From Chiloscyllium plagiosum (lineage: Eukaryota): a DNA stretch of 64,000 nucleotides. This document shows positions 1 to 64,000 of this stretch, in pieces. Below the pieces are notes generated by a model. It did no database searches and had not been told where the DNA came from. It saw nothing but the letters and a program-made list of their open reading frames with translations. Made by a program: the position numbers and the translations under genes. Within the stretch, counting starts at the first letter, position 1; each line of letters opens with the position of its first letter. The stretch lies in contig NC_057719.1 in the NCBI RefSeq assembly GCF_004010195.1, forward strand, positions 24,107,933 through 24,171,932, written 5' to 3'.

Positions 1-540
1 GTGATGTAGTTGTCTGATGTACTGACATTGCAGAGGTTAAGCGCCAACTCTCAGACACCTCCTGTATCCCCCAGATTATGACACCACCATCAAATCTCAG
101 GCCATTGTGTCCACAAGTGACTAATCTCATTTTCCCCCACAGCCTCCAAGCTCAGATTCACCCAATCTTATACAGTCTGCATTTCCCTCCTTCCCAAAGT
201 CCACAAACAGGACTGCCTGGGCAGATCCATTGTTTTTGCTTGCATTTGCCTCACAGAATGCATCTCTTCCCACCTTGACTCGACTTATTTTCTCCTCTTG
301 TCCAGTCCCTTCTCACTTACATTGAAATTCATCTAATGTTTTGTCAGTTTCATGAATTTCTAGTTTGTGGGGTCCAGCTGCCTCCTCCTTCACCATGGAT
401 GTGCAACCCCTTAACATGTCCATTCCCATCAGGATGGTCTCAGGGCTCTTCACTTCTTCCTGGAAGAAAAGTCTGAATCATCCCCATCTGTCACTTTCCT
501 TTACCAGGCCTAGCTCATCCTCAGTTTGAATAATTTCTCC
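1..540 (+). mobile_element. Degenerate Penelope-like element reverse-transcriptase fragment
   Basis: Frameshifted translation gives LLPKVHKQDCLGRSIV, ECISSHLD, FTMDVQPL, HQDGLRALHFFLE and LILSLNNFS, resembling PLE RT motifs (LPKIHK..GRPIV, MDV.SLY, NNF). Confidence 0.7.
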
Positions 541-544
541 CAAA

Positions 545-870
545 GTGGCTACAAAAAGAATGTTTCCTCTTGTAGGTGAATTTAGAACTAGGGGATTGTG
601 TTTTAAATTTAGGAATGACCCTTTTAGGACAGAGATGAGAACTGTTTCGTCACAAAGGGTTGTGAGACTTTGAAAACCTCTACCTCTGAAGACAGTAGAG
701 ATGGTGTAATTAAATATCTTTAAGGCAGAAGTGAAAAGATTCTTGATAGGATGAGGAAGCAAGGGTTATCGCTTAGATAAGAATATGCAGTTTAAAACAC
801 AAACACAGCAGCCATGATCTTTTTGAATAGCAAAGCAGCCTTGAGAGAGTGAACAATCTAATTTTGCTCC
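545..870 (+). mobile_element. Old CR1 LINE 3' fragment
   Basis: Similar to the 3' ends of the other CR1 copies (agaactagggg...gagatgag...tttaaggcag...cagccatgatc). Confidence 0.6.
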
Positions 871-879
871 TATTTTGCA

Positions 880-1340
880 GGCATATATTTCATCTCTGGA
901 ATTCAGGTCTATTGTTTTGTGTTTGAATCAATTGTTGAATGGGATCTGGAGCCCAGTGACCTTGATAGACCCTACTCTCAGCAGTGAGCAAATAATTGGT
1001 ATGTAAGTGCCACAATATAGAATTGTTAATGATACGGTCCACTACCTTGTTGATGATTAAAAGTAGGCAACTGAGGCAGTAATTTTTGCTTTGGGTTTGC
1101 CCTGCTTTTTCGCAAAAGGGATATATCTTGGCGATTTTCACTTTGCCAGGTAGATGCTAACTTGTGGCTATACAAGAGCACCATGACTACTGATGCAGTC
1201 GAGTTTGGAGAATATCCTCTGCGCTTTCACTGGGATGTTGTCAATCCATAGCATTTTGCTATGTGGAATACACTCAGCTGTTTCTTTATATCATGTGAAA
1301 TGAATTGTATTAGGCAAAGTCTGGCATCTGTGATAAGGGG
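880..1340 (-). mobile_element. Degenerate LINE (CR1/L2 clade) RT fragment
   Basis: ORF 890..1141 (KIAKIYP..K....NY..SCLLLIINKVVD.IIN..I..HL....LLT) resembles the non-LTR RT domain 0-2 region. Confidence 0.55.
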
Positions 1341-2678
1341 ACATCACGAGGATGCTGGGCACACCACCTGAGCACAGAATAAAACAATTTTGAGTTCTGT
1401 CAACAAGTCAGGGAGACTAAAAAAGACAGTAATACTTGGAAATGAACATGTTAGTGCACAATTTAAAGGTATACAAGACAAATTGGATAAATATGTCTCA
1501 TTTGTAAGTTTTACTTTTTTTAATCTATGTCAGTTAGGGTTGAAAAGGGAACCTTACCAGTATGCCACATTCAAGTGCCCTCCTGCCAACAAATACACTA
1601 ATATAGACTTGCCTGAAGTTAAATTCCATGCTCCAAATGAGAAACTGCTGTTGTTCACCTTACTATAGCTATCGCATACTAGTGAAAGGAATACTCATAC
1701 AACCAAGAGTGGAGCAGCTCACCGGTAAAAGGTTTTTCACAGAAAAGGAGAAAAGGAAACTGAGAAATTAAGCATAATGAAACATTCAAATTCCCAACTT
1801 CCCATATAGCCCTGCAGTCAATCCACAATAACTCAATTAGTTTTGTATCAGTCAGATTTGCTGCATCTTTGGTGCCAGGGATATGCTATAATTATGAAAT
1901 TTTCAGTCTCAAGTCACTGTACTCCATTGAGTGTTTCTAAGCAACTACATTTGGATGCCTGAATCGTTCACTTTGAGATTGAATGTTTTATCTTCCCTTT
2001 TTGGTTCTGAACAATTCCCTGGCCTTGCAAGCTTCAAGAGGCAACTACTTTATTTTCAGAACGTTTACTTCTATCTATTCAAGTAGGAAGCAATTAGTAC
2101 TGCACTGTGTGTTGGAGGTTTTGGTGAAATAAGCATTGTTTATAAGAAAGCTTTTTTTCTCAGCATGTAAAAGAAGTTTGAAATTATTCACGTCAAAAAC
2201 TGAAAAGTCGCTTGTCAATAAGTTGTGGTTTGCCAATTTGTACCAGCATTGTCACAGCATCTAGGTAACAATAGGTACAGTAATGAACTGTCACTAACCA
2301 AAACAAATAAAAATAAGAGGTAAGGCACTTTGTTGGCTGGATTTATCCTGAATACATCATTATAGATGAGAAAGTGACAGGAGATAGTACAATTTTATTC
2401 CTCATTATCTCTTTTTTCCACTTCTGGTTAAGTGCTCAAGAGGCTATAGTCATAATCATGCCACTGAGGATCAACGTCAGCAGACTAGCCCAGCTAAACC
2501 TAGTCTTAGCTTTTCTCAACATAAACACATGGACTGAGGCATAATAACCACTTCAGCTTGAAAAATAAGCTTGATTTTGATTTTAAGATGCTGTCGCTGT
2601 CACTTCATAAGTTACCCTACTGTACCACCATTAAAAACTACAAAGCAAAACTGTGAAGAGTTAGTAGAAAACACTTAC

Positions 2679-2798
2679 TTCATGGAAGCCAGTGGCAACA
2701 GTACGTCGGACAAGAGTTTCAGGATCATGACAGAGGGTTGAAAAGGTTGGGTAAAGTTCAGAGTAGAAACATTTAGGATCCACAAAAAGTATCATGGC
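2679..2798 (-). CDS. PPP4R4: PPP4R4 coding exon (~exon 11), 120 bp, phase 0 to 0
   Basis: tttttccatacag|GCC ATG ATA...CAT GAA|gtaagt; AMILFVDPKCFYSELYPTFSTLCHDPETLVRRTVATGFHE; all nine exon phases are mutually compatible. Confidence 0.96.
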
Positions 2799-3054
2799 CT
2801 GTATGGAAAAATGCAAAATATATTGTCAAATGATGAATCTGTCTGGAACTGAAAACTCTTGTAATTGTTCAAGCCATAAGGTCAATGAGGTAGTGGGAGG
2901 TGGGAAAATTCTCAGCTATGCCTGCCCATCTCAGGAGAATGTGCCAGGATTGACTGAATCTTCAATGTTGTGTACTCTGTGTGAGCTGCAATCAGGCCAG
3001 CTGACCTGCGAAACAATCTGGAGACAGCAACACGGGCTGTCAGCTGTAGACACA

Positions 3055-3323
3055 GGGTGGCATGATGGCTCAGTGGTTAGCACTGCTGTCTCACAGCACC
3101 AAGGACCCAGGTTCAGTTCCAGCCTCAGGCAACTGTCTGTGTGGAGTTTGCATATTCTCCCCGTGTCTGTGTGGACTATCTTCCACATCCAAAGATGTGC
3201 AGGTTAGCTGGATTAGATTACAGGGATAGGTTAGGAGGTAGGCCTGGGTGGGATCCTTGTCGGGGGGGTCAATGTGGACTTGATGGGTTGAATGACTATC
3301 TTCCACACTATAGAGACCCTATG
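3055..3323 (+). mobile_element. HE1-type tRNA-derived SINE
   Basis: A box tggctcagtgg, B box ggttcagttcc, conserved gtgtggagtttgca.attctcccc core, CR1-like tail. Confidence 0.85.
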
Positions 3324-4797
3324 TTTAAAAGGCCGAACTCAGTGCTATGGGACTTTTGTCCAGTTTTAATGAAGAAAATGAAGATCATCCTTTCTTGATG
3401 ATCCTCTTTTTAGACCACCTCTGACCAAATTCTAGTTTACCCTTCCTCGCAGCTCCTCTTTTGGTTCAGCATATATTTTTGTCTAATCACATTCCTGTAA
3501 AATAATTTTGGCACTTATTCATTTTAAGGTGTTACATAATCTAACATACTATTTGTAATGGGAATTCATACCACATCCAACATCCTTGTGAAACAGACAT
3601 GAAGGGAAAGTCATAATTTCTCAGGATGCTTTTAAGTAACTCAGCCACATTTTGAAGTCACATATTCCGTCTTTACTCATATAACATTTTGATATTTAAT
3701 GGTTATACTGAGCTCTGTGTCCTTAACTCCACAAATAAAACTTAAATTTACATCACCAATTTATTAATTTTGAAGTCCATATTCATTGTAAAAGCTGCTT
3801 ATATAAATTGAAGTCTACCCTATCGAAAGTTTTAGTACTAGGGCCATTTTGCATTTATACATCCAATCCAATGGTTAGCCGTACAATAAGAAACTGTTGA
3901 TTCTTCGACAATTGGTTAGTTGGAAGGAAGAGATTTAATAATAGTTCAGGCTTTAAGATTATTCACATACTGGCCTCTTTCCTACCGTTATTAACTGAAT
4001 TTGTAAGGACCTCCTCTCAGCCATTAACAAAATTTGGCAGGCCATGGCCATTGTTTCATTATCCAATCTCTGCCAGACATTGAGAAATAGCCAGTCTTTT
4101 CTGGATCTGAACTGCTCCATGTCCTAATAATGATGCAACCTATTGTCTGTTCCAGGCAACCAGTTGGCTGACTACAGACATAGTCTACATGCTCTCCTCC
4201 CTCCTGTATATAGAAAAAAAAAACTAGGAAAAGAAAAAGAACACTTCTCCCAAAGGTTTGAAATGAAAGTTAAATAAATAGTCAACATTATTTTCAATAT
4301 TCTAAAATGATTCTCTTTTCTCAGCCCCTTTTCCATTTTCTACTCTTGACCTTCTTCTGTGCTCAGGTCCCTCAATGCCTTTTTTGCTTCTTCTGCCTTG
4401 CAACCTATATCTCTTTTCTTCTTATCCTCCCTTATCTAAAGGGGGAAACAGGAAACAAGAATAGATGGGACGAATACAACAAAGGACCCACATTTTTCCT
4501 ACAAACTTGATCCAACATGAAGCCTTCAGAGGATGGCAATAGTTTTCATCATCTTAACACACAAGCTATCACCTCTGAACCACGAAGAAAGGACATGAAG
4601 TACAAAAGAGGATGGTGGTAACTGGTAGAAAATTAAGAAGTGATGGGGAAAAAAACACACACCTTGGAGAAAGGTGTTGCAGTCCATATTCCCCATGTAT
4701 AATTATGTGTGTGTGTGTGTACATTGTGATCATCTGGGTAGTGAAGAACAAAACAAATCTACAGGTTAAAAGTTAGCATTTTATAATCAGCACTTAC

Positions 4798-4967
4798 TGG
4801 CAAGTTGTAGGCACAATTCTGTCTGACAGACACATATTTTGCATCCATATCTGCTGCATAGAATTGAGTTGTGTGATCACTTTGACCGTTTTCTTGTTGT
4901 AGGCCTAATGTACTAAATTTCTTGTAGAAATCCAAAAACCACATATGTTGTTCATTGGTTAAATTCC
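4798..4967 (-). CDS. PPP4R4: PPP4R4 coding exon (~exon 10), 170 bp, phase 1 to 0
   Basis: accctatttag|GG AAT TTA...TTG CCA|gtaagt; (G)NLTNEQHMWFLDFYKKFSTLGLQQENGQSDHTTQFYAADMDAKYVSVRQNCAYNLP; overlaps ORF 4759..4944. Confidence 0.96.
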
Positions 4968-6748
4968 CTAAATAGGGTAAAAAGGTAATGGTTGAAAACA
5001 GTATGATTTAACATTTGACGATAGATACGGCAAATGAGATCTCCAAATCTAGTTCTAATATTATCAATCTTAGATTTAGCCATTCGATTCCTCCATATTA
5101 TACCATGAATACCACTTTGTACATCCCTTCTACATATCTCTTCCAATTTCATATCTCTGTGTACGCAATCTGACACTCATTTTGCTACTACTAAATGCAT
5201 ATACTTAAGATTTTCTCTACTCCAACGCCATGTCACGTATACCAAATCAACATTCCCTTCTTTCCCACTCCTTTGCAACCTCCTTTCCCACAGTCTCTGT
5301 TTTACACTACACTTATCCCTAGTTTCTCTCTGGCCAAAGTATACAAGAGTACTGATCTTGGATACCAAGTCATTCACCACTCATAAATAGGGTGCCATTA
5401 TCTACGCCACTATCAATTGCACCTTCTCTCCACACTGTGTAGCAGGTTGAGGCCCTCCCAGATGTTCCATCTAGTTTCATGTGAATGCTTTTCCTAAATG
5501 CTTAAATTCCATTGATCAGTGCATATTAAGTATTACTGAAGAGGATTTATCCTAGTAACATTGCTGCAATATAATACTTCACATTGAGAATCATCCTCCT
5601 GCTAATATGGTGGCATATTTAAATTCATTTGACTACATATGTACAACAATGAATATGATTAAAATTGGTAAGCAAGTTTATTATCAACTACCAAACAATG
5701 GAAACAAAACCAAACAAATTAGCTCATACTCTAACTAGAGAAACATAACTCAACAATTTTTGAATTAGCTAAAATTAGAATGGAAGTACTGCTTGTTCTG
5801 TTTCAGTTCTGAAATTATTATTGCAACAGGAAAGATACTACACTTGTCGTGGTTCATTTTACTTTCGAGTATTAAATAAGTAACTTAAAAATAGGAAACA
5901 TTTTGGAAATAGCACTATAATATAATTAGGTTCAAAGCAAGATTTGAAAAAATGTGTTAAAGCATAAATACAAGAATCCAATAAGAATGGGATTCTAAGT
6001 CAAATAAAATAAAGATACATTAATTATTGAGATGATGGAAAATGGGAATATTTACAAAGACTAAAAATTGTCATGTGGATGCAAATAAGGCCAAAAGGAT
6101 AGATGTGAATGCTGACGAACTATGTAAGAATGGCAAAATTAATTAAAACTGGAAATAAAAAAAATTCTTGGCACTTGCAGGGCAATAATGAAATATCTAT
6201 GATATATAAAAGAAAGTCCACAAAAAAGGAGAATAGAAAACTGAGAATGCATTTGAAAATAAAAATAGGGAGGAGAGCAGAAACTAAGCATTGATAAAAA
6301 TACCTTTTTATAGTAAAAAGATAGCCATGATATAGTTAATTTAGAATTAATGTAGGCAAGTTTAGTGTGGATATACAGAATAGCGGAAAAAGTAATTACT
6401 TGCCTTTGTTTCCAGAGGTGATGGACATTGGGATTACAGAACCAGAGGTGGATGTACATCAGTCAGTAGAGGATAGATATTTTATAAAAACAAATGATAC
6501 AAAACAAATCACTCAGTTTTAATCCAAACAAATCCGAGTAAGAACCAAAGTTCCAACAATATTTTATGATAAAATGCTGAGAAAAAAAATTGTCAAAATA
6601 TTTTATCTTGCACTCATCAGGACGATTCTTGAATATCACCAATGCAAAGGGAAATAACATTTATACTATATGAGAGGAATGTGGCTATTTGATTGGCAAA
6701 TTAACTCTGATTGGCAGAGACATTGTCATGAAGAATGCATCAGTTAAT

Positions 6749-6888
6749 AAAGTTAAAAATCACACAACACCAGGTTTATTTGGAAGCACTAGTTTTTGGA
6801 GCACTGCTCCTTCATCAGGTGGTTTTGGAGTATAATCTACAACCACCTGATGAAGTAGCACCCCAGTCCAACACCGGCATCTCCAAAC
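6749..6888. mobile_element. PLE-derived fold-back insertion (hammerhead family A), internally deleted
   Basis: TSD catcagttaat at 6738-6748 and 6889-6899; same ends as the 24262 and 56091 copies; inverted cttcatcaggtggtt / aaccacctgatgaag. Confidence 0.8.
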
Positions 6889-8100
6889 CATCAGTTAATG
6901 GTGACAGTCAACTGCCAAGCTTTGTTTAGATATTGAATCACCAACTGGTCAAAGAATTGCCCTTAGAAATGAACCAGAGAATTGCTATCAGCTATTCTGG
7001 ATTGAAACAGATGGTGTCTGTGTGTACATTTTCTTTCAGACTGTAAAGAATAATGGCCTATCTATTAACATATCGGACTTCTACCAGAGGCAAGTGCCTC
7101 CCATTTGAGCTTGCCATTCAGTTAGACCATGACTGAGCTACACCTTAACTCCATTTAACTGCTTCTCTCTATAGCCCAGGTTACAGTTACTGTACCAGTG
7201 TGTGAGAGAGCGTGCATGTGAGAGAGAGTGTGTGAGTGTTGTCTAATTGAAATTCCACTTTTCCACTAAAATGGAATAAATATCTTTCACCTTTAATCCT
7301 GAATGTCGTAGTCTACATTTGAACATTATGCCTTCTTGTTCAGGATTCTCCTATTAGAGGATTTGGCTTCCCTTTATTTATCCTAATGAATCGCTGAATA
7401 ATTGTATGATACCAATTAAATTAACCCTCTCTTCCCTCAAAACCTTTTAAACTCAAAGGAACACAGACTGAGTAAGCAGTATATCCTTATACTTTGGTCT
7501 CCAAAGTACTGGCATCATTCTAGTGAATCTGTAAAGCACTATAAAGAGGTTTTGGAAGTCCAAGTGCAGTAAACAAATCTTTTAAAAGTAACAGGCAAGT
7601 ACAGGAAAATAACTTGAAGACAAATGAAATGTTGGCCTTTATAAAATCAACTCTGTTCAAATAAAGGGGAAAAAGTTATGATTCAGAATCTAAGTCCTAC
7701 ATTATTTGAGCACGATGTTTAATTTTGACACTGCAGCTCAAGAATTATATCCTGCCCTGTAGGCAATGCATCACAAATTTGTGAGGATAATATTAGGGCT
7801 CAGAGGGTTAAGTTAAGATTTCATAAACTTGTCTATATTTCTGTTGAACCCTTTCAAGGTGAACGCATCTTTCTAGAGGTCATTGCACAATGCACAATAC
7901 TTGGCTGTCGGAAGATGAGTGAACAAGGACAACAGAAAATAGTTAAATCAGTCGCTAAAAATTGACATCAAAAGTAAAAGGTAGGTTGGAAAAAAATTAA
8001 GAGTGAAGAAAACAAAAAAGAAACCTCTATTTGGCACATATGTTTTATACAAATTGTTAAAAATGGAGGTAAAAAACTAAATTAAACTTACTAAATTTAC

Positions 8101-8223
8101 CTGAGAGACCATGACAGAGCTTTCCTAGTTGGTGTGACAGTGGTGCAAGAATGCTCTCATCTGCTTTGAATGATTTCTCACAGAACATCATCACCAAGGG
8201 AAATATAATTTGGGTACGGTCAT
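8101..8223 (-). CDS. PPP4R4: PPP4R4 coding exon (~exon 9), 123 bp, phase 1 to 1
   Basis: tatcttgtcag|AT GAC CGT...CTC TCA G|gtaaat; (D)DRTQIIFPLVMMFCEKSFKADESILAPLSHQLGKLCHGLS; contained in ORF 8057..8308. Confidence 0.97.
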
Positions 8224-9753
8224 CTGACAAGATAATCAGAGAATAATGTATCACTGAAATAATAAATGTAAGGAGGAAAATGGGTAAACAAAATGGCACA
8301 AATAACACAAGTTAATTGATCGTATGAATATCAAATATTTTATGCACGATGTTATCTCCAAATAGGACTGTTTTGATAGAAAATGTTTGAGATCTACTTT
8401 AAGGGAAAAAAGTCACTTCATTTTACGATGCTGTCGAAGTAACACAAGACAACCAGCTTAGACCTTACATCATGAATATTTTTATTCTCCAAAATACAGA
8501 GATGTTTTTCTAAATTATAGATGCTATAATAAAATATTGGAAGGCATCAATGTTCTTTGGTACATGCTGATGGAACATTGGTTTCTGCAAAAGAACTGAA
8601 CTGTCACTTTTAAATTAGGGATTTATGATATGAAGTACTGACAACAATCAAAAACATTCAATTAATTCTGTGTTTATGTTAATGCAATTCATGTCAATTC
8701 AAACATCAACATTATTAGGGAACCTGTGTGGAAATATCTCCCGATTCTGGGGTGAATATTACAGACGTGGGATAAATAACGTTTATTTGTCTCCAGTCTG
8801 AAAAGACAGCACCATCTCGTCCTAATTTTAATTCATGTTCATAATAGATGTAATCATTTAGCCTTGTTTGAATGTGCTTATTCTTCATAACCTGAGAATA
8901 GCAAAATTTAATCTCTATTATCTAGGGTGTTCTATACATGCAGAAATTGAGTGAAATTTGCATGTATTTCCCAATCCAAAGCACATGAAAGTCCATTGAC
9001 TTTCCAATCACAATGACATAGAACACAGAATGACACCTAAAGTATTATGTAATTGTCGGGTGTGCTTCCAAGGTGTTCAGAATAAAGCTTGAATGTCGAA
9101 AACTCTTTTATTGATAGAGCAATTCGGTCACTTTGAGTGTCAAGCATGTACCCATCACTGAAGACAGAAAATCTTCATTTCCCCTGAAGGTTAACTCTTT
9201 CTTCATTTTTATCACTTGCAGGAGCTGAACCATTTGTAGAAGGTCCTAATAGGAAGCATCACTTAACTGTAAATCTTGGGCAATAGATCTGATTTGTGCT
9301 AGGGATCAAAAGGTATCTAACTCTAAGCATCCAGTATTGGATAATAAGGAGCATGGTCAATTTTGATATGTCAATCAAAAGTACAAAAGTACAAAGAGTA
9401 CACCTAATGCAATACTCCCTTCTTGAAGAATATAAAAATTACAATGAAGAATGATGTTCTGTTTATTGCTGGTAGCTAAGTTTACGATAAATACTGCTCT
9501 TCCAAGTATGAATCAACAAGCTTAAAATTGATTTCTAATAAAAACTAGGGAAACATTTTCATTTTAGACTAGATTTGAATAGCTTAACTCAGAGGGGTGA
9601 TTAATCATAAACACATTTAGATTAATAAAGTGAATCGTAAATTAAACACAGTTAAGACTATTGCTGACTTGTAATCCAATTTACATTCTAAATGGAGGGA
9701 AGACATAGAAGGGGAAAGGTATGTTGAGTGTTTCAAGTTCAAAGTAGTCTATA

Positions 9754-10935
9754 GGGGAGGTAATGGTAGTTGTATTATCACTGGAGTGTAATTCCAGAAA
9801 TCCAGGTAATAATCTGGGGAGGAGGGTTCGAATTCTGCCACAGATGACGGTGGAATTTGAATTCAATAAATTTCTGGAATTAGAGAATCTAAGGATGTCC
9901 ATGAGTCCATTGTTGATTGTTGTAAAACTCATCTGGTTCACTAGTGAGCTTCACAGAAGGAAACCACAGAACGTGGTGGTGAAGGGTTGTTTTTCAGACT
10001 GGAGGCCTGTGACCAGTGGAGTGCCACAAGGATCGGTGCTGGAACCACGACTGTTTGTCATTTACATAAATGATTTGGATGCGAACATAACAGGTACAGT
10101 TAGTAAGTTTGCAGATGACACCAAAATTGGAGGTATAGTGCACAGTGAAGAGGGTTACCTCAGATTACAACAGGATCTGGACCAGATGGGCCAATGGGCT
10201 GAGAAGTGGCAGATGGAGTTTAATTCAGATAAATGCGAGGTGCTGCATTTTGGGAAAGCAAATCTTAGCAGGACTTATACACTTAATGATAACTTGAAAG
10301 GGTTCAGAAAAGATTTACAAGGATGTTGCCAGGATTGGAGGATTTGAGCTATAGGGAGAGGCTGAACAGGCTGGGGCTGTTTTCCCTGGAGCTTCGGAGG
10401 CTGAGAGGTGACCTTATAGAGGTTTACAAAATTATGAGGGGCATGGATAAGGTAAAGAGGCAAAGTCTTTTCCCTGAAGTCGGGGAGTCCAGAACTAGAG
10501 GGCATAGGTTTAGGCTGAGAGGGGAAAGATATAAAAGCGAACTATGGGGGAACTTTTTCACACAGACTGTGACACATGTATGGAATGAGCTACCAGAGGA
10601 AGTGGAGGAGGCTGGTACAATTGCAACATTTATGAGGCATTTGGATGGGTATTTGAATAGGAAGAGTGTGGAGGGATATGGGCCAGGTGCTGGCAGATGG
10701 GACTAGATTGGGTTGGGATATCTGGTTGGCATGGACGGGTTGGACCGAAGGGTCTGTTTCCATGCTGTACATCTCTATGACTCTAAGACTCTAAACTGCC
10801 ATCTTTACCTGGTTGGCCTACACGTGACTAGCAATGTGGCTGATCTTTTACTGTCCTCTGGGCAATTAGGGATGGGCAATAAATGATGGCCTAGCCAGCA
10901 ATGCCCTCATCCCATGAATTAATACATTAAAAAAA
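9754..10935 (+). mobile_element. tRNA-derived SINE (SacSINE1-like) split by a CR1 insertion
   Basis: Head with ggttcgaattc B box at 9754-9946; resumes at ~10795 (aactgccatc...) and ends gggcaataaatgatggcctagccagc...ccatgaa + A-rich tail; collinear with the uninterrupted copy at 34176-34520. Confidence 0.75.
9973..10794 (+). mobile_element. Young 5'-truncated CR1 (HER1-like) LINE with internal deletion
   Basis: ORFs 9763..10347 ([13 protein letters not shown]) and 10323..10706; tail repeat ctctatga/ctctaaga; about 250 bp missing at ~10290 relative to the 50199 copy. Confidence 0.92.
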
Positions 10936-11077
10936 GGGAACAATGTGTAAAGTTATAGAGTGAAAGCAGAGTAATGACACTAAGTGAGACTCATTTGGGG
11001 AGCTGACACAGACATGATAGACCAAATGGCCTGCTCCCGCACTATGCGATTTGGTGAATCCAAAGGAAACAGAGAAG

Positions 11078-11358
11078 GTTGTAGATTCATTCACTGAGCT
11101 GGTGTGCTTTTCTGCATATGTTTAGTCACCTCCCAAGATGATATCAACAGTGCATTTTTGATAAAGTGTTGGCGGTCTGTCCCAACTGGTATATATGTAT
11201 CTCTGTTTTTTGGTACTTCTGGTTCTGTATCTGAGTGGCTTGTTTAAGGGGTCCAATTTAATGTGCTTATTGATTGAGTTCTGGTTGCAGTGTTTCTCGT
11301 GTCTCTGTTTTGCCTGTGCTCGGATGGTTACATTGTCCCAGTTGAATTTGTGTCCTTC
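11078..11358 (-). mobile_element. Penelope-like element 3' fragment (GIY-YIG C-terminal part)
   Basis: Minus translation HKFNWDNVTIRAQAKQRH and NQNSINKHIKLDPL; similar to 49020-49330. Confidence 0.7.
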
Positions 11359-11601
11359 AGGGGACTTTATAATATCTATTTGACCTAAACTTTTAAGATA
11401 AAAATTGCTTCACCATCTTACAATCAAGATCACAAAGGAATTCCATAAAATTGAATGCAATGGACAATCTCATAAGATGTATAACAGAAAGCAATTTTAA
11501 TTTGTAATTTAGTTTAAAACCTGTCTATTTCACTCTGTTATTATCAAAAACATTTTGAATATGTACTTGAAATCACTGACAATGTCTGCTTGGTAACTTA
11601 C

Positions 11602-11723
11602 CACTGTCAAACATCACAAGAAGATTTACAATGGTGTCAAATGCAGCAATACGTACACTGCTTCCTTCATCCCGAGCCAACTCTACTAATTCAGGAAGAA
11701 TTGCAGTTTTTGTCTGTTCAACC
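11602..11723 (-). CDS. PPP4R4: PPP4R4 coding exon (~exon 8), 122 bp, phase 2 to 1
   Basis: ttcattatatag|G GTT GAA...GAC AGT G|gtaagt; VEQTKTAILPELVELARDEGSSVRIAAFDTIVNLLVMFDS. Confidence 0.97.
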
Positions 11724-11924
11724 CTATATAATGAAAAGAAAAACAATTCATGTCAAAAGAGCAAAGAAAAGTCACATTGATGTAGAATGCCTTAAATATA
11801 GATCTAAAAATACTGTGGATGCTGTAAATCAGAAACAAAAACAGAAATTGATGGAAAAACTCTGCAGTTCTGGTGTCATCTGTGGAGAGAAATCAGGCAA
11901 GGCTCACTTGACCCAAAATATTAA

Positions 11925-13853
11925 GGAGAGTCAATGGGCATTTAAAAAGAGAAAGTGTTAGAAGAGCTAAAAGGTCTAAAAATTAATAAATCCCCTCGCC
12001 CGCATGGGCTACATCCTAGAGTTCTGAGGGAGGTGGCTGAAGAAATAGAGAAGGCGTTGGTTGTAATAAAAATCAGGAGTCAGGGAAAGTCCCAGGTGAT
12101 TGAAAAATTGCTGTTGTAACCCCTTGTTCAGGAAAGAATCAAGACAAAAGATGGAAAATTACAGGCCAATTAGCCTAACCTTAGTTGTAGGTAAAATTCC
12201 AGAACCCATCGTTAAGGATGAGATTTCTAAATTCTTGGAAGTGCAGGGTTGGATTAGAACAAGTCAGCATTGATTTAGTAGATTAGATTAGATTAGATTC
12301 CTTACAGTGTGGAAACAGGCCCTTCAGCCCAACCAGTCCATACCAACCCTCCGAAGAGTAACCCACCCAGAACCATTTCTCTCTGACTAATGCACCTAAT
12401 GCTATGGGCAATTTAGCATGACCAATTCACCTAACCTGCACATTTTTGGACTGTGGGAGGAAACCAGAGCACCCAGAGGAAACCCACACAGACACAGGGA
12501 GAATGTGCGAACTCCACACAGACAGTTGCTCAAGGCTGGAATCGAACCTGGGTCCTTGGTGCTGTGAGGCTTCAGTGCTAACCACTGAACCACCGTGTCA
12601 CCGTAGTCATGCCTGAAAAACCTGTTAGAATTCTTTGAAGAGGTAACAAGTAGGTTAGACCAGGGAAATCAAGTGAATGTTATCTACCTAGACTTCCAAA
12701 AGGCCTTTGATTAGGTGCCTCATGAGGCACCAAGGTGAGGGCCCGTGGTGTTCGAGGAGAGCTACTGGCATGGATTGAGGATTGGCTGACAGACAGCAGA
12801 GAGTTGGGATAAAAGGTTCTTTTGCAGAATGGCAACTAGTAACAAGTGGTGTCCCGCAGGGTTCAGTGTTGGGGCTGCCGCTGTTCACTTTATATATGAA
12901 TGATCTGGATGAAAGGACAGGGGGCATTCTGGTGAAGTTCGCAGATGATATGAGTTAGGCGGAGAGGCAAGTAATTCTGACGAGGTGCGGAGGCTGCAGA
13001 AAGATTTAGATAGTTTAGGAGAGTGGTCCAAGAAATGGCTGATGAAATTCAATATGAGTAAATGCAAGTTCTTACACATTGGAAAAAAGAACACAGGCAT
13101 GGACTATTTTCTAAATGGTGAGAAAATTCATAAAGCCAAAGTACAAAGGGATCTGGGACTGCTAGTTGAGTCCATGGACTTGCAGGTTGAGTCCATGGTT
13201 AAGAATGCAAATGTAATGTTGTCATTTATCTCAGGAGGGTTGGAATGTAACAGCTGCAATATGCTATTGAGACTTTATAAAGCTCTGGTTAGGCCCCATT
13301 TATAATACCTTGTTCAGTTTTGGGCCCCACACCTCAGGAAGGACATATTGGCACTGGAGCGCGTCCAGTGGAGATTCACACGGATGATCCCTGGAATGGT
13401 AGGCCTAACATATGACGAATGGCTGAGGATCCTGGGATTGTATTCATTAGAGTTTAGAAGGTTGAGGGGAGATCTAATAGAAACTTATAAGATAATACAT
13501 GGATTAGAAATGGTGGATGCTGGGAATTTGTTTCCATCAGGCAGGGATACTAGGACCCATGGGCACAGCCTTAGAATTAGAAGGGGCCAATTTAGAACAG
13601 AAATGAGGAGACATTTCTTCAGCCAGAGAGTAGTGGGCCTGTTGAATTCCTTGCCACGGAGCACAGTGGAAGCTAAGGCATTAAGTGTCTTCAAGGCAGA
13701 GATTGATAAATTCTTAATCTTGCAAAGAATTAAGGGATACGGGGAGAATGTGGGTAAGTGGCGTTGAAATGCCCATCTACTATGATTGAATGGCGGAGTG
13801 GACTCGATGGGCCAAATGGCTTACTTCCACTTCTATGTCTTATGGTCTTATGG
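11925..13853 (+). mobile_element. CR1 LINE ORF2 (RT) 3' portion, about 1.6 kb plus a nested SINE
   Basis: RT motifs [22 protein letters not shown]; ORFs 12985..13305 and 13348..13767; tail tatgtcttatggtcttatgg. Confidence 0.92.
12279..12602 (-). mobile_element. HE1-type SINE nested in CR1
   Basis: Reverse complement of SINE head plus (gatta)n tail at 12279-12299. Confidence 0.9.
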
Positions 13854-13960
13854 TTAACTCTGATTTCTGTCCACAGATGCTGAACTTTTCCAGCAATTTC
13901 TGCTTTTGTTGTAGAACGCCCTACCTGTCTTATCCATTCTATTATTAGCCTTTTCCCAAT

Positions 13961-14275
13961 AGGGGAGATGTGGACATTATGACAATCTCTAGTAATTCAA
14001 AGTCCCAGGCTAATTCAATTGATGAATTCTGGATATAAAAACTGGACTCAGCAATGGTGACCACTATCATCAGTTGTTGTAGAAATATTTTTGATTTACT
14101 GATCCCTTTTGGGAAGGAGATCTACCATCCTTTGTGGCTCCATCCCCACAGCAATATGAATCTCAACTGTCCTCTGAAATGGCCTAGCATGTCACTCAGT
14201 TAAAGGGAGATTTGAGTTGAAAAACAAATGCAAGTCCTGCAGTAATGCTCACATCCATTGAAATAATTTTAAAAT
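13961..14275 (+). mobile_element. Old SacSINE1-like SINE
   Basis: Degenerate match to the 34176 copy (ggaaggagatctaccatcc...ctgtcctctgaaatggcctagc...acatccattgaa). Confidence 0.55.
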
Positions 14276-15034
14276 AAATCAATATAACCTACATGTAAAT
14301 CTTAACAATTACTTGAAATTACCCTACCTTATGTAACGTAGTCATGGGTGAGTAAAATCAATAGGTATGAATTATAATTACAGAGGTGATTTATAGAGCA
14401 TCAAGCATTGATGTCAACCTAATCTTACTGTAAATCCACAACAGTCAATTAGTTCCAATTTGTAGTTCTACAAAGAATGAAACCTTTTTAAATTGAGAGT
14501 TGTTTAATATTATATATAGAGTAGTCTCAGCCACTTCAAGGAGCTCCTGTAAGTATCATTTCAAAAATACTCTTATTTCCTTTATATTACATCCTTCTGA
14601 AATCAAAATCAGAAATCAAAATTAATTCAACTATCTCTAAGATTACTAAGTAATTAATTTGATCTTAACATTAAAGAATTGCCCCCTTTTAAAGAAATTC
14701 TTTAACTGCACTACACAACTTGATAAATTGTTTTTACATTACTACATCTTAAATGAGAAAAAAAGGCTGCTCAAATTAAATGCAGTAATGTGCAAAGCTA
14801 ATTTCACCTTGACCTGTTCCACTTTTGGAGTCAAGATTTCAACCCTATGATGTAGCAGTAACACAGTTCATATCTCCTCCTGGTATTTTTCATTATGCGC
14901 CCCAGCAGAATTGTTTAGTCTGCACAGCTATTTGTTTAGTTAAACTTCTCGCTGCTCAGACATTTGAAATATTAATGGTTTTTATGCAACATCTAGCATC
15001 CTTATTTCAGTTAAGCAAAGATGTCTACACAGAA

Positions 15035-15270
15035 ATAAATACAAAGAACTGCACTGCTAGAAATCTGAAACAAAACAGAGTGCTGGAGAAACACAGCTCA
15101 TCTAGCAACATCTGTGAAGGGAAAAACAGAGTTTGCATTTCAAGTCTAGTAACTCTTCATTCGAACCATTCTAAAGAAGGGTCACTGGACTTGAAAAATT
15201 AACGCTGCTTTTCTCTCTGCAGATGCTGCCAGACCTGCTGTGTTTCTCCAGCACACACCATTTTTGTGTT
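15035..15270. mobile_element. PLE-derived fold-back relic (family B) with decayed hammerhead motifs
   Basis: gtgctggagaaacacagc...catctg mirrored by cagatg...gctgtgtttctccagcac; centre ctaaaga-agggtc-actg-gactt-gaaa. Confidence 0.7.
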
Positions 15271-15314
15271 ATACGCATAGGTTTGACAATATTTACCCAA
15301 GTTACAATATTTAC

Positions 15315-15422
15315 CCAATTCCTTGTGCTATGAATTCCAGTTGACGACACATACAGGAGCGAACTTCATATTCTACATCCTGGCAAAGTGATTTCACTAG
15401 AGGCAGAATATCTCGTTTTATT
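15315..15422 (-). CDS. PPP4R4: PPP4R4 coding exon (~exon 7), 108 bp, phase 2 to 2
   Basis: tgtctctgcag|A ATA AAA...ATT GG|gtaaat; IKRDILPLVKSLCQDVEYEVRSCMCRQLEFIAQGI(G), HEAT-repeat motif D..YEVR. Confidence 0.97.
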
Positions 15423-16732
15423 CTGCAGAGACAATACAACTGCTTATAGACTATTTTTCTTTGCTTATTTCATGACAAATCTATAATTAATGCATGATTG
15501 CAATATGCCATCTTAGAGCACTAGGGACTAAAGAAACATTGCAAAAAGAGAGAGATCAAAACTACAGCAATCTAAATATTACTCTTGTGAAACAGGAGGT
15601 ATGGGAAATTTGAGAGAAAAGAAAAAGAAATGTAGAGAGAAAGAAAGATAAAGATGAAGACAGAGAAAAAGAAAGACAGATTGATTTATATAGCAGCAAT
15701 TCTCAAACAGTATTATCAGTTTTTATTTCAATCTTTAGTCAATGAGATAAAACAGCTTCCAGAATAAAATGCTTTATTTCATAGTCCATCCAAAACTAAG
15801 GGAATAAACCACATCAGGTGTACGTGCATGCACATGATTTTAGAAAAGGCTATGACAGTCCTCAGCCATATTTTTCACCACCCTACAAGAATTAGTTCCA
15901 TTTACAGAATACTTTTAACATAGAATATACATCAAAGCATAAAATAAAATGGATAAAGGAATGTGCATTTAGTCATGGCAGGAGGGTTGAGAGCGGACTT
16001 AAAAACTTAGCTGCAATGATGATTGAAGGTTGAAGAGGTATCTGAGGATCTCTCACAAATTAACAATAAAGTTAAAATCTTGGCCGTCAATGTTTCAGCA
16101 AAGGGAGGAGAATGCACAGAAATTCAAGGACCAAAGGTGGCGGTTGGAACAGAAGGGTGGAGGAAATTACAATGATAGGTGCAGGAACCTGTACAGATTT
16201 TAAATTCAAGGTTTTGAGGGACAGGGATGCAATGAAGTCAGCAACCTTGGAAAGGATGACGTAATCTGGAGCAAAGGATGAAAACCCACGGTGAAGAATT
16301 CTCAAACTGACAAAAACATGGGTAAGAATTTCAGAAACAGTGGGAGTGACAATATTATAGAGGTGTGAGAAAACAATCTTGGTGCTGGATAAAATTGGAA
16401 AGTTTTATAATTTTGCCCTATATCAAAACAAAAAAAAATTAATATGGACTAAACAATTCACTGGCTGGGAAACAACCAGCAAAAGGGAAGGCAACAGTTC
16501 AGCTCACAAGATTGGTTTGATCTTTCTGATGTGCAGGAGGGAAATGTGACTCCTCCATATTTTGATCTAATACAGGCAGTCCAACCACAGAGGAAGTTTA
16601 AGATGGAGAGACAGTGGAAGAGAGTTGGATGTAATCAGCATACATATTTTACACAGAAACATTTTCTGATCTCAGATCTGCAACATTATTTTGGTGAAGC
16701 ATCACCATCTTTGCACATTATACAAATCAGTA

Positions 16733-17238
16733 CAGGTAGAAGATCCTTTATCTGAACATCCAAACACCGAAAAGCTCCGAAATCCGAAAGTTTTTGTGAA
16801 GTTTTTTTCTCATTAAAAGATTGTTTGGTGAGCAAACAGTTAACCCAAGTCAACATCCACTTGATGCATGTCACTCAAATGCAACGTGGGGGTGGGGGCG
16901 TGACCAAGCACCGACAGGCCTGGGGTTTCTCTGTGAATGCCCCCAAATCGACACCCACTCGATGTGTATCCCTCAGATGTGACATGGGGGACATGGCCAA
17001 GCACTGACAGGCCTGGGCTTTATCTGTGAATGCCCCCAAATCGACGCCCACTCAATGCGTGCCACTCAGATGCGATATGGGGGGGTGTGGCCAAGCAAGT
17101 TCTTACTTAGAAGTCTGTTCCTCCGGTAAGATTTTTAAAAGTTTCACCATTAGACTGTCACTATTCCGAAAACCAAATAATTCCAAATTCCTAAAAATAG
17201 CTGGTCATGAGCATTTCAGATAAAGGGTCTTCTACCTG
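16733..17238. mobile_element. Tc1/mariner (Tigger/pogo-type) non-autonomous DNA transposon, 506 bp
   Basis: 24-bp TIRs caggtagaaga(t/c)cctttatctgaa with one mismatch; TA on both sides. Confidence 0.9.
16870..17097. repeat. ~93-bp tandem repeat (about 2.4 copies) inside the MITE
   Basis: ccaagca at 16904, 16997 and 17091; tctgtgaatgcccccaaatcgac repeated. Confidence 0.85.
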
Positions 17239-19036
17239 TACTAAAAAGTTAAAAGTGCACATTCTTGTACTTTCTTTTTACCTTGTTATAAGTAGTAATA
17301 TTTATATGTTTCTATGTGCTCCAATTTTATTTTCAGTTATCATTTCAAACCAAACTTCACCAGAGCTTTTAATCTATCTACAGAAAGACATGCTGAATAA
17401 AATAACTAGTATCAATTTTTCACAAAATTTAAATATAAAGGCAATAAATGAATTACCAAATCAGATTTTTGTTAAAATACACTAAACAATTATAGAAAAT
17501 AAATACAATATCTACAAAATTTTAGAAAAAAAATGCAAAATAAAGTTTATGAATAACTACAAATGCAATTTAAGACAAGCTAACTCAAAAATGGCATATA
17601 TCCATGAAGCCCAGTCAAAAAAGGATTAACACAGTCTTCAATATGCAATTAAGTATTGTAAAAAAGTACCAAGTGTAACTGCATAGTGGCCATCTTATTG
17701 ATATGCATCTGATAAAACTTCAGCCATTTAATTGTCAAATGAATCCCAAAAGCAAACACATTTGTAAATAACATTTTATACATGGATAGATGGTGTGTGG
17801 ATTAGGAGAATATTTTAATCCAGATTTGGATCAGTGTTTTGGACAACAGTAATCAGCATGCTGGACATTTACAGTCTGTGCACCTTTTGCAAATGTGTAA
17901 AGAGATCCGGGTTCAAGATTATTGCAAGACCCATGACCTTCTGAGATACCCTTCTCTTCCTGGTGTTAGATGAGAAAATCCACATTTTTTAAGTGACTCT
18001 GAATTTCAAGTTCTCTCCAGCCAAAACATAATTTCTACATCTACCTGTCAAGACCCTCAGGACCTTGTATGTTTCAACCAAGTCATCTCTCACTCTTCTA
18101 AACTCCAGCAGATTATAAACTGACTCTGTCCAAGCCTTTCTCATAAGGCAACTCTTTGTTTTCATAGTAAGGGTCCCTGCAAATGAGTACTGTACATGTT
18201 GCTTCTGAAGATTGTAAACAAGGAAAGATACTCATTAACTGGCTATGTTAAACTGATTATTTATGTAACTACTATCTCTCAGGATTGTTCATCTAATGCC
18301 ATGCAATGATAGAATTACATCTATCAAACATTATCAAGCATAGGCTGGTCAGGTATATTTTATACTCTGCTTATTAAGAACAAATGGAAGCACTGGCTAT
18401 TGATTCAATCAATCATGGTGACAATGAAATTCATACATGACTTTTCAGTTAAGCTGTAAAAATAATTTAGATTAATTAGTCATGTTTGTAATGTAGCTCA
18501 TTTACAGTCACAGGCAGGGACCCATTCTCTGCAAGCCTTATACCTTCTTTGTATTAGCTGGGAGCTTGGGCTGCTTATAGTCCCTTGCTGTTTTCTCACA
18601 GCAAAGCCTCAACCAACCACAGTTGACTTGCTAACCACTGAGCATCCTTTTCTCCTATAGCATAAATGGTGATATTAAGCTGCAGCAACATGTTTCTCTT
18701 TTCTGTAATATTTATGTTTTATTCCATTCAAAGTTATTAAATGGGAATACAAGCCAAACTGAACTGTACTGGTTTCTAATTTCAATGCAATAAACATCAG
18801 GTCATGATGTTTTCTATGCAATAAACAACCTGTGCAAGAATATATTATTGACCCAAATTGTATCAGATACTAACTACCATTTTTGATTGTTAAAATGCAA
18901 AAGATATTCAGCCACTCTTGCACATCAGAGTATTCATACAAGATGCATGATAGCAGACTATAGAAAATTCTGTTGCATACATCAGATTTTTGTGCTTACC
19001 AGAGAAGCACTAACAAAAATACCTTGTTCGACTTAC

Positions 19037-19143
19037 ATATGAGATTCAAATTTTCTGGCAACTTTTCCTAGAATCTTGCAGCTAGCTAAACGTGACTGGA
19101 CTGTCTGCGATAGTTGAGCCTTTGAAACCAGTGGGGACAAAAT
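19037..19143 (-). CDS. PPP4R4: PPP4R4 coding exon (~exon 6), 107 bp, phase 0 to 2
   Basis: gcttttatttag|ATT TTG...CAT AT|gtaagt; ILSPLVSKAQLSQTVQSRLASCKILGKVARKFESH(I). Confidence 0.96.
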
Positions 19144-20400
19144 CTAAATAAAAGCAAAAAAAGTTACTCTGGAATGCATTAATTCCCAATTAAGTCACTG
19201 TAAATCAATTTAATACAGTTCCCAATTCAGTATTTTTACATGACACTGTACTGAATAGTTAATGCACAGTAATGACTTTTGAAATTTTATGACTATAAAA
19301 TACTTTATGGAATTACAGGTACAAGGACATGGAGGTATTTGAAAACAAGGATTAGAATTTTAAAATCAGCACATTGCTCATTGATCTATGCTGACTGTTG
19401 ATTAAACAAAAGCACAATATTTCCCTAAAAATTAATCCGAAAAAGAAGTTACAAAATTGTCACTATTTTTTTGCCTGAGTGATAAGGAATTATAATTCTT
19501 ATCAGTATTTGTTACTTCATGCAAATGAAATACTAATGAATGATTCTTCATTAATCTTTTGATCGACGGATGCTTCAATAAAAGATTGATTAGCATGCTG
19601 GACTAATTAATGTGTTAACCATTTCCCTCATTCCATCAAAATCACCATACATCAGAATATTTGTCATTTGTGGAACTAAAAATATTCAACATTTTCTGTT
19701 TGCTTAAACATTTTATTTACTCATCTGTTGAAACCTTGCATTTTTAAAACTTAATTCTTTGTGGTCAGAGAAGAATATTTACCAGACTGTTATTACATCA
19801 GAATCTTTAGTTACCGAAGTTGATTCCAATAAAGTTAATCCCAACAGTCAGCCATTTAATTCTCTGGCTGTTTTAGCACTAATTATAGTGTTCAAATAGA
19901 TATTTTGCTCCCACTCCCTCAACAGCTAACAATGTTTATTGACTGTATTTCCGTCAGCCATTCTCTTTTGTTTATGAAATCAGAGCAGGTCATCACCTAG
20001 TGAACAGTTTAAACAAAAATGAATGAGATCCAGAATTGACAACAAAGGTGGAGCATGTAAACAAATTAAGATTTAAGTTTTGCTTTTTTAAACAAATTAA
20101 GACTCCAACTATAGATATCTCTACTTTAAAAAAAGCTCAAATTTACTCTTTTGAAATAGCTACTTGCAATAAAATCTCCTCCCATTTCTAGGCATTCATA
20201 ATTGTATAATTTTGTATAATGAAAAAATTCTAAAATATAGACTACTGCATATATTAACTGAATACTCATAGCATACAAACATAAATAATAAGAAATGGCT
20301 ATGGTACCCAGGGTCTGCTCTGGCATTCAATAAGATCATGACTTATATTCTACCTTAGCGACACCTTCTTCCCTCTATTCCCATTTCTTTCAATTTCCCT

Positions 20401-20542
20401 TGTATCCAGATAAGAAGAGGAGTGTCAGATATTCTGACACTCAGAGCTGGCTTTGAAGGGGTTGGACCAGTGTCAAGGACTTTCCACGTGCAAATAAAGG
20501 GTGACTTGGTGACAGGATACTGGCCTCTGTGGAGCTATTTCA
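20401..20542 (+). mobile_element. Possible short solo LTR
   Basis: tg...ca ends; aataaa at ~20493 followed by a short U5-like segment ending tatttca; no clear TSD. Confidence 0.4.
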
Positions 20543-22379
20543 TGGATTAAACCTGTATACAGTACTCAAGTACACTCTCAATAAAGACATCCTGGCATTT
20601 GTCACTGTTTTCCATACTGCAATAATCAGGACAGGAAAGAAGTGGCATAACTGTGTCAGCTGCATCAGGCTGCCTGCTATGGAGGGGTCAACAGTGACAC
20701 CCCCCCACTCCTTGTGCACTGAAATAGGCCAAGAGGGAATCTTGAGCACCTTACTCAGCACCTGATACATACACAGCAACCTTCTTCCCATTTTGGATTG
20801 TGCCACTCCTGTTATTGTCCTTTCATAAAAACAGTGAACATTGATCATCTGCACAAAGCTTATTCTCCATCCAAACTTATTGAAATTAATCACAATTCAA
20901 TTTTCAAGGAAGGTGCTTCTGACTTCCTCCTGCAGAGTTATTGGAAGCACAAAGTTGAAAGAAATAATAAAAGTTCTTTAAGTCAAAAGGGAATGATACA
21001 AAACTTTTGAATGAATTTATGTCTGAGTACCCTCAATATATTATTTGCTTCCAATCATGGTGGGTCTTTCGTTGCAGTGCCCATTGCATAAGAACAGGAG
21101 GAGGTTGTTTGACCCCTCTAACCTGTTCTGTAATTTCAGGAGATCATGGCTGATCTGTGGTCTAACTCCACACACCCAGCTTTGTTCCATATCCTCTAAT
21201 ACTTTTGCAAGGTCTGGTTCTAATTTTTAGACTATAGCCTCTGGATCTGGAAACCGTCATCGAGTGGAATAGTCTCTCTCAAATAACCTTATGTTTCAGT
21301 TAATGTGTGAAAACTTCACTTAAATAATGCCTTAACTTTCTAAATTAGAGTCTACTATGTTTCTAACCATCCCCAGTTCTGATACAAGATTATCGACTTG
21401 AAACGTTGAGATGTTTTTATGAGCCCCTGCTCGGAATGTTTTCAGTCGAGACATAGAAAAACAGATTACATGGCTAATCTTCAAACCCATCCTGGAGCGG
21501 ACACCATGATATGCTAATTCAGCAAGGGCCAACATCAGAAGCTGTCTGACATTTTTAAATTAATAATGAAAGATCAACAAGGCTTGTTAACAAGGCTTGT
21601 TATTGATGTGAATAATACACTGCCTATGCCATAACATGGTTGGCATAAGCAGTTAGGTAGGTTTCGGCAGCCTAGTCCAACAACTCCCGTTAACTCAAAA
21701 ATCTGAAGATAGCACCATCCTCTTCCTGTGTGTCTTCTGTACAAGCCCTACCCCATACGCTCCAGGATGACCAAACACTCCATGCCCAATACACCAAACC
21801 TAGCTCACTCTGAGATCCATCAGATCTTCTTCATAGGAATCACTGCAGTTTCAGCGGTGCCCACTACCAAACTCTTAGTATTGCTGGGACTGCTGGAGCT
21901 GTCAACCAAAGAGTAGGATTTCCTGGCATTGACGTGCAGAGGTCTTACTCACCACGACAAGGTATGCTGTGTGCAAGCAGGCTTTTCAGTCTCTCAGTTT
22001 CTGGTATTCCAATTGTTTCTTAATTACTTTCTGAATTCCACTCATGATATTTTAATGATGCATCTACAGGGACCCTCAGTCACTTTTGATAATCACAGTT
22101 TCTAGATTACATTACAAAGTATCCTGTGCTATCCTTTTTAGATCCAAAGTGGGTAACATTCAATTAACTGATCAATATATCTTTGTGATGTTATACTTCT
22201 ACCAACTCTACTTACATTGCTGCAAAGATAGGTTACATCAACAAAATTTGGACATATGGATTTCTATCCCATCAGCTCAATTGCCTGTTAAAATGATGAA
22301 TACTTGAGGACTAACAAATCATTGCAGGACATCATTCGTGATATCCTGTAACACGAATGTTTTTCCACTATTCTGGACC

Positions 22380-23970
22380 TCTGCCTAGCCAGACTTCTAG
22401 CCAGGTTTCTAACCAGGTCAATAACCTGCTTTGAATTCACATGCTTCAACTTTAGCTAACAGGTCTTTTGTGAACAACTTCACCAAATACTTTCTGAAAG
22501 TCCAATATTTTAGTCACCTCTTCAAAGAATTCAATCTGATTCACTCAGCATGGTTTACGCTTTATAAGTAAGACCATAGGATGCAAAAGCAGAAGTAGGC
22601 CATTCAGCCCATTGCATCTGATCAGCCATTCAAAGATCTCACTTTCCTGCTTTTTCCCTCATAACCCCAATACACTTATAGTTAAAACTCAGCCTCAGCT
22701 TCAAATATACTGAACGACCTAGCCTTGACAGCCCTCTGGGGCAAAGAAGTCCATAGATGCACCTCACACAGAGAAGAAATTCTTCCTCAGTCTTAAGCGA
22801 GCAGCCCCTTATTCTAAGATCATGTCCTCTAGCCCAAGACTCTCCACCAGCCTCTCTGCAGCTACCCTGTTAAGAATCCGAAGAATCTTAGACATTTTTA
22901 TAAGGTCACCTCTCATTCTTTTATACTCACAGAATCCCTGTGGTGTGGCAAAAGGGCTATTCAGCCAGTCGAATCCACACCAACCCTCCCAAGAGCATCC
23001 CACTGAGTTCCAGCCTCCCAACCTGATTCCTGTAACACTGCATTTAGCATGGTTACTCTATTTAGTCTGCACATCCTTGGACACTAGGGGAAATTTACCA
23101 TGGCCAATCCATCTAATCTACACATGTTTGGACTGTGGAAAGAAACTGGAGCATCAGTAGAAATCCACAAAGTCATGGGGAGAACATCCGTGTAAAGTTT
23201 GCACAATCATCCAAGGCTGGAATTGAACCCAGGCCACTGGAGATGTGAGGCAGCAGTACTAACCACTGAGCCAACATTGAGTATAGGCCCAAACTATTCA
23301 AACTCTCTTCATAACAGGATCCCTCCATACTTGAGGTCCACCTGCTGAATTTTCTGTGGATTGCATACAGTATACCTTTCATTAGAAATCAAAACTGTTC
23401 ACATTAAACCAGGTGTCATCTCGCTAGTGCCTTATATAGCTTTCTCTATTTATAGATTAAAATCCCTTTGAAGTAAAGGCAACGGTCCATTTGCCTTCCC
23501 TATTACCACCTGAAAGTGATGTTACCTTTTAATGAATTATGCATGAGGACTCATAAATTTTCTGTGCTGCAGCTTTCTGTATTTAAATAATATTCAGCTT
23601 CTCTATTCACATTTTCCCACATAATAATCTGTCGGCCAAGTTTCTGCCGACTCACTTAATCTATGTCACTCAGCAGACTGTATTATCCTTTTGCTTTCCC
23701 ACCTATTTTTACATCATCTACAAACTTAGCTATAGTACATGCACTTTCATCATCAAATCATTAACATATATTCTAAATAATCCTGGTTCCATAGTGGCAC
23801 TCCACCAGTTACAGGTTGCCAGACTGAAAGTCACTCCTTATCCCAATTCTGTTTTCTATTAGCCAGCCAATAAGTCATTCATGCTAATTACTACCCTCAA
23901 CACCAGGGGCTTGTGTCTTACTAAGTAGCCTATCATGTGATTCCTTATAAAAGCCTTCTGGAAATCCACA
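22380..23970 (-). mobile_element. Degenerate nested CR1 fragments
   Basis: Minus-strand translations MRGDLIK..KIL, YEESLNSLGLYS; 3' tail at ~22570. Confidence 0.75.
22927..23276 (-). mobile_element. Old HE1-type SINE nested in CR1
   Basis: tggccaatcc...tttggactgtgg...gtgaggcagcagtactaaccactgagcc. Confidence 0.8.
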
Positions 23971-24261
23971 GTGACTCTCCTTGTTAGGTGAAAGCTTGCA
24001 AAGAGTGGAATTTCACTGATGGAAGGAGGATTTTCTTTCTCTTTGAGGGTTGAGAGTTTTTTGAAGTCCGTGCCTCAGATAGCTACAGGGATAGAATACT
24101 TGTGTATATTTATGGCTGAGATAGATAGATTCTTGATCAGTAGGGGAATCAAGGATTACATGGAAAGTAGACATGAGGAACGTCAAATCAGTTATGATGC
24201 TATTGACTGGCAGAGCAGGCACAATAGGCCACATGACCTACTCCTACTCATAGTTCTTATG

Positions 24262-24460
24262 ATTTGGAGGTGCCGGTGTTGGACTGGGGTGTACAAAGTT
24301 ACAAATCACACAACACCAGGTTATAGTCCAACAGGTTTAATTGGAAGCACTAGCTTTCGGAGCGCCGCTCCTTCACCTGATGAAGGAGCGGCGCTCTGAA
24401 AGCTAGTGCTTCCAATTAAACCTGTTGGAGTATAACATGGTGTTGTATGATTTGTAGCTT
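24262..24460. mobile_element. PLE-derived fold-back insertion (hammerhead family A)
   Basis: Arms 24296-24375 and 24381-24460 (5 mismatches); near-perfect TSD cata(g/t)ttcttatg at 24249-24261 and 24461-24473; inserted in the tail of a CR1 fragment (~23990-24480). Confidence 0.9.
24374..24408 (+). ncRNA. Minimal type I hammerhead ribozyme motif
   Basis: CAC-CUGAUGA-A-GGAGC-GGC-GCUCU-GAAA-GCUA-GUG: helix I CAC/GUG, helix II, palindromic AGCU in place of helix III, CUA cleavage triplet; activity not shown. Confidence 0.75.
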
Positions 24461-25239
24461 CATATTTCTTATGGTCTTGGAGCCTAATCTGATATCCTAG
24501 ATAGCACAAATTTTTCACATGTAAGTCAGAGCTGGTAGCTGATGGCTGCAGCTTGCTAAATGCTCATCCTGGCCATCATCCACTTTGGCTTCAGTGTAAT
24601 GGCTCTGCCACCATCATTCTTGACCTTTGGCCATACAAGTCAGCAGCAGCAAGCCACCAGCATCACCACACCATCATGCCTGTTCTCCAACCAATGCAGA
24701 CACTTCAAACCTACAACACTCAGGGACTCCAAGAATGTGCACTTGAACCAGGTCATCTTGCATACAGGGACACATACATCATCTCATGCAGCAACACAGG
24801 TTCTTAGTTGATTTTCTTAACACTCACTCATTTTGCGCTTACTTAGAGATGACGAATCTCTGTATGCTTCACTGAATGAGAAGCAGGCAGCTTTCCACAG
24901 TGGCAAGAACTGAACAAGAACAAAATATTCAAGGGGGGTGGAACATGTAACTGCATGGCACTCTGCAACATCAATATCTCACATGCAGCATGAGCAAACA
25001 GCTTACACAGTAAATATAATACATGCACTTCAGGAAAACGGCCACGTCTGAAAGGTAAAGTTGTACAGTCTTCAAAGGGGCCAAGGAAGACTACAGTCAA
25101 GTCAAGGGATACAACCATAATCAGTCAAGACAGTTTCCTGATTTCAGTCCAGGGCATTAGGTACAGTAGAGAGACCAAACAGCTGTCTAAGAGCCCAGGG
25201 ATCTGTGTTGTTTCAGACAGACAGGGGATTGAGACACAG

Positions 25240-25788
25240 TCACTCCTGAGTACAAGGCGTTGGTCAGGCGACTATTGGAATACTGCACGCAATTCTGGTT
25301 CAAGGATTCAGAAAAGATTTACAAGGATGTTGCCAGGGTTGGAGAGTTTGAGCTACAGGGAGCGGCTGAATAGGCTGGGGCTATTTTCCTTGGAGGACAG
25401 AGGCTGAGGGATGACCTTATAGAGGTTTATAAAATCATGAGGGGCAGGGATAGGGTAAATAGACAAGATATTTTCCCTGGAGTGGGTGAGTCCAAAACTA
25501 GAGGGCACAAGTCTAAGGTGAGAGGGGGAAGATTTGAAAGGAATGTAAGGGGCACCGTTTTTACACAAAGGATGGTGCATGTATGGAATGAGCTGCCAGA
25601 GGAAGTGGTGGAGGTTGATACAATTACAACATTTAAAAGGCACCTGGATGGGGATATGAATAGGAAGGGTTTCGAGGTATATGGGCCAAATGTTGGCAAA
25701 TGGGATTGGGTCAGATTGAAATGTCCGGTTGGCGTGGACAAGTCGGACTAAAGGGTCTGTTTCTGTGCTGTAGAGTCTAACTCTATAA
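25240..25788 (+). mobile_element. CR1 LINE 3' fragment
   Basis: ORF 25437..25751 (HVWNELPEEVVE..TITTFKRHLD); ctcta tail. Confidence 0.9.
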
Positions 25789-28329
25789 CTTGCAATGCAA
25801 TGTCCATTCGCTAGCCTGTTCATCAAAGTATTATTCAAAGTCTTCAAAATTATCAAGGTTCTGACATGAAAGATTTACCAGTCATCACCCTCCCCTATTA
25901 TCAATGTAATGTACAGGAAATAAGAATGCTTTGATCCCAGAAGGAACGAAATCCACCCTTCAGATCTGAACGGTGAAAAAAAGACAATCTAACATCTTGA
26001 GTAGCTGTCTCATAGCCATTAGCCAAAAGCAGTTAGACAAATGATTGACATAGTAATGGCCATCCCTCAAAATAAGAAATATAACAAGGATGAGGGAAGG
26101 GAGGGACAAAATGATCCAGGGAGATAAGCTACACCATTCCTCTTATCCATCTTAACAGAATGGTTTTCGTATCAGTAAAGCATTCTCAATTGTCACAGAT
26201 TGTATACTTCCTTTCTTTGGCTAATTAATTTATGTACGCTATCTACTGCTTCTCAATAAACTATCAGAAAATTGCACTGAAAAATCAACTGCCTTTATTG
26301 GGTGACTATGATCATGAACCCCTCAGAATCAATCTTCCTGCATTTTTGGGTGTGTGTTTTATCCTGGTACTAACTGAGTCATGCTGACTATGTCTGGTGG
26401 CATAGCCTTCTGCTACGCACAGCACAATAAAAGATTGCCCTCTTCTCCACGAACCTGCCTGCCTCTCGGTCCTTGTTCACAAAGCAGGTGCAAATTTTCT
26501 TTTCTGGGCCATATCCTCATTGATAATCATCACGCACTATAGTGTGAAGTTCTGGTTTGCAGTGGTATGTTGCTGGGCTTTAAATATGGGCAGAGAGGCC
26601 TGAATTTCACATGGTCCAGTCGTGAGAAGTACTTATGTTTCTTCTTCTGCATGGTTCCATTCGAATGGTGCTGAAGAGACCAGATATATAAGTACTGGGA
26701 AGAGTGGAAGATTGCATGAGAAAGATAGTTGCGAGCCACAGTAGAATGGGCACTCACTCACTTGACAAAATACAAACTAAAACTAGGAAAATTCCACCCA
26801 TGGTGTTCAATTATCCTGTCATTCAAAATAGACTGGAGTAGGCTTCTGACAACAGATGTCTTTTTAACACTTCTATAATTTCTTGGCTTCTCTTGCTCAC
26901 CCTTCCTCAGTGGAGTTACATGCATAACTTCGCAAACTAAACAGACAGTTCCTGAATTAAACACTTGAAGATTGCAGTTCTGGTATCTGCAACATTTTTG
27001 ACTGCTTTCTTTAATACTGTGATATTGAAAGCATCTGCATTTAGGGATTTGTCACTCTTTAGCACCATTATTTTGCTTATATTATTTTTGATAAGTCTCT
27101 CAAAATTACTTTGATTGCAGCATCTGGCATGCTAATCCCTTCTTTATTGTAAATATCCAGGGAAAGTAATTACTTGGTCCATCAATTCCTTTTTTCAAAA
27201 AAAAAATCAATATAATATCCACATACTTTTCTAATATAATTGGGGATATTTTTATCCTGATTGTGATGTCCTTTGCATGTTTATTTTCATAACTCTGTTG
27301 TTACCCTTTGCTATCCTATGTGTCTCTCCCATTGCCAGCACCTACACTATATATGTACTTTTGCCTGTCTTTTGTCATTTATTTTATTATTGCTTCTTAC
27401 AACACTGGGAGGCAGGTAAATTCAGCCCCAAAAACTCCAAATTGCCAGGTCAAAATGAATTATAGAGGCAATCAGAAAGAATAAAAGCTGTTCTTGCAGG
27501 TGGGACTGCAAAATATTTGAAAGAAGATGCACCTTCAATCACAGACTTGTATCTGACATATGCTGCTGATCAGCTCTTTTGTGATCCTATAAACAGCAAA
27601 CGTGAAAGTGAATCAGCTTGCAACTGGAGAAGCAATGAGAAGGCAAGTACTGGAAGTGATAAGTAAGTTGGCGATCCTAGAGAGAGGTGAAGGGGGAGTA
27701 GACAGTCTGCTGGACATGGTTGGTGTTGGTAGACTGGAGGTGTGAGGTGGACTATGGAAAAAGCAACTGATCAATGCATTAAGATTTGAGTGGCTAAGAG
27801 CGGAGTTGGAAAAGGAAGGATAAGGAGGTGAGCTACAAATTTGAAAGGAATAACAGAAATGAGCAGCTCTAGAGGAGGATATAAGAGAGGCTGCCAAACA
27901 GAGCAAATAGCTTTAAACCTGTCAACAAAACAATGCCCAGCGAACTAAGAACCATGGAAACTTCATTGTAAATTAATGTGCTTGTTATGAAAGATCCATC
28001 AGTTATTTTATTAAAACTGTTAACTTATACCTGTTGTCCAATGCCACTTCAAATACTAGATTCAGATCAATTAATGTTTGTGTGAACAACGGCCACTGAC
28101 TGCTTTTCACTTACTGCCTTACAAATTGACAAATTTACCTTGATCAGTCTGCACCTCATCCTACTGAAGTGAGCCTCTTCTAAGTCTGGAGTCTTAGCTA
28201 CTGTTTCATACTTCATCCTTTCAAACCATGCAGTATCACAGTGTAATGCACTAGAGGCAGTAGAGAAGCCAAATTGTTCTTGCCTTTGAGAAGTGGCAAG
28301 AGAAGCAGCATTAGCAGGAAGTTGTACCT

Positions 28330-28570
28330 GAGTCTTCAGATTGAACCTAGCCCCTGAGCGCAATGATCAGGTGCTGTGCATTTCGAGGTTGCACTTCACA
28401 AAAGAGGTGGTTAGAGAACTGTCCCATGTTCTATTGCCTCACAGCAGAGTATGGATGGCACTGTCTGTGACAGTTTCTATGCCAGCATACCTTTCCAGGC
28501 TGGAGTAGGCAATATCAGCAAAACAGTTAAATCTTTGACAGTTTGCCATCCATCGCTACAGGTGATTGTT
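28330..28570 (+). mobile_element. PIF/Harbinger transposase (HARBI1-like) relic
   Basis: Frameshifted translation CISRLHFTKEVVRELSHVLLPHSR..ALSV / FYASIPFQAGVGNIS / QFAIH resembles the Harbinger N-terminal RF.K..V.EL...FYA.GSFQ...GD...ISQ pattern. Confidence 0.55.
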
Positions 28571-29384
28571 GGGAGTTGAGTCAGAAATAGAGGGAGAGGA
28601 CAGATAAAAGAGGGGTGACAGCAGGAGAGTGGAACTTAGCATGTAATTGTTCTCCAAAAGAGTTGTCTATGAGCCTTTGTTTGGGCTTCAGCTTCCCCAA
28701 AGAAATCTTCATACCTCTGTTATTTCAGCACTTCCCCACCTTACTACTCCTCTGTACAGGATAATCACAGCACCTTCCTGACCGCAACCCTGAATTTAAA
28801 AACACCGTCAAAACTATTCCAAACCAAGTTCATCCAAAGCTTGCAATATTTGCCCAAAACAATTATTCACCCTTCTGCATTCTGTTAGATCTGTTGCTTG
28901 GTTGCCTTTGAGCTCCTTTGCAGTGTTATCACTATAGCTGCAGGACAGTTGGTGGAAAACTGCTAACTTTCAATTGTTGGGGAGCTGCAGATGCCCTTAC
29001 AGTATAGAACTCTTTTGCTAAGCACCTGGCTTCAGATTGTACTGCCTCAGCAAGCACGGCACAAGTCCAGGCTCATTCACTGGCCACCAAAACAGGGAGA
29101 CTTGTGGACTGGTAGTGATAGAAACAAAAATGCTCTGATCCAGAGGGTGGACAGCAAATTTGTGCTACAAGAAGTAACTGTGACTCCGCTGGGGCAGTAC
29201 CTCAGTGGTACAAATAATCTGCTGAGGCACAGATTGCTGACTGCTCCAAGACCCTGCGAGCTCCTTTGAACAATGGGTCCATAGATGATATTTCTTTTAA
29301 AAAAGGTCCCTTACATTTGTTGTCCCATTTATAATTTTCTGGCCCTTCCTATTTACACTCTTTTACCTCAACCATAAAAGCTTT

Positions 29385-30235
29385 TGCAGTACAGCACAGT
29401 ACAGTCGATGTTGTGCCGGCCTTTTATCCTACTCTAAGGTCAAACTAACCTACATACTCGTCATTTTACTATCATCCATGTGCCTATCCAAGAGTCACTT
29501 AAATGTCCCTAATGTATTTGACTCTACTACCACTGCTGGCAGTGCATTCCATGCACCCACCACTCTCTGTGTAAAGAACCCACCTCTGACACCTCCCCTA
29601 AACCTTTCTCCAATCAGCTTAAAATTATGTCCCCTTATGATAGCCCTGCTCTGGGAAAAAGTCTCTGACTATTCACTATCTATGCTTCTTATTATCTTGT
29701 ACACCCCTACCAAGTCACCTCTCATCATTCTTCAGTCCAAGGAGGAAAGCCCTAGCTCCCTCAATCTTTCTTCATAAGACCTGCCTGCCAGTCCAGGCAG
29801 CAGCCTGATAAATCTCCTCTGCACCCTCTCTAAAGCTTCCACATCCTTCCTATAGGTGAGGTGACCAGAACTGAACACAATATTCCAAGTGTGTTGTTAA
29901 CAGGGCTCAATAAAGATACAGCATAACCTCACGGCTCTTAAAGTCAATTTCCCTGTTAATGAAAGCCAACACATCTTATGCGTCCTTAACAATCCTATCA
30001 ACTTGGATGGCAACTTTGAGGGACCTATGAACATGGACCCCAAGATTCTCTGTTCCTCCACACTGCCAAGAATCCTGCCTTTAACCCTGTGTTCTGTATT
30101 CAAATTTGACCTTCCAAAGTGAGTCACTTCACAATTTTCCAAGTTGAACTCCATCTGCCATTTATCAGTCCACTTCTGCATCTTGTCAATGTCCTGCTCA
30201 ACCTACAACAGCCCTCCACATATGTTGACATCTCT
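29385..30235 (-). mobile_element. CR1 LINE 3' fragment
   Basis: ORF 29897..30181 (KWQMEFNLENCEVTHFGRSN). Confidence 0.88.
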
Positions 30236-30249
30236 GACTAGTTTACTCT

Positions 30250-31270
30250 TTTTTTCCAGCTTACAAGAAGACCACAACAACATTCAGATTGGCCTGATAA
30301 GGTGGAAAGTAACATGGGTACCAATGGTACCAATGATCATCTGCAACAAGAGAACATTTATTTCTCTTCTTTGATACTCAATGGCTTTATTATTACTGAT
30401 TCCCTCACTAACCTGCAGATTATTATTGACCAGAAGCTTTACCGGACTAATCACATAAGTACAAGAGCAGGTCAGAGGCTGGGTATTGTGTGTTTAGTAT
30501 ACTATTAAATATTATAATTTAGTAATTTTCTGAATCCCCAAAGCACATCCTCCATTTACATGATACAATTTCAGGATAATGATAGAATACTTCCCAATTA
30601 CATGAATATGGCTCTAATAACAGAATTGAAACCATTTAGGACAAGGCAACTCTCTTGATTTGTAGCTCAACCATTACTTTTAAATTTCATTCACCACTCT
30701 ATCAATGTACTGTGGCTGTCACGTTGTACCACTTGTAGATGGGCTATTGTATCTCTTCAAGGTTCTTTGGACAACACTTCGAAACCTGTCATTTCTGCCC
30801 GAGAAGGAAAAGGGCAGTAGGTGCAGGGGAATACCATCACCTGCAAATTTACCTCCAAATGACACACGAACCTAACTTGGGGAGTTAGCTTTCTTCACCA
30901 GTACTGGGTTAAAAACCTGGACCTCTCTCCCCAACAGCATTTTGGGTGTACCTACATTGTCAGGGGTCAGTTAGCTCAACTGGCTGGGTGGCTTGAAATG
31001 CAGGATAATGCCAACGGCTTGGATTCAATTCCCACACTGATTTACCAAGGAAGGACCCTCCTTCTCAACCTCTCCTCTCACCCGAGGCTTGGTGACCCTC
31101 GGGTAAAGAACCACCAGTCATTTCTCTCTAATGACAGCAGCAGCTCTGTGGTCCTCTGGGACTGTGGCAACTTTACCTACATTATATGGACTGTAGTGAC
31201 TCAAGGAAGAAGCACAAAGTTCCAATAAAGATTGGCTATGAATGCTGGCCTTGCCAATGATGCCCATGTG
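30250..31270 (+). mobile_element. Old LINE 3' region sharing its tail with the SacSINE1-like SINE
   Basis: LQEDHNNIQI / RAGQRLGI remnants; ends aatgctggccttgccaatgatgcccat; same family in reverse at 63130-64000. Confidence 0.6.
30959..31173 (+). mobile_element. Third tRNA-derived SINE family
   Basis: A box tagctcaactgg, B-box-like gattcaattccc; 10-bp TSD tacctacatt at 30949-30958 and 31174-31183. Confidence 0.75.
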
Positions 31271-34175
31271 CACCCCTCCTTACGTGCTGCATCTTAATTA
31301 TTTGAGATAAGTTTGTTTTACTTTTTATAGGCATAACAGCCATGATTTATTCTAAGATTGATCAATGATACACTTCAACATCATTTAAAAACATAAAAAA
31401 GGACTATCCAATCATCTACAGAGAGAAAGGAAACATTTGGATAAAATGAATGAGGGGCCTTTAAAGGCAGAATATGGAAAATGTATAGAAGGGAACAAAG
31501 AAGTGGCAGAAAAGCTCAACCATTACTTTGTGTCTGCTTTCATTGAGGAAGGTACAACAAAGAGACACCTGGAATGAGAAGTTGAAGGAAATTACTGTTT
31601 GTAAGAAGATTATATTTGAGAAATTAATGGGTCTCAAGTTGAAGAATCCCAAAGTTGAAGAGAGAATGCAATGAAGGTTCACCAGACTTGATCCCAAGAT
31701 TGCGGGACTGACCTAGGAAAAGAGATAACGTAAACCAGGCCTGTATGGTTTAGAGTTTTGAAGAATGAGAAGTGATCTCATTGAAATCTACAAAATAAGG
31801 GCTAGATAGTATAGATGCAAAAAATATGTTTCCCCTGGTTCAGAAGTCTAAAATTAGGAGACACAGTTGAAAAACAAGGTGGATGTCACCTCCAGTTTGA
31901 GGAGGCGAAATTATTTTACTCAGAGGATTGTGAATCTTTGGAATTCTCTACCACAAAGGACTGTGAAAGCTCAGCATGAGTAAGTTTAAAATAGAGATTG
32001 ATACATTTCTGATTACCAGTGATGCACAGAGTTACAGGGTGCGGCAAATACAAGACATTAAGAAAGGAAGATGCAATCACAAAGATTAGGTTCTAAATAT
32101 TTCCCAATAACTAGCCAGAGATAGAGGAACATGGAAAAGTGTAAATACAGTAGGATTGTATTAGGAGTGATCTTAACTTCCACATCATTGATGGGTACTC
32201 CCTTAGTGCCAAGGGCTTAGATGGGACAGAATTTGTTAGGTGCATCCAGGAGGGCTTTTTGAAACAATACGTAGATAGTCCAACTGGAGAAGGGCCCATA
32301 TTTGGGAACGAGCCTGGCCAGGTGATTGATGTTTCAGTGGAGGAGCGTTTAGAGAATAGTAGTCATAATTCCGTAAGTTTTAAGATAGATATGGATAAGA
32401 TTCCTCGGGTGGAAGTGCTAAAACAGGGGAAACCTAATTACAACATTATTAAACAGGAACTGGAGAAATTAGATTGGGGTGGCTGTTGATGGTAAATTCA
32501 CATCTGACCTGAGGGAGTCTTTTAAAGTCCAGTTGATTAGAGTTTAGGACCAGTGTGTTCCTGTGAGGATGAAAGATAGGATTGCAAGATTCAGGAATGC
32601 CAGATGACAAGAGATATGAAGATTTAGTCAAAAAGGAAAAGGAAGCATATGTAAAGTTTAGGAAACTGCAATCAGACAAGGCCTTTGAGGAAAAGAAAGG
32701 AAGCAGGATAGAATATAATCAAGGAATTAGGAGAGGTAAAAAATGCTATAAAATGTCCTTAACACGTAGGATTAAGGAGAATTCCAAACATTTTGTGTGT
32801 ATTAGGAATATGAGGGTAGCTAGGGAAGGAGTAGGTCCACTCAAGGACAAATGAGGGAATTTAGGGATGGAGAGAGAAAAAGTGGTTTAAGTTCTTAATG
32901 AGGACTTTGCATTAATATTCACCAAGGAAGACATGGATAATGGTAAGAATAGGGATAGATATGTTGACATTAAGGAGGTGGTGGTGTTGGGTATCTTGAA
33001 ACACATTAAGGTAGATACATCTCTAAGGTCTGATGGGATCTATCCCTGTATACTGAGGGAGATAAGGGATTGTTGGGCCTTTGACGGAGATTGTTGCATC
33101 CTCTTTAGCCACAGATGAGATCTCAAAAGACTGGAGAATAGCCAATGTTATTCCTTCATTTAAGAAGGGAAACAGGGATAATCCAGAAAATTATATGCCA
33201 GCAAGTCTTACTTACATCAGTGGTAGAGAAGTTACTGATGAAGATTCTTAGGTTCAGGATTTACTCACATTTGGAAAAGAATGAGGACATCTTTTTCACA
33301 CAAAGGACAGTTTGTAAATGGAATGAACTGCCAGAAGAAGTGGCAGATGCAGGTATAGTTACAATATTTAAAAGAAATGTGGATAGGTACATGTATGGGA
33401 AAGGTTTAGAGGAATATGGGCCTAATGCAGGCAAGTGGAACTAGTTTAGTTTGGGAAACTTGGTCAACATGGACATGTTGGACTCTAGGATCTGTTTCCA
33501 TACTGTATGATTCTCTGACTCTATAATAGATTTAGTTGGGATAGATGGATTTGTATTTTTTTGGGGGGGTGGGGTGGGGGGAATTAGTGGTCTTTCTCTT
33601 AAATTTCATGAGTTTTTTGAGGAAGTGGCAAAGATGATTGATAGTGGCAAAGTTCTTTACATACACTTTACTAAAGCACTGGACAAGACATCTCATGGTT
33701 GACTGGTCCAGAAGATTAAGTCACATGGGATCCACGGTGAGTTGGTAAATTGGATACAACATTGGTTTGATCATAGAAGACAGAGGGTAGTTGTGGAACA
33801 GTTATTTTCTGATTGAAAGTCTGTGATCAGTGGCGTTCCACAAGAATCAGTGCTGAAACCTCTGTTTGTAATATATAAATAAATGAATTGGAAGAAAATG
33901 AAGGTAGTCTTATTAGTAAATTTGCAGATGAAATGAACATTGATGGAGCTGTGCATAGTGAAAAAGGTTGTCAATGCGTACAGTAGAAAATAGATCAGTT
34001 GGAAAGTTAGGTGGAGAAATGGTACATGGAGTTTAATTTGGATAACTGTGAGAGGATGCATTTTGAGAGATCAAATGTAAGAAGAAAGTACATGGTCAAT
34101 GGCAGAACCCTTCGGAGCACTGATATATGGAGGAATCTTGGGGTGCAAGTCCATAGCTCCCTGACAGTGGCAAAA

Positions 34176-34520
34176 CGGGGGGAGGTGATGGCCTAGTGGT
34201 ATTAATCGCTGGACGATTAATCCAGAGACCCTCTTAATGGTTCAAATCCTTCCATAGCAGATGGTGGAATTTGAATCCAATAAAAATGTCAAAGAAAGAA
34301 TTCAGCAATAATCAATAATTCCATTGTCGATTGCCATAAAAACCGATCTAGTTCACTAATGTCCTTTATGGAATTAAACTGCCAACCTTACCTCGTCTGG
34401 CCTACATGTGACTCCAGAGCCACAGCAATGTGACTGAGTCTTAACTATCCTCTGGGATGGGCAAATAAATGCTAGCCTAGCCAGCGATGCCCTCATCCCA
34501 TGAATGAATTTTTTAAAAAA
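34176..34520 (+). mobile_element. SacSINE1-like SINE nested in CR1
   Basis: tggcctagtgg A box, ggttcaaatcc B box, tail aataaatgctagcctagccagcgatgccctcatcccatgaatgaa. Confidence 0.8.
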
Positions 34521-34730
34521 TGTGGGGATAAGATGGTAAAGGCAGCGTATGGTATGCTTGCCATCATCATCTGCGGCTTTGAGTATAAGAGTTAGCAAGT
34601 CATGTTCCAGTTGTAGAACCTTTAGTTAGGCATTATTTGGAATACAACATGTAGTTCAAGTTGCCACAAGTAGATAATAAAATGAGAGACATGGATAGGG
34701 TGGATATTTGGGGTCTTTTCCCCAGGATTC

Positions 34731-35040
34731 TAGATTACTCACAGTGTGGAAACAGGCCTTTCGGCCCAACAAGTCCACACCGACCCGCCGAAGCGCAACC
34801 CACCCAGACCCATTCCCCTACATTTACCCTTGCACCTAACATACAGGCAATTTAGCATGGCCAATTCACCTAACCTGCATATTTTTGGACTGTGGGAGGA
34901 AACCGGAGCACCCGGAGGAAACCCACGCAGACACGGGGAGAATGTGCAAACTCCACACTGTGTCGCCTGAGGCGGGAATTGAACCCGGGTATCTGGCGCT
35001 GTGAGGCAGCAGTGCTAACCACTGTGCCACCATGTCACCC
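34731..35040 (-). mobile_element. Young HE1-type SINE
   Basis: Closely similar to 45127-45440; CpG-rich. Confidence 0.92.
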
Positions 35041-35560
35041 ATCAAACATCAAATACGAGAAGGTGAAAGGAAAGAGGGGGAAGTTTAAAGAATATATGCG
35101 AGGATATTTTTGGTTTCTATACCAAAAGCTATAAATGCCTCGAATGTGCTGCTAGAGGTGGCGGTAGAGCAGATATAATAGCAACGTTAAAGAGGCATTT
35201 AGACACACACATGAACAGGCAGGGAAGAGACTGACAAGGACCACATGCAGGCAGTTGGGATTAATTTAGAATGGCATCAAAGTTGGTGCAGACATGGTGT
35301 CCAAAGGGCCTGTTTCTGTGTTATGCTGTTCTATGTTCTATGTGATCAGCCATGATCATATTGAATAGTGCAGCAGGCTTGATGGGATGAATGGCTTACT
35401 CCCATTGTTATGTTCCTGTTTTGGTCACTTAGAGTTTTGGCATGTAAGTACAATTTTTCATAACAAATAACTTCAACTCTATATTTTCATCAAGATAGAA
35501 GCACACGTAAGGAGTACTGTATACATATAACATGGAAAGATCTTTTGACTTTTATATTAC

Positions 35561-35634
35561 CTCTTGCCTGATGGTTTCCTTTGGTAAAGCATTAATTACA
35601 GTCAGGAGAGTCTCCAACCATGCATTACTGACCA
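35561..35634 (-). CDS. PPP4R4: PPP4R4 coding exon (~exon 5), 74 bp, phase 1 to 0
   Basis: ttttttggccag|TG GTC AGT...CAA GAG|gtaata; (V)VSNAWLETLLTVINALPKETIRQE. Confidence 0.96.
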
Positions 35635-35954
35635 CTGGCCAAAAAAGAAAACATAATGAGCTTTGATATTATTGAACATTGAGAGTTTAATATATTGCAA
35701 AATCAACTCCACTGTCTAATCTTATAAATTAGTGCACAAGCTATGTGATAGGCAGTTGCATAAAAGGTTTTGAAGTTTACACATTTTTAAAATGAATACT
35801 TATAGTAAGAAAATAAAATAGTCATATCTGGTAGAGTTTCCATTACTTGGTTCAGTTTGTCAACCTAAGAAAGACTATTAAAGGCAGCACTCCCTTTTAT
35901 CATCAGGAAGTAGTCCCAATGAGCATATGAATGAAGCAGAAATGGTCTTTTAAT

Positions 35955-38370
35955 GTTTCAAACATCTTAAATGGCACCTTTGTGACCACCTCTACCTACT
36001 CCACTGGCAATGCGTTCTAGGCACCCACCATCCTCTATGTAAAGAACTTTCTACACATATCTCCCCTAAATCTTTCCCCTCTCACTTTGAACTGGTGACC
36101 CGTAGTCATTGAGTCTCCTGCTCTGGGCAAAAGCTTATTGCTATCCACCCTGTCGATACCGCTCATGATTTTATAGACCTCAATTAGGTCCCCACTCAAC
36201 CTCTGTCTTTCTGATGAAAATAATCCTAATCTACTCAAACTCTCATCATAGCTTGCACCCTCCATACCAGGCAACATCCTAGTGAACCTCCTCTGCACCC
36301 TCTCCAAAGCAACTGCATCCTTTTGGTAATGTGACGACCAGAACGGTACACAGTATTCTAAATGTGGCTGAACCAAAGTCGTATACAACCGTAACATGAC
36401 CTGCCAACTCTTGAACAAGATACCCTGTCCGATGAAGGAAAGCATGTTGTGTGCCTTCTTGACCTGCGTTGCCACCCTTCAGGGAAAAATGGACCTAAAT
36501 AGCCAGATCTCTCTGTATGGCAATTTTCCCCAGGACTTTTCCATTTACTGCAGTTCACTCTTGAATTGGATCTTCCAAAATGCAGTATCTCACATTTGCC
36601 CAGATTCAACTCCATCTGCCATTTCTTTGCCCAACTCTCCAATCTATCTACATTCTGTTGTATTCCCTGACCGTCCCCTTCACTATCTGCAACTCCACCA
36701 ATCTTACTGTCATCTGCAAACTTGCTAATGAAACCACCTATATCTTCCTCCAAATCATTATGTATATCACAAACAACAGTGGTCCCAGCACGGATCGCTG
36801 TGGAACACCACTAGTCACAGGTCTCCATTTTAAGAAACTCCCTTCCATTACTATTCTCTGTCTCCTGTTGCTCAGCCAGTTCTCTATCCATCTAGCTAGC
36901 ACACCCTGGACCCCCTGGCGCACCTTCTCCATCAGCCTACCATGGGGAACGGTCTCCATTTTAAGAAACTCCCTTCCATTACTATTCTCTGTCTCCTATT
37001 GCTCAGCCAGTTCTCTATCCATCTAGCTAGCACACCCTGGACCCCTGGCGCACCTTCTCCATCAGCCTACCATGGGGAACCTTATCAAACGCCTTACTGA
37101 AGTTCATGTATATGACATCTACAGCCCTTCCCTCATCAATCAACTTTGTCACTTCTTTAAAGAATTCTATTAAGTTGGTAAGACATGACCTTTCCTTCAC
37201 AAAACCATGCTGCCTATCACTGATAAGCTCATTTTCTTCCAAATGGGAATAGATCCTATCCCTCAGTATCTTCTACAGCAGCTTCCCTACCACGGATGTC
37301 AGGTTCACCAGTCTATAATACTGAACTATCCCTGCTACCCTTCTTAAACAAGGGAACAACAGTAGCAGTTTTCCAGTCCTCTGGGACCTCACCCGCATTC
37401 AAGGATGCTGCACATATATCTGTTAAGCCCTCAACCATTTCCCTCTCTCACTTCCCTCAGTAACCTGGGATAAATCCCATCCGGGCCTGAGGACCTATCC
37501 AGCTTAATGCCTTTTAGAATACTCAACACTTCCTTCCTCCTTATACCGATTTGACCTGGAGTAATCAAACATCTATCCCTCACCTCAACATCCGTCATGT
37601 CCTTCTCCTCGGTGAATACCAATGCAAAGTACTCATTAAGAATCTCACCAATTTTCTCTGGCTCCATACAATAACTTCTCTCCTTCGCCCTTGGGTGGGC
37701 CAACCCTTTCTTCAGTTACCCCCTTGCTCCTTATCGATAAAAGGCTTTGGGATTTTCCTTAACCATTAGAGGTATCATGACTCCTTTTAGCCCTCTTAAT
37801 TCCTCGTTTCAGATTAGTCCTATATTCCCGATATTCTTCCAAAGCTTCGTCTGTCTTCAGTCGCCTAGAACTTATGTACACTTTCTTTTTCCTCTTAGCT
37901 AGTCTCAGAATTTCACCTGTCATCCATGGTTTCCTAGAGTTGTCATTTCTACCCGTCATTTTCACAGGAACATATCTCTCCTGACCTCTAATCAACCTCT
38001 CTTTAAAAGCCTCCCACATATCAACTATGGATCTACCTTCAAACAGCTGCTCCCAATCTACATTCCCCAGCTCCTGCTGAATTTTGGTACAGTTGGCCTT
38101 TCCCCAATTTAGCATTCTTACTTTCGGATTACTCTCGTCTTTGTCCATGAATATTCTAAAATGTACGGAATTGTGATCACTATTCCCAAAGTAATCCCCT
38201 AATGAAACATCAACCACCTGGCCTGGCTCATTTCCCAACACTTGGTCCAGTATGGCCCCTCCCTAGTTGGAGTATTTACATACTGCTCTAGAAAACCCTC
38301 CTCCTTACAAATACTGCTCCATCTAGACCTCTAACACTAACTGAATCCCAGTCAGTATTGAGAAAATTAA
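35955..38370 (-). mobile_element. CR1 LINE ORF2 pseudogene, about 2.4 kb (endonuclease end through RT)
   Basis: ORFs 37759..38241 (GNSDHN), 37027..37242 (QHGFVK.RSCLTNL..FSKAFD), 36738..36959 (GVPQ), 36358..36753 (KFADD), 36035..36475. Confidence 0.95.
36820..37080. repeat. Tandem duplication of about 130 bp inside CR1 RT
   Basis: 36820-36950 vs 36951-37080 differ by one substitution and one C in a run. Confidence 0.95.
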
Positions 38371-39091
38371 TGATGGATGGTTTTTGGACATCCTAAGTTT
38401 TAAGAATAAATAGTTTGAAACAGCTTTTGGCAAAGAAAATGTTTTTCAGATATAAATGCATAGGGAGTTTGCAGGGACAAAAGGAGGGAAAAATAGTTGC
38501 AAAAATGATCCATCCCGGATGTAAAATGCAATCAACAATTTTAACATTTAATTACATTTTGATAATACATCTTAAGAAAAATCATATCTCGATTTAGTTT
38601 ATTGTGCTCAAGTCTTTATTTAGATATGATTAGTTAATATGAATTCTCACAAAAGAAAAGAAAGCACACAATGGAGAAAAGCCTTTCTGTAAACTTCTAT
38701 AAATCCTCTTTTTATACAGAGTTTTAATCTACTCTGCTATGGACCCTGTCCACTTATTTCATTACCTGAGGGAATGCTGCCAAATGTATTACTAATTTAC
38801 ATAATCAAGTTCAGCATCTCAACATAGTAATCCTGCATTGATGCCCTCTGTATGCAAAGTTCTGCTTCTTCATTGTGGAATGTTTATTTGTGCGATCAAA
38901 TTCACAACCATTTACAATCATGTAACATTCCCGTCAGAATTTAAGGAACTATTATTTAAATTATTGAAAATATCTGTAGAATAAATGCTGGCCTAGCCAG
39001 TGACGCCTTCATCCCGGGAATGAAAATACATGTTTCTCAAAATCTTTCTCCTGCTCCTGCCAACTTCAATCCCCTGACTAATCATTAATCA

Positions 39092-39113
39092 ATCTCTCTC
39101 TCTCTCTCTCTCT
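39092..39113. repeat. (TC)n microsatellite
   Basis: About 10 tc units. Confidence 0.9.
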
Positions 39114-39368
39114 GTCTTAAATACATTCAATGCTAACACAAAAGTTAAAGGTCATAAGCATTTTACAATTTTGGCAATATACTTCATCTTAACTTTTCTG
39201 GTAACAGTCATTTGCAAAGATAGAGCAAAATCATTTTTAGAGCAGCAATTCTTCAGTTTAAGAAAGACTAAAAGCCACATAATTGAATTTAAAATTATAC
39301 TGTTCTCAATATGTAATGAAGAACATAGCTCACCGTTTTTCTTAACAGTTAACTTGCAATAAACTGAC

Positions 39369-39516
39369 CTGTGTCTCTGTGATCCAAGTTTGCCAATATG
39401 ATTGGGAGAAATGAATGTATATAAGCTGTAATGGAAACTAACTCTTCTTGCAAGATGGTAAGGAAAGAAACCGCAGCAGCTAATTGCATCTCCACCCCTG
39501 CAACATGCAGTACCTC
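39369..39516 (-). CDS. PPP4R4: PPP4R4 coding exon (~exon 4), 148 bp, phase 0 to 1
   Basis: cttttttgtag|GAG GTA...GAC ACA G|gtcagt; EVLHVAGVEMQLAAAVSFLTILQEELVSITAYIHSFLPIILANLDHRDT. Confidence 0.96.
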
Positions 39517-41003
39517 CTACAAAAAAGAGGCTTTCATGAAAAGAAATAGTAAAATTGCTAGAAAATAACTTAGCTCACATTATTTTCGAGATATTATAAA
39601 TATATATTAAAAGAAATGGCATAGCAGAATGACTTAACATCTTATTTAAACAAGAGAAAGCATCCTTTCAACATCAACATGGTCACATCAAATTCCCACA
39701 AACCGCATTGAGATCATCATCGGCTTATTGGCTTTAATGGTATTGGTTGAAGTACAAATACTAGGGAGAACTCCAACACATATAGGTCCAACCTACTCAA
39801 CGTCCTCAATAAATTCCCTCCTTGTCCAGGATCAACCAGGTGAACTCTCTCTGGGCTGCCTCCAATACCAGCAGCATTCCCATTAATTTTGTTTTCAGGT
39901 ACATGGACCTCAAAGGTCAAAGTGAGGAAGATAAACCTGTTTCACTGTGTTCGAGATGTGGTCTGATGAGTGCCTTGAATAGTTTTGGGAAGACTTCACT
40001 TTGAATTAAAAGCCAACAGTCCGTATGCCTTCCCTATTGCTATTGTGTGATTTAAGTATGAGGGCTCCCAAACCCCTCTGTACTGCAACTTGCTTCAGTT
40101 TTTCACCATTTCAATCATATTGACATTTTATTCATCCTATCAAAGAGCATTTTCCTACACTGTATTCCACCTATGAAGTTTCTGCCCACATCATTTATAA
40201 AGTGACAATGAGATATGTCAATAAGCTAACTAGCCTATAATTACCTGATGTTTTCTGTCACTGTTTGAATAAAAGTTTTACATTGTCAGTTTTCCAATCT
40301 TCTTAAAATTACTACCAGTGCATCACCATCTCTGTGGATATTTCTTTGAAAATCCAAGGATGCAACCCAAAAGGTCCAGGAGACTTTTCAGCCATTAATA
40401 TTTCTTCTCTCATGATAGTTATTGTTTTTACTTCCTCCTTTCACAGTCTCTTTTATCCCCTTGACTTAGTATTTTTGGAATACTATTAGTGTGCACCACC
40501 ATGAAGACTAATGCAAAGCATTGGTTCACCTCATCTGCTATTGCCTGGTTCCCATTATTTCCCCATCTTCATTCTCTGAGGGGCTCAAATTCACTTTACC
40601 TCTCTTCTCATATATTTATAGAAGCTCTTAGTGTCAGTTTTTTATATTGCTTTCTTGTCAGCTCTCAGTTCATTGCTCCCTTTTTATAACTTTTTTGGTT
40701 ATATTTTGTTGGTTTTTAAAACGTTCCCAATCTTCTGATTAACCACTGTTTGCCACATTGGATACCCTTTCTTTCAACTTAATACTACCCTTAACTGCTT
40801 TGGTTAAGTATGTTGGTTTATTCCCTTTTAAGAATCTTTCTTCCTCACTGTATGTCTTTGCAGTGAGTCATGAACTATTTTCTGAAACATCTGGCAGTGA
40901 TCCTCAGTAGTCTTTTCTGCTAAACTCCTTTCCCCACTCCACACCAGTCAATACTTCCCTCATTCCTATGTAATTAATCTTATTTAAATTTGTTTTCAGA
41001 TTA

Positions 41004-42471
41004 AGGGCGGCATGGTGGCTCAGTGGTTAGCACTGTTGCCTCACAGCATCAGGGTAGCAGGTTTGATTCCAGCCTCGAGTGACTGTCTGTGTGGAGTTTG
41101 CACATTCTCCCTGTGTCTATGTGGGTTTCTTCCGAACGCTCTGGTTTTTTTCCCACAGGGTAAAAACAATGACTGCAGATGCTGGAAACCAGATTCTGGA
41201 TCAGTGGTGCTGGAAGAGCACAGCAATTCAGGCAGCATCCGAAAAGCTTCCGACTGGATATTTTTGAAGTGAGGGTTAGGTACTCAGCCCTTTGCAAAAG
41301 TATTTTACAGAATATTCTCATCACTTTACCAAGGTGTTCATGAAAAATATGACTGAGCAAGTAAACACATGCGCGAGACGGCACTTCTGTCTTACTATCG
41401 CGACACTGAGTTCCCGGAAACTGACAAATGCTCCTGCAATCGTAGAAGCCGTTCGGGACCTTGTTTAATGCTGGGATTTCATTCTGGGTTTAGTCCTTCT
41501 TAGTTTAACCTGTAATTTGCAGAATGCAAAGGTTAGTTTGTTTAAATAGCAGACTCATTAAAATGATCGATTTAAACGAATTCTCCAGTGGAGCACCGCG
41601 TTAGATCAGTATGGCTTCCCTTGGTTAAGGTAAAATCGATGATCTAAATAATCAATTATTCGAATGAAATAGTGCTCGCCCATCTCGTTCGGATAATTGA
41701 GGTTCCTCTGTAGTCCTGTCTATCACAAGGTCAGAAGCAGAGATAGTTGTTCACATTTGCAGAGTGTCCAATAGCCATTGCAACTCCACAGATACTGAAA
41801 CAGTCTATTCTAGCCGCTAGTGACCAAGATAGGGTAGATAAAGATAAACGTTCTCCATCGTTGGGGATTTTAGAACTAAGGGGCACAGTCTGAGAAGTTG
41901 GTCCATTCAGGAGAGATGTTAGGAAGCACTTCTACATACAATAGATGGTAGATGTTTGAAACTCTCATCCACAAGTGAAGTGATTGCAGGATCAGTGTCA
42001 ATGTTAGATCTGAGATAGATAATTTTTGTTTATCAAAGGTACGAAGGGATATGGACCAATGGGATATGGAGTTCTGCCACAGATCTGCCCTGATGTGCCC
42101 ACCTCATCCTAGTTTCTAACCTCCAGCAACATGATCCCCTTGACTTGTCCGGACTTGTCCGACCTGCCCAGCTCCTTTTCCACCTATCCACTCCACCCTC
42201 TCCTCCCTGACCTATCACCTTCATCTCCTCCCCCACTGACCTATTGTACTCTATGCTACTCTATCCCCACCCCCACCCTCCTCTAGTTTTTTTCCCACAG
42301 TCCATAGATGTTCAGGTCAGGTGAATTGGTCATGCTAAATTGTCCATAGTGTTAGATGAATTACTCAGAGGGAAATGGGTCTGGATGGGTTACTCTTCGG
42401 AGAGTCGGTGTGGACTGGTTGGCCTGAAGGACCTGTTTCCACACTGTAGGGAATCTAGTCTAATCTAATCT
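41004..42471 (+). mobile_element. HE1-type SINE split into 41004-41158 and 42301-42471 by a 1127-bp insertion
   Basis: SINE sequence resumes in register (cccacag|tccatagatg...) and ends in a (tctaa)n tail. Confidence 0.9.
41159..42285. mobile_element. Composite insertion: PLE 3' end + cargo + probable inverted PLE segment
   Basis: Perfect 15-bp TSD gtttttttcccacag at 41144-41158 and 42286-42300; 41159-41242 is the exact reverse complement of 61516-61599. Confidence 0.85.
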
Positions 42472-42623
42472 TAACACAGTTGTTTCCAATCCAGGTTTCT
42501 CACTCTCAATCTGAATGCTAAATTTTACAATATTATGATCACCAGGAGATCTTTTATTCTAGGATCAGTTACTAAACATTACCAGATCCAAAATATCCTG
42601 ATCACTGGTTGAAATCCACAGTA

Positions 42624-42797
42624 CAGAGGAACCTCGATTATCTAAAGAACACAGGCAGGGAGTATTTTGTTCGGTTCAGCGAATTCCGGATAATCAAATG
42701 ACAGATAATATAGTTTAGACAAGCACTTGGACCTTGGTATCTTGCCCGATAATCTGATATTCGGATAATCGAATGTCAGATAATCGAGGTTCCTCTG
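42624..42797. mobile_element. Tigger/pogo-type MITE, 174 bp
   Basis: Perfect 20-bp TIRs cagaggaacctcgattatct; TA on both sides; the same TIR recurs at 41691-41710. Confidence 0.92.
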
Positions 42798-44258
42798 TAT
42801 ATTTTTCTCGCATATTGTTCTGAATACACCTGATGAATTGTTCTGAATATACCTGATGAATTCTTCTTCATGGATACCTTTGCCAATTTGTTTTTCTCAA
42901 TCGACAAGATTAAAGTCACCCATGATTAATGTACCATCTGTTTTATATAGCTTCACTATCTTCTGATATATTCTTTGTCCCACAGAACACCTTCTGTTAG
43001 GGGACATACAGACTACTCCTATTTCTTACCTCTAGCCATTTGGATTCTGCATCATCCAAATCAAGAATATTTCTTGCTATTACACCGATTGTATCTCATA
43101 CTAACAAAATTATGTCATCACTCTTCCTTTTCTGCATAAACTTTTAAAATCTCACATGCAGACATAAAATTGGATTAGACGCAGATCTCTCCTCGTCAGA
43201 ATGCTCCCCAGAATCAGAGGCACTTTTGTGTTGTTTTTTAGTTCTAATCATTTAATCTGGTATTCACCTTCCATCTTCTTTTCATTTGCCTGAAATACCC
43301 TCTCTTTATCCTCTCTGTAGTGCTCTTGATTGTTTCTTTTCAAAATTTCCATTTCCTTTTCTATTTCAAGCTATTCCTCTGCAAGCAGTTACAACCAGTC
43401 ATTAATTTCTAGGAAGCAAGAATCTTCATTATACTCACAACTAACTTGCATTTGAATATGGGATGCTGTAACTTGCAAGGCAATGGACCAAGTGCTGGAA
43501 GATGCAGATAGGCAGGATAGGTATGTTTTGACCAGCACAGACAAGTTAAACACACGGATCTCGTCTATTTGGACTATCTCTGACTTTATGATGCATTCAG
43601 CTTAATAGCTATGATGACATTGGTGGGCTTTGAAGTATCAAGGATATTACGATCCCACAATTGCAGCAGTCATCCTTTGATATTACATTTTATGTCATCA
43701 CTTATCATATATTGTCACATGCATCATCTTAATGGATTCAATAAATGGTGGCATGTTGCACATTTTCCCAAGTGCCTATTGTGCTTGTCTACCATAGAAG
43801 TCGTCTATATTTTGTTTCAATACTGTTAGATGTGAAAAACCTACTCACTTAAGAGTGAAGAAGACCAAATTTTGTCCATGTTTTGAAATACAAGAGCAGA
43901 AGAGAGAAACAATGATTATTCAGCTTCTCCATTTAAATTAGAAATGATTGTAGAGCTAAGTAAAAGTAAGGCTTTAGAATTCCAAATGCTTTTGAAATTC
44001 CAACTTTTCAGGTGCCCACTTGGTGTTTTAACATTTAATTATCTAACAGCATCTACAGGGCTAACAGACAGGGTATATAATTTAGTGCCTGCCAACAAAT
44101 GTAATACAGATATATAATGATTTCTGAAATAGGTCAGGGCTGGGATCAGACATGATTTCATATGGGTCTGCAAGAGGCATTTTATTGGAGCTGGGCCATT
44201 GCAGGTCACAATTTCAATTAAGCAAAATTTGATTCCTTAAGCGCAAGTTGCCACTTAC

Positions 44259-44361
44259 TCTAATTTTGGGTACCACTCTTCGAATTGTCTCTGAGGTGTT
44301 CTGCCGCATCAGGTTTGGTAGATTAACAACAACACTGGTTCGCTGCACATCTTGACCAGAA
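44259..44361 (-). CDS. PPP4R4: PPP4R4 coding exon (~exon 3), 103 bp, phase 2 to 0
   Basis: ttttgtttgcag|T TCT GGT CAA...AAA ATT AGA|gtaagt; translates SGQDVQRTSVVVNLPNLMRQNTSETIRRVVPKIR, matching recalled human AGQDVQGTSVIANLPFLMRQNPTETLRRVLPKVR. Confidence 0.95.
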
Positions 44362-44584
44362 CTGCAAACAAAACAACTGCACTTAAACCTGCAAACTGAG
44401 CATCAGGCAGATAATGCAAAAGCAGATTTTGTGTGTGTGTTTACACAGACGAGCACATAGATGAGGTTAAATATGTTAACTCCTGTTGAAAACAGACATC
44501 TTATAACATAGCACACTGTTGATTGACAAACACATCAAATAGTAAACATTTTTAAAACTATAGGTTAATTAGTCAGCTGATCAA

Positions 44585-44770
44585 GCAGATCCTTGGGCAG
44601 AGAAAAAGAGTTAACATTTTTGGTCATGCTATTCATTAGTATTCTAATTAACAGATCATTGGCATGAAATGTTAACTGTGTCTCTCCTTGGATGCTGCTT
44701 ATCTACTGAGCATTTCCAGAATTTTCATTTATTATTTCAAGTTTCCAGCATCCACAGCATTTTTCTTTTG
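44585..44770. mobile_element. Old PLE-derived fold-back relic (family B)
   Basis: gagttaacattt mirrored by aaatgttaactg; ends gatgctgc...tttccagcatccacagc. Confidence 0.55.
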
Positions 44771-45126
44771 GATTAATTTGTTAATACATTTTTCTACCTG
44801 TGTAATCTAAAGATGGAATTTTAATGTTACAATTAGTTATTCAATTCACTTTTACACTTAATATATGAAGTATGCAGAAAAGGTTGGAGATAAAGTGTTA
44901 CTTGCTACTCTCAAATGATACTGGACTTATGAAATTAAGCACTCTAACTGTCATAATCACAAAACAATAAACAAATTGAAGAGGATCAAAAACCAAAAGG
45001 ACAAAATAATCTAAAATTGATTTGTTCAAGTTTACAAATAGATTTCTAATTATCAATACCTAATAACAGTAAATTGTCAATGTTTCTAAACTAACAGCAG
45101 TTTCATTGTAACTGTACTGCATATAA

Positions 45127-45440
45127 TTAGATTACTTACAGTGTGGAAACAGGCCCTTCGGCCCAACAAGTCCATACCGACCCACCGAAGCGCAACCCAC
45201 CCAGACCCATTCCCCTACATTTACCCCTTCACCTAACACTAAGGGCAATTTAGCATGGCCAACTCACCTAACCTGCACATTTTTGGATTGTGGGAGGAAA
45301 CCGGAGCACCCGGAGGAAACCCACGCAGACACGGGGAGAATGTGCAAACTCCACACAGTTCAATTCCTGAGGCAGGAATTGAACCTGGGTCTCTGGCGCT
45401 ATGAGGCAACAATGCTAACCACTGTGCCACCGTGCCGCCC
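45127..45440 (-). mobile_element. Young HE1-type SINE
   Basis: Full head (gggcggcacggtggcacagtgg on minus strand), core and tail. Confidence 0.93.
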
Positions 45441-46069
45441 ACAACTTCTCTGCATTTATCTTCAAATTCAGCAGGGTCAACCTACTAGCAATTTGTTTCA
45501 GATAAAGTTTAACATTAAAAACTATATAAATGATCAACAGCTGCATATTATCTTCTTGAGAACATTAACGTTGTGCTCTGTACTAACTCTCCTAAAAGTA
45601 AACTGCAAACCCTAAATATTCAAAATGAAAACAAATACTGAAAATACATTTACAAATGACCATTGGCTACTTAAAAAGAAAAACTACTTGTTAAACACTT
45701 CATGGAGCTATTAACATTTTTAGTAATACTTAACCTCATTGAAGTGTCAATGCAATTAATGAGTTTCAGCATCCAATCATTAGCATTAACTGTTTCTTAG
45801 AATGTTTCCTCCTGTGGCAATAGGGACTAGTAGCGATTAAAATGGAAAGTTCTGGATGCGGACATGAATGGTTAGCTCAAAATCTAAATACCCAAGTCTC
45901 TGCTTGTTGGTCTCAGAATATAGAATTAATAATACTGTTGAAAATACACACTTGCCAACATTTGCCTAAGCAAAATAATCTCAGAAACAGAAAGAAGAAA
46001 AGATTTGCAAACACAAGGGACGCTATTCAGTCCCTTTGGATAACTCTCTGCTGCTGAGAGTTATCCAAA

Positions 46070-46219
46070 GTCAAAAATCACACAACACTGGATTATAGTC
46101 CAACAGGTTTTGGAGTCCTGCTTTTGGAGTCCTGCTCCTTCTTCCTTTCTGTTGAACTATAGCCCAGTGTCATGTGATTTTTGACTTTGTCCACCCCAGT
46201 CCATTACCGGCACATCGAA
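46070..46219. mobile_element. PLE-derived fold-back insertion (family A), hammerhead core lost
   Basis: caaagtcaaaaatcaca...tgtgatttttgactttg + tail tccaccccagtcc; TSD agt(t/c)atccaaa at 46059-46069 and 46220-46230. Confidence 0.8.
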
Positions 46220-46814
46220 AGTCATCCAAACTCTCTTTCTTCCAGCTCTTGCCCCATTGATTACAAACTTCAAGTCCAAATCCATTTTTAAAAAAATTCA
46301 ATGAGGGGTTCTGTCTTCACTGCTATTTTGGATGATGAGTTCCAGGCACTCAACACACTTTGGTTGAAAAAAAATTCACCAGCTCCCCCCGACACATCTC
46401 TTTACCAATTACTTTAAACATATGCTCCAATAAATGGCCTCTCAGATAATGGAAATAATTCTTTCCTATCCACCCTAGTTAGGTCCTTACAATTTTCTGC
46501 ATTTCAATTGAGAGTCTCCCCAGCCTTCCCTGTTCCAAAGGAAACAAAATCCTACTTATCTAATCTTTCTTTGCAGTTAAAATTTTCAATCCCTGCCAAC
46601 ATCTTTGTAAATCTCTTCTGTACTCTCGAATTGATTACATCCTTTGCAGTAACTAAAACTGTACTCGGAATTCTAATTTGTGTTTTATGCATGTCCAGCA
46701 TAGCCTTCTCGCTCAGATAACTCCAGATCTCAGCCAATAAAACAAAGTATTAAAACATTTTCTTGACCTACAGCCTATCTACCAATCCGCGTACCTTCAT
46801 GAATCTGTGGACTG

Positions 46815-47915
46815 ACACAGTGGACGCCATTTCTCTAGCCCTACACTCATCTCTAGAACATCTGGATAACAAGGATACCTATGTCAGATTCCTACTCATC
46901 ATATGCAGCTCTGCCTTCAATACTTTAATCCCTACCATTCTGATCTCAAAATTCTCAGAGGTCTCCACTTCGCCCTCTGCAACAGAATCCTCAGCCACAA
47001 TAATCCTCAACACTGGAGCCCCACACGACTGCACTCCCTGTGCACCCACAACTGTGTAGCCAACTTACATGCGAACGCCATCTATAAGTTTGCTGACGAC
47101 ACCATCGTTGTAGGCTGGATTTCGAAGAATGATTATTCAGAATGCAGAAAGGAAACAAAGTGGCTTGATGACATGGTGCAATGATAGCAATCTCTCTCTC
47201 CCAATTTCAGCAAAACAAAAGAACAGATCACTGACTTTAGGAACAAAGGAGGAGGACACCTATCTACAACAATGGAGCCGAGTTGGAGATAGTTGGCAGC
47301 ATCAACTTCCTAACAGTGACAATAATCAACAATCTGTCCTGGACTTCCCATGTAATGTGACGGTCAGGAAGGCACAATAAAGCCTCTTCTTCCTCAGGAG
47401 GCTAGGAAATTCAGCATGTCCATAAGGACTTTCACCAACTTTTATAGAAGCATTCTGTCTGAGTGTTTCATAGCTTGGTATGGAAACTGCTTTGTTCAGG
47501 ACCATAAGAAACTACAGAAAGTTGTGTGCACAGCCCAGGCCATCACAAAAGTCAACCTTCTGTCCTTGAAATCCATCTACACTTCTTGTTGCCACAAAAG
47601 GCTGCCAACATCGTCAAAGTCCCCACCCATCCCAGTTATACTCCCTTCTAACCTCTTCCATCAGGTAGAAGATGCAGAAGCTTGAACACAACAGGTTCAA
47701 GAACGGCTTCTTCCCTGCTGTTATTAGACTGCTGAATGGACCTCTCTAATTTCAAATCTAATGTTGATCTTACTTTGTGCACCTCCAGTGCAGCCATAAC
47801 CTTGTATGTCTCGCTCTAAGCAACCTATGATCTCTATGTCCTTGTTTGCTATGATCCAACTGTACTCCTTGCAAAACAAAACTTTTCACTGTGACAACAA
47901 TAACTCAAATCAAAT
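46815..47915 (+). mobile_element. Rex1/Babar-type LINE RT fragment
   Basis: [49 protein letters not shown]...AWYGNC in ORFs 46763..47685. Confidence 0.85.
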
Positions 47916-47975
47916 CTTTGCTCCATCTGTTTATGTATACATTTTTGACATACTCGTATCAATTCTGCATTCTCT

Positions 47976-49355
47976 TCAGGTTGTAAGCTTGCTCGCTGAG
48001 CTGGAAGGTTTCTTTTCAGACGTTTCACCATCATACTAGGTAACATTATCAGTGAGCCTCTGGTGAAGCGCTAGTATTGTGTCCCACTTTCTATTTATAT
48101 GTCTTGGTTTCTGAAGGTGGGTGATATCATTTCTGGTTCCTTTTCTCAGAGGATGGTAGGTGGGGTCCAAATTGACATGTTTATTGATGGAGTGCCGGTT
48201 GGAATGCCAGGCCTCCAGGAATTCTCGTGCATGTCTCTGTTTAGCTTGTCCAAGAATGGATGTGTTGTCCCAGTCAAAGTGGTGTCCTTCTTCGTCTATA
48301 TATAAGGATACTAGTGATAGTGGATCATGTCTTTTGGTGACTAGTTGGTGTTCATGTATCCTGGTGGCTAGTTTTCTGCTGTTCGTCTGTTATTACAAAA
48401 GAAGAGGAGAATAACAACAGACTCCCATTCCTAGATGTCACAGTAGAACAACCAGTTAATGGTGAACTTCAAACCAACATCTACAGGAAAACAACACACA
48501 CAGACCAATACTTAACTACAGAAGCAATCATCCCAACACCCACAAACAGAGCTGTATCAGGACATTATTTCACCAAGCCACAACACACTGCAGCACCCAG
48601 GATGTACAAACAGCAAAGGAAAAATACCTATTCAGCATATTCAAAAAGAACAGGTACCCAAAACACAGTCCACTGATTTCTCAATAACAAACTCAAACAA
48701 GCAGACACAACATGCCCAGAAATTCTAGTTGCATTACCTTACATCAAAAACATATCAGAAATTACTTCCAGACTACTCAGACCTTTTGGCATCATGGTAG
48801 CCCACAAACCTACAACACACTTAAACAGCGACTAATGAACCTAAAGGATCAGATACAAACAACCAGCAAAGCTAATGTCCTTTACAAAATACCATGCAAG
48901 GACTGTAACAAATAGTAAATCAGAAAAACAGGCAGCAAACTAGCCACCAGGATACATGAACACTAACTAGCCACCAAAAGACATGACCCACTATCACTAG
49001 TATCCTTATATACAGACGGAGAAGGACACCAGTTTGACTGGAACAACACATCTATCCTAGGGCAAGCTAAACAAAGACATGCACGAGAATTCCGAGAGAC
49101 CTGGCATTCTAACCAGAATTCCATCAATAAACACATCAATTTGTACCCCGTCTACCATCCTCTGAGAAAAAGAACTGGAAATGATATCACCCACTTTAAG
49201 AAACCAAAACACAAACAGAAAGCAGGACATAACACCAGCACTTCACCAGATGCTCACTGATAGTACTTAGTGTGGTGATAAAACATCTGAAAACAAACCT
49301 TCCAGCTGCAAGCAAATCTACAACCAGAAGCTAAGCTACAAATCTTCTCAAAAAT
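47976..49355 (+). mobile_element. Penelope element, 5'-truncated, with inverted 3'-end copy (47976-48388, minus strand)
   Basis: EEENNNRLPFLDV..IYRKTTHTD (RT C-terminus/thumb), NVLYKIPCKDC..TG.KLATRIHEH (GIY-YIG); left 0.4 kb is the reverse complement of the 3' end; decayed hammerhead at ~48016-48056 (minus: tca-ctgataa...gaaa-cgtc-tga). Confidence 0.9.
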
Positions 49356-49516
49356 CTGTAACCCCTTACTTTGTTTATCTTGTCTAAAGTTGTTACCTCA
49401 TATTTGCCATTTTTCAACCCAAATAACCACTTCATTAATAATTTCCTGCATTTTACACCTTTCTTTCTCACTTTCAACCATATGCCGAATAGTAACATCT
49501 TTATTGCAGCAGGGGC

Positions 49517-49620
49517 AATAAAAACAGAATTTGCTGGAAAAAGCTCAGCAGATCTGGCAGCATCTATGGAGAGAAATCAGAGTTAAGGTTTCAGGTCCAG
49601 GGACCCTTCCTCAGAACCCA
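49517..49620 (-). mobile_element. PLE 3'-end fragment (family B) with hammerhead-like motif at 49582-49617
   Basis: Minus strand GUU-CUGAGGA-AGGGUC-CCUG-GACCU-GAAA-CCUU-AAC; helix III palindrome apparently mutated (ACCU for ACGU). Confidence 0.7.
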
Positions 49621-50198
49621 GCAAGGGATTTAGTACTAAGATCTCCAAAACCTCCAGGAAATAGCTTTCTAGTCACAAATATACCCACTTCCTACCACAA
49701 TCAATTTTGGACCAGGCTTGCATTTTCCTTTTGGATCTGATGAACTTTTCATTCACTATTCTGTAATCTAATCAAAGGCCTTGCTAAAATCCACATAGAC
49801 TGTATTAAGTATTCACCCAACCTGCTATCTCGTCAGAAAATTCAAAATTAGTATCACAAATGTTCAGTTATATTATTATAAATATGGGAACAAACTAATC
49901 ACCATTTAGAAATACACACATAGAAGCCTTTAACCAGTTCTCTCTGGTCAGAATGGGATCTAAACATGAACTCTTTTTCTCTCTCTCTCTCTCCGCAGAT
50001 GCTGCCAGACTTGCTGAGCTTTTAGGCAAGAAATGCAGGATGGATATTAAGAGAAATAGTTAATTGCAGGTCTATCTATGAGGGCTGTAGAAGCAGAGGC
50101 AACAGAATGATTTCAAAAGAAAATTAGGCATTGTAAGCAAATAAACTTACAGGGTTAAGGAAACAGATCAGGGAAATGGGATTGATTAAATTGCTCTG

Positions 50199-51268
50199 CA
50201 GAACTGGCTCAAAGATAGAAGACAGAGGGTGATGGTGGAGGATTGTTTTTCAGACTGGAGGCCTGTGACCAGTGGAGTGCCACAAGGATGGGAGCTGGGT
50301 CCTCTACCTTTTGTCATTTACATAAATGATTTGGATGCAAGCATAAGGAGGTATAGTTACTAAGTTTGCAGATGACACCAAAATTGGAGGTGTAGTGGAC
50401 AGCGAAGAGGGTTACCTCAGACTACAACAGGATCTGGACCAGATGGGCCAATGGGCTGAGAAGTAGCAGATGGAGTTTAATCCAGAAAAATGTGAGGTGC
50501 TGCATTTTGGAAAAGCAAGTCTTAGCAGGACTTATACACTTAATGGTAAGGTCCTAGGGAGTGTTGATGAACAAAGAGACCTTCGAGTGCAGGTTCATAG
50601 CTCCTTGAAAGTGGAGTCACAGGTAGCTAGGATAGTGAAGAAGGCATTTGGTATGCTTTCCTTTATTGGTCAGAGTATTGAGTACAGGAGTTGGGAGGTC
50701 ATGTTGCAGCTGTACAGGACATTGGTTCGGCCACTGTTGGAATATTGTGTGCAATTCTGGTTTCCTTCTTATCGGAAAGATGTTGTGAAACTTGAAAGGG
50801 TTCAGAAAAGATTTACAAGGATGTTGCCAGGGTTGGAGGATTTGAGCTATAGGGAGAGGCTGAACAGGCTGGGTCTGTTTTCCCTGGAGCGTCGGAGGCT
50901 GAGGGGTGACCTTATAGAGGGGCATGGATAGGATAAATAGACAAAGTCTTTTCCCTGGGGTTGGAGAGTCCAGAACTAGAGGGCATAGGTTTAGGGTGAG
51001 AGGGGAAAGATATAAAAGGGACCTAAGGGGCAATGTTTTCAAGCAGAGGGCGGTACGTGTATGGAATGAACTGTCAGAGGATGTGGTGGAGGCTAGTACA
51101 ATTGCAACATTTAAGAGGCATTTGGATGGGTATATGAATAGGAAGGGTTTGGTAGGATGTGGGCCGGGTGCTGGCAGGTGGCACTAGATTGGGTTGGGAT
51201 ATCTGGTCGGCATGGATGGGTTGGATCGAAGGTTCTGTTTCCATGCTGTACATCTCTATGACTCTATG
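50199..51268 (+). mobile_element. Young 5'-truncated CR1 (HER1-like) LINE
   Basis: ORFs 50470..50931 and 50924..51187; tail ctctatgactctatga. Confidence 0.95.
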
Positions 51269-52828
51269 AGAGTGTTGGCATAAAATTGGACTGTTCAGCA
51301 AGCAAGAAGTTCCCCAAAATACAGAATCACCTTGCTGTATTTTGCCAAAATCTAGAGTTTGTATTATTCTAGCGAATCTATAAAAACCATTGATAATGTT
51401 ATTTGGTTCCAAAAGGAGCCCCACTACTGGGCATGCAGTTTAGCTTTGTCCTGAAGATCACAAATTACCTGAGGTTAGAAACACTTGTCCTAATATCTGT
51501 AAACATAACTTAATAGATGAACTGTCATTGTAGAATCGTTCCAAAATGACTCAGCTTCAACTATTTTTAAAGTACAATATTTCTAGCTTTTTGCTTATTA
51601 GGATTGGCAGTCATTCCTTCAACTGCCTCGGCCACAAGCTCTGGCATTCCTTTGCTGAATCACTCTCCCTTTAAATGTTATAAGTCATGGATCAAGCTTC
51701 CAGTCCCCTGTCCTAATATCTTATGTGGCTTTGTGAAAACATGTGTTTGATAACACTGCTGGGAAGCATCTTAATGTACTTTACTATATTCAAGTTGGTA
51801 TATGAATGGAAGATATTGAGCAGCCAGTTGAGGAGCTTTGCTGATAATGTTTTATTTCCATTATAACAATCAACAATAAGGGGCGATTATTTTCATTTAT
51901 AATGTCCTGCTCTTAGATTTCCTTACTCGTAACAGAAACTGGCCTGTCTGGGACTGTACATAGTTTGATTAAAACGTAGCTGAGAGCAACTGAATTGAAC
52001 AGCTATATATAATAAACAATAAGGTAAAGTGATATATTTCTTATTGATTTTCATCAGACTGTTGACAAACAATTCAGTATTTCCAGAAATTCTGCATAAT
52101 AAAAACAGCGATGATGATATTGTGCATTTAATGCTCACTACTAACACCGTATGATTCAATAATAAATTGCCAATGCTCACAGAAAAATTATTGTTGCAAA
52201 AAGGTTCTACTTTAGCAAGTTGTTAAATCTGCCATTTCCGGTAACAACTTTGTGAATCCTTATAGTAATTTTATAAAAGTAGTCATTGAAACAATAACTA
52301 CTCAGAGATGTCACTGTAGCAGAGTAAAATCTAGATCATGAATAAAACTAGTAAAAACAATTAGGAAAGACAAATTTCTGAATGTCAGAACTCAGAAACC
52401 CTCTGTTTACACGTCTGGTAACAAGCATTTGGTCCACGACATCTCATAGCAACACCATTTACAGTTCAGGCAGCTTGGCCATGTTAACTCCACCATTTAT
52501 CATTCAAATGACCTGTCAAATCTGAAGTGCAAATTCTCTTACAGAATTAAAAGTCTTAGCTGAGATGTTGAGATAAAACAACCAAAACATTTTTTTTTAC
52601 TTTTGTTAAGATTCAGAAGCAGGAGTGCACGTTTTTTCTATTTAAAGCTTGTCATAGTGAAATAATTTATACCCTTTAACCCTTATTTAATGCCAATTTA
52701 GAACAGGAGTACTTGTATGTGCAGAGTTCAAGCTGGGCAAGACCACAAAGTGCTTAGTCTTTGGTCTATAGGATTGATGAAACATCTCAAGGGGAAGGAG
52801 CTGCCTAGGAACGTTATCTTCCTCCAAA

Positions 52829-53922
52829 TAGAGTCATAGAGATGTACAGCATGGAAACAGACCCTTCGGTCCAACCTGTCCACGCCGACCAGATATCCCA
52901 ACCCGATCTAGTCCCACCTGCCAGCACCCGGCCCATATCCCTCCAAACCCTTCCTATTCATATACCCATCCAAATGCCTCTTAAATGTTGCAATTGTACC
53001 AGCCTCCACCACATCCTCTGGCAGCTCATTCCATACACGTACCACCCTCTGCATGAAAAAGTTGCCCCTTAGGTCTCTTTTATATCATTCCCCTCTCACC
53101 CTAAACCTATGCCCTCTAGTTCTGGATTCCCCAATCCCAGAGAAAAGACTTTGTCTATTTATCCGATCCATGCCCCTCATAATTTTGTAAACCTCTATAA
53201 GGTCACCCCTCAGCCTCCGACGCTCCAGGGAAAACAGCCCCAGCCTGTTCAGCCTCTCCCTATAGCTCAAATCCTCCAACCCTGGCAACATCCTTGTAAA
53301 TCTTTTCTGAACCCTTGCATGTTTCACAACGTCTTTCCGATAAGAAGGAGACCAGAATTGTACGCAATATTCCAACAGTGGCCTATCCAATGTCCTGTAC
53401 AGCTGCAACATGACCTCCCAACTCCTGTACTCAATACTCTTGACCAATAAAGGAAAGCATACCAAACGCCTTCTTCACTATCCTATCTACCTGCGACTCC
53501 ACTTTCAAGGAGCTTTGAACCTGCACTCCAAGGTCCCTTTGTTCAGCAACACTCCCTAGGACCTTACCATTAAGTGTATAAGTCCTGCTAAGATTTGCTT
53601 TCCCAAAATGCAGCACCTCGCATTTATCTGAATTGAACTCCATCTGCCACTTCTCAGACCATTGGCCCATCTGGTCCAGATCCTGTTGTAATCTAAGGTA
53701 ACCCTCTTCACTATCCACTACACTTCCAATTTTGGTGTCATCCGCAAACTGTACCTCTTATGCTTGCATCCAAATCATTTATGTCAATGACAAAGAGTAG
53801 AGGACCCAGCACTGATCCTTGTGGCACTCCACTGGTCACAGGCCTCCAGTCTGAAAAACAACCCTCCATCATCACCCTCTGTCTTCTATCTTTGAGCCAG
53901 TTCTGTATCCAAATGGCTAATT
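52829..53922 (-). mobile_element. Young 5'-truncated CR1 (HER1-like) LINE, same subfamily as 50199-51268
   Basis: ORFs 53431..53718 and 53085..53465; tail tagagtcatagag. Confidence 0.95.
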
Positions 53923-55580
53923 AACCACCTAATTTTATTAAATCTGAGCTGTGCTTTAAATCTTCCAGATATTTTAAGAGTCTGGGATTTCTCTCTCCAG
54001 AACATATATTTCCCACTCAAGAGGTATATACAAAGTGGGTCACTTAAGTTGTAAAAGAAATAATTAAATGAGACAATTTACTAATTTGACAAAATCTAGC
54101 AACAGAAATTAACAAGCAATGGTCTTAAAGTGGAGGAGTATATGACTATCCCATCCAATCTCCAAATCAAAGGCTCATGCCCTTGCATACTTACAATTCA
54201 GTGCAGCAGCTATGAAGGATGGTCTTCCAGTTCGAGCTATGAAATGTGTTTTTGAAATCAAAAAGCTCATGTGACACTTTAAGTGCCTTTGTCTGAAAGC
54301 ATTCACTTCATTGATATGACAAGAAGACAACTAGTGTGCACAACATAACAGTAATGCTTGCTTGAACAATGAAAGTCCTGCTGAAGGGCAGCAAATTGAA
54401 GCTATATGGGTAGTATTATGGAATCACAGAGGCTGGCAACCTCCAAGTAAGCACAAAATGAGTGAGTGCTGAGGAAGCAAGCTAAGAGTCATAATATGCA
54501 TCCTGTGTAGATGTACACGTGGCCCTGCATGCAAAGTGGCCTGCCAGATGCGTACAAATCTAGGATGATCCTGAGCTCCAAAGTGAAGTGTTGAAGAGCT
54601 GATATAGTGCTTGAGTTGGTGCAACAGCGGGCGGGTGATGTGAAAGGCTTGCAGCGTGTCACTGATGACATGTGGATGAAGAGTGGAAGGGGATGGTGGC
54701 CAAAGACAATGCAGGGACAATATGGTGAAGACAGAGTTGCATGATGTCCAGAACAAGCAATTGCCGAGCTCCAGCCATCAGTCTGACTTGTATGTTGGGA
54801 ATTTGCACCATCTAGTCTCTCAGGGAAGGAGAGGAAAACTGAAAGTTGTGCATAAACAAGGTGAGCTCTTAATGAGACGCAGATACATTGGAACAGGGTG
54901 GTCACCACTTATTACTGAGATTTTGAAATTACCATTGGAAATTTAAGGGATCCTGAGTCATTTCACCTTCTCTGTACTTTCCCAAATTTCCAACCATTGC
55001 CCATGCCACACCAGGGAAGGGAAAATTCCACGCTTATTTTTTTAAATGGCTAACAATTAAAAAAAGAATATCACCAGTAAATAATGTGTGGATGCTTTTC
55101 AATTATCATTGACAAGCTACAGAAGTATTAGATCAAGCAATGGCATATAAAGTGCAAGGAAAAATAAAGTAAAACAGCAGATGCAACCCGGTGTTTCACT
55201 GCACCCACACTTCTTCATGCACTATTTGTTGACCAAAAAGATGGACAATTCAACTTGTCCCAACTCCCTTGCTAAGTCCAATTTATAGGCTATAAATGAG
55301 TAATTAACAGCAAATATGGTTCACTGTGTCACAATTTCACTTTATAGATGCAGTTTGGAAGTATGCCACACATTAACCTATTGACTTCTACAGCATAACG
55401 CTCAAAAATATAGACAAGGCTGAGTCAGTTTACTGGAAATTACAGTCCATGCAAAGTGGAGTTCAAATCCAGGCTGATAAAATAGAAATTTCTTCTCATG
55501 ATTATGCAGTTAACAAAAGCAGTTAGGTGTGTAGAGGTAGTACGGTAGAGCTGTCAATTTCTAATAAATGTGAAATTTAT

Positions 55581-55928
55581 TCACAGAATCTCTACAGTGT
55601 AGAAACAGGCCCTTCGGCCCAACAAGTCCACACCAACCCTCCAAACAGTAACTACCCAGACCCATTCCCCTACCCTATAACTCTACATTTACCCCTGACT
55701 AATGCACCTAACCCACATATCCCTGAAGACTATGGGCAATTTAGTATGGCCAATTCACTTAACCTGCACATCTTTGGACTATGGGAGGAAATCAGAGCAC
55801 TCAGAGGAAATCCACGCAGACAGAGGGAGAATGTGCAAACTCCACACAGACAGTTGCCCGAGGCTGGAATTGATCCCATGTTCCTTGCGCTGTGAGGCAG
55901 CAGTGCTAACCACTGAGCCACCATTCCG
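55581..55928 (-). mobile_element. HE1-type SINE
   Basis: Same head, core and tail as the other copies. Confidence 0.9.
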
Positions 55929-56143
55929 CTCAACCTTTATTCAGAAAGGTTGAGAGATTTATGAAACATTCACAAAAGTGAGTAATGGGTTGGAGTTGGT
56001 GGAGGATGGTATGGGGGGTTGGGGTTGGTGATGGTTAGGGACAGCAATGATGAAAGAACATACTGTCAAACCGAAAATAACAAACAATTCAGTTAAAAAT
56101 CACACAACACCAGGTTATAGTCCAACAGGTTTAATTGGAAGCA

Positions 56144-56178
56144 CACTAGCTTTCAGAGCAACGCTCCTTCATCAGGTG
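56144..56178 (-). ncRNA. Minimal type I hammerhead ribozyme motif (sense to PPP4R4 pre-mRNA)
   Basis: CAC-CUGAUGA-A-GGAGC-GUU-GCUCU-GAAA-GCUA-GUG. Confidence 0.75.
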
Positions 56179-56272
56179 ATAGTAGAGGGCTCAATCCCAA
56201 CACAGAATTTATAGCAAAACTTTATAGCAAAAATTGCTATAAATTCTGTGTTGGGATTGAGCCCTCCACTAT

Positions 56273-56307
56273 CACCTGATGAAGGAGCGTCGCTCCGAAA
56301 GCTAGTG
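56273..56307 (+). ncRNA. Minimal type I hammerhead ribozyme motif
   Basis: CAC-CUGAUGA-A-GGAGC-GUC-GCUCC-GAAA-GCUA-GUG; predicted cleavage after A56304. Confidence 0.8.
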
Positions 56308-58570
56308 TGCTTCCAATTAAACCTGTTGGACTATAACCTGGTGTTGTGTGATTTTTAACTTTGTCCACCCCAGTCCAACACCGGTATCTCCAAATCATGA
56401 ATACAATTCAGAAAAGACCCAAAAGTAAAATTATGAACAAACAAAATAATTTTCGTTGTTACAACGAAAAATTACGTCCACCTGCACTTCGTATTAGGTG
56501 AAGCAGTGACATGGGGAAAATAGGATTGAGCCCAACCATGATCGATTGTAAACTTCAAATGCAATAAAATCTGGAATTGGAAGCTAGCCTAATGGTTGGT
56601 TGTTATACAAAAAGAAGGTTCAGTAATGTTCCTTAGGGAAGGAAATCTACCATCCTTACCCAATCTTGCATATATGTGACTCCAGATGCAAAACTTTGGC
56701 TAACTCTTTTCTGCCCTCCAAAATGAAGAAGTTTCAAGAAGATAAGAGATGGGATTTTTGGCTTAATTACGAGAAGATTCAGACTTTGAATGGACTAGGA
56801 GGCCTCTATAGTATTAGTTGCCTAGAAATCCTAGTTGGACCGAGAATTCTGATTTACAGACCCAAGGTTCAAGTAAAGATGATACCCTGAAACTGCAAGA
56901 GTTGCTCTTAAAATCCCAACTTAGTACAAGTCCCTGGGAACCTCTAAGAGTATTTCAAACTACCTGGTAAAACTTTAAAACACAATCATAGTTTTTTCTT
57001 AAGACCTGAATTCAAGTTGGTTGGAATCCGAACTATCATCAATCTTCAACGGATAGCAATTAAGCTTCATTGAGAGAGTAGACATGACAACTCATTAAAT
57101 TCTATCCTTTGTTTTTTGAGGAGAAAGTCCTTTTTCCCCTACTCTTTATGCCCAAAAAAATCTCTGCAGAGACTTGTCTCATGTTTTATGAATGCGTCTG
57201 TGTACAAAACTAAGGCAATAGAATTTTAATTTTGGATCACAGTTTAGGAATTAGCCAGTGTTTGCCACTGAATAAGTGTTTTTTTCCACAATAAACAGGC
57301 TATTTTCAGTTAACTAAAGAAGCCTGCTGGATGTTTATTTTAATCTGCAAAGTATTACAAACCAGATCATTTTAATAATTGACTCAACACATATATAGTA
57401 ATGGTGCGATGGTGTAGTTGGGCTCAATTATCAGTGGACTCTTGCCATCACAGTCATAACATAGCTTGGGGGCTTGGAACAACTTGACAGACAGCAGATT
57501 CATAACACTAAACCTTTCCACCATCACCCCCATAAACTCAAGGAGGAAGAGTGAAAGGAAGACAAGTACCTGGGGTAAGGAAGGGACAGATAGGAATACC
57601 CCAAGAATTCCTCCTCAGACTGGAAAGGAAGGTGCTGAGGGTAGGAATAAAAAAATCAAAGGCCAAAGTGTTTCTGCCTCATTTACTCTAATAAAGTGGT
57701 ACACCTTTATTTAGAATGCTTAAAGTTGCAATTGAAACCTATTGGGATTTGTACAAATGATTCCAACAGAAGAGACCAACATGAAAAGCATCAAGTTGTA
57801 GCTATAACTGCAAGACCAAAGGTAGATACTGCAGGAGAGGAGAATAAGCTATTTCTATTGGCTTTTCTATTTTTATTTCTTTCACAATTTTCTCCTGCAT
57901 CTGTAAGAACAGTGAAATCATAATTTATGACGAGTCTGCTTATTTAACAGATAATTTTAACAACTTCAATATTTTATTTCTTGATCTTCAGTATCTGGCA
58001 AAGTAGGCCGTTTTCCTCCCTTTGTCTCCCTATGACTAGTACTTAGCCAGTACAGACACAATGGGTCGAATGGCCTCTTTCTTTACTGTAAAATTCTATG
58101 ATTATTTGTGGGATAGTTGATACACTTAGCTTTTAAACTTAAACACAAGTTAGTGGAAATGTACATTTGAACATTTCATAAGTCTACAATAGTTCACAAC
58201 ATTTCTAGTGTTTAGTCAAGCACAAAGAAGCTGCAGCATACAATATTCAATTGGTTAGATCCCCATGACTTCCCCTTTAAGCACCAGCATAAAAGTTCAC
58301 ATCATATCATTCAAAGGCTCTTAACAAATCATCAAACAAATAGCTATAACAAACTGGAACATCCTGTGACTTGATTTTTAACCAAAACAGGTGTTCTTCT
58401 AAAGTATTTTGTTAAATTATTTCTAATGTCAATTAAAATGTCATATTTTCCACTTACACATTATTTAACTTTTATAAACTTACTCAGTCTCAATATCATG
58501 CAACATTGTTCATGGATAGCCAAAAGCACCCAGAATTAGAGATAACTGTACATAACCTGCAAACTGATTT

Positions 58571-58890
58571 TAGATTAGATTAGATTCCGTACAGTGTGGA
58601 AACAGGCCCTTCGGCCCAACAAGTCCACACCGACCCTCCGAAGAGTAACCCACCCAGACCCATTCGCCTACTCTATGTTTACCAATGCACCTAACACTAT
58701 GGGCAATTTAGCATGGCCACTTCACCTGATCTGCACATCTTTGGACTGTGGGAGGAAACTGGAGCACCCGGAGGAAACCCATGCAGACATGGGGAGAATT
58801 TACAAACTCCACACAGACAGTCGCCCAAGGCAGGAATCGAACCCGGGTGCCTAGTACTGTGAGGCAGCAGTGCTAACCACTGAGCCCCCA
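58571..58890 (-). mobile_element. HE1-type SINE
   Basis: (tagat)n tail, core and reverse-complement head. Confidence 0.9.
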
Positions 58891-59139
58891 TTTGTCGAGA
58901 GTTTTGTGTATACATACCCCAGACATCTCTACTGTCTAATTCCAAAGTATTGACATAAAAATATATTAAAAATTGATACTGGGAAACGACAACAACATTA
59001 TCTTTCTTTAGTAGCTAGGTAAATCAATCATCATAGTCAACTATTTATAAAGTAAATTAAGCTTCAAGGAACACTTAGTGTCAGGTAAGTATTAATTGAT
59101 AAGTGACATGTGGTACTTCGTTTTTGTTTGGATGAAACA

Positions 59140-59640
59140 GAGCCATTCAGCACAGAAACAGACCTTTCAGTCCACTCGGCATGCCGACCAGAAGTCCTAA
59201 ATTAATCTAGTCCCATCTGCCAGCATTTGGCCTATTTCCCTCGAAACCCTTCCCATTCATATACCCATTCAAATACCTTCTTAATGCTGTAATTGAAGCA
59301 GCCTACACCATTTCCTCTGGCAGCTCATTCCATGAACACATCATGCTTTGTGTGACAAAATTGCTCTTTCAGTCCCTTTTAAATATTTTGTCTCTCACCA
59401 TAAACTTATGCCTTCTAGTTTTTGACTCCCTACCCTGGGGAAAAGACCTTGACTATTCACCCTATCCATGCTCCTCATGATTTTTGTAAACTTCTATGAT
59501 GTTATTCTTCCACCTCTGAAGTTACAGATAAAATAGCCTCAGCCTATTCAATCTCTCCGGTTCTGGCAACATCCTAGTAATTTTTTTCTGAACCCTTTCA
59601 AATTTAACAACATCTTTCCTATAGCAAGGCAGCCAGAAGT
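59140..59640 (-). mobile_element. CR1 LINE 3' fragment
   Basis: Diverged match to 52829-53350. Confidence 0.85.
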
Positions 59641-61463
59641 GAATGCAAATAACCTAAACAAACACAATCCGTTATCTGAATTAGCAAACTTCCATTTAGG
59701 GGCAAATGAAAACGTATCCTTGGTTCAAAAAACATCCAACCCTGATTTTGTTGCATTAATGGTGAGTACGCTTCCAGCAACAAATTCCAACATCAGTATA
59801 TTCACAGCAAAATGCAAAAATCAAAGGTGCTGTGCGAGTTGCTCTGTTCCTCCAAAAGCAGTGCTATACTGGTATTTTGATAAGAAGCTCACACTGAACC
59901 ACATGGAGTTGCAGTGCTTGCCCTACAGATAGCAACTAAACATGCTAGAGAAACTTGCCGCTTCTTCATTCAAATACAAGTTAACTTGTCAAGACGTGCT
60001 AAGTTTCAACAACAAACAACAAACACCTTAGGCAATGAAACTTCACTGCCAAATTGTAGAACTGCATTCCATCAAATTTCAATTGTTGTTGGGATTTCTT
60101 TGAAAAATAAATCAGGTTTTCTTGGTATTCTTTCGCTGTCTTTAACCAATCTTCTTTTTCTTGCATTTATTTTGCTTTCTGTTAATGGTTTAACACTGAA
60201 TTCAATATCCTAACTTATACTTCCTTGTTTAGACTCTGTGTAGCTCATGTTCTGTCTAAGTTAACAAACCTTTTCTTGCCCATTCCCCAGGTCCCAGTAA
60301 TCATGTCAAGAGAGTTATTTTATTCAGGATTACTATTAGCTGCACATATCAATGTAAAAGCACATAGCAAGCCTGTTGGCAAGTATAACCACAATGAAGT
60401 ATGTAGGTTATTTGGTCACTACTTCTCAGAGTTTACAAACTCGCAAGATAAACAGAATACCATATTAAACAGGTTTCAATTAGAAGTTCCTGGATTTGAT
60501 TTTAAAAGCTTATGGGAAACACATCTAGCTTGGAAAAGAAGGGGTTATTTTTAGGATTCAGTCTGGGACAGTTCTACAGAGGTCTTGGATGAAGATGAAT
60601 TTATAAAGCAACTTTTCTCAGAAAGGAGAAAATAGTTAGATTTCTTAATAAATTACTTTAGAAAAAAAAAGTTTAGTAATAGTGTCAGACCAGGAGTATT
60701 TAGGTAAAACCCTAAACTAGTCTTATGAGGACTGAGAACATTGAAGTTCAGGTGTATGAAGGTTCCTGGAAAATGCTATCAGATGTTCCAGGCTGGGAAT
60801 GGAATTCATGTTAAATCAATTGTTAGAGAAGGAAATCTTTCTCTGGTGTAAGTACTATACAAGATGTGCTTTTGGGTACTATATAGGGATGTTTTTGGAA
60901 TCACTGAAGCAGCATATAGGGGATTAATGATATGTTACCATGTGCTTCAAAATCTTTAAGTTTCTATTATAAATTTAAACTGTAAATAGGCTGACTTATT
61001 CTATTTTAGCTTCATTTCTTTGGCTTCTATTTTATTGTTAAACTCAGTTCTACAATACTGAGTGCTTGTTCTTCAGTAGGAATCTACCTGTTAAAACTAA
61101 AATAAAACATGGTCAATTAAGACAGATTTTAGTCTGGGATCTGACTTGTCCACTACTGACATCAGCTGAAATTATAACACTTGTTTTTACCAATGGAATC
61201 ACAACACAAAATGTTTACTTTTTTCAAACAAAAATAAACATTATTATATTTTAAAGGTTTAACCATAACAAACATTATTCATTTAACATATCTAGAAACT
61301 ATACACAATTCAGAATTACTTCCTATTTCCAAAAAGATTTTCCTTCTACGACATATCAATCTTATGGGATCATCCATATGTCTGTTGCGGTCCGTTGGAG
61401 AGTTTTCTTCAGTTCCAGCTATTCTCAGAAGTAAAACTGCCATTCAACTTATTTATACTACAG

Positions 61464-61603
61464 GGTATTATTCCTGATGAAGGGCTTTTGCCCAAAACGT
61501 CGATTTTGCCTGTCCTCGGATGCTGCCTGAATTGCTGTGCTCTTCCAGCACCACTGATCCAGAATCTGGTTTCCAGCATCTGCAGTCATTGTTTTTACCT
61601 CCT
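61464..61603 (+). mobile_element. 140-bp PLE 3'-end insertion (family C) starting at a hammerhead motif
   Basis: 15-bp TSD ttatttatactacag at 61449-61463 and 61604-61618; CUGAUGA-AGGGC-UUUU-GCCC-AAAA-CGUC at 61474-61501. Confidence 0.88.
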
Positions 61604-62109
61604 TTATTTATACTACAGACCTTGTTCTGGTTACTTTTCCAGTATTCCCATGCTAATCAGCTGGCTACTTTCAAATGCAATAAGACACTGAGGTCTACCA
61701 GCAGCTTTAAAATTAGGGAACTTCCCAATTTCTGATCCTCCATAAAATTCAATTTGAAATTAAGCCTCACCCACCGTTCACATGTTCAATGGTGAAGTCA
61801 GTGCTTTCACTATCATTTATCTTGGCTAACTTCTCTCAGGTGAGTCCAAACTGCAACCCTAGATTGAAACATGAAATGCTTCCTGAGCTCCACTTATCTC
61901 CATGATGTAATGACCTAATTTGGACCATCCACAACTGACAATGTCTCCAAGTAGGTCAGGCCTTTTTTTGTTTGTTCTTTTCCCTTCTGACTCTTTAAAC
62001 AAAAATGAGTAGCCTTCTGCATTTCCATTGCTTTAGGCGTTCTGATAGTCCACTCAAGCCTTGCATCTTAATTACTTTACCTTCATAACAATATTTTTAA
62101 AGATTTATT

Positions 62110-62455
62110 TCTTTTTGAGATTTGGAAATTGCTGATAAGGTTAGCATTTGCTGTCGATGCTTAATTGCCCTTAAACTAAGTAACATCCTAAGCCATTTCA
62201 TGGGTGTGCTAAAAGATACTTTATCAGTGGTTCTGGAGTTACATGTAGGTGGATGTCAGATTTCTTTTCCTCGAGGATATTAACAAATCAGATACATTTT
62301 TTCCATGATTAATAATAGTTTCATGATCACCAGTATTGAGGCTAACTTTCAATTCCAGATTGATTAATTGAATTAAATTCTACCAGCTGCCATAGTAGGA
62401 TTTGGACGTGTCTCCAGTGCATTAACCTCGGCCTCTGAATTACTCATCCTGGGAC
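62110..62455 (-). mobile_element. Old SacSINE1-like SINE
   Basis: Degenerate reverse complement of the 34176 copy (ttctggagttacatgtagg, aattctaccagctgccat). Confidence 0.55.
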
Positions 62456-63129
62456 AATGATCGTCCAAGAACTAAACATCTCTAAATATTAACATTAACC
62501 ATGAACTAAATTTCTGCAACAATATATAAAAACTGGAATTCCTTTTTCCATTTTTAAACAAAACTCCCACCTTTAAAAAATATTTTATCTGCACTTATAG
62601 ATCACCCTGATCCTCCAATGCCATTAATCCTACAGGTTTGATTATACTTTTCACTGTTCTCCTCCTCCTTGTCACCGTGCTCGCCCACCCTACAATTTTA
62701 TTATCACTGCAAACTTTGTTCAAACCATTTCTATAAATGGGAAACAGCGGTGTTTCTAACATTTCCCAAAGAGACATAGTATAATCACAAATAGCTAATC
62801 TGTGCAACATCCAGTTACTTGGTTCTACTTGCTAGTCACTTTCCTGTCCAACCATTTTTAAAATTTTCATAAGACCTTCACTGGCAACTTATCAAGCTCT
62901 TTCTGAAAAAGACTCAATATATTAACAATGCTAGCTTTATCTTGGCACGCTGATTTCCTCAAGTAACTCAACTAATTTAATCAAACATGACCAAGCCTTC
63001 ATAAAATCATTTCAATGTGTAATGGGTTCATTCCCTTTTGGAACTCTCAAAATAATTGTATCCATTTTCTTATTCTATAAAACTCAAGATACTTCCCAGA
63101 TTAAAAATAACTCACTTCAGTGCAAGTCG

Positions 63130-64000
63130 TTCACAGGATATCAGCATTGCTGAGTAGAACGGCATTTATTGCCCATCCCTGATTTGTTTCGAAAAGCTGA
63201 CTTCTTGACTTTTGCAGTCCATGAAGACTAAGTATACCCACAATGCTTTGAGGCAGTGAGTTCCAGGAATTCATCCCAGTGACAATTAAGGAAAGGTTAC
63301 TTGGAGGGGAACTTGCAGCTGGGTTCTCACAGGTATATTGCTGCCCTTTCATTTCTTGATGATAGAGGTCAAGGATTGAGAAGGTGATGTCAAAGGATTC
63401 TGAGTGAGTTGTTGCAGTGCAACTTATTGATGACATTCCCTGCTGCCACTGTATGCGGTACTACACGAAGTGAGCATTGAAGATATTACAACGGGTATCA
63501 ATCCAACAGGTGACTGTGTCCTTTGTGGTGCATCCATCCAGGCAACTGAAAAGTAATCCTTCACTCTCCTCAATTGTGCCTTGTGCACAGGTTTTGAGTC
63601 AGGAGGTGTGTTAGATGCTACAGAATTCCCAGTCTCGGGCATGTTCTTGAATTCATTTTATTTATTAACCAGGTCCGCTTTGGTTTATGAGATACTTCCC
63701 CCAGGATGTTGATATTTGAGGATTCAGTAATGTTAACACTATTGAATACCATTGGGTAGTGATCAGATTGTTGGAAAGAGTCGTTACTTGGCACTCGTGT
63801 GGCAAGACTGTTATTTGTCACTATCAATCCAAGCCATTATGTTGTCCAAGTCTTGCTGTATTTGAATGCAGACGGTTTCAGTATCTGAGGAGTGGCAAAC
63901 AATACTGAGCACTGTGCAATGAGCAAACATCCCCATTTCTGATCAGATAGAGGCGATCAATGAATTGGTTGGAGATGTTTGAGCCTTGGACACTAACCTG
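63130..64000 (-). mobile_element. Old LINE 3' region (partner-tail family of the SacSINE1-like SINE)
   Basis: gcatttattgcccatccct tail; SWNSLP remnant in ORF 63131..63436; runs off the window end. Confidence 0.65.

Follow-up and report, generated by a model that had tools for sequence, protein, structure and literature searches.

The window analysed here is a stretch of 64,000 nucleotides from Chiloscyllium plagiosum (NC_057719.1, positions 24,107,933 to 24,171,932); coordinates below are those of the window, and features lie on its plus strand unless stated otherwise. In the reference assembly, from which alone the structure is known, a SINE that we take to be HE1 is interrupted by a 1127-bp insert (41159-42285). 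The left half of the SINE (41005-41158) aligns to other SINE copies of the window and ends in a 15-bp target-site duplication (TSD; 41144-41158), identical at 15/15 bases to the duplication on the right side of the insert (42286-42300). The right TSD also matches the Penelope-like element (PLE) described below, around its position -163, at 10/15 bases with one gap. Rejoined in silico, the left half and the right half (42301-42471) form one alignment of 319 columns, with 86.5% identity to the copy at 12280-12597. The original prediction of a SINE split by 1127 bp within a perfect TSD was therefore correct.

The insert begins with 92 bp of the 3' end of a PLE on the minus strand (41159-41250), which cover positions -91 to 0 of the family end and are of subtype B. 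All 40 scored candidates in a search of the same genome matched these 92 bases in full. Next comes the cargo. Its first part (41251-41712) is the right 460 bp of a 636-bp TIR element, presumably Tigger-like, plus TA; the TIR ends at 41710 and the TA occupies 41711-41712. The second part (41713-42094) contains a spacer and an old 3' piece that we assume to be CR1-like. Three more bases (42095-42097), found in 0/29 other PLE copies, precede the right arm. The sequence 42098-42285 is PLE from the ORF stop onwards, running in the opposite direction to the left arm; its first 32 bp (42098-42129) are common to the donor PLE, described below, and subtype B, while 42130-42285 (-319 to -164) are subtype B. 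Both arms are thus of subtype B, which is compatible with one RNA molecule, and about 72 PLE bases, including the putative hammerhead core, are absent between them. The claim that the rightmost 190 bp or so derive from a PLE in inverse orientation to the left end was borne out. The left end was also rightly recognized as a PLE 3' end, but the arm had been drawn too short, since the cargo starts at 41251 and not at 41243. Unrelated host DNA lies between pLTR pieces within one TSD, and the TSD, the inverted arm head-to-head with the 3' arm and the internal deletion compose the layout defined for L1 twin priming.

Other features were observed around the insert. Another member of the cargo's MITE family, short, intact and with both TIRs, lies between TA dinucleotides just to the right of the SINE, at 42620-42800. 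Long inverted repeats are present at 56091-56360 (127 bp, 98%, 16 bp between) and 48100-49211 (280 bp, 89%). An exon scan of the window covered 8 candidates. Two exon-like stretches on the minus strand (39370-39516 and 11603-11722), one of them with a weak HEAT hit, presumably resemble PPP4R4, and suggest that a minus-strand gene probably carries the insert in an intron. As the cargo is non-coding, no effect on a gene is claimed.

A second PLE copy is found in the window at 61466-61599. As originally predicted, 41159-41242 is the exact reverse complement of its bases 61516-61599 (84/84). This is, however, an independent short copy of a third subtype, which explains why the match ends after 84 bp, and it was rejected as the source of the left arm because its subtype differs. 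It has its own TSD of about 15 bp (window 61448-61618). The segment had been described as a hammerhead-bearing PLE end; the PLE end was correct, but in this copy the G of the hammerhead GAAA is replaced by A, and no Rfam hammerhead was found in the window or at the donor. Words of a putative hammerhead core and a short stem are visible in copies of the family, and a minimal hammerhead has been described in the pLTR of PLEs (PMC4209133).

The family copy L034 has a Pfam GIY-YIG match of 25 bits (cut-off 22.6), which is C-terminal and upstream of the 3' repeat, and its stop codon falls at the start of the right-arm sequence. A linker motif C-X4-C-X2-C was detected in L026, L034 and L037, and a CX2-5CxxC motif in the linker that joins RT to EN is given as a mark of Neptune/Nematis (PMC8557442). 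Judged by this motif and the GIY-YIG domain, the family is probably of Neptune/Nematis type. L063 contains a 139-aa piece that is RT-like by eye, with no Pfam hit. Copies end at 0 and at about -35, as with an optional tail of 30-40 bp, and inverted 5'-truncated copies with a TSD are present. Arms that follow non-PLE bases and begin 35 bases before the family end gave 658 pattern matches genome-wide, and the first 90 of the 100 loci listed among these were examined. Head-to-head arms ending at 0 and -35 within one TSD of 11-16 bp were found in 31 of the 90, a proportion that is no genome-wide rate since the loci were picked for the -35 arm. The remaining loci comprise 7 with both arms for which no TSD was found, 19 with a TSD and another layout, 27 with no TSD and 6 mutated normal ends. 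The head-to-head arms fit the extension of both strands from two start sites obtained in vitro with a PLE protein. In many double-arm insertions (L084-L113, L126-L185) the arms overlap, both containing the bases from about -83 to -35; for this, two templates or the two repeats of a single RNA are required.

The source of the cargo was searched for in the same genome, a test set beforehand in the original prediction. The query 41243-42094 has one other full match, on the minus strand of C11 (C11:6977413-6978256; locus L002), with 100% identity (40 scored of 5637 candidates); the other 38 scored matches cover the MITE alone, at 79-83%. An exhaustive pattern search located the cargo end, at up to one mismatch, in two places genome-wide, the window and this donor. 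The outcome was the predicted one: a single donor that is nearly identical, shares the MITE-spacer-CR1 junctions and also has the left TIR that the insert lacks. Over the 879 bp of 41251-42129 insert and donor differ at 0 positions, and the cargo proper (41251-42097) accounts for 847 of these bases. At the donor the MITE is whole, with 176 bp more and a left TIR. The description of the insert's MITE as one-ended, with a single TIR and TA, therefore stands, but it was cut by copying and not by age.

At the donor, a 358-bp PLE fragment splits the CR1-like piece, the rest of which lies past the fragment. In organism B, which differs by about 4% in this region, a contig of run X13 connects the two flanks with no such fragment between them, and contigs of runs X1 and X2 (organism A) cross the ends of the fragment. 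The donor layout and the empty site in X13 give the order of events: old repeats, then the donor PLE fragment, then the capture. Bases 42095-42097 fall within the 358 bp missing from the empty site and were brought by the donor's own PLE insertion; their presence in the insert means that the donor junction itself (F/P1) was copied. In PLE sense the donor reads F-P1-P2-P3, and on the window minus strand the insert reads TSD, reversed P1, reversed F, P3, TSD, with P2 missing. This order is the layout expected of two cDNAs growing toward each other from both target ends. A tandem array with a unit of about 23 bp (L002:3364-3844) lies about 1 kb upstream of the donor MITE. The insert's inversion joint was not found among the joints listed on the donor in public runs. 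In run X1, a single contig passes the branch point without a break and in the donor form alone; an individual lacking the insert would give such a contig, but the observation proves nothing.

The PLE-only parts of the insert do not follow the donor. They differ from the donor PLE at 8/248 positions, against 0/879 in the donor-identical part (Fisher p = 5e-6). Five differences are in the right arm (42130, 42132-42134 and 42285) and three in the left arm (41202, 41243 and 41244), and most of the eight are linked subfamily markers. Among 30 copies, the insert-type second marker was present in 0/13 with the donor-type first marker and in 12/16 with the insert-type first marker. The exact first marker of the insert occurs 19 times; 13 of the 18 other copies reach the second site, where 12 are insert-type, one is a third type and none is donor-type. 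Three other subtype-B copies match 42098-42285 with 0 differences. In classical transduction the element part matches the source element beside the flank, which is not the case here: since both arms differ from the donor PLE and match another subfamily, plain read-through transduction fails. We infer that donor sequence, which extends leftward, gives way to subtype B, which is present from 42130, within the 32 identical bases 42098-42129. This discordance between arms and donor supports the template switching by PLE that had been proposed from the window.

We interpret the locus, with a probability of roughly 0.7, as one young PLE insertion that acquired an exact 847-base copy by priming from both target ends on a subtype-B RNA and by a homology-guided switch onto the PLE fragment resident at the donor. 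The endonuclease would nick the target strands 15 nt apart, and both nicked ends would prime reverse transcription on subtype-B PLE RNA. The first primer would start at the usual end of the family (0) and stop at -91. The second would start internally, at -164 against the usual -35, perhaps aided by partial pairing with the target end; this pairing ranks 4 of 584 by identity and 137 of 582 by duplex energy. The second cDNA would extend to between -320 and -351, re-anneal to the donor PLE fragment, copy the donor junction and 844 flank bases, and stop inside the MITE. The two cDNA 3' ends would then be joined at 41250/41251, without clear microhomology. The capture model proposed earlier had the single switching event, but missed the guiding PLE fragment of the donor, the two-end priming and a precedent in a rotifer that is found in the available text of PMC3846280.

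As template at the donor, we lean somewhat towards a read-through RNA rather than the chromosome. The last coding exon of a latrophilin gene is 51 kb from the donor on the same strand, and as the donor lies beyond this gene, read-through would give the needed polarity. This polarity, together with one other cargo that was taken 16 times and would suit an abundant transcript, favours RNA, while a DNA template is favoured by the distance of 51 kb, which is far for read-through, and by the invasion of homologous DNA by cDNA described for L1 (bioRxiv 10.1101/2024.08.27.596794). Among the 19 candidates of a donor-side exon scan, 2 are latrophilin exons, and no gene spanning the donor was found. In one poly(A) single-cell RNA run, sampled at about 2 in 100, depth over the cargo was below 1, too thin for strand or level, and the strand skew around the donor is near zero and uninformative. 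Among the public runs listed as sharing the sequence there was no RNA run, the best share of words being 0.45, which speaks neither for nor against transcription.

Other cargos were found in the family. In the 60 loci examined, L074 has about 1 kb of non-PLE DNA between arms inside a TSD, and this second cargo was found in 16 places among 40 scored. Its last 355 bases are identical in 16/16, and it lies upstream of PLE ends, with the far side trimmed to varied lengths. It is joined to four PLE subtypes at six junction positions spread over 26 bases, with the register kept in 16/16. A single source element cannot produce four subtypes and six junctions, and repeated homology-anchored switching can. 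The end on the PLE side is constant while the opposite one varies, which indicates that synthesis proceeded from the arm to the cargo. Loci L082, L081 and L122 have the same layout of arm, cargo, arm and TSD as the insert. Across loci L076-L083 and L114-L123 (e.g. C15:42.052-42.056 Mb) the second cargo is up to 3.3 kb long, with a far part that is LTR-like by eye. The repeat to which it belongs forms a cluster on contig C8; the source locus of the cargo was looked for and not found. Assembly N gaps are frequent at PLEs, so that the identity between repeated copies, including those of the second cargo, may have been flattened by the assembler, but distinct junctions and end points cannot have been.

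More than 60 unexplained bases inside a candidate TSD were detected in 7 of the 90 loci. Two of these contain non-PLE cargo (L126 and L151), three contain sequence of other PLE loci (L113, L153 and L162) and two are likely chance TSDs (L090 and L164). At L126:445-800 (C1:124.94 Mb), about 330 bases of an element bearing tandem repeats lie between the inverted arm and about 19 bases of PLE end, within an 11-bp TSD; the nearest copies of this cargo are 97-99% identical. The third cargo, at L151, is matched in full by 40/40 scored candidates and thus has at least 40 identical copies, and the 14 loci examined all have one junction and one subtype. Its unit (L151, L036, L196-L207) is composed of about 724 non-PLE bases and the last 165 PLE bases, with a sharp 5' end that is often joined to internal PLE sequence. 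This third cargo is a fixed non-autonomous family.

These cargos bear on the other explanations of the insert. The first is a plain 5' transduction, in which a transcript running from flank into PLE was twin-primed as one RNA, and either gene conversion later changed the donor to subtype A or a third source is unassembled or lost. The order TSD, inverted part, missing piece, 3' end and TSD is the product of one twin-primed RNA, judging from the accessible part of the L1 study (bioRxiv 10.1101/2024.08.27.596794), and the genome does contain a fixed cargo family in which 14/14 loci examined share junction and subtype. Conversion would nevertheless have to span about 270 bp, and to follow an event recent enough for 879 bp to be unchanged, no third locus was found at up to one mismatch, and the many subtypes on the second cargo are impossible from one source. 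We regard this explanation as unlikely.

Alternatively, a single cDNA could have used antisense templates, jumping without homology from PLE RNA to an antisense donor transcript and from there to an antisense subtype-B PLE RNA, before annealing to the other target end. The final sequence would be the same, the TSD partly matches the PLE at -163, and antisense templates have been proposed for PLEs in the part of the rotifer study available (PMC3846280). Such a path requires two antisense templates and a homology-free jump. The fixed PLE-side end and variable far end of the second cargo point instead to synthesis from arm into cargo, and the gene found near the donor lies on the sense side, all of which makes this path rather improbable.

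An assembly artefact, where a gap between real PLE arms was filled by a false path through the donor flank, is in our judgement still less credible. N between arms is common (5/31 double-arm loci), and no independent read or contig was seen across the insert. On the other hand, a false path would have had no homology to follow at the joint 41250/41251, the subfamily haplotype is consistent across the arms and unlike that of the donor, and cargo inserts bounded by a TSD, with end points of their own, are present at many other loci. Stepwise nesting of MITE and CR1 pieces into a PLE at the site, in favour of which nothing was found, is very hard to sustain, as all of the middle part is identical to one uninterrupted stretch of a donor where these elements are longer and are older than the donor PLE. 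Later nested insertions and a multi-copy cargo were both rejected, as had been predicted in favour of a single capture, by the one donor and the two copies of the cargo end genome-wide.

If two-end priming with a homology-guided switch explains the insert, it may be a habit of the family. We put at about even the chance that homology-guided, retrovirus-like strand transfer is routine in this PLE family, with any of thousands of scattered end fragments serving as a handle for capturing the DNA upstream. It would then be a standing route for interchromosomal duplication in the vertebrate germ line, and captured pieces could become new non-autonomous families, as one cargo with at least 40 copies would illustrate. 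Short PLE fragments would not be inert: through them, neighbouring DNA would be copied from one chromosome to another, and the resulting duplications would be misread as nested repeats. How PLEs finish their insertions and move host DNA in trans is an open question in the literature examined. This locus records the donor, the putative switch window and both priming sites within one kilobase, and makes of the finding in the rotifer a mechanism that can be tested, namely strand transfer at shared end fragments.

Retroviruses capture cellular RNA by copy-choice, and in cultured cells Gilbert et al. reportedly obtained, in 2005, chimeras in which new L1 cDNA is joined to L1 copies already resident. 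In both systems, new cDNA takes a resident homologous copy as its handle and continues on that copy, similarly to the process proposed here. They concern viruses or cultured cells, whereas the insert is a germ-line PLE insertion.

The insert also resembles L1 twin priming, and "twin priming and switching", where both target ends prime, an inverted arm and an internal deletion are formed, internally primed cDNA switches and a TSD results (bioRxiv 10.1101/2024.08.27.596794, in the sections available). Unlike L1, it has no poly(A) and uses internal start sites, and the L1 switches described there remain on the same RNA. Templated pieces in L1 are typically below 250 bp and come from within 15 bp of the site, according to the same sections, while here 847 bp came from another contig, so that the insert is not a local templated insertion of the L1 type. 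The purified Poseidon PLE protein from anole, which was modelled as a dimer, cuts the two strands of the target and extends both, with synthesis beginning at two internal start sites (Frangieh et al. 2024, PMC11167929, available text). The likeness includes the two start sites that define the tail, the extension of both strands and the lack of homology at the usual start, although Poseidon belongs to another clade than the family of the insert.

The closest precedent is the rotifer Adineta vaga, where an intron-bearing gene and other host DNA lie between Penelope pLTRs with TSDs (Arkhipova et al. 2013, PMC3846280, available text). No vertebrate case of host-DNA capture by PLEs was found in our search of openly accessible papers, and the accessible parts of bioRxiv 10.64898/2026.07.22.740005 and PMC9977147 add nothing on capture. 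As in A. vaga, unrelated host DNA lies here between pLTR pieces, one of them inverted, within one TSD, and the pLTRs would act in cis with the enzyme in trans (PMC3846280). The systems differ in that the present host is a vertebrate, the linker is of Neptune/Nematis type and the cargo is non-coding. In addition, the text available for the rotifer reports neither an identical single donor nor a subfamily test (PMC3846280), while here a donor at 0/879 differences and arms of another subfamily localise the switch. Capture of host DNA by PLEs is thus already known in a rotifer, and in this shark the likely jump is narrowed to a window of 32 bases.

Follow-up and report, generated by a model that had tools for sequence, protein, structure and literature searches.

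According to the accessible part of Arkhipova et al. (2013; PMC3846280), insertions of Penelope-like elements (PLEs) may consist of 5'-truncated pLTRs inverted head-to-head, with a palindrome at the junction, a tail of 31 bp and a target-site duplication (TSD) of 8–10 bp, and the PLE proteins act in trans on pLTR sequences. A tail of 30–40 bp, found at one end only, is also given in the accessible parts of Craig et al. (2021; PMC8557442) and of PMC8969392, and it corresponds to the distance between two reverse-transcription starts in the part of Frangieh et al. (2024; PMC11167929) that could be accessed. PLE hammerheads were described by Cervera and de la Pena (2014; PMC4209133), where, in the portion available, the consensus is NNN CUGANGAH GNNNNN...NNNNNC GAAAN NU H NNN, the extra nucleotide (H) being conserved. 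The same portion reports opposite-strand hammerhead pairs lying 100–700 bp apart in Schistosoma, as well as monomers that did not cleave and dimers that cleaved weakly. The ribozyme of PAc is stated to cleave only with protein (PMC11167929, accessible part), and the role of PLE hammerheads is still presented as open in the available text of PMC8557442 and PMC11167929. The locus analyzed here lies in a stretch of DNA of 64,000 nt from a bamboo/epaulette-type shark, hereafter the window. Most likely, this locus represents the dead, 5'-truncated insertion of a Penelope-like retrotransposon, in which, according to the predicted fold, a hairpin keeps the hammerhead motif locked.

The geometry reported in a preliminary description of this DNA was recovered, i.e., two arms of 127 nt each that are 98% complementary with three mismatches, a spacer of 16 nt, and a flanking repeat of 9 nt (Table 1). 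The mismatches (56155/56296, 56160/56291 and 56184/56267) originate from three C-to-T transitions, all of them in the left arm when read in the ribozyme sense and two of them at CpG, and they appear as A-C on the plus strand and as G-U on the minus strand. As had been claimed, the minus strand was predicted to fold into an unbroken stem, at –253.5 kcal/mol compared with –230.6 kcal/mol for the plus strand. The z-scores of the folds were –34 and –37 and none of 100 shuffled sequences was equally stable. Since any transition yields a G-U pair on one of the strands, three G-U pairs on the same strand are expected by chance in 1 case out of 4, and this pattern is therefore at chance level. The spacer is probably derived from the element because its minus strand repeats TTTTGCTATAAA, with which the arm begins; it would represent a stutter at the inversion junction. 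The most diagnostic feature of the insert is a one-sided tail of 39–42 nt, which had not been noticed before: 42 nt separate the right arm from the right TSD and have no counterpart on the left side.

Table 1. Features of the hairpin locus and related features in the window (positions are those of the window).
Feature	Position	Strand	Basis and remarks
Second family copy	6738..6899		TSD of 11 nt, fold-back, internal deletion in the right arm, partial right tail, decayed core
Third family copy	24254..24473		8-nt TSD, fold-back inside the hammerhead, left tail
Most upstream PPP4R4 exon in the window	44259..44363	-	Hairpin about 11.7 kb upstream of this exon
Fourth family copy	46042..46236		8-nt TSD, fold-back past the core, right tail
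Left TSD ACAATTCAG	56084..56092		Repeat match; empty site in organism C
Left arm, probable inverted 5'-truncated pLTR copy without tail	56091..56217	- (PPP4R4 sense)	First 2 nt overlap the TSD
Poly(A) hexamer ATTAAA, left arm	56130..56135	- (PPP4R4 sense)	Predicted unpaired probability <=0.003
Minimal hammerhead motif, left arm	56144..56178	-	C11.1>U (G-U closing pair) and loop change
Spacer at the fold-back point, 16 nt	56218..56233		Minus strand repeats TTTTGCTATAAA, the starting motif of the arm
Right arm, probable 5'-truncated pLTR copy	56234..56360	+	Inverted-repeat and family comparison
Minimal type I hammerhead motif, right arm	56273..56307	+	Descriptor; fits the consensus of PMC4209133 Fig. 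S3
Poly(A) signal	56316..56356	+	Hexamer ATTAAA at 56316-56321 (family variant AATAAA), GU-rich stretch downstream
One-sided tail	56361..56402	+	39 nt (to 56399) with a 12-nt TSD; 42 nt with a 9-nt TSD
Right TSD ACAATTCAG	56403..56411		Repeat match; probably 56400-56411

Public data were then mapped on positions 55930–56800 at 90% likeness, covering 4 of the 24 listed runs. The hairpin is an insertion. Indeed, one contig of 443 nt from organism C joins 56081 directly to 56400, and contigs spanning the junctions between flank and element showed a filled site in organisms A and B. The match of the two 9-mers, which taken alone is modestly unlikely in A-rich windows (1078 of 20000 shuffles), is thus a real duplication by virtue of the empty site. 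The sequence skipped in organism C amounts to 318 nt, one below the offset of 319 nt between the 9-mers. This suggests a TSD of 12 nt (left copy probably 56082–56092) that lost one base in its left copy and would fit a tail of 39 nt. The insertion measures 307–310 nt between the target-site duplications. At the locus, A and B differed at 15 of 637 nt (2.4%) and A and C at 19 of 582 nt (3.3%). The divergence between the arms (3/127, 2.4%) falls within this range, as expected for unconstrained decay since insertion, a comparison that has little power with three differences only. The empty site dates the insertion between two species splits, and dated inserts of this family are usable as phylogenetic markers.

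The family matched 59,259–75,426 contigs per DNA run. Summed contig depth reached 6–10 million at 56320–56379 compared with 13–24 on the unique flank, a quantity that is no copy number according to the warning of the tool; the depth ratio and the density of copies in the window suggest, as a crude estimate, a copy number of the order of 10^5. Loose ends of contigs clustered at 56361–56364, at the mirror position 56092 and at 56382, and those of RNA at 56398. Fold-back joints were present in the public contigs (15 listed, 908 further), at points that vary. The window itself holds three more family copies (Table 1), which likewise go beyond the preliminary description. All four copies are arranged head-to-head, with the 5' ends meeting centrally and the 3' ends outward, each has a flanking repeat of 8–12 nt and a one-sided tail, which lies on the left in one copy and on the right in the three others, and the fold-back point is different in every one of them. 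The tail of the hairpin is common to the three other copies, being partly deleted in the copy at 6.7 kb, and the third copy has a complete hammerhead core on the plus strand at 24374–24408.

A relaxed descriptor of the minimal hammerhead gave four matches in the 64-kb window, two of which are the cores of the hairpin, whereas 40 sequences simulated from a Markov model averaged 0.05 matches per 64 kb. Both motifs comprise a helix I of 3 bp (CAC/GUG), a helix II of 5 bp and a palindromic AGCU that replaces helix III. The plus-strand motif is CAC CUGAUGA A GGAGC GUC GCUCC GAAA GC UA GUG, with a predicted cut 3' of A56304. An intact core had been reported on each strand. This holds for the plus strand, where the closing pair of helix II, G10.1-C11.1, is kept (G56284-C56296), but the minus-strand core is slightly decayed, the C>T change at 56155 having left a G10.1-U11.1 wobble instead of the consensus G-C. 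The additional A between CUGAUGA and helix II, earlier regarded as a departure from the canonical core, is position H of the PLE consensus CUGANGAH (PMC4209133, accessible part). Besides, pairs of cores on opposite strands were already described in Schistosoma (PMC4209133), and the arrangement follows from the usual head-to-head inversion. A hammerhead search of the kind suggested earlier recovered both cores with the descriptor but gave no match to the Rfam hammerhead covariance models up to an E-value of 10 (positions 55000–57500 and 56250–56335), as would be expected for a form devoid of helix III.

Forcing the hammerhead within the full hairpin was predicted to cost 61 (plus strand) or 66 (minus strand) kcal/mol, with a helix II probability of 1e-13 to 1e-17. 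These predictions agree with the former proposal that the ribozyme is sequestered by its own antisense. Such locking of the motif inside the hairpin would be no peculiarity of this copy, because the geometry of every such insert imposes it. Cleavage of hammerheads as dimers has reportedly been described by Lunse et al. The two motifs of the hairpin stand on opposite strands and hence cannot form a dimer within one transcript. For the isolated cores, a misfolded dimer was predicted at –30.3 kcal/mol compared with –16.3 kcal/mol for the active dimer frame.

The RNA sample comprised about 2% of one single-cell poly(A) run from organism A, a type of data that samples introns poorly; from the library type, first mates were presumably oligo-dT primed. 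The 2,088 matched reads lay inside the element, save for a trace in another repeat at 56620–56679. In this sample none of them reached the unique sequence next to the element, so that they describe the family and not the copy of the PPP4R4 locus. Loose poly(A) started after 56333 in 288 reads and after 56336 in 337 reads, and a mirror poly(T) stood before 56115 in 111 reads. Poly(A) addition thus occurs 12–15 nt after ATTAAA and just ahead of the GU-rich stretch, where the reference is not A-rich. Poly(A) sites are typically laid out in this order, with the hexamer first, then poly(A) addition and then a GU-rich stretch. It was also observed that the family RNAs are polyadenylated about 30 nt after the predicted hammerhead cut. 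The family reads run through this cut (depth of 791 upstream and 937 around it), and no pile-up of read ends was listed there in this one poly(A) run. Uncleaved family RNA thus exists. This does not imply an absence of cleavage, since a cleavage product of 30 nt would escape such a poly(A) library. Upstream of 56234, 122 reads continue into further shared sequence. A TATA-like promoter had been considered for GCTATAAAT at 56236–56244 and was rejected, as the template of the hairpin copy must reach upstream of the start that it predicts. The A>G differences listed within the element are family variants that recur in DNA contigs, and they give no basis for calling A-to-I editing.

Nine exons of PPP4R4 were matched on the minus strand of the window, from 2676 to 44363, one of them 100% identical to Chiloscyllium and Hemiscyllium PPP4R4, which confirms the strand previously assigned to this gene. 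An Atlas look-up of a PPP4R4 exon gave no usable match. Since the window from 44.4 to 64 kb yielded no upstream (N-terminal) exon, and the nearest exon lies about 11.7 kb downstream, the hairpin sits in a PPP4R4 intron, and the host pre-mRNA is the strand with the G-U pairs. A possible splice acceptor at 56374 was also seen, with a score of only 1.5 in a crude matrix.

The anatomy of the insert strongly supports membership in the PLE class, and sequence does so indirectly. Both the layout and the motif fit the published PLE pattern, in line with the origin from a PLE terminal repeat put forward in the preliminary description. Among metagenome records, a degenerate pattern of the core matched two contigs, L001 and L002, and both carry PLE coding fragments. 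In L001, a reverse transcriptase fragment (RVT_1, E 1.5e-5, below the curated cut-off) lies head-to-head with the motif-bearing arm. In L002, an ORF of GIY-YIG type with a CX3CxxC linker precedes the motif by about 750 nt on the same strand, and AATAAA stands behind the hammerhead core. This ORF had no Pfam match of its own and no relative in viral contigs, its label being based on visible motifs and on the homologues P0002 (GIY-YIG, E 0.0086, below cut-off) and P0003. The latter, an RT-EN protein, matches both L001 (49%) and L002 (47%). The likeness of the two contigs to the hairpin is imposed by the search pattern within the core; outside it, likeness is weak downstream (33/2000 shuffles) and absent upstream (320/2000), so that L001 and L002 represent a different family from that of the shark hairpin. 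The linker of L002 gives a Neptune-like clade as a lead only.

The shark parent element, in which the arm would be joined to an RT/GIY-YIG ORF, did not turn up in the following searches. P0002 and P0003 had no match in the window, nor had a 17-nt motif taken from the upstream loose end. The right arm has an open frame of 40 aa, to which no longer protein corresponded, although this is weak evidence. DNA patterns derived from the arm gave no match in viral contigs or in the first metagenome scan, and a single match in a bacterial genome was discarded as a 20-nt chance match inside unrelated sequence.

The following course of events may be proposed for the insert. By analogy with PAc, a PLE protein would have nicked AT-rich DNA with a staggered cut, giving rise to the TSD, and reverse transcription would have started from two internal positions separated by about 40 nt (56361 and ~56399), giving rise to the one-sided tail. 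As may be transposed from Arkhipova et al. (2013), synthesis would then have halted once about 130 nt had been made, and a fold-back or self-priming at TTTTGCTATAAA would have produced the inverted second arm. The hammerhead and the poly(A) signal would be passengers from the terminal repeat of the parent. In the host pre-mRNA, the antisense arm would be transcribed first on either strand and both motifs would zip into the 127-bp duplex while emerging. The copy would then not cleave, because the antisense arm, made first, pairs each motif as it is transcribed. The hairpin copy is an ordinary repeat, which probably has no selected role and probably is no gene switch.

Other origins and a function for the hairpin were weighed against this reading. 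The insert may belong to a non-autonomous PLE-derived element that lost its ORF, whose short terminal-repeat transcripts are copied in trans and fold back anew at each insertion. This proposal differs from a truncated PLE insertion only in the nature of the parent. It could account for the missing parent ORF (as judged from the arm frame and from P0002/P0003 in the window) and for the roughly tenfold fall of summed contig depth from 56260–56289 to 56230–56259, and it agrees with the action of PLE proteins in trans on pLTR sequences (PMC3846280, accessible part). The fall in depth, however, may stem from divergence between subfamilies, given the threshold of 90%, and the 122 RNA reads running upstream of 56234 show that longer forms exist, which leaves a non-autonomous parent rather doubtful. 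A DNA transposase origin, in which the insert would be a MITE, i.e., a class II element with terminal inverted repeats, agrees with a short, palindromic, TSD-flanked and abundant sequence. Such an element is contradicted by the variable fold-back point, arm length and centre differing in all four copies, and besides by the asymmetric ends with their one-sided tail, by the TSD length ranging over 8–12 nt and by a hammerhead consensus that is that of PLEs; a MITE is therefore extremely unlikely. We give almost no credence to a microRNA precursor. Rfam miRNA models did match the hairpin, the best being MIR6140 at 97 bits, but none of the 15 matches reached the gathering score, the matching models came from many unrelated families, and the alignments reflect likeness in pairing and not in sequence.

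A function in the host would require that the hairpin be kept as a duplex of the PPP4R4 pre-mRNA, silencing the ribozyme, feeding Dicer or ADAR and regulating the host gene. The unbroken duplex of 127 bp predicted on the PPP4R4 strand, the predicted pairing of both core and hexamer, and the filled site in two organisms (A and B) are compatible with this idea. Nevertheless, the insert is absent from organism C, the divergence of the arms is at the neutral level with a G-U bias expected in 1 case out of 4, and three similar hairpins lie in introns of the same gene. Moreover, the RNA sample gave no evidence of Dicer or ADAR use: none of its 2,088 reads fell on unique sequence next to the element, and DNA contigs show the A>G differences as well. 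Incidental editing would not prove function. Regulation of PPP4R4 by the hairpin thus appears very improbable, and a dead PLE insertion is retained.

A more general proposal can be built on the terminal repeat of such insertions, namely that it is a coupled hammerhead and poly(A) module, both motifs of which are masked on both strands by the fold-back, making hairpin copies self-neutralizing. We consider this improbable at present, although worth stating. If true, a working poly(A) site would stand some 30 nt beyond the cut, with about 25 nt left to the end of the element; cleavage would remove the tail from the element RNA, and RNA polyadenylated at this site would be devoid of the starting points of reverse transcription. 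Introns would then tolerate hairpin copies whichever way these are oriented, and the huge number of copies in shark genes could be explained in this manner. In the accessible part of PMC4209133, AAUAAA or AUUAAA directly follows the cut in 11 of the 56 rows of Fig. S3 (manual count, no control). No report of a poly(A) signal tied to PLE hammerheads was found among the listed papers of the open literature, and a word search of PMC2377424 gave no poly(A)-hammerhead coupling. The locus itself is of little weight, as one of probably ~10^5 relics by a crude estimate, and the shark family may well be catalogued already in repeat databases. Its analysis documents in a shark the PLE hammerhead together with the hairpin-plus-tail insertion pattern. 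Besides, a poly(A) site just behind the predicted cut provides a testable idea for the role of PLE hammerheads, as well as a way to test if intronic fold-back copies evade selection.

The locus can finally be compared with known systems. Non-LTR retrozymes (bioRxiv 10.64898/2026.07.22.740005) are likewise non-coding, PLE-related and endowed with a type I hammerhead. However, they are head-to-tail tandem units with at least two ribozymes on the same strand, whereas the hairpin has one motif per strand in inverted arrangement; in the absence of tandem same-strand units, a retrozyme was ruled out. PAc (Poseidon, Anolis carolinensis, PMC11167929) has in common with the shark family two 3' termini that define the tail and an AT-rich target, and in neither case do RNA reads end at the hammerhead cut. 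The ORF of PAc starts at helix II, whereas in the shark hairpin the ATG of the core meets a stop after 8 codons, and the CX3CxxC linker of L002 points to Neptune and not to Poseidon, the clade of PAc. The minimal hammerheads of PLEs (Cervera and de la Pena, 2014; PMC4209133) share the extra nucleotide and the palindrome with the hairpin, and the GAAA-G-C-U-H junction of the latter is also that of Chrysemys in Fig. S3. Cartilaginous fish are absent from the 56 rows of that figure, in contrast to the shark hairpin described here. In every anatomical test, the hairpin proved to be a truncated fold-back PLE insertion, akin to the complex insertions of EN+ PLEs (PMC3846280, PMC8557442). Compared with these, both halves of the shark hairpin are truncated within the terminal repeat with no ORF left; its family is far more abundant than the rotifer PLE families, and its parent ORF has not been seen. 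The two share the head-to-head arrangement, the repeat or palindrome at the junction, a one-sided tail of 30–40 nt, a TSD of 8–10 nt or slightly more, and a hammerhead in the terminal repeat.

The family of the hairpin element in the PPP4R4 intron probably varies at its tail. At position 56382, numerous contigs, drawn from all three DNA runs, diverge from the reference and continue in one common sequence, which suggests a subfamily whose tail ends differently. In the reference, the last bases of the tail are ATG. Besides, the arm end and tail start (56349–56373) resemble a branch point, a pyrimidine tract and an AG acceptor, with a crude score of just 1.5. In the fourth copy of the family, 17 extra nucleotides (46050–46066) separate the left target-site duplication (TSD) from the arm. 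These include target sequence in inverted copy, as if target DNA had been folded back on itself.

The window also holds other repeats (see table). A SINE-like repeat, presumably of the shark HE1 type, is present in two copies in the window (55585–55925 and 58582–58892; 85–92% alike), the first stopping about 160 nt left of the 56 kb element. A PLE-like insertion unrelated to this element lies at 47975–48920. The Atlas matches of its GIY-YIG-like frame are largely without name, GIY-YIG accounting for 11% in one cluster, and a Pfam search of the frame returned no match. A plus-strand frame of this insertion (48341–48673) is one that we take to be RT-thumb-like. The hammerhead motif of the third family combines a CUGAGGA core with a helix I of 5 bp and a helix II of 6 bp.

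Features of other families in the window
Feature	Position	Strand	Basis or remark
Minimal-hammerhead motif, third family	49580–49619	minus	descriptor search of the window
Inverted repeat, second PLE-like insertion	47974–48389 / 48921–49330		arms 417 nt, 85% alike
GIY-YIG-like frame, second PLE-like insertion	48039–48389	minus	Atlas matches
Decayed hammerhead-like motif, end of second PLE-like insertion	near 48020–48055

Rearrangements were also seen in the two metagenome contigs matched by the hammerhead pattern. In L002, the stretch that codes for the linker of the PLE recurs in inverted orientation within the 3' region of the element (1–109 and 983–1091). L001 (374–1050) carries an RT fragment joined head-to-head to this 3' region.

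In the family RNA reads, poly(A) is found 12–15 nt past ATTAAA/AATAAA (window 56316–56336), beginning about 30 nt downstream of the predicted ribozyme cut. L002 holds an AATAAA at a position similar to that of the shark family hexamer. Among the 56 published PLE hammerhead rows in Fig. S3 of PMC4209133, 11 contain a hexamer of the ATTAAA/AATAAA type, by a manual count with no control.
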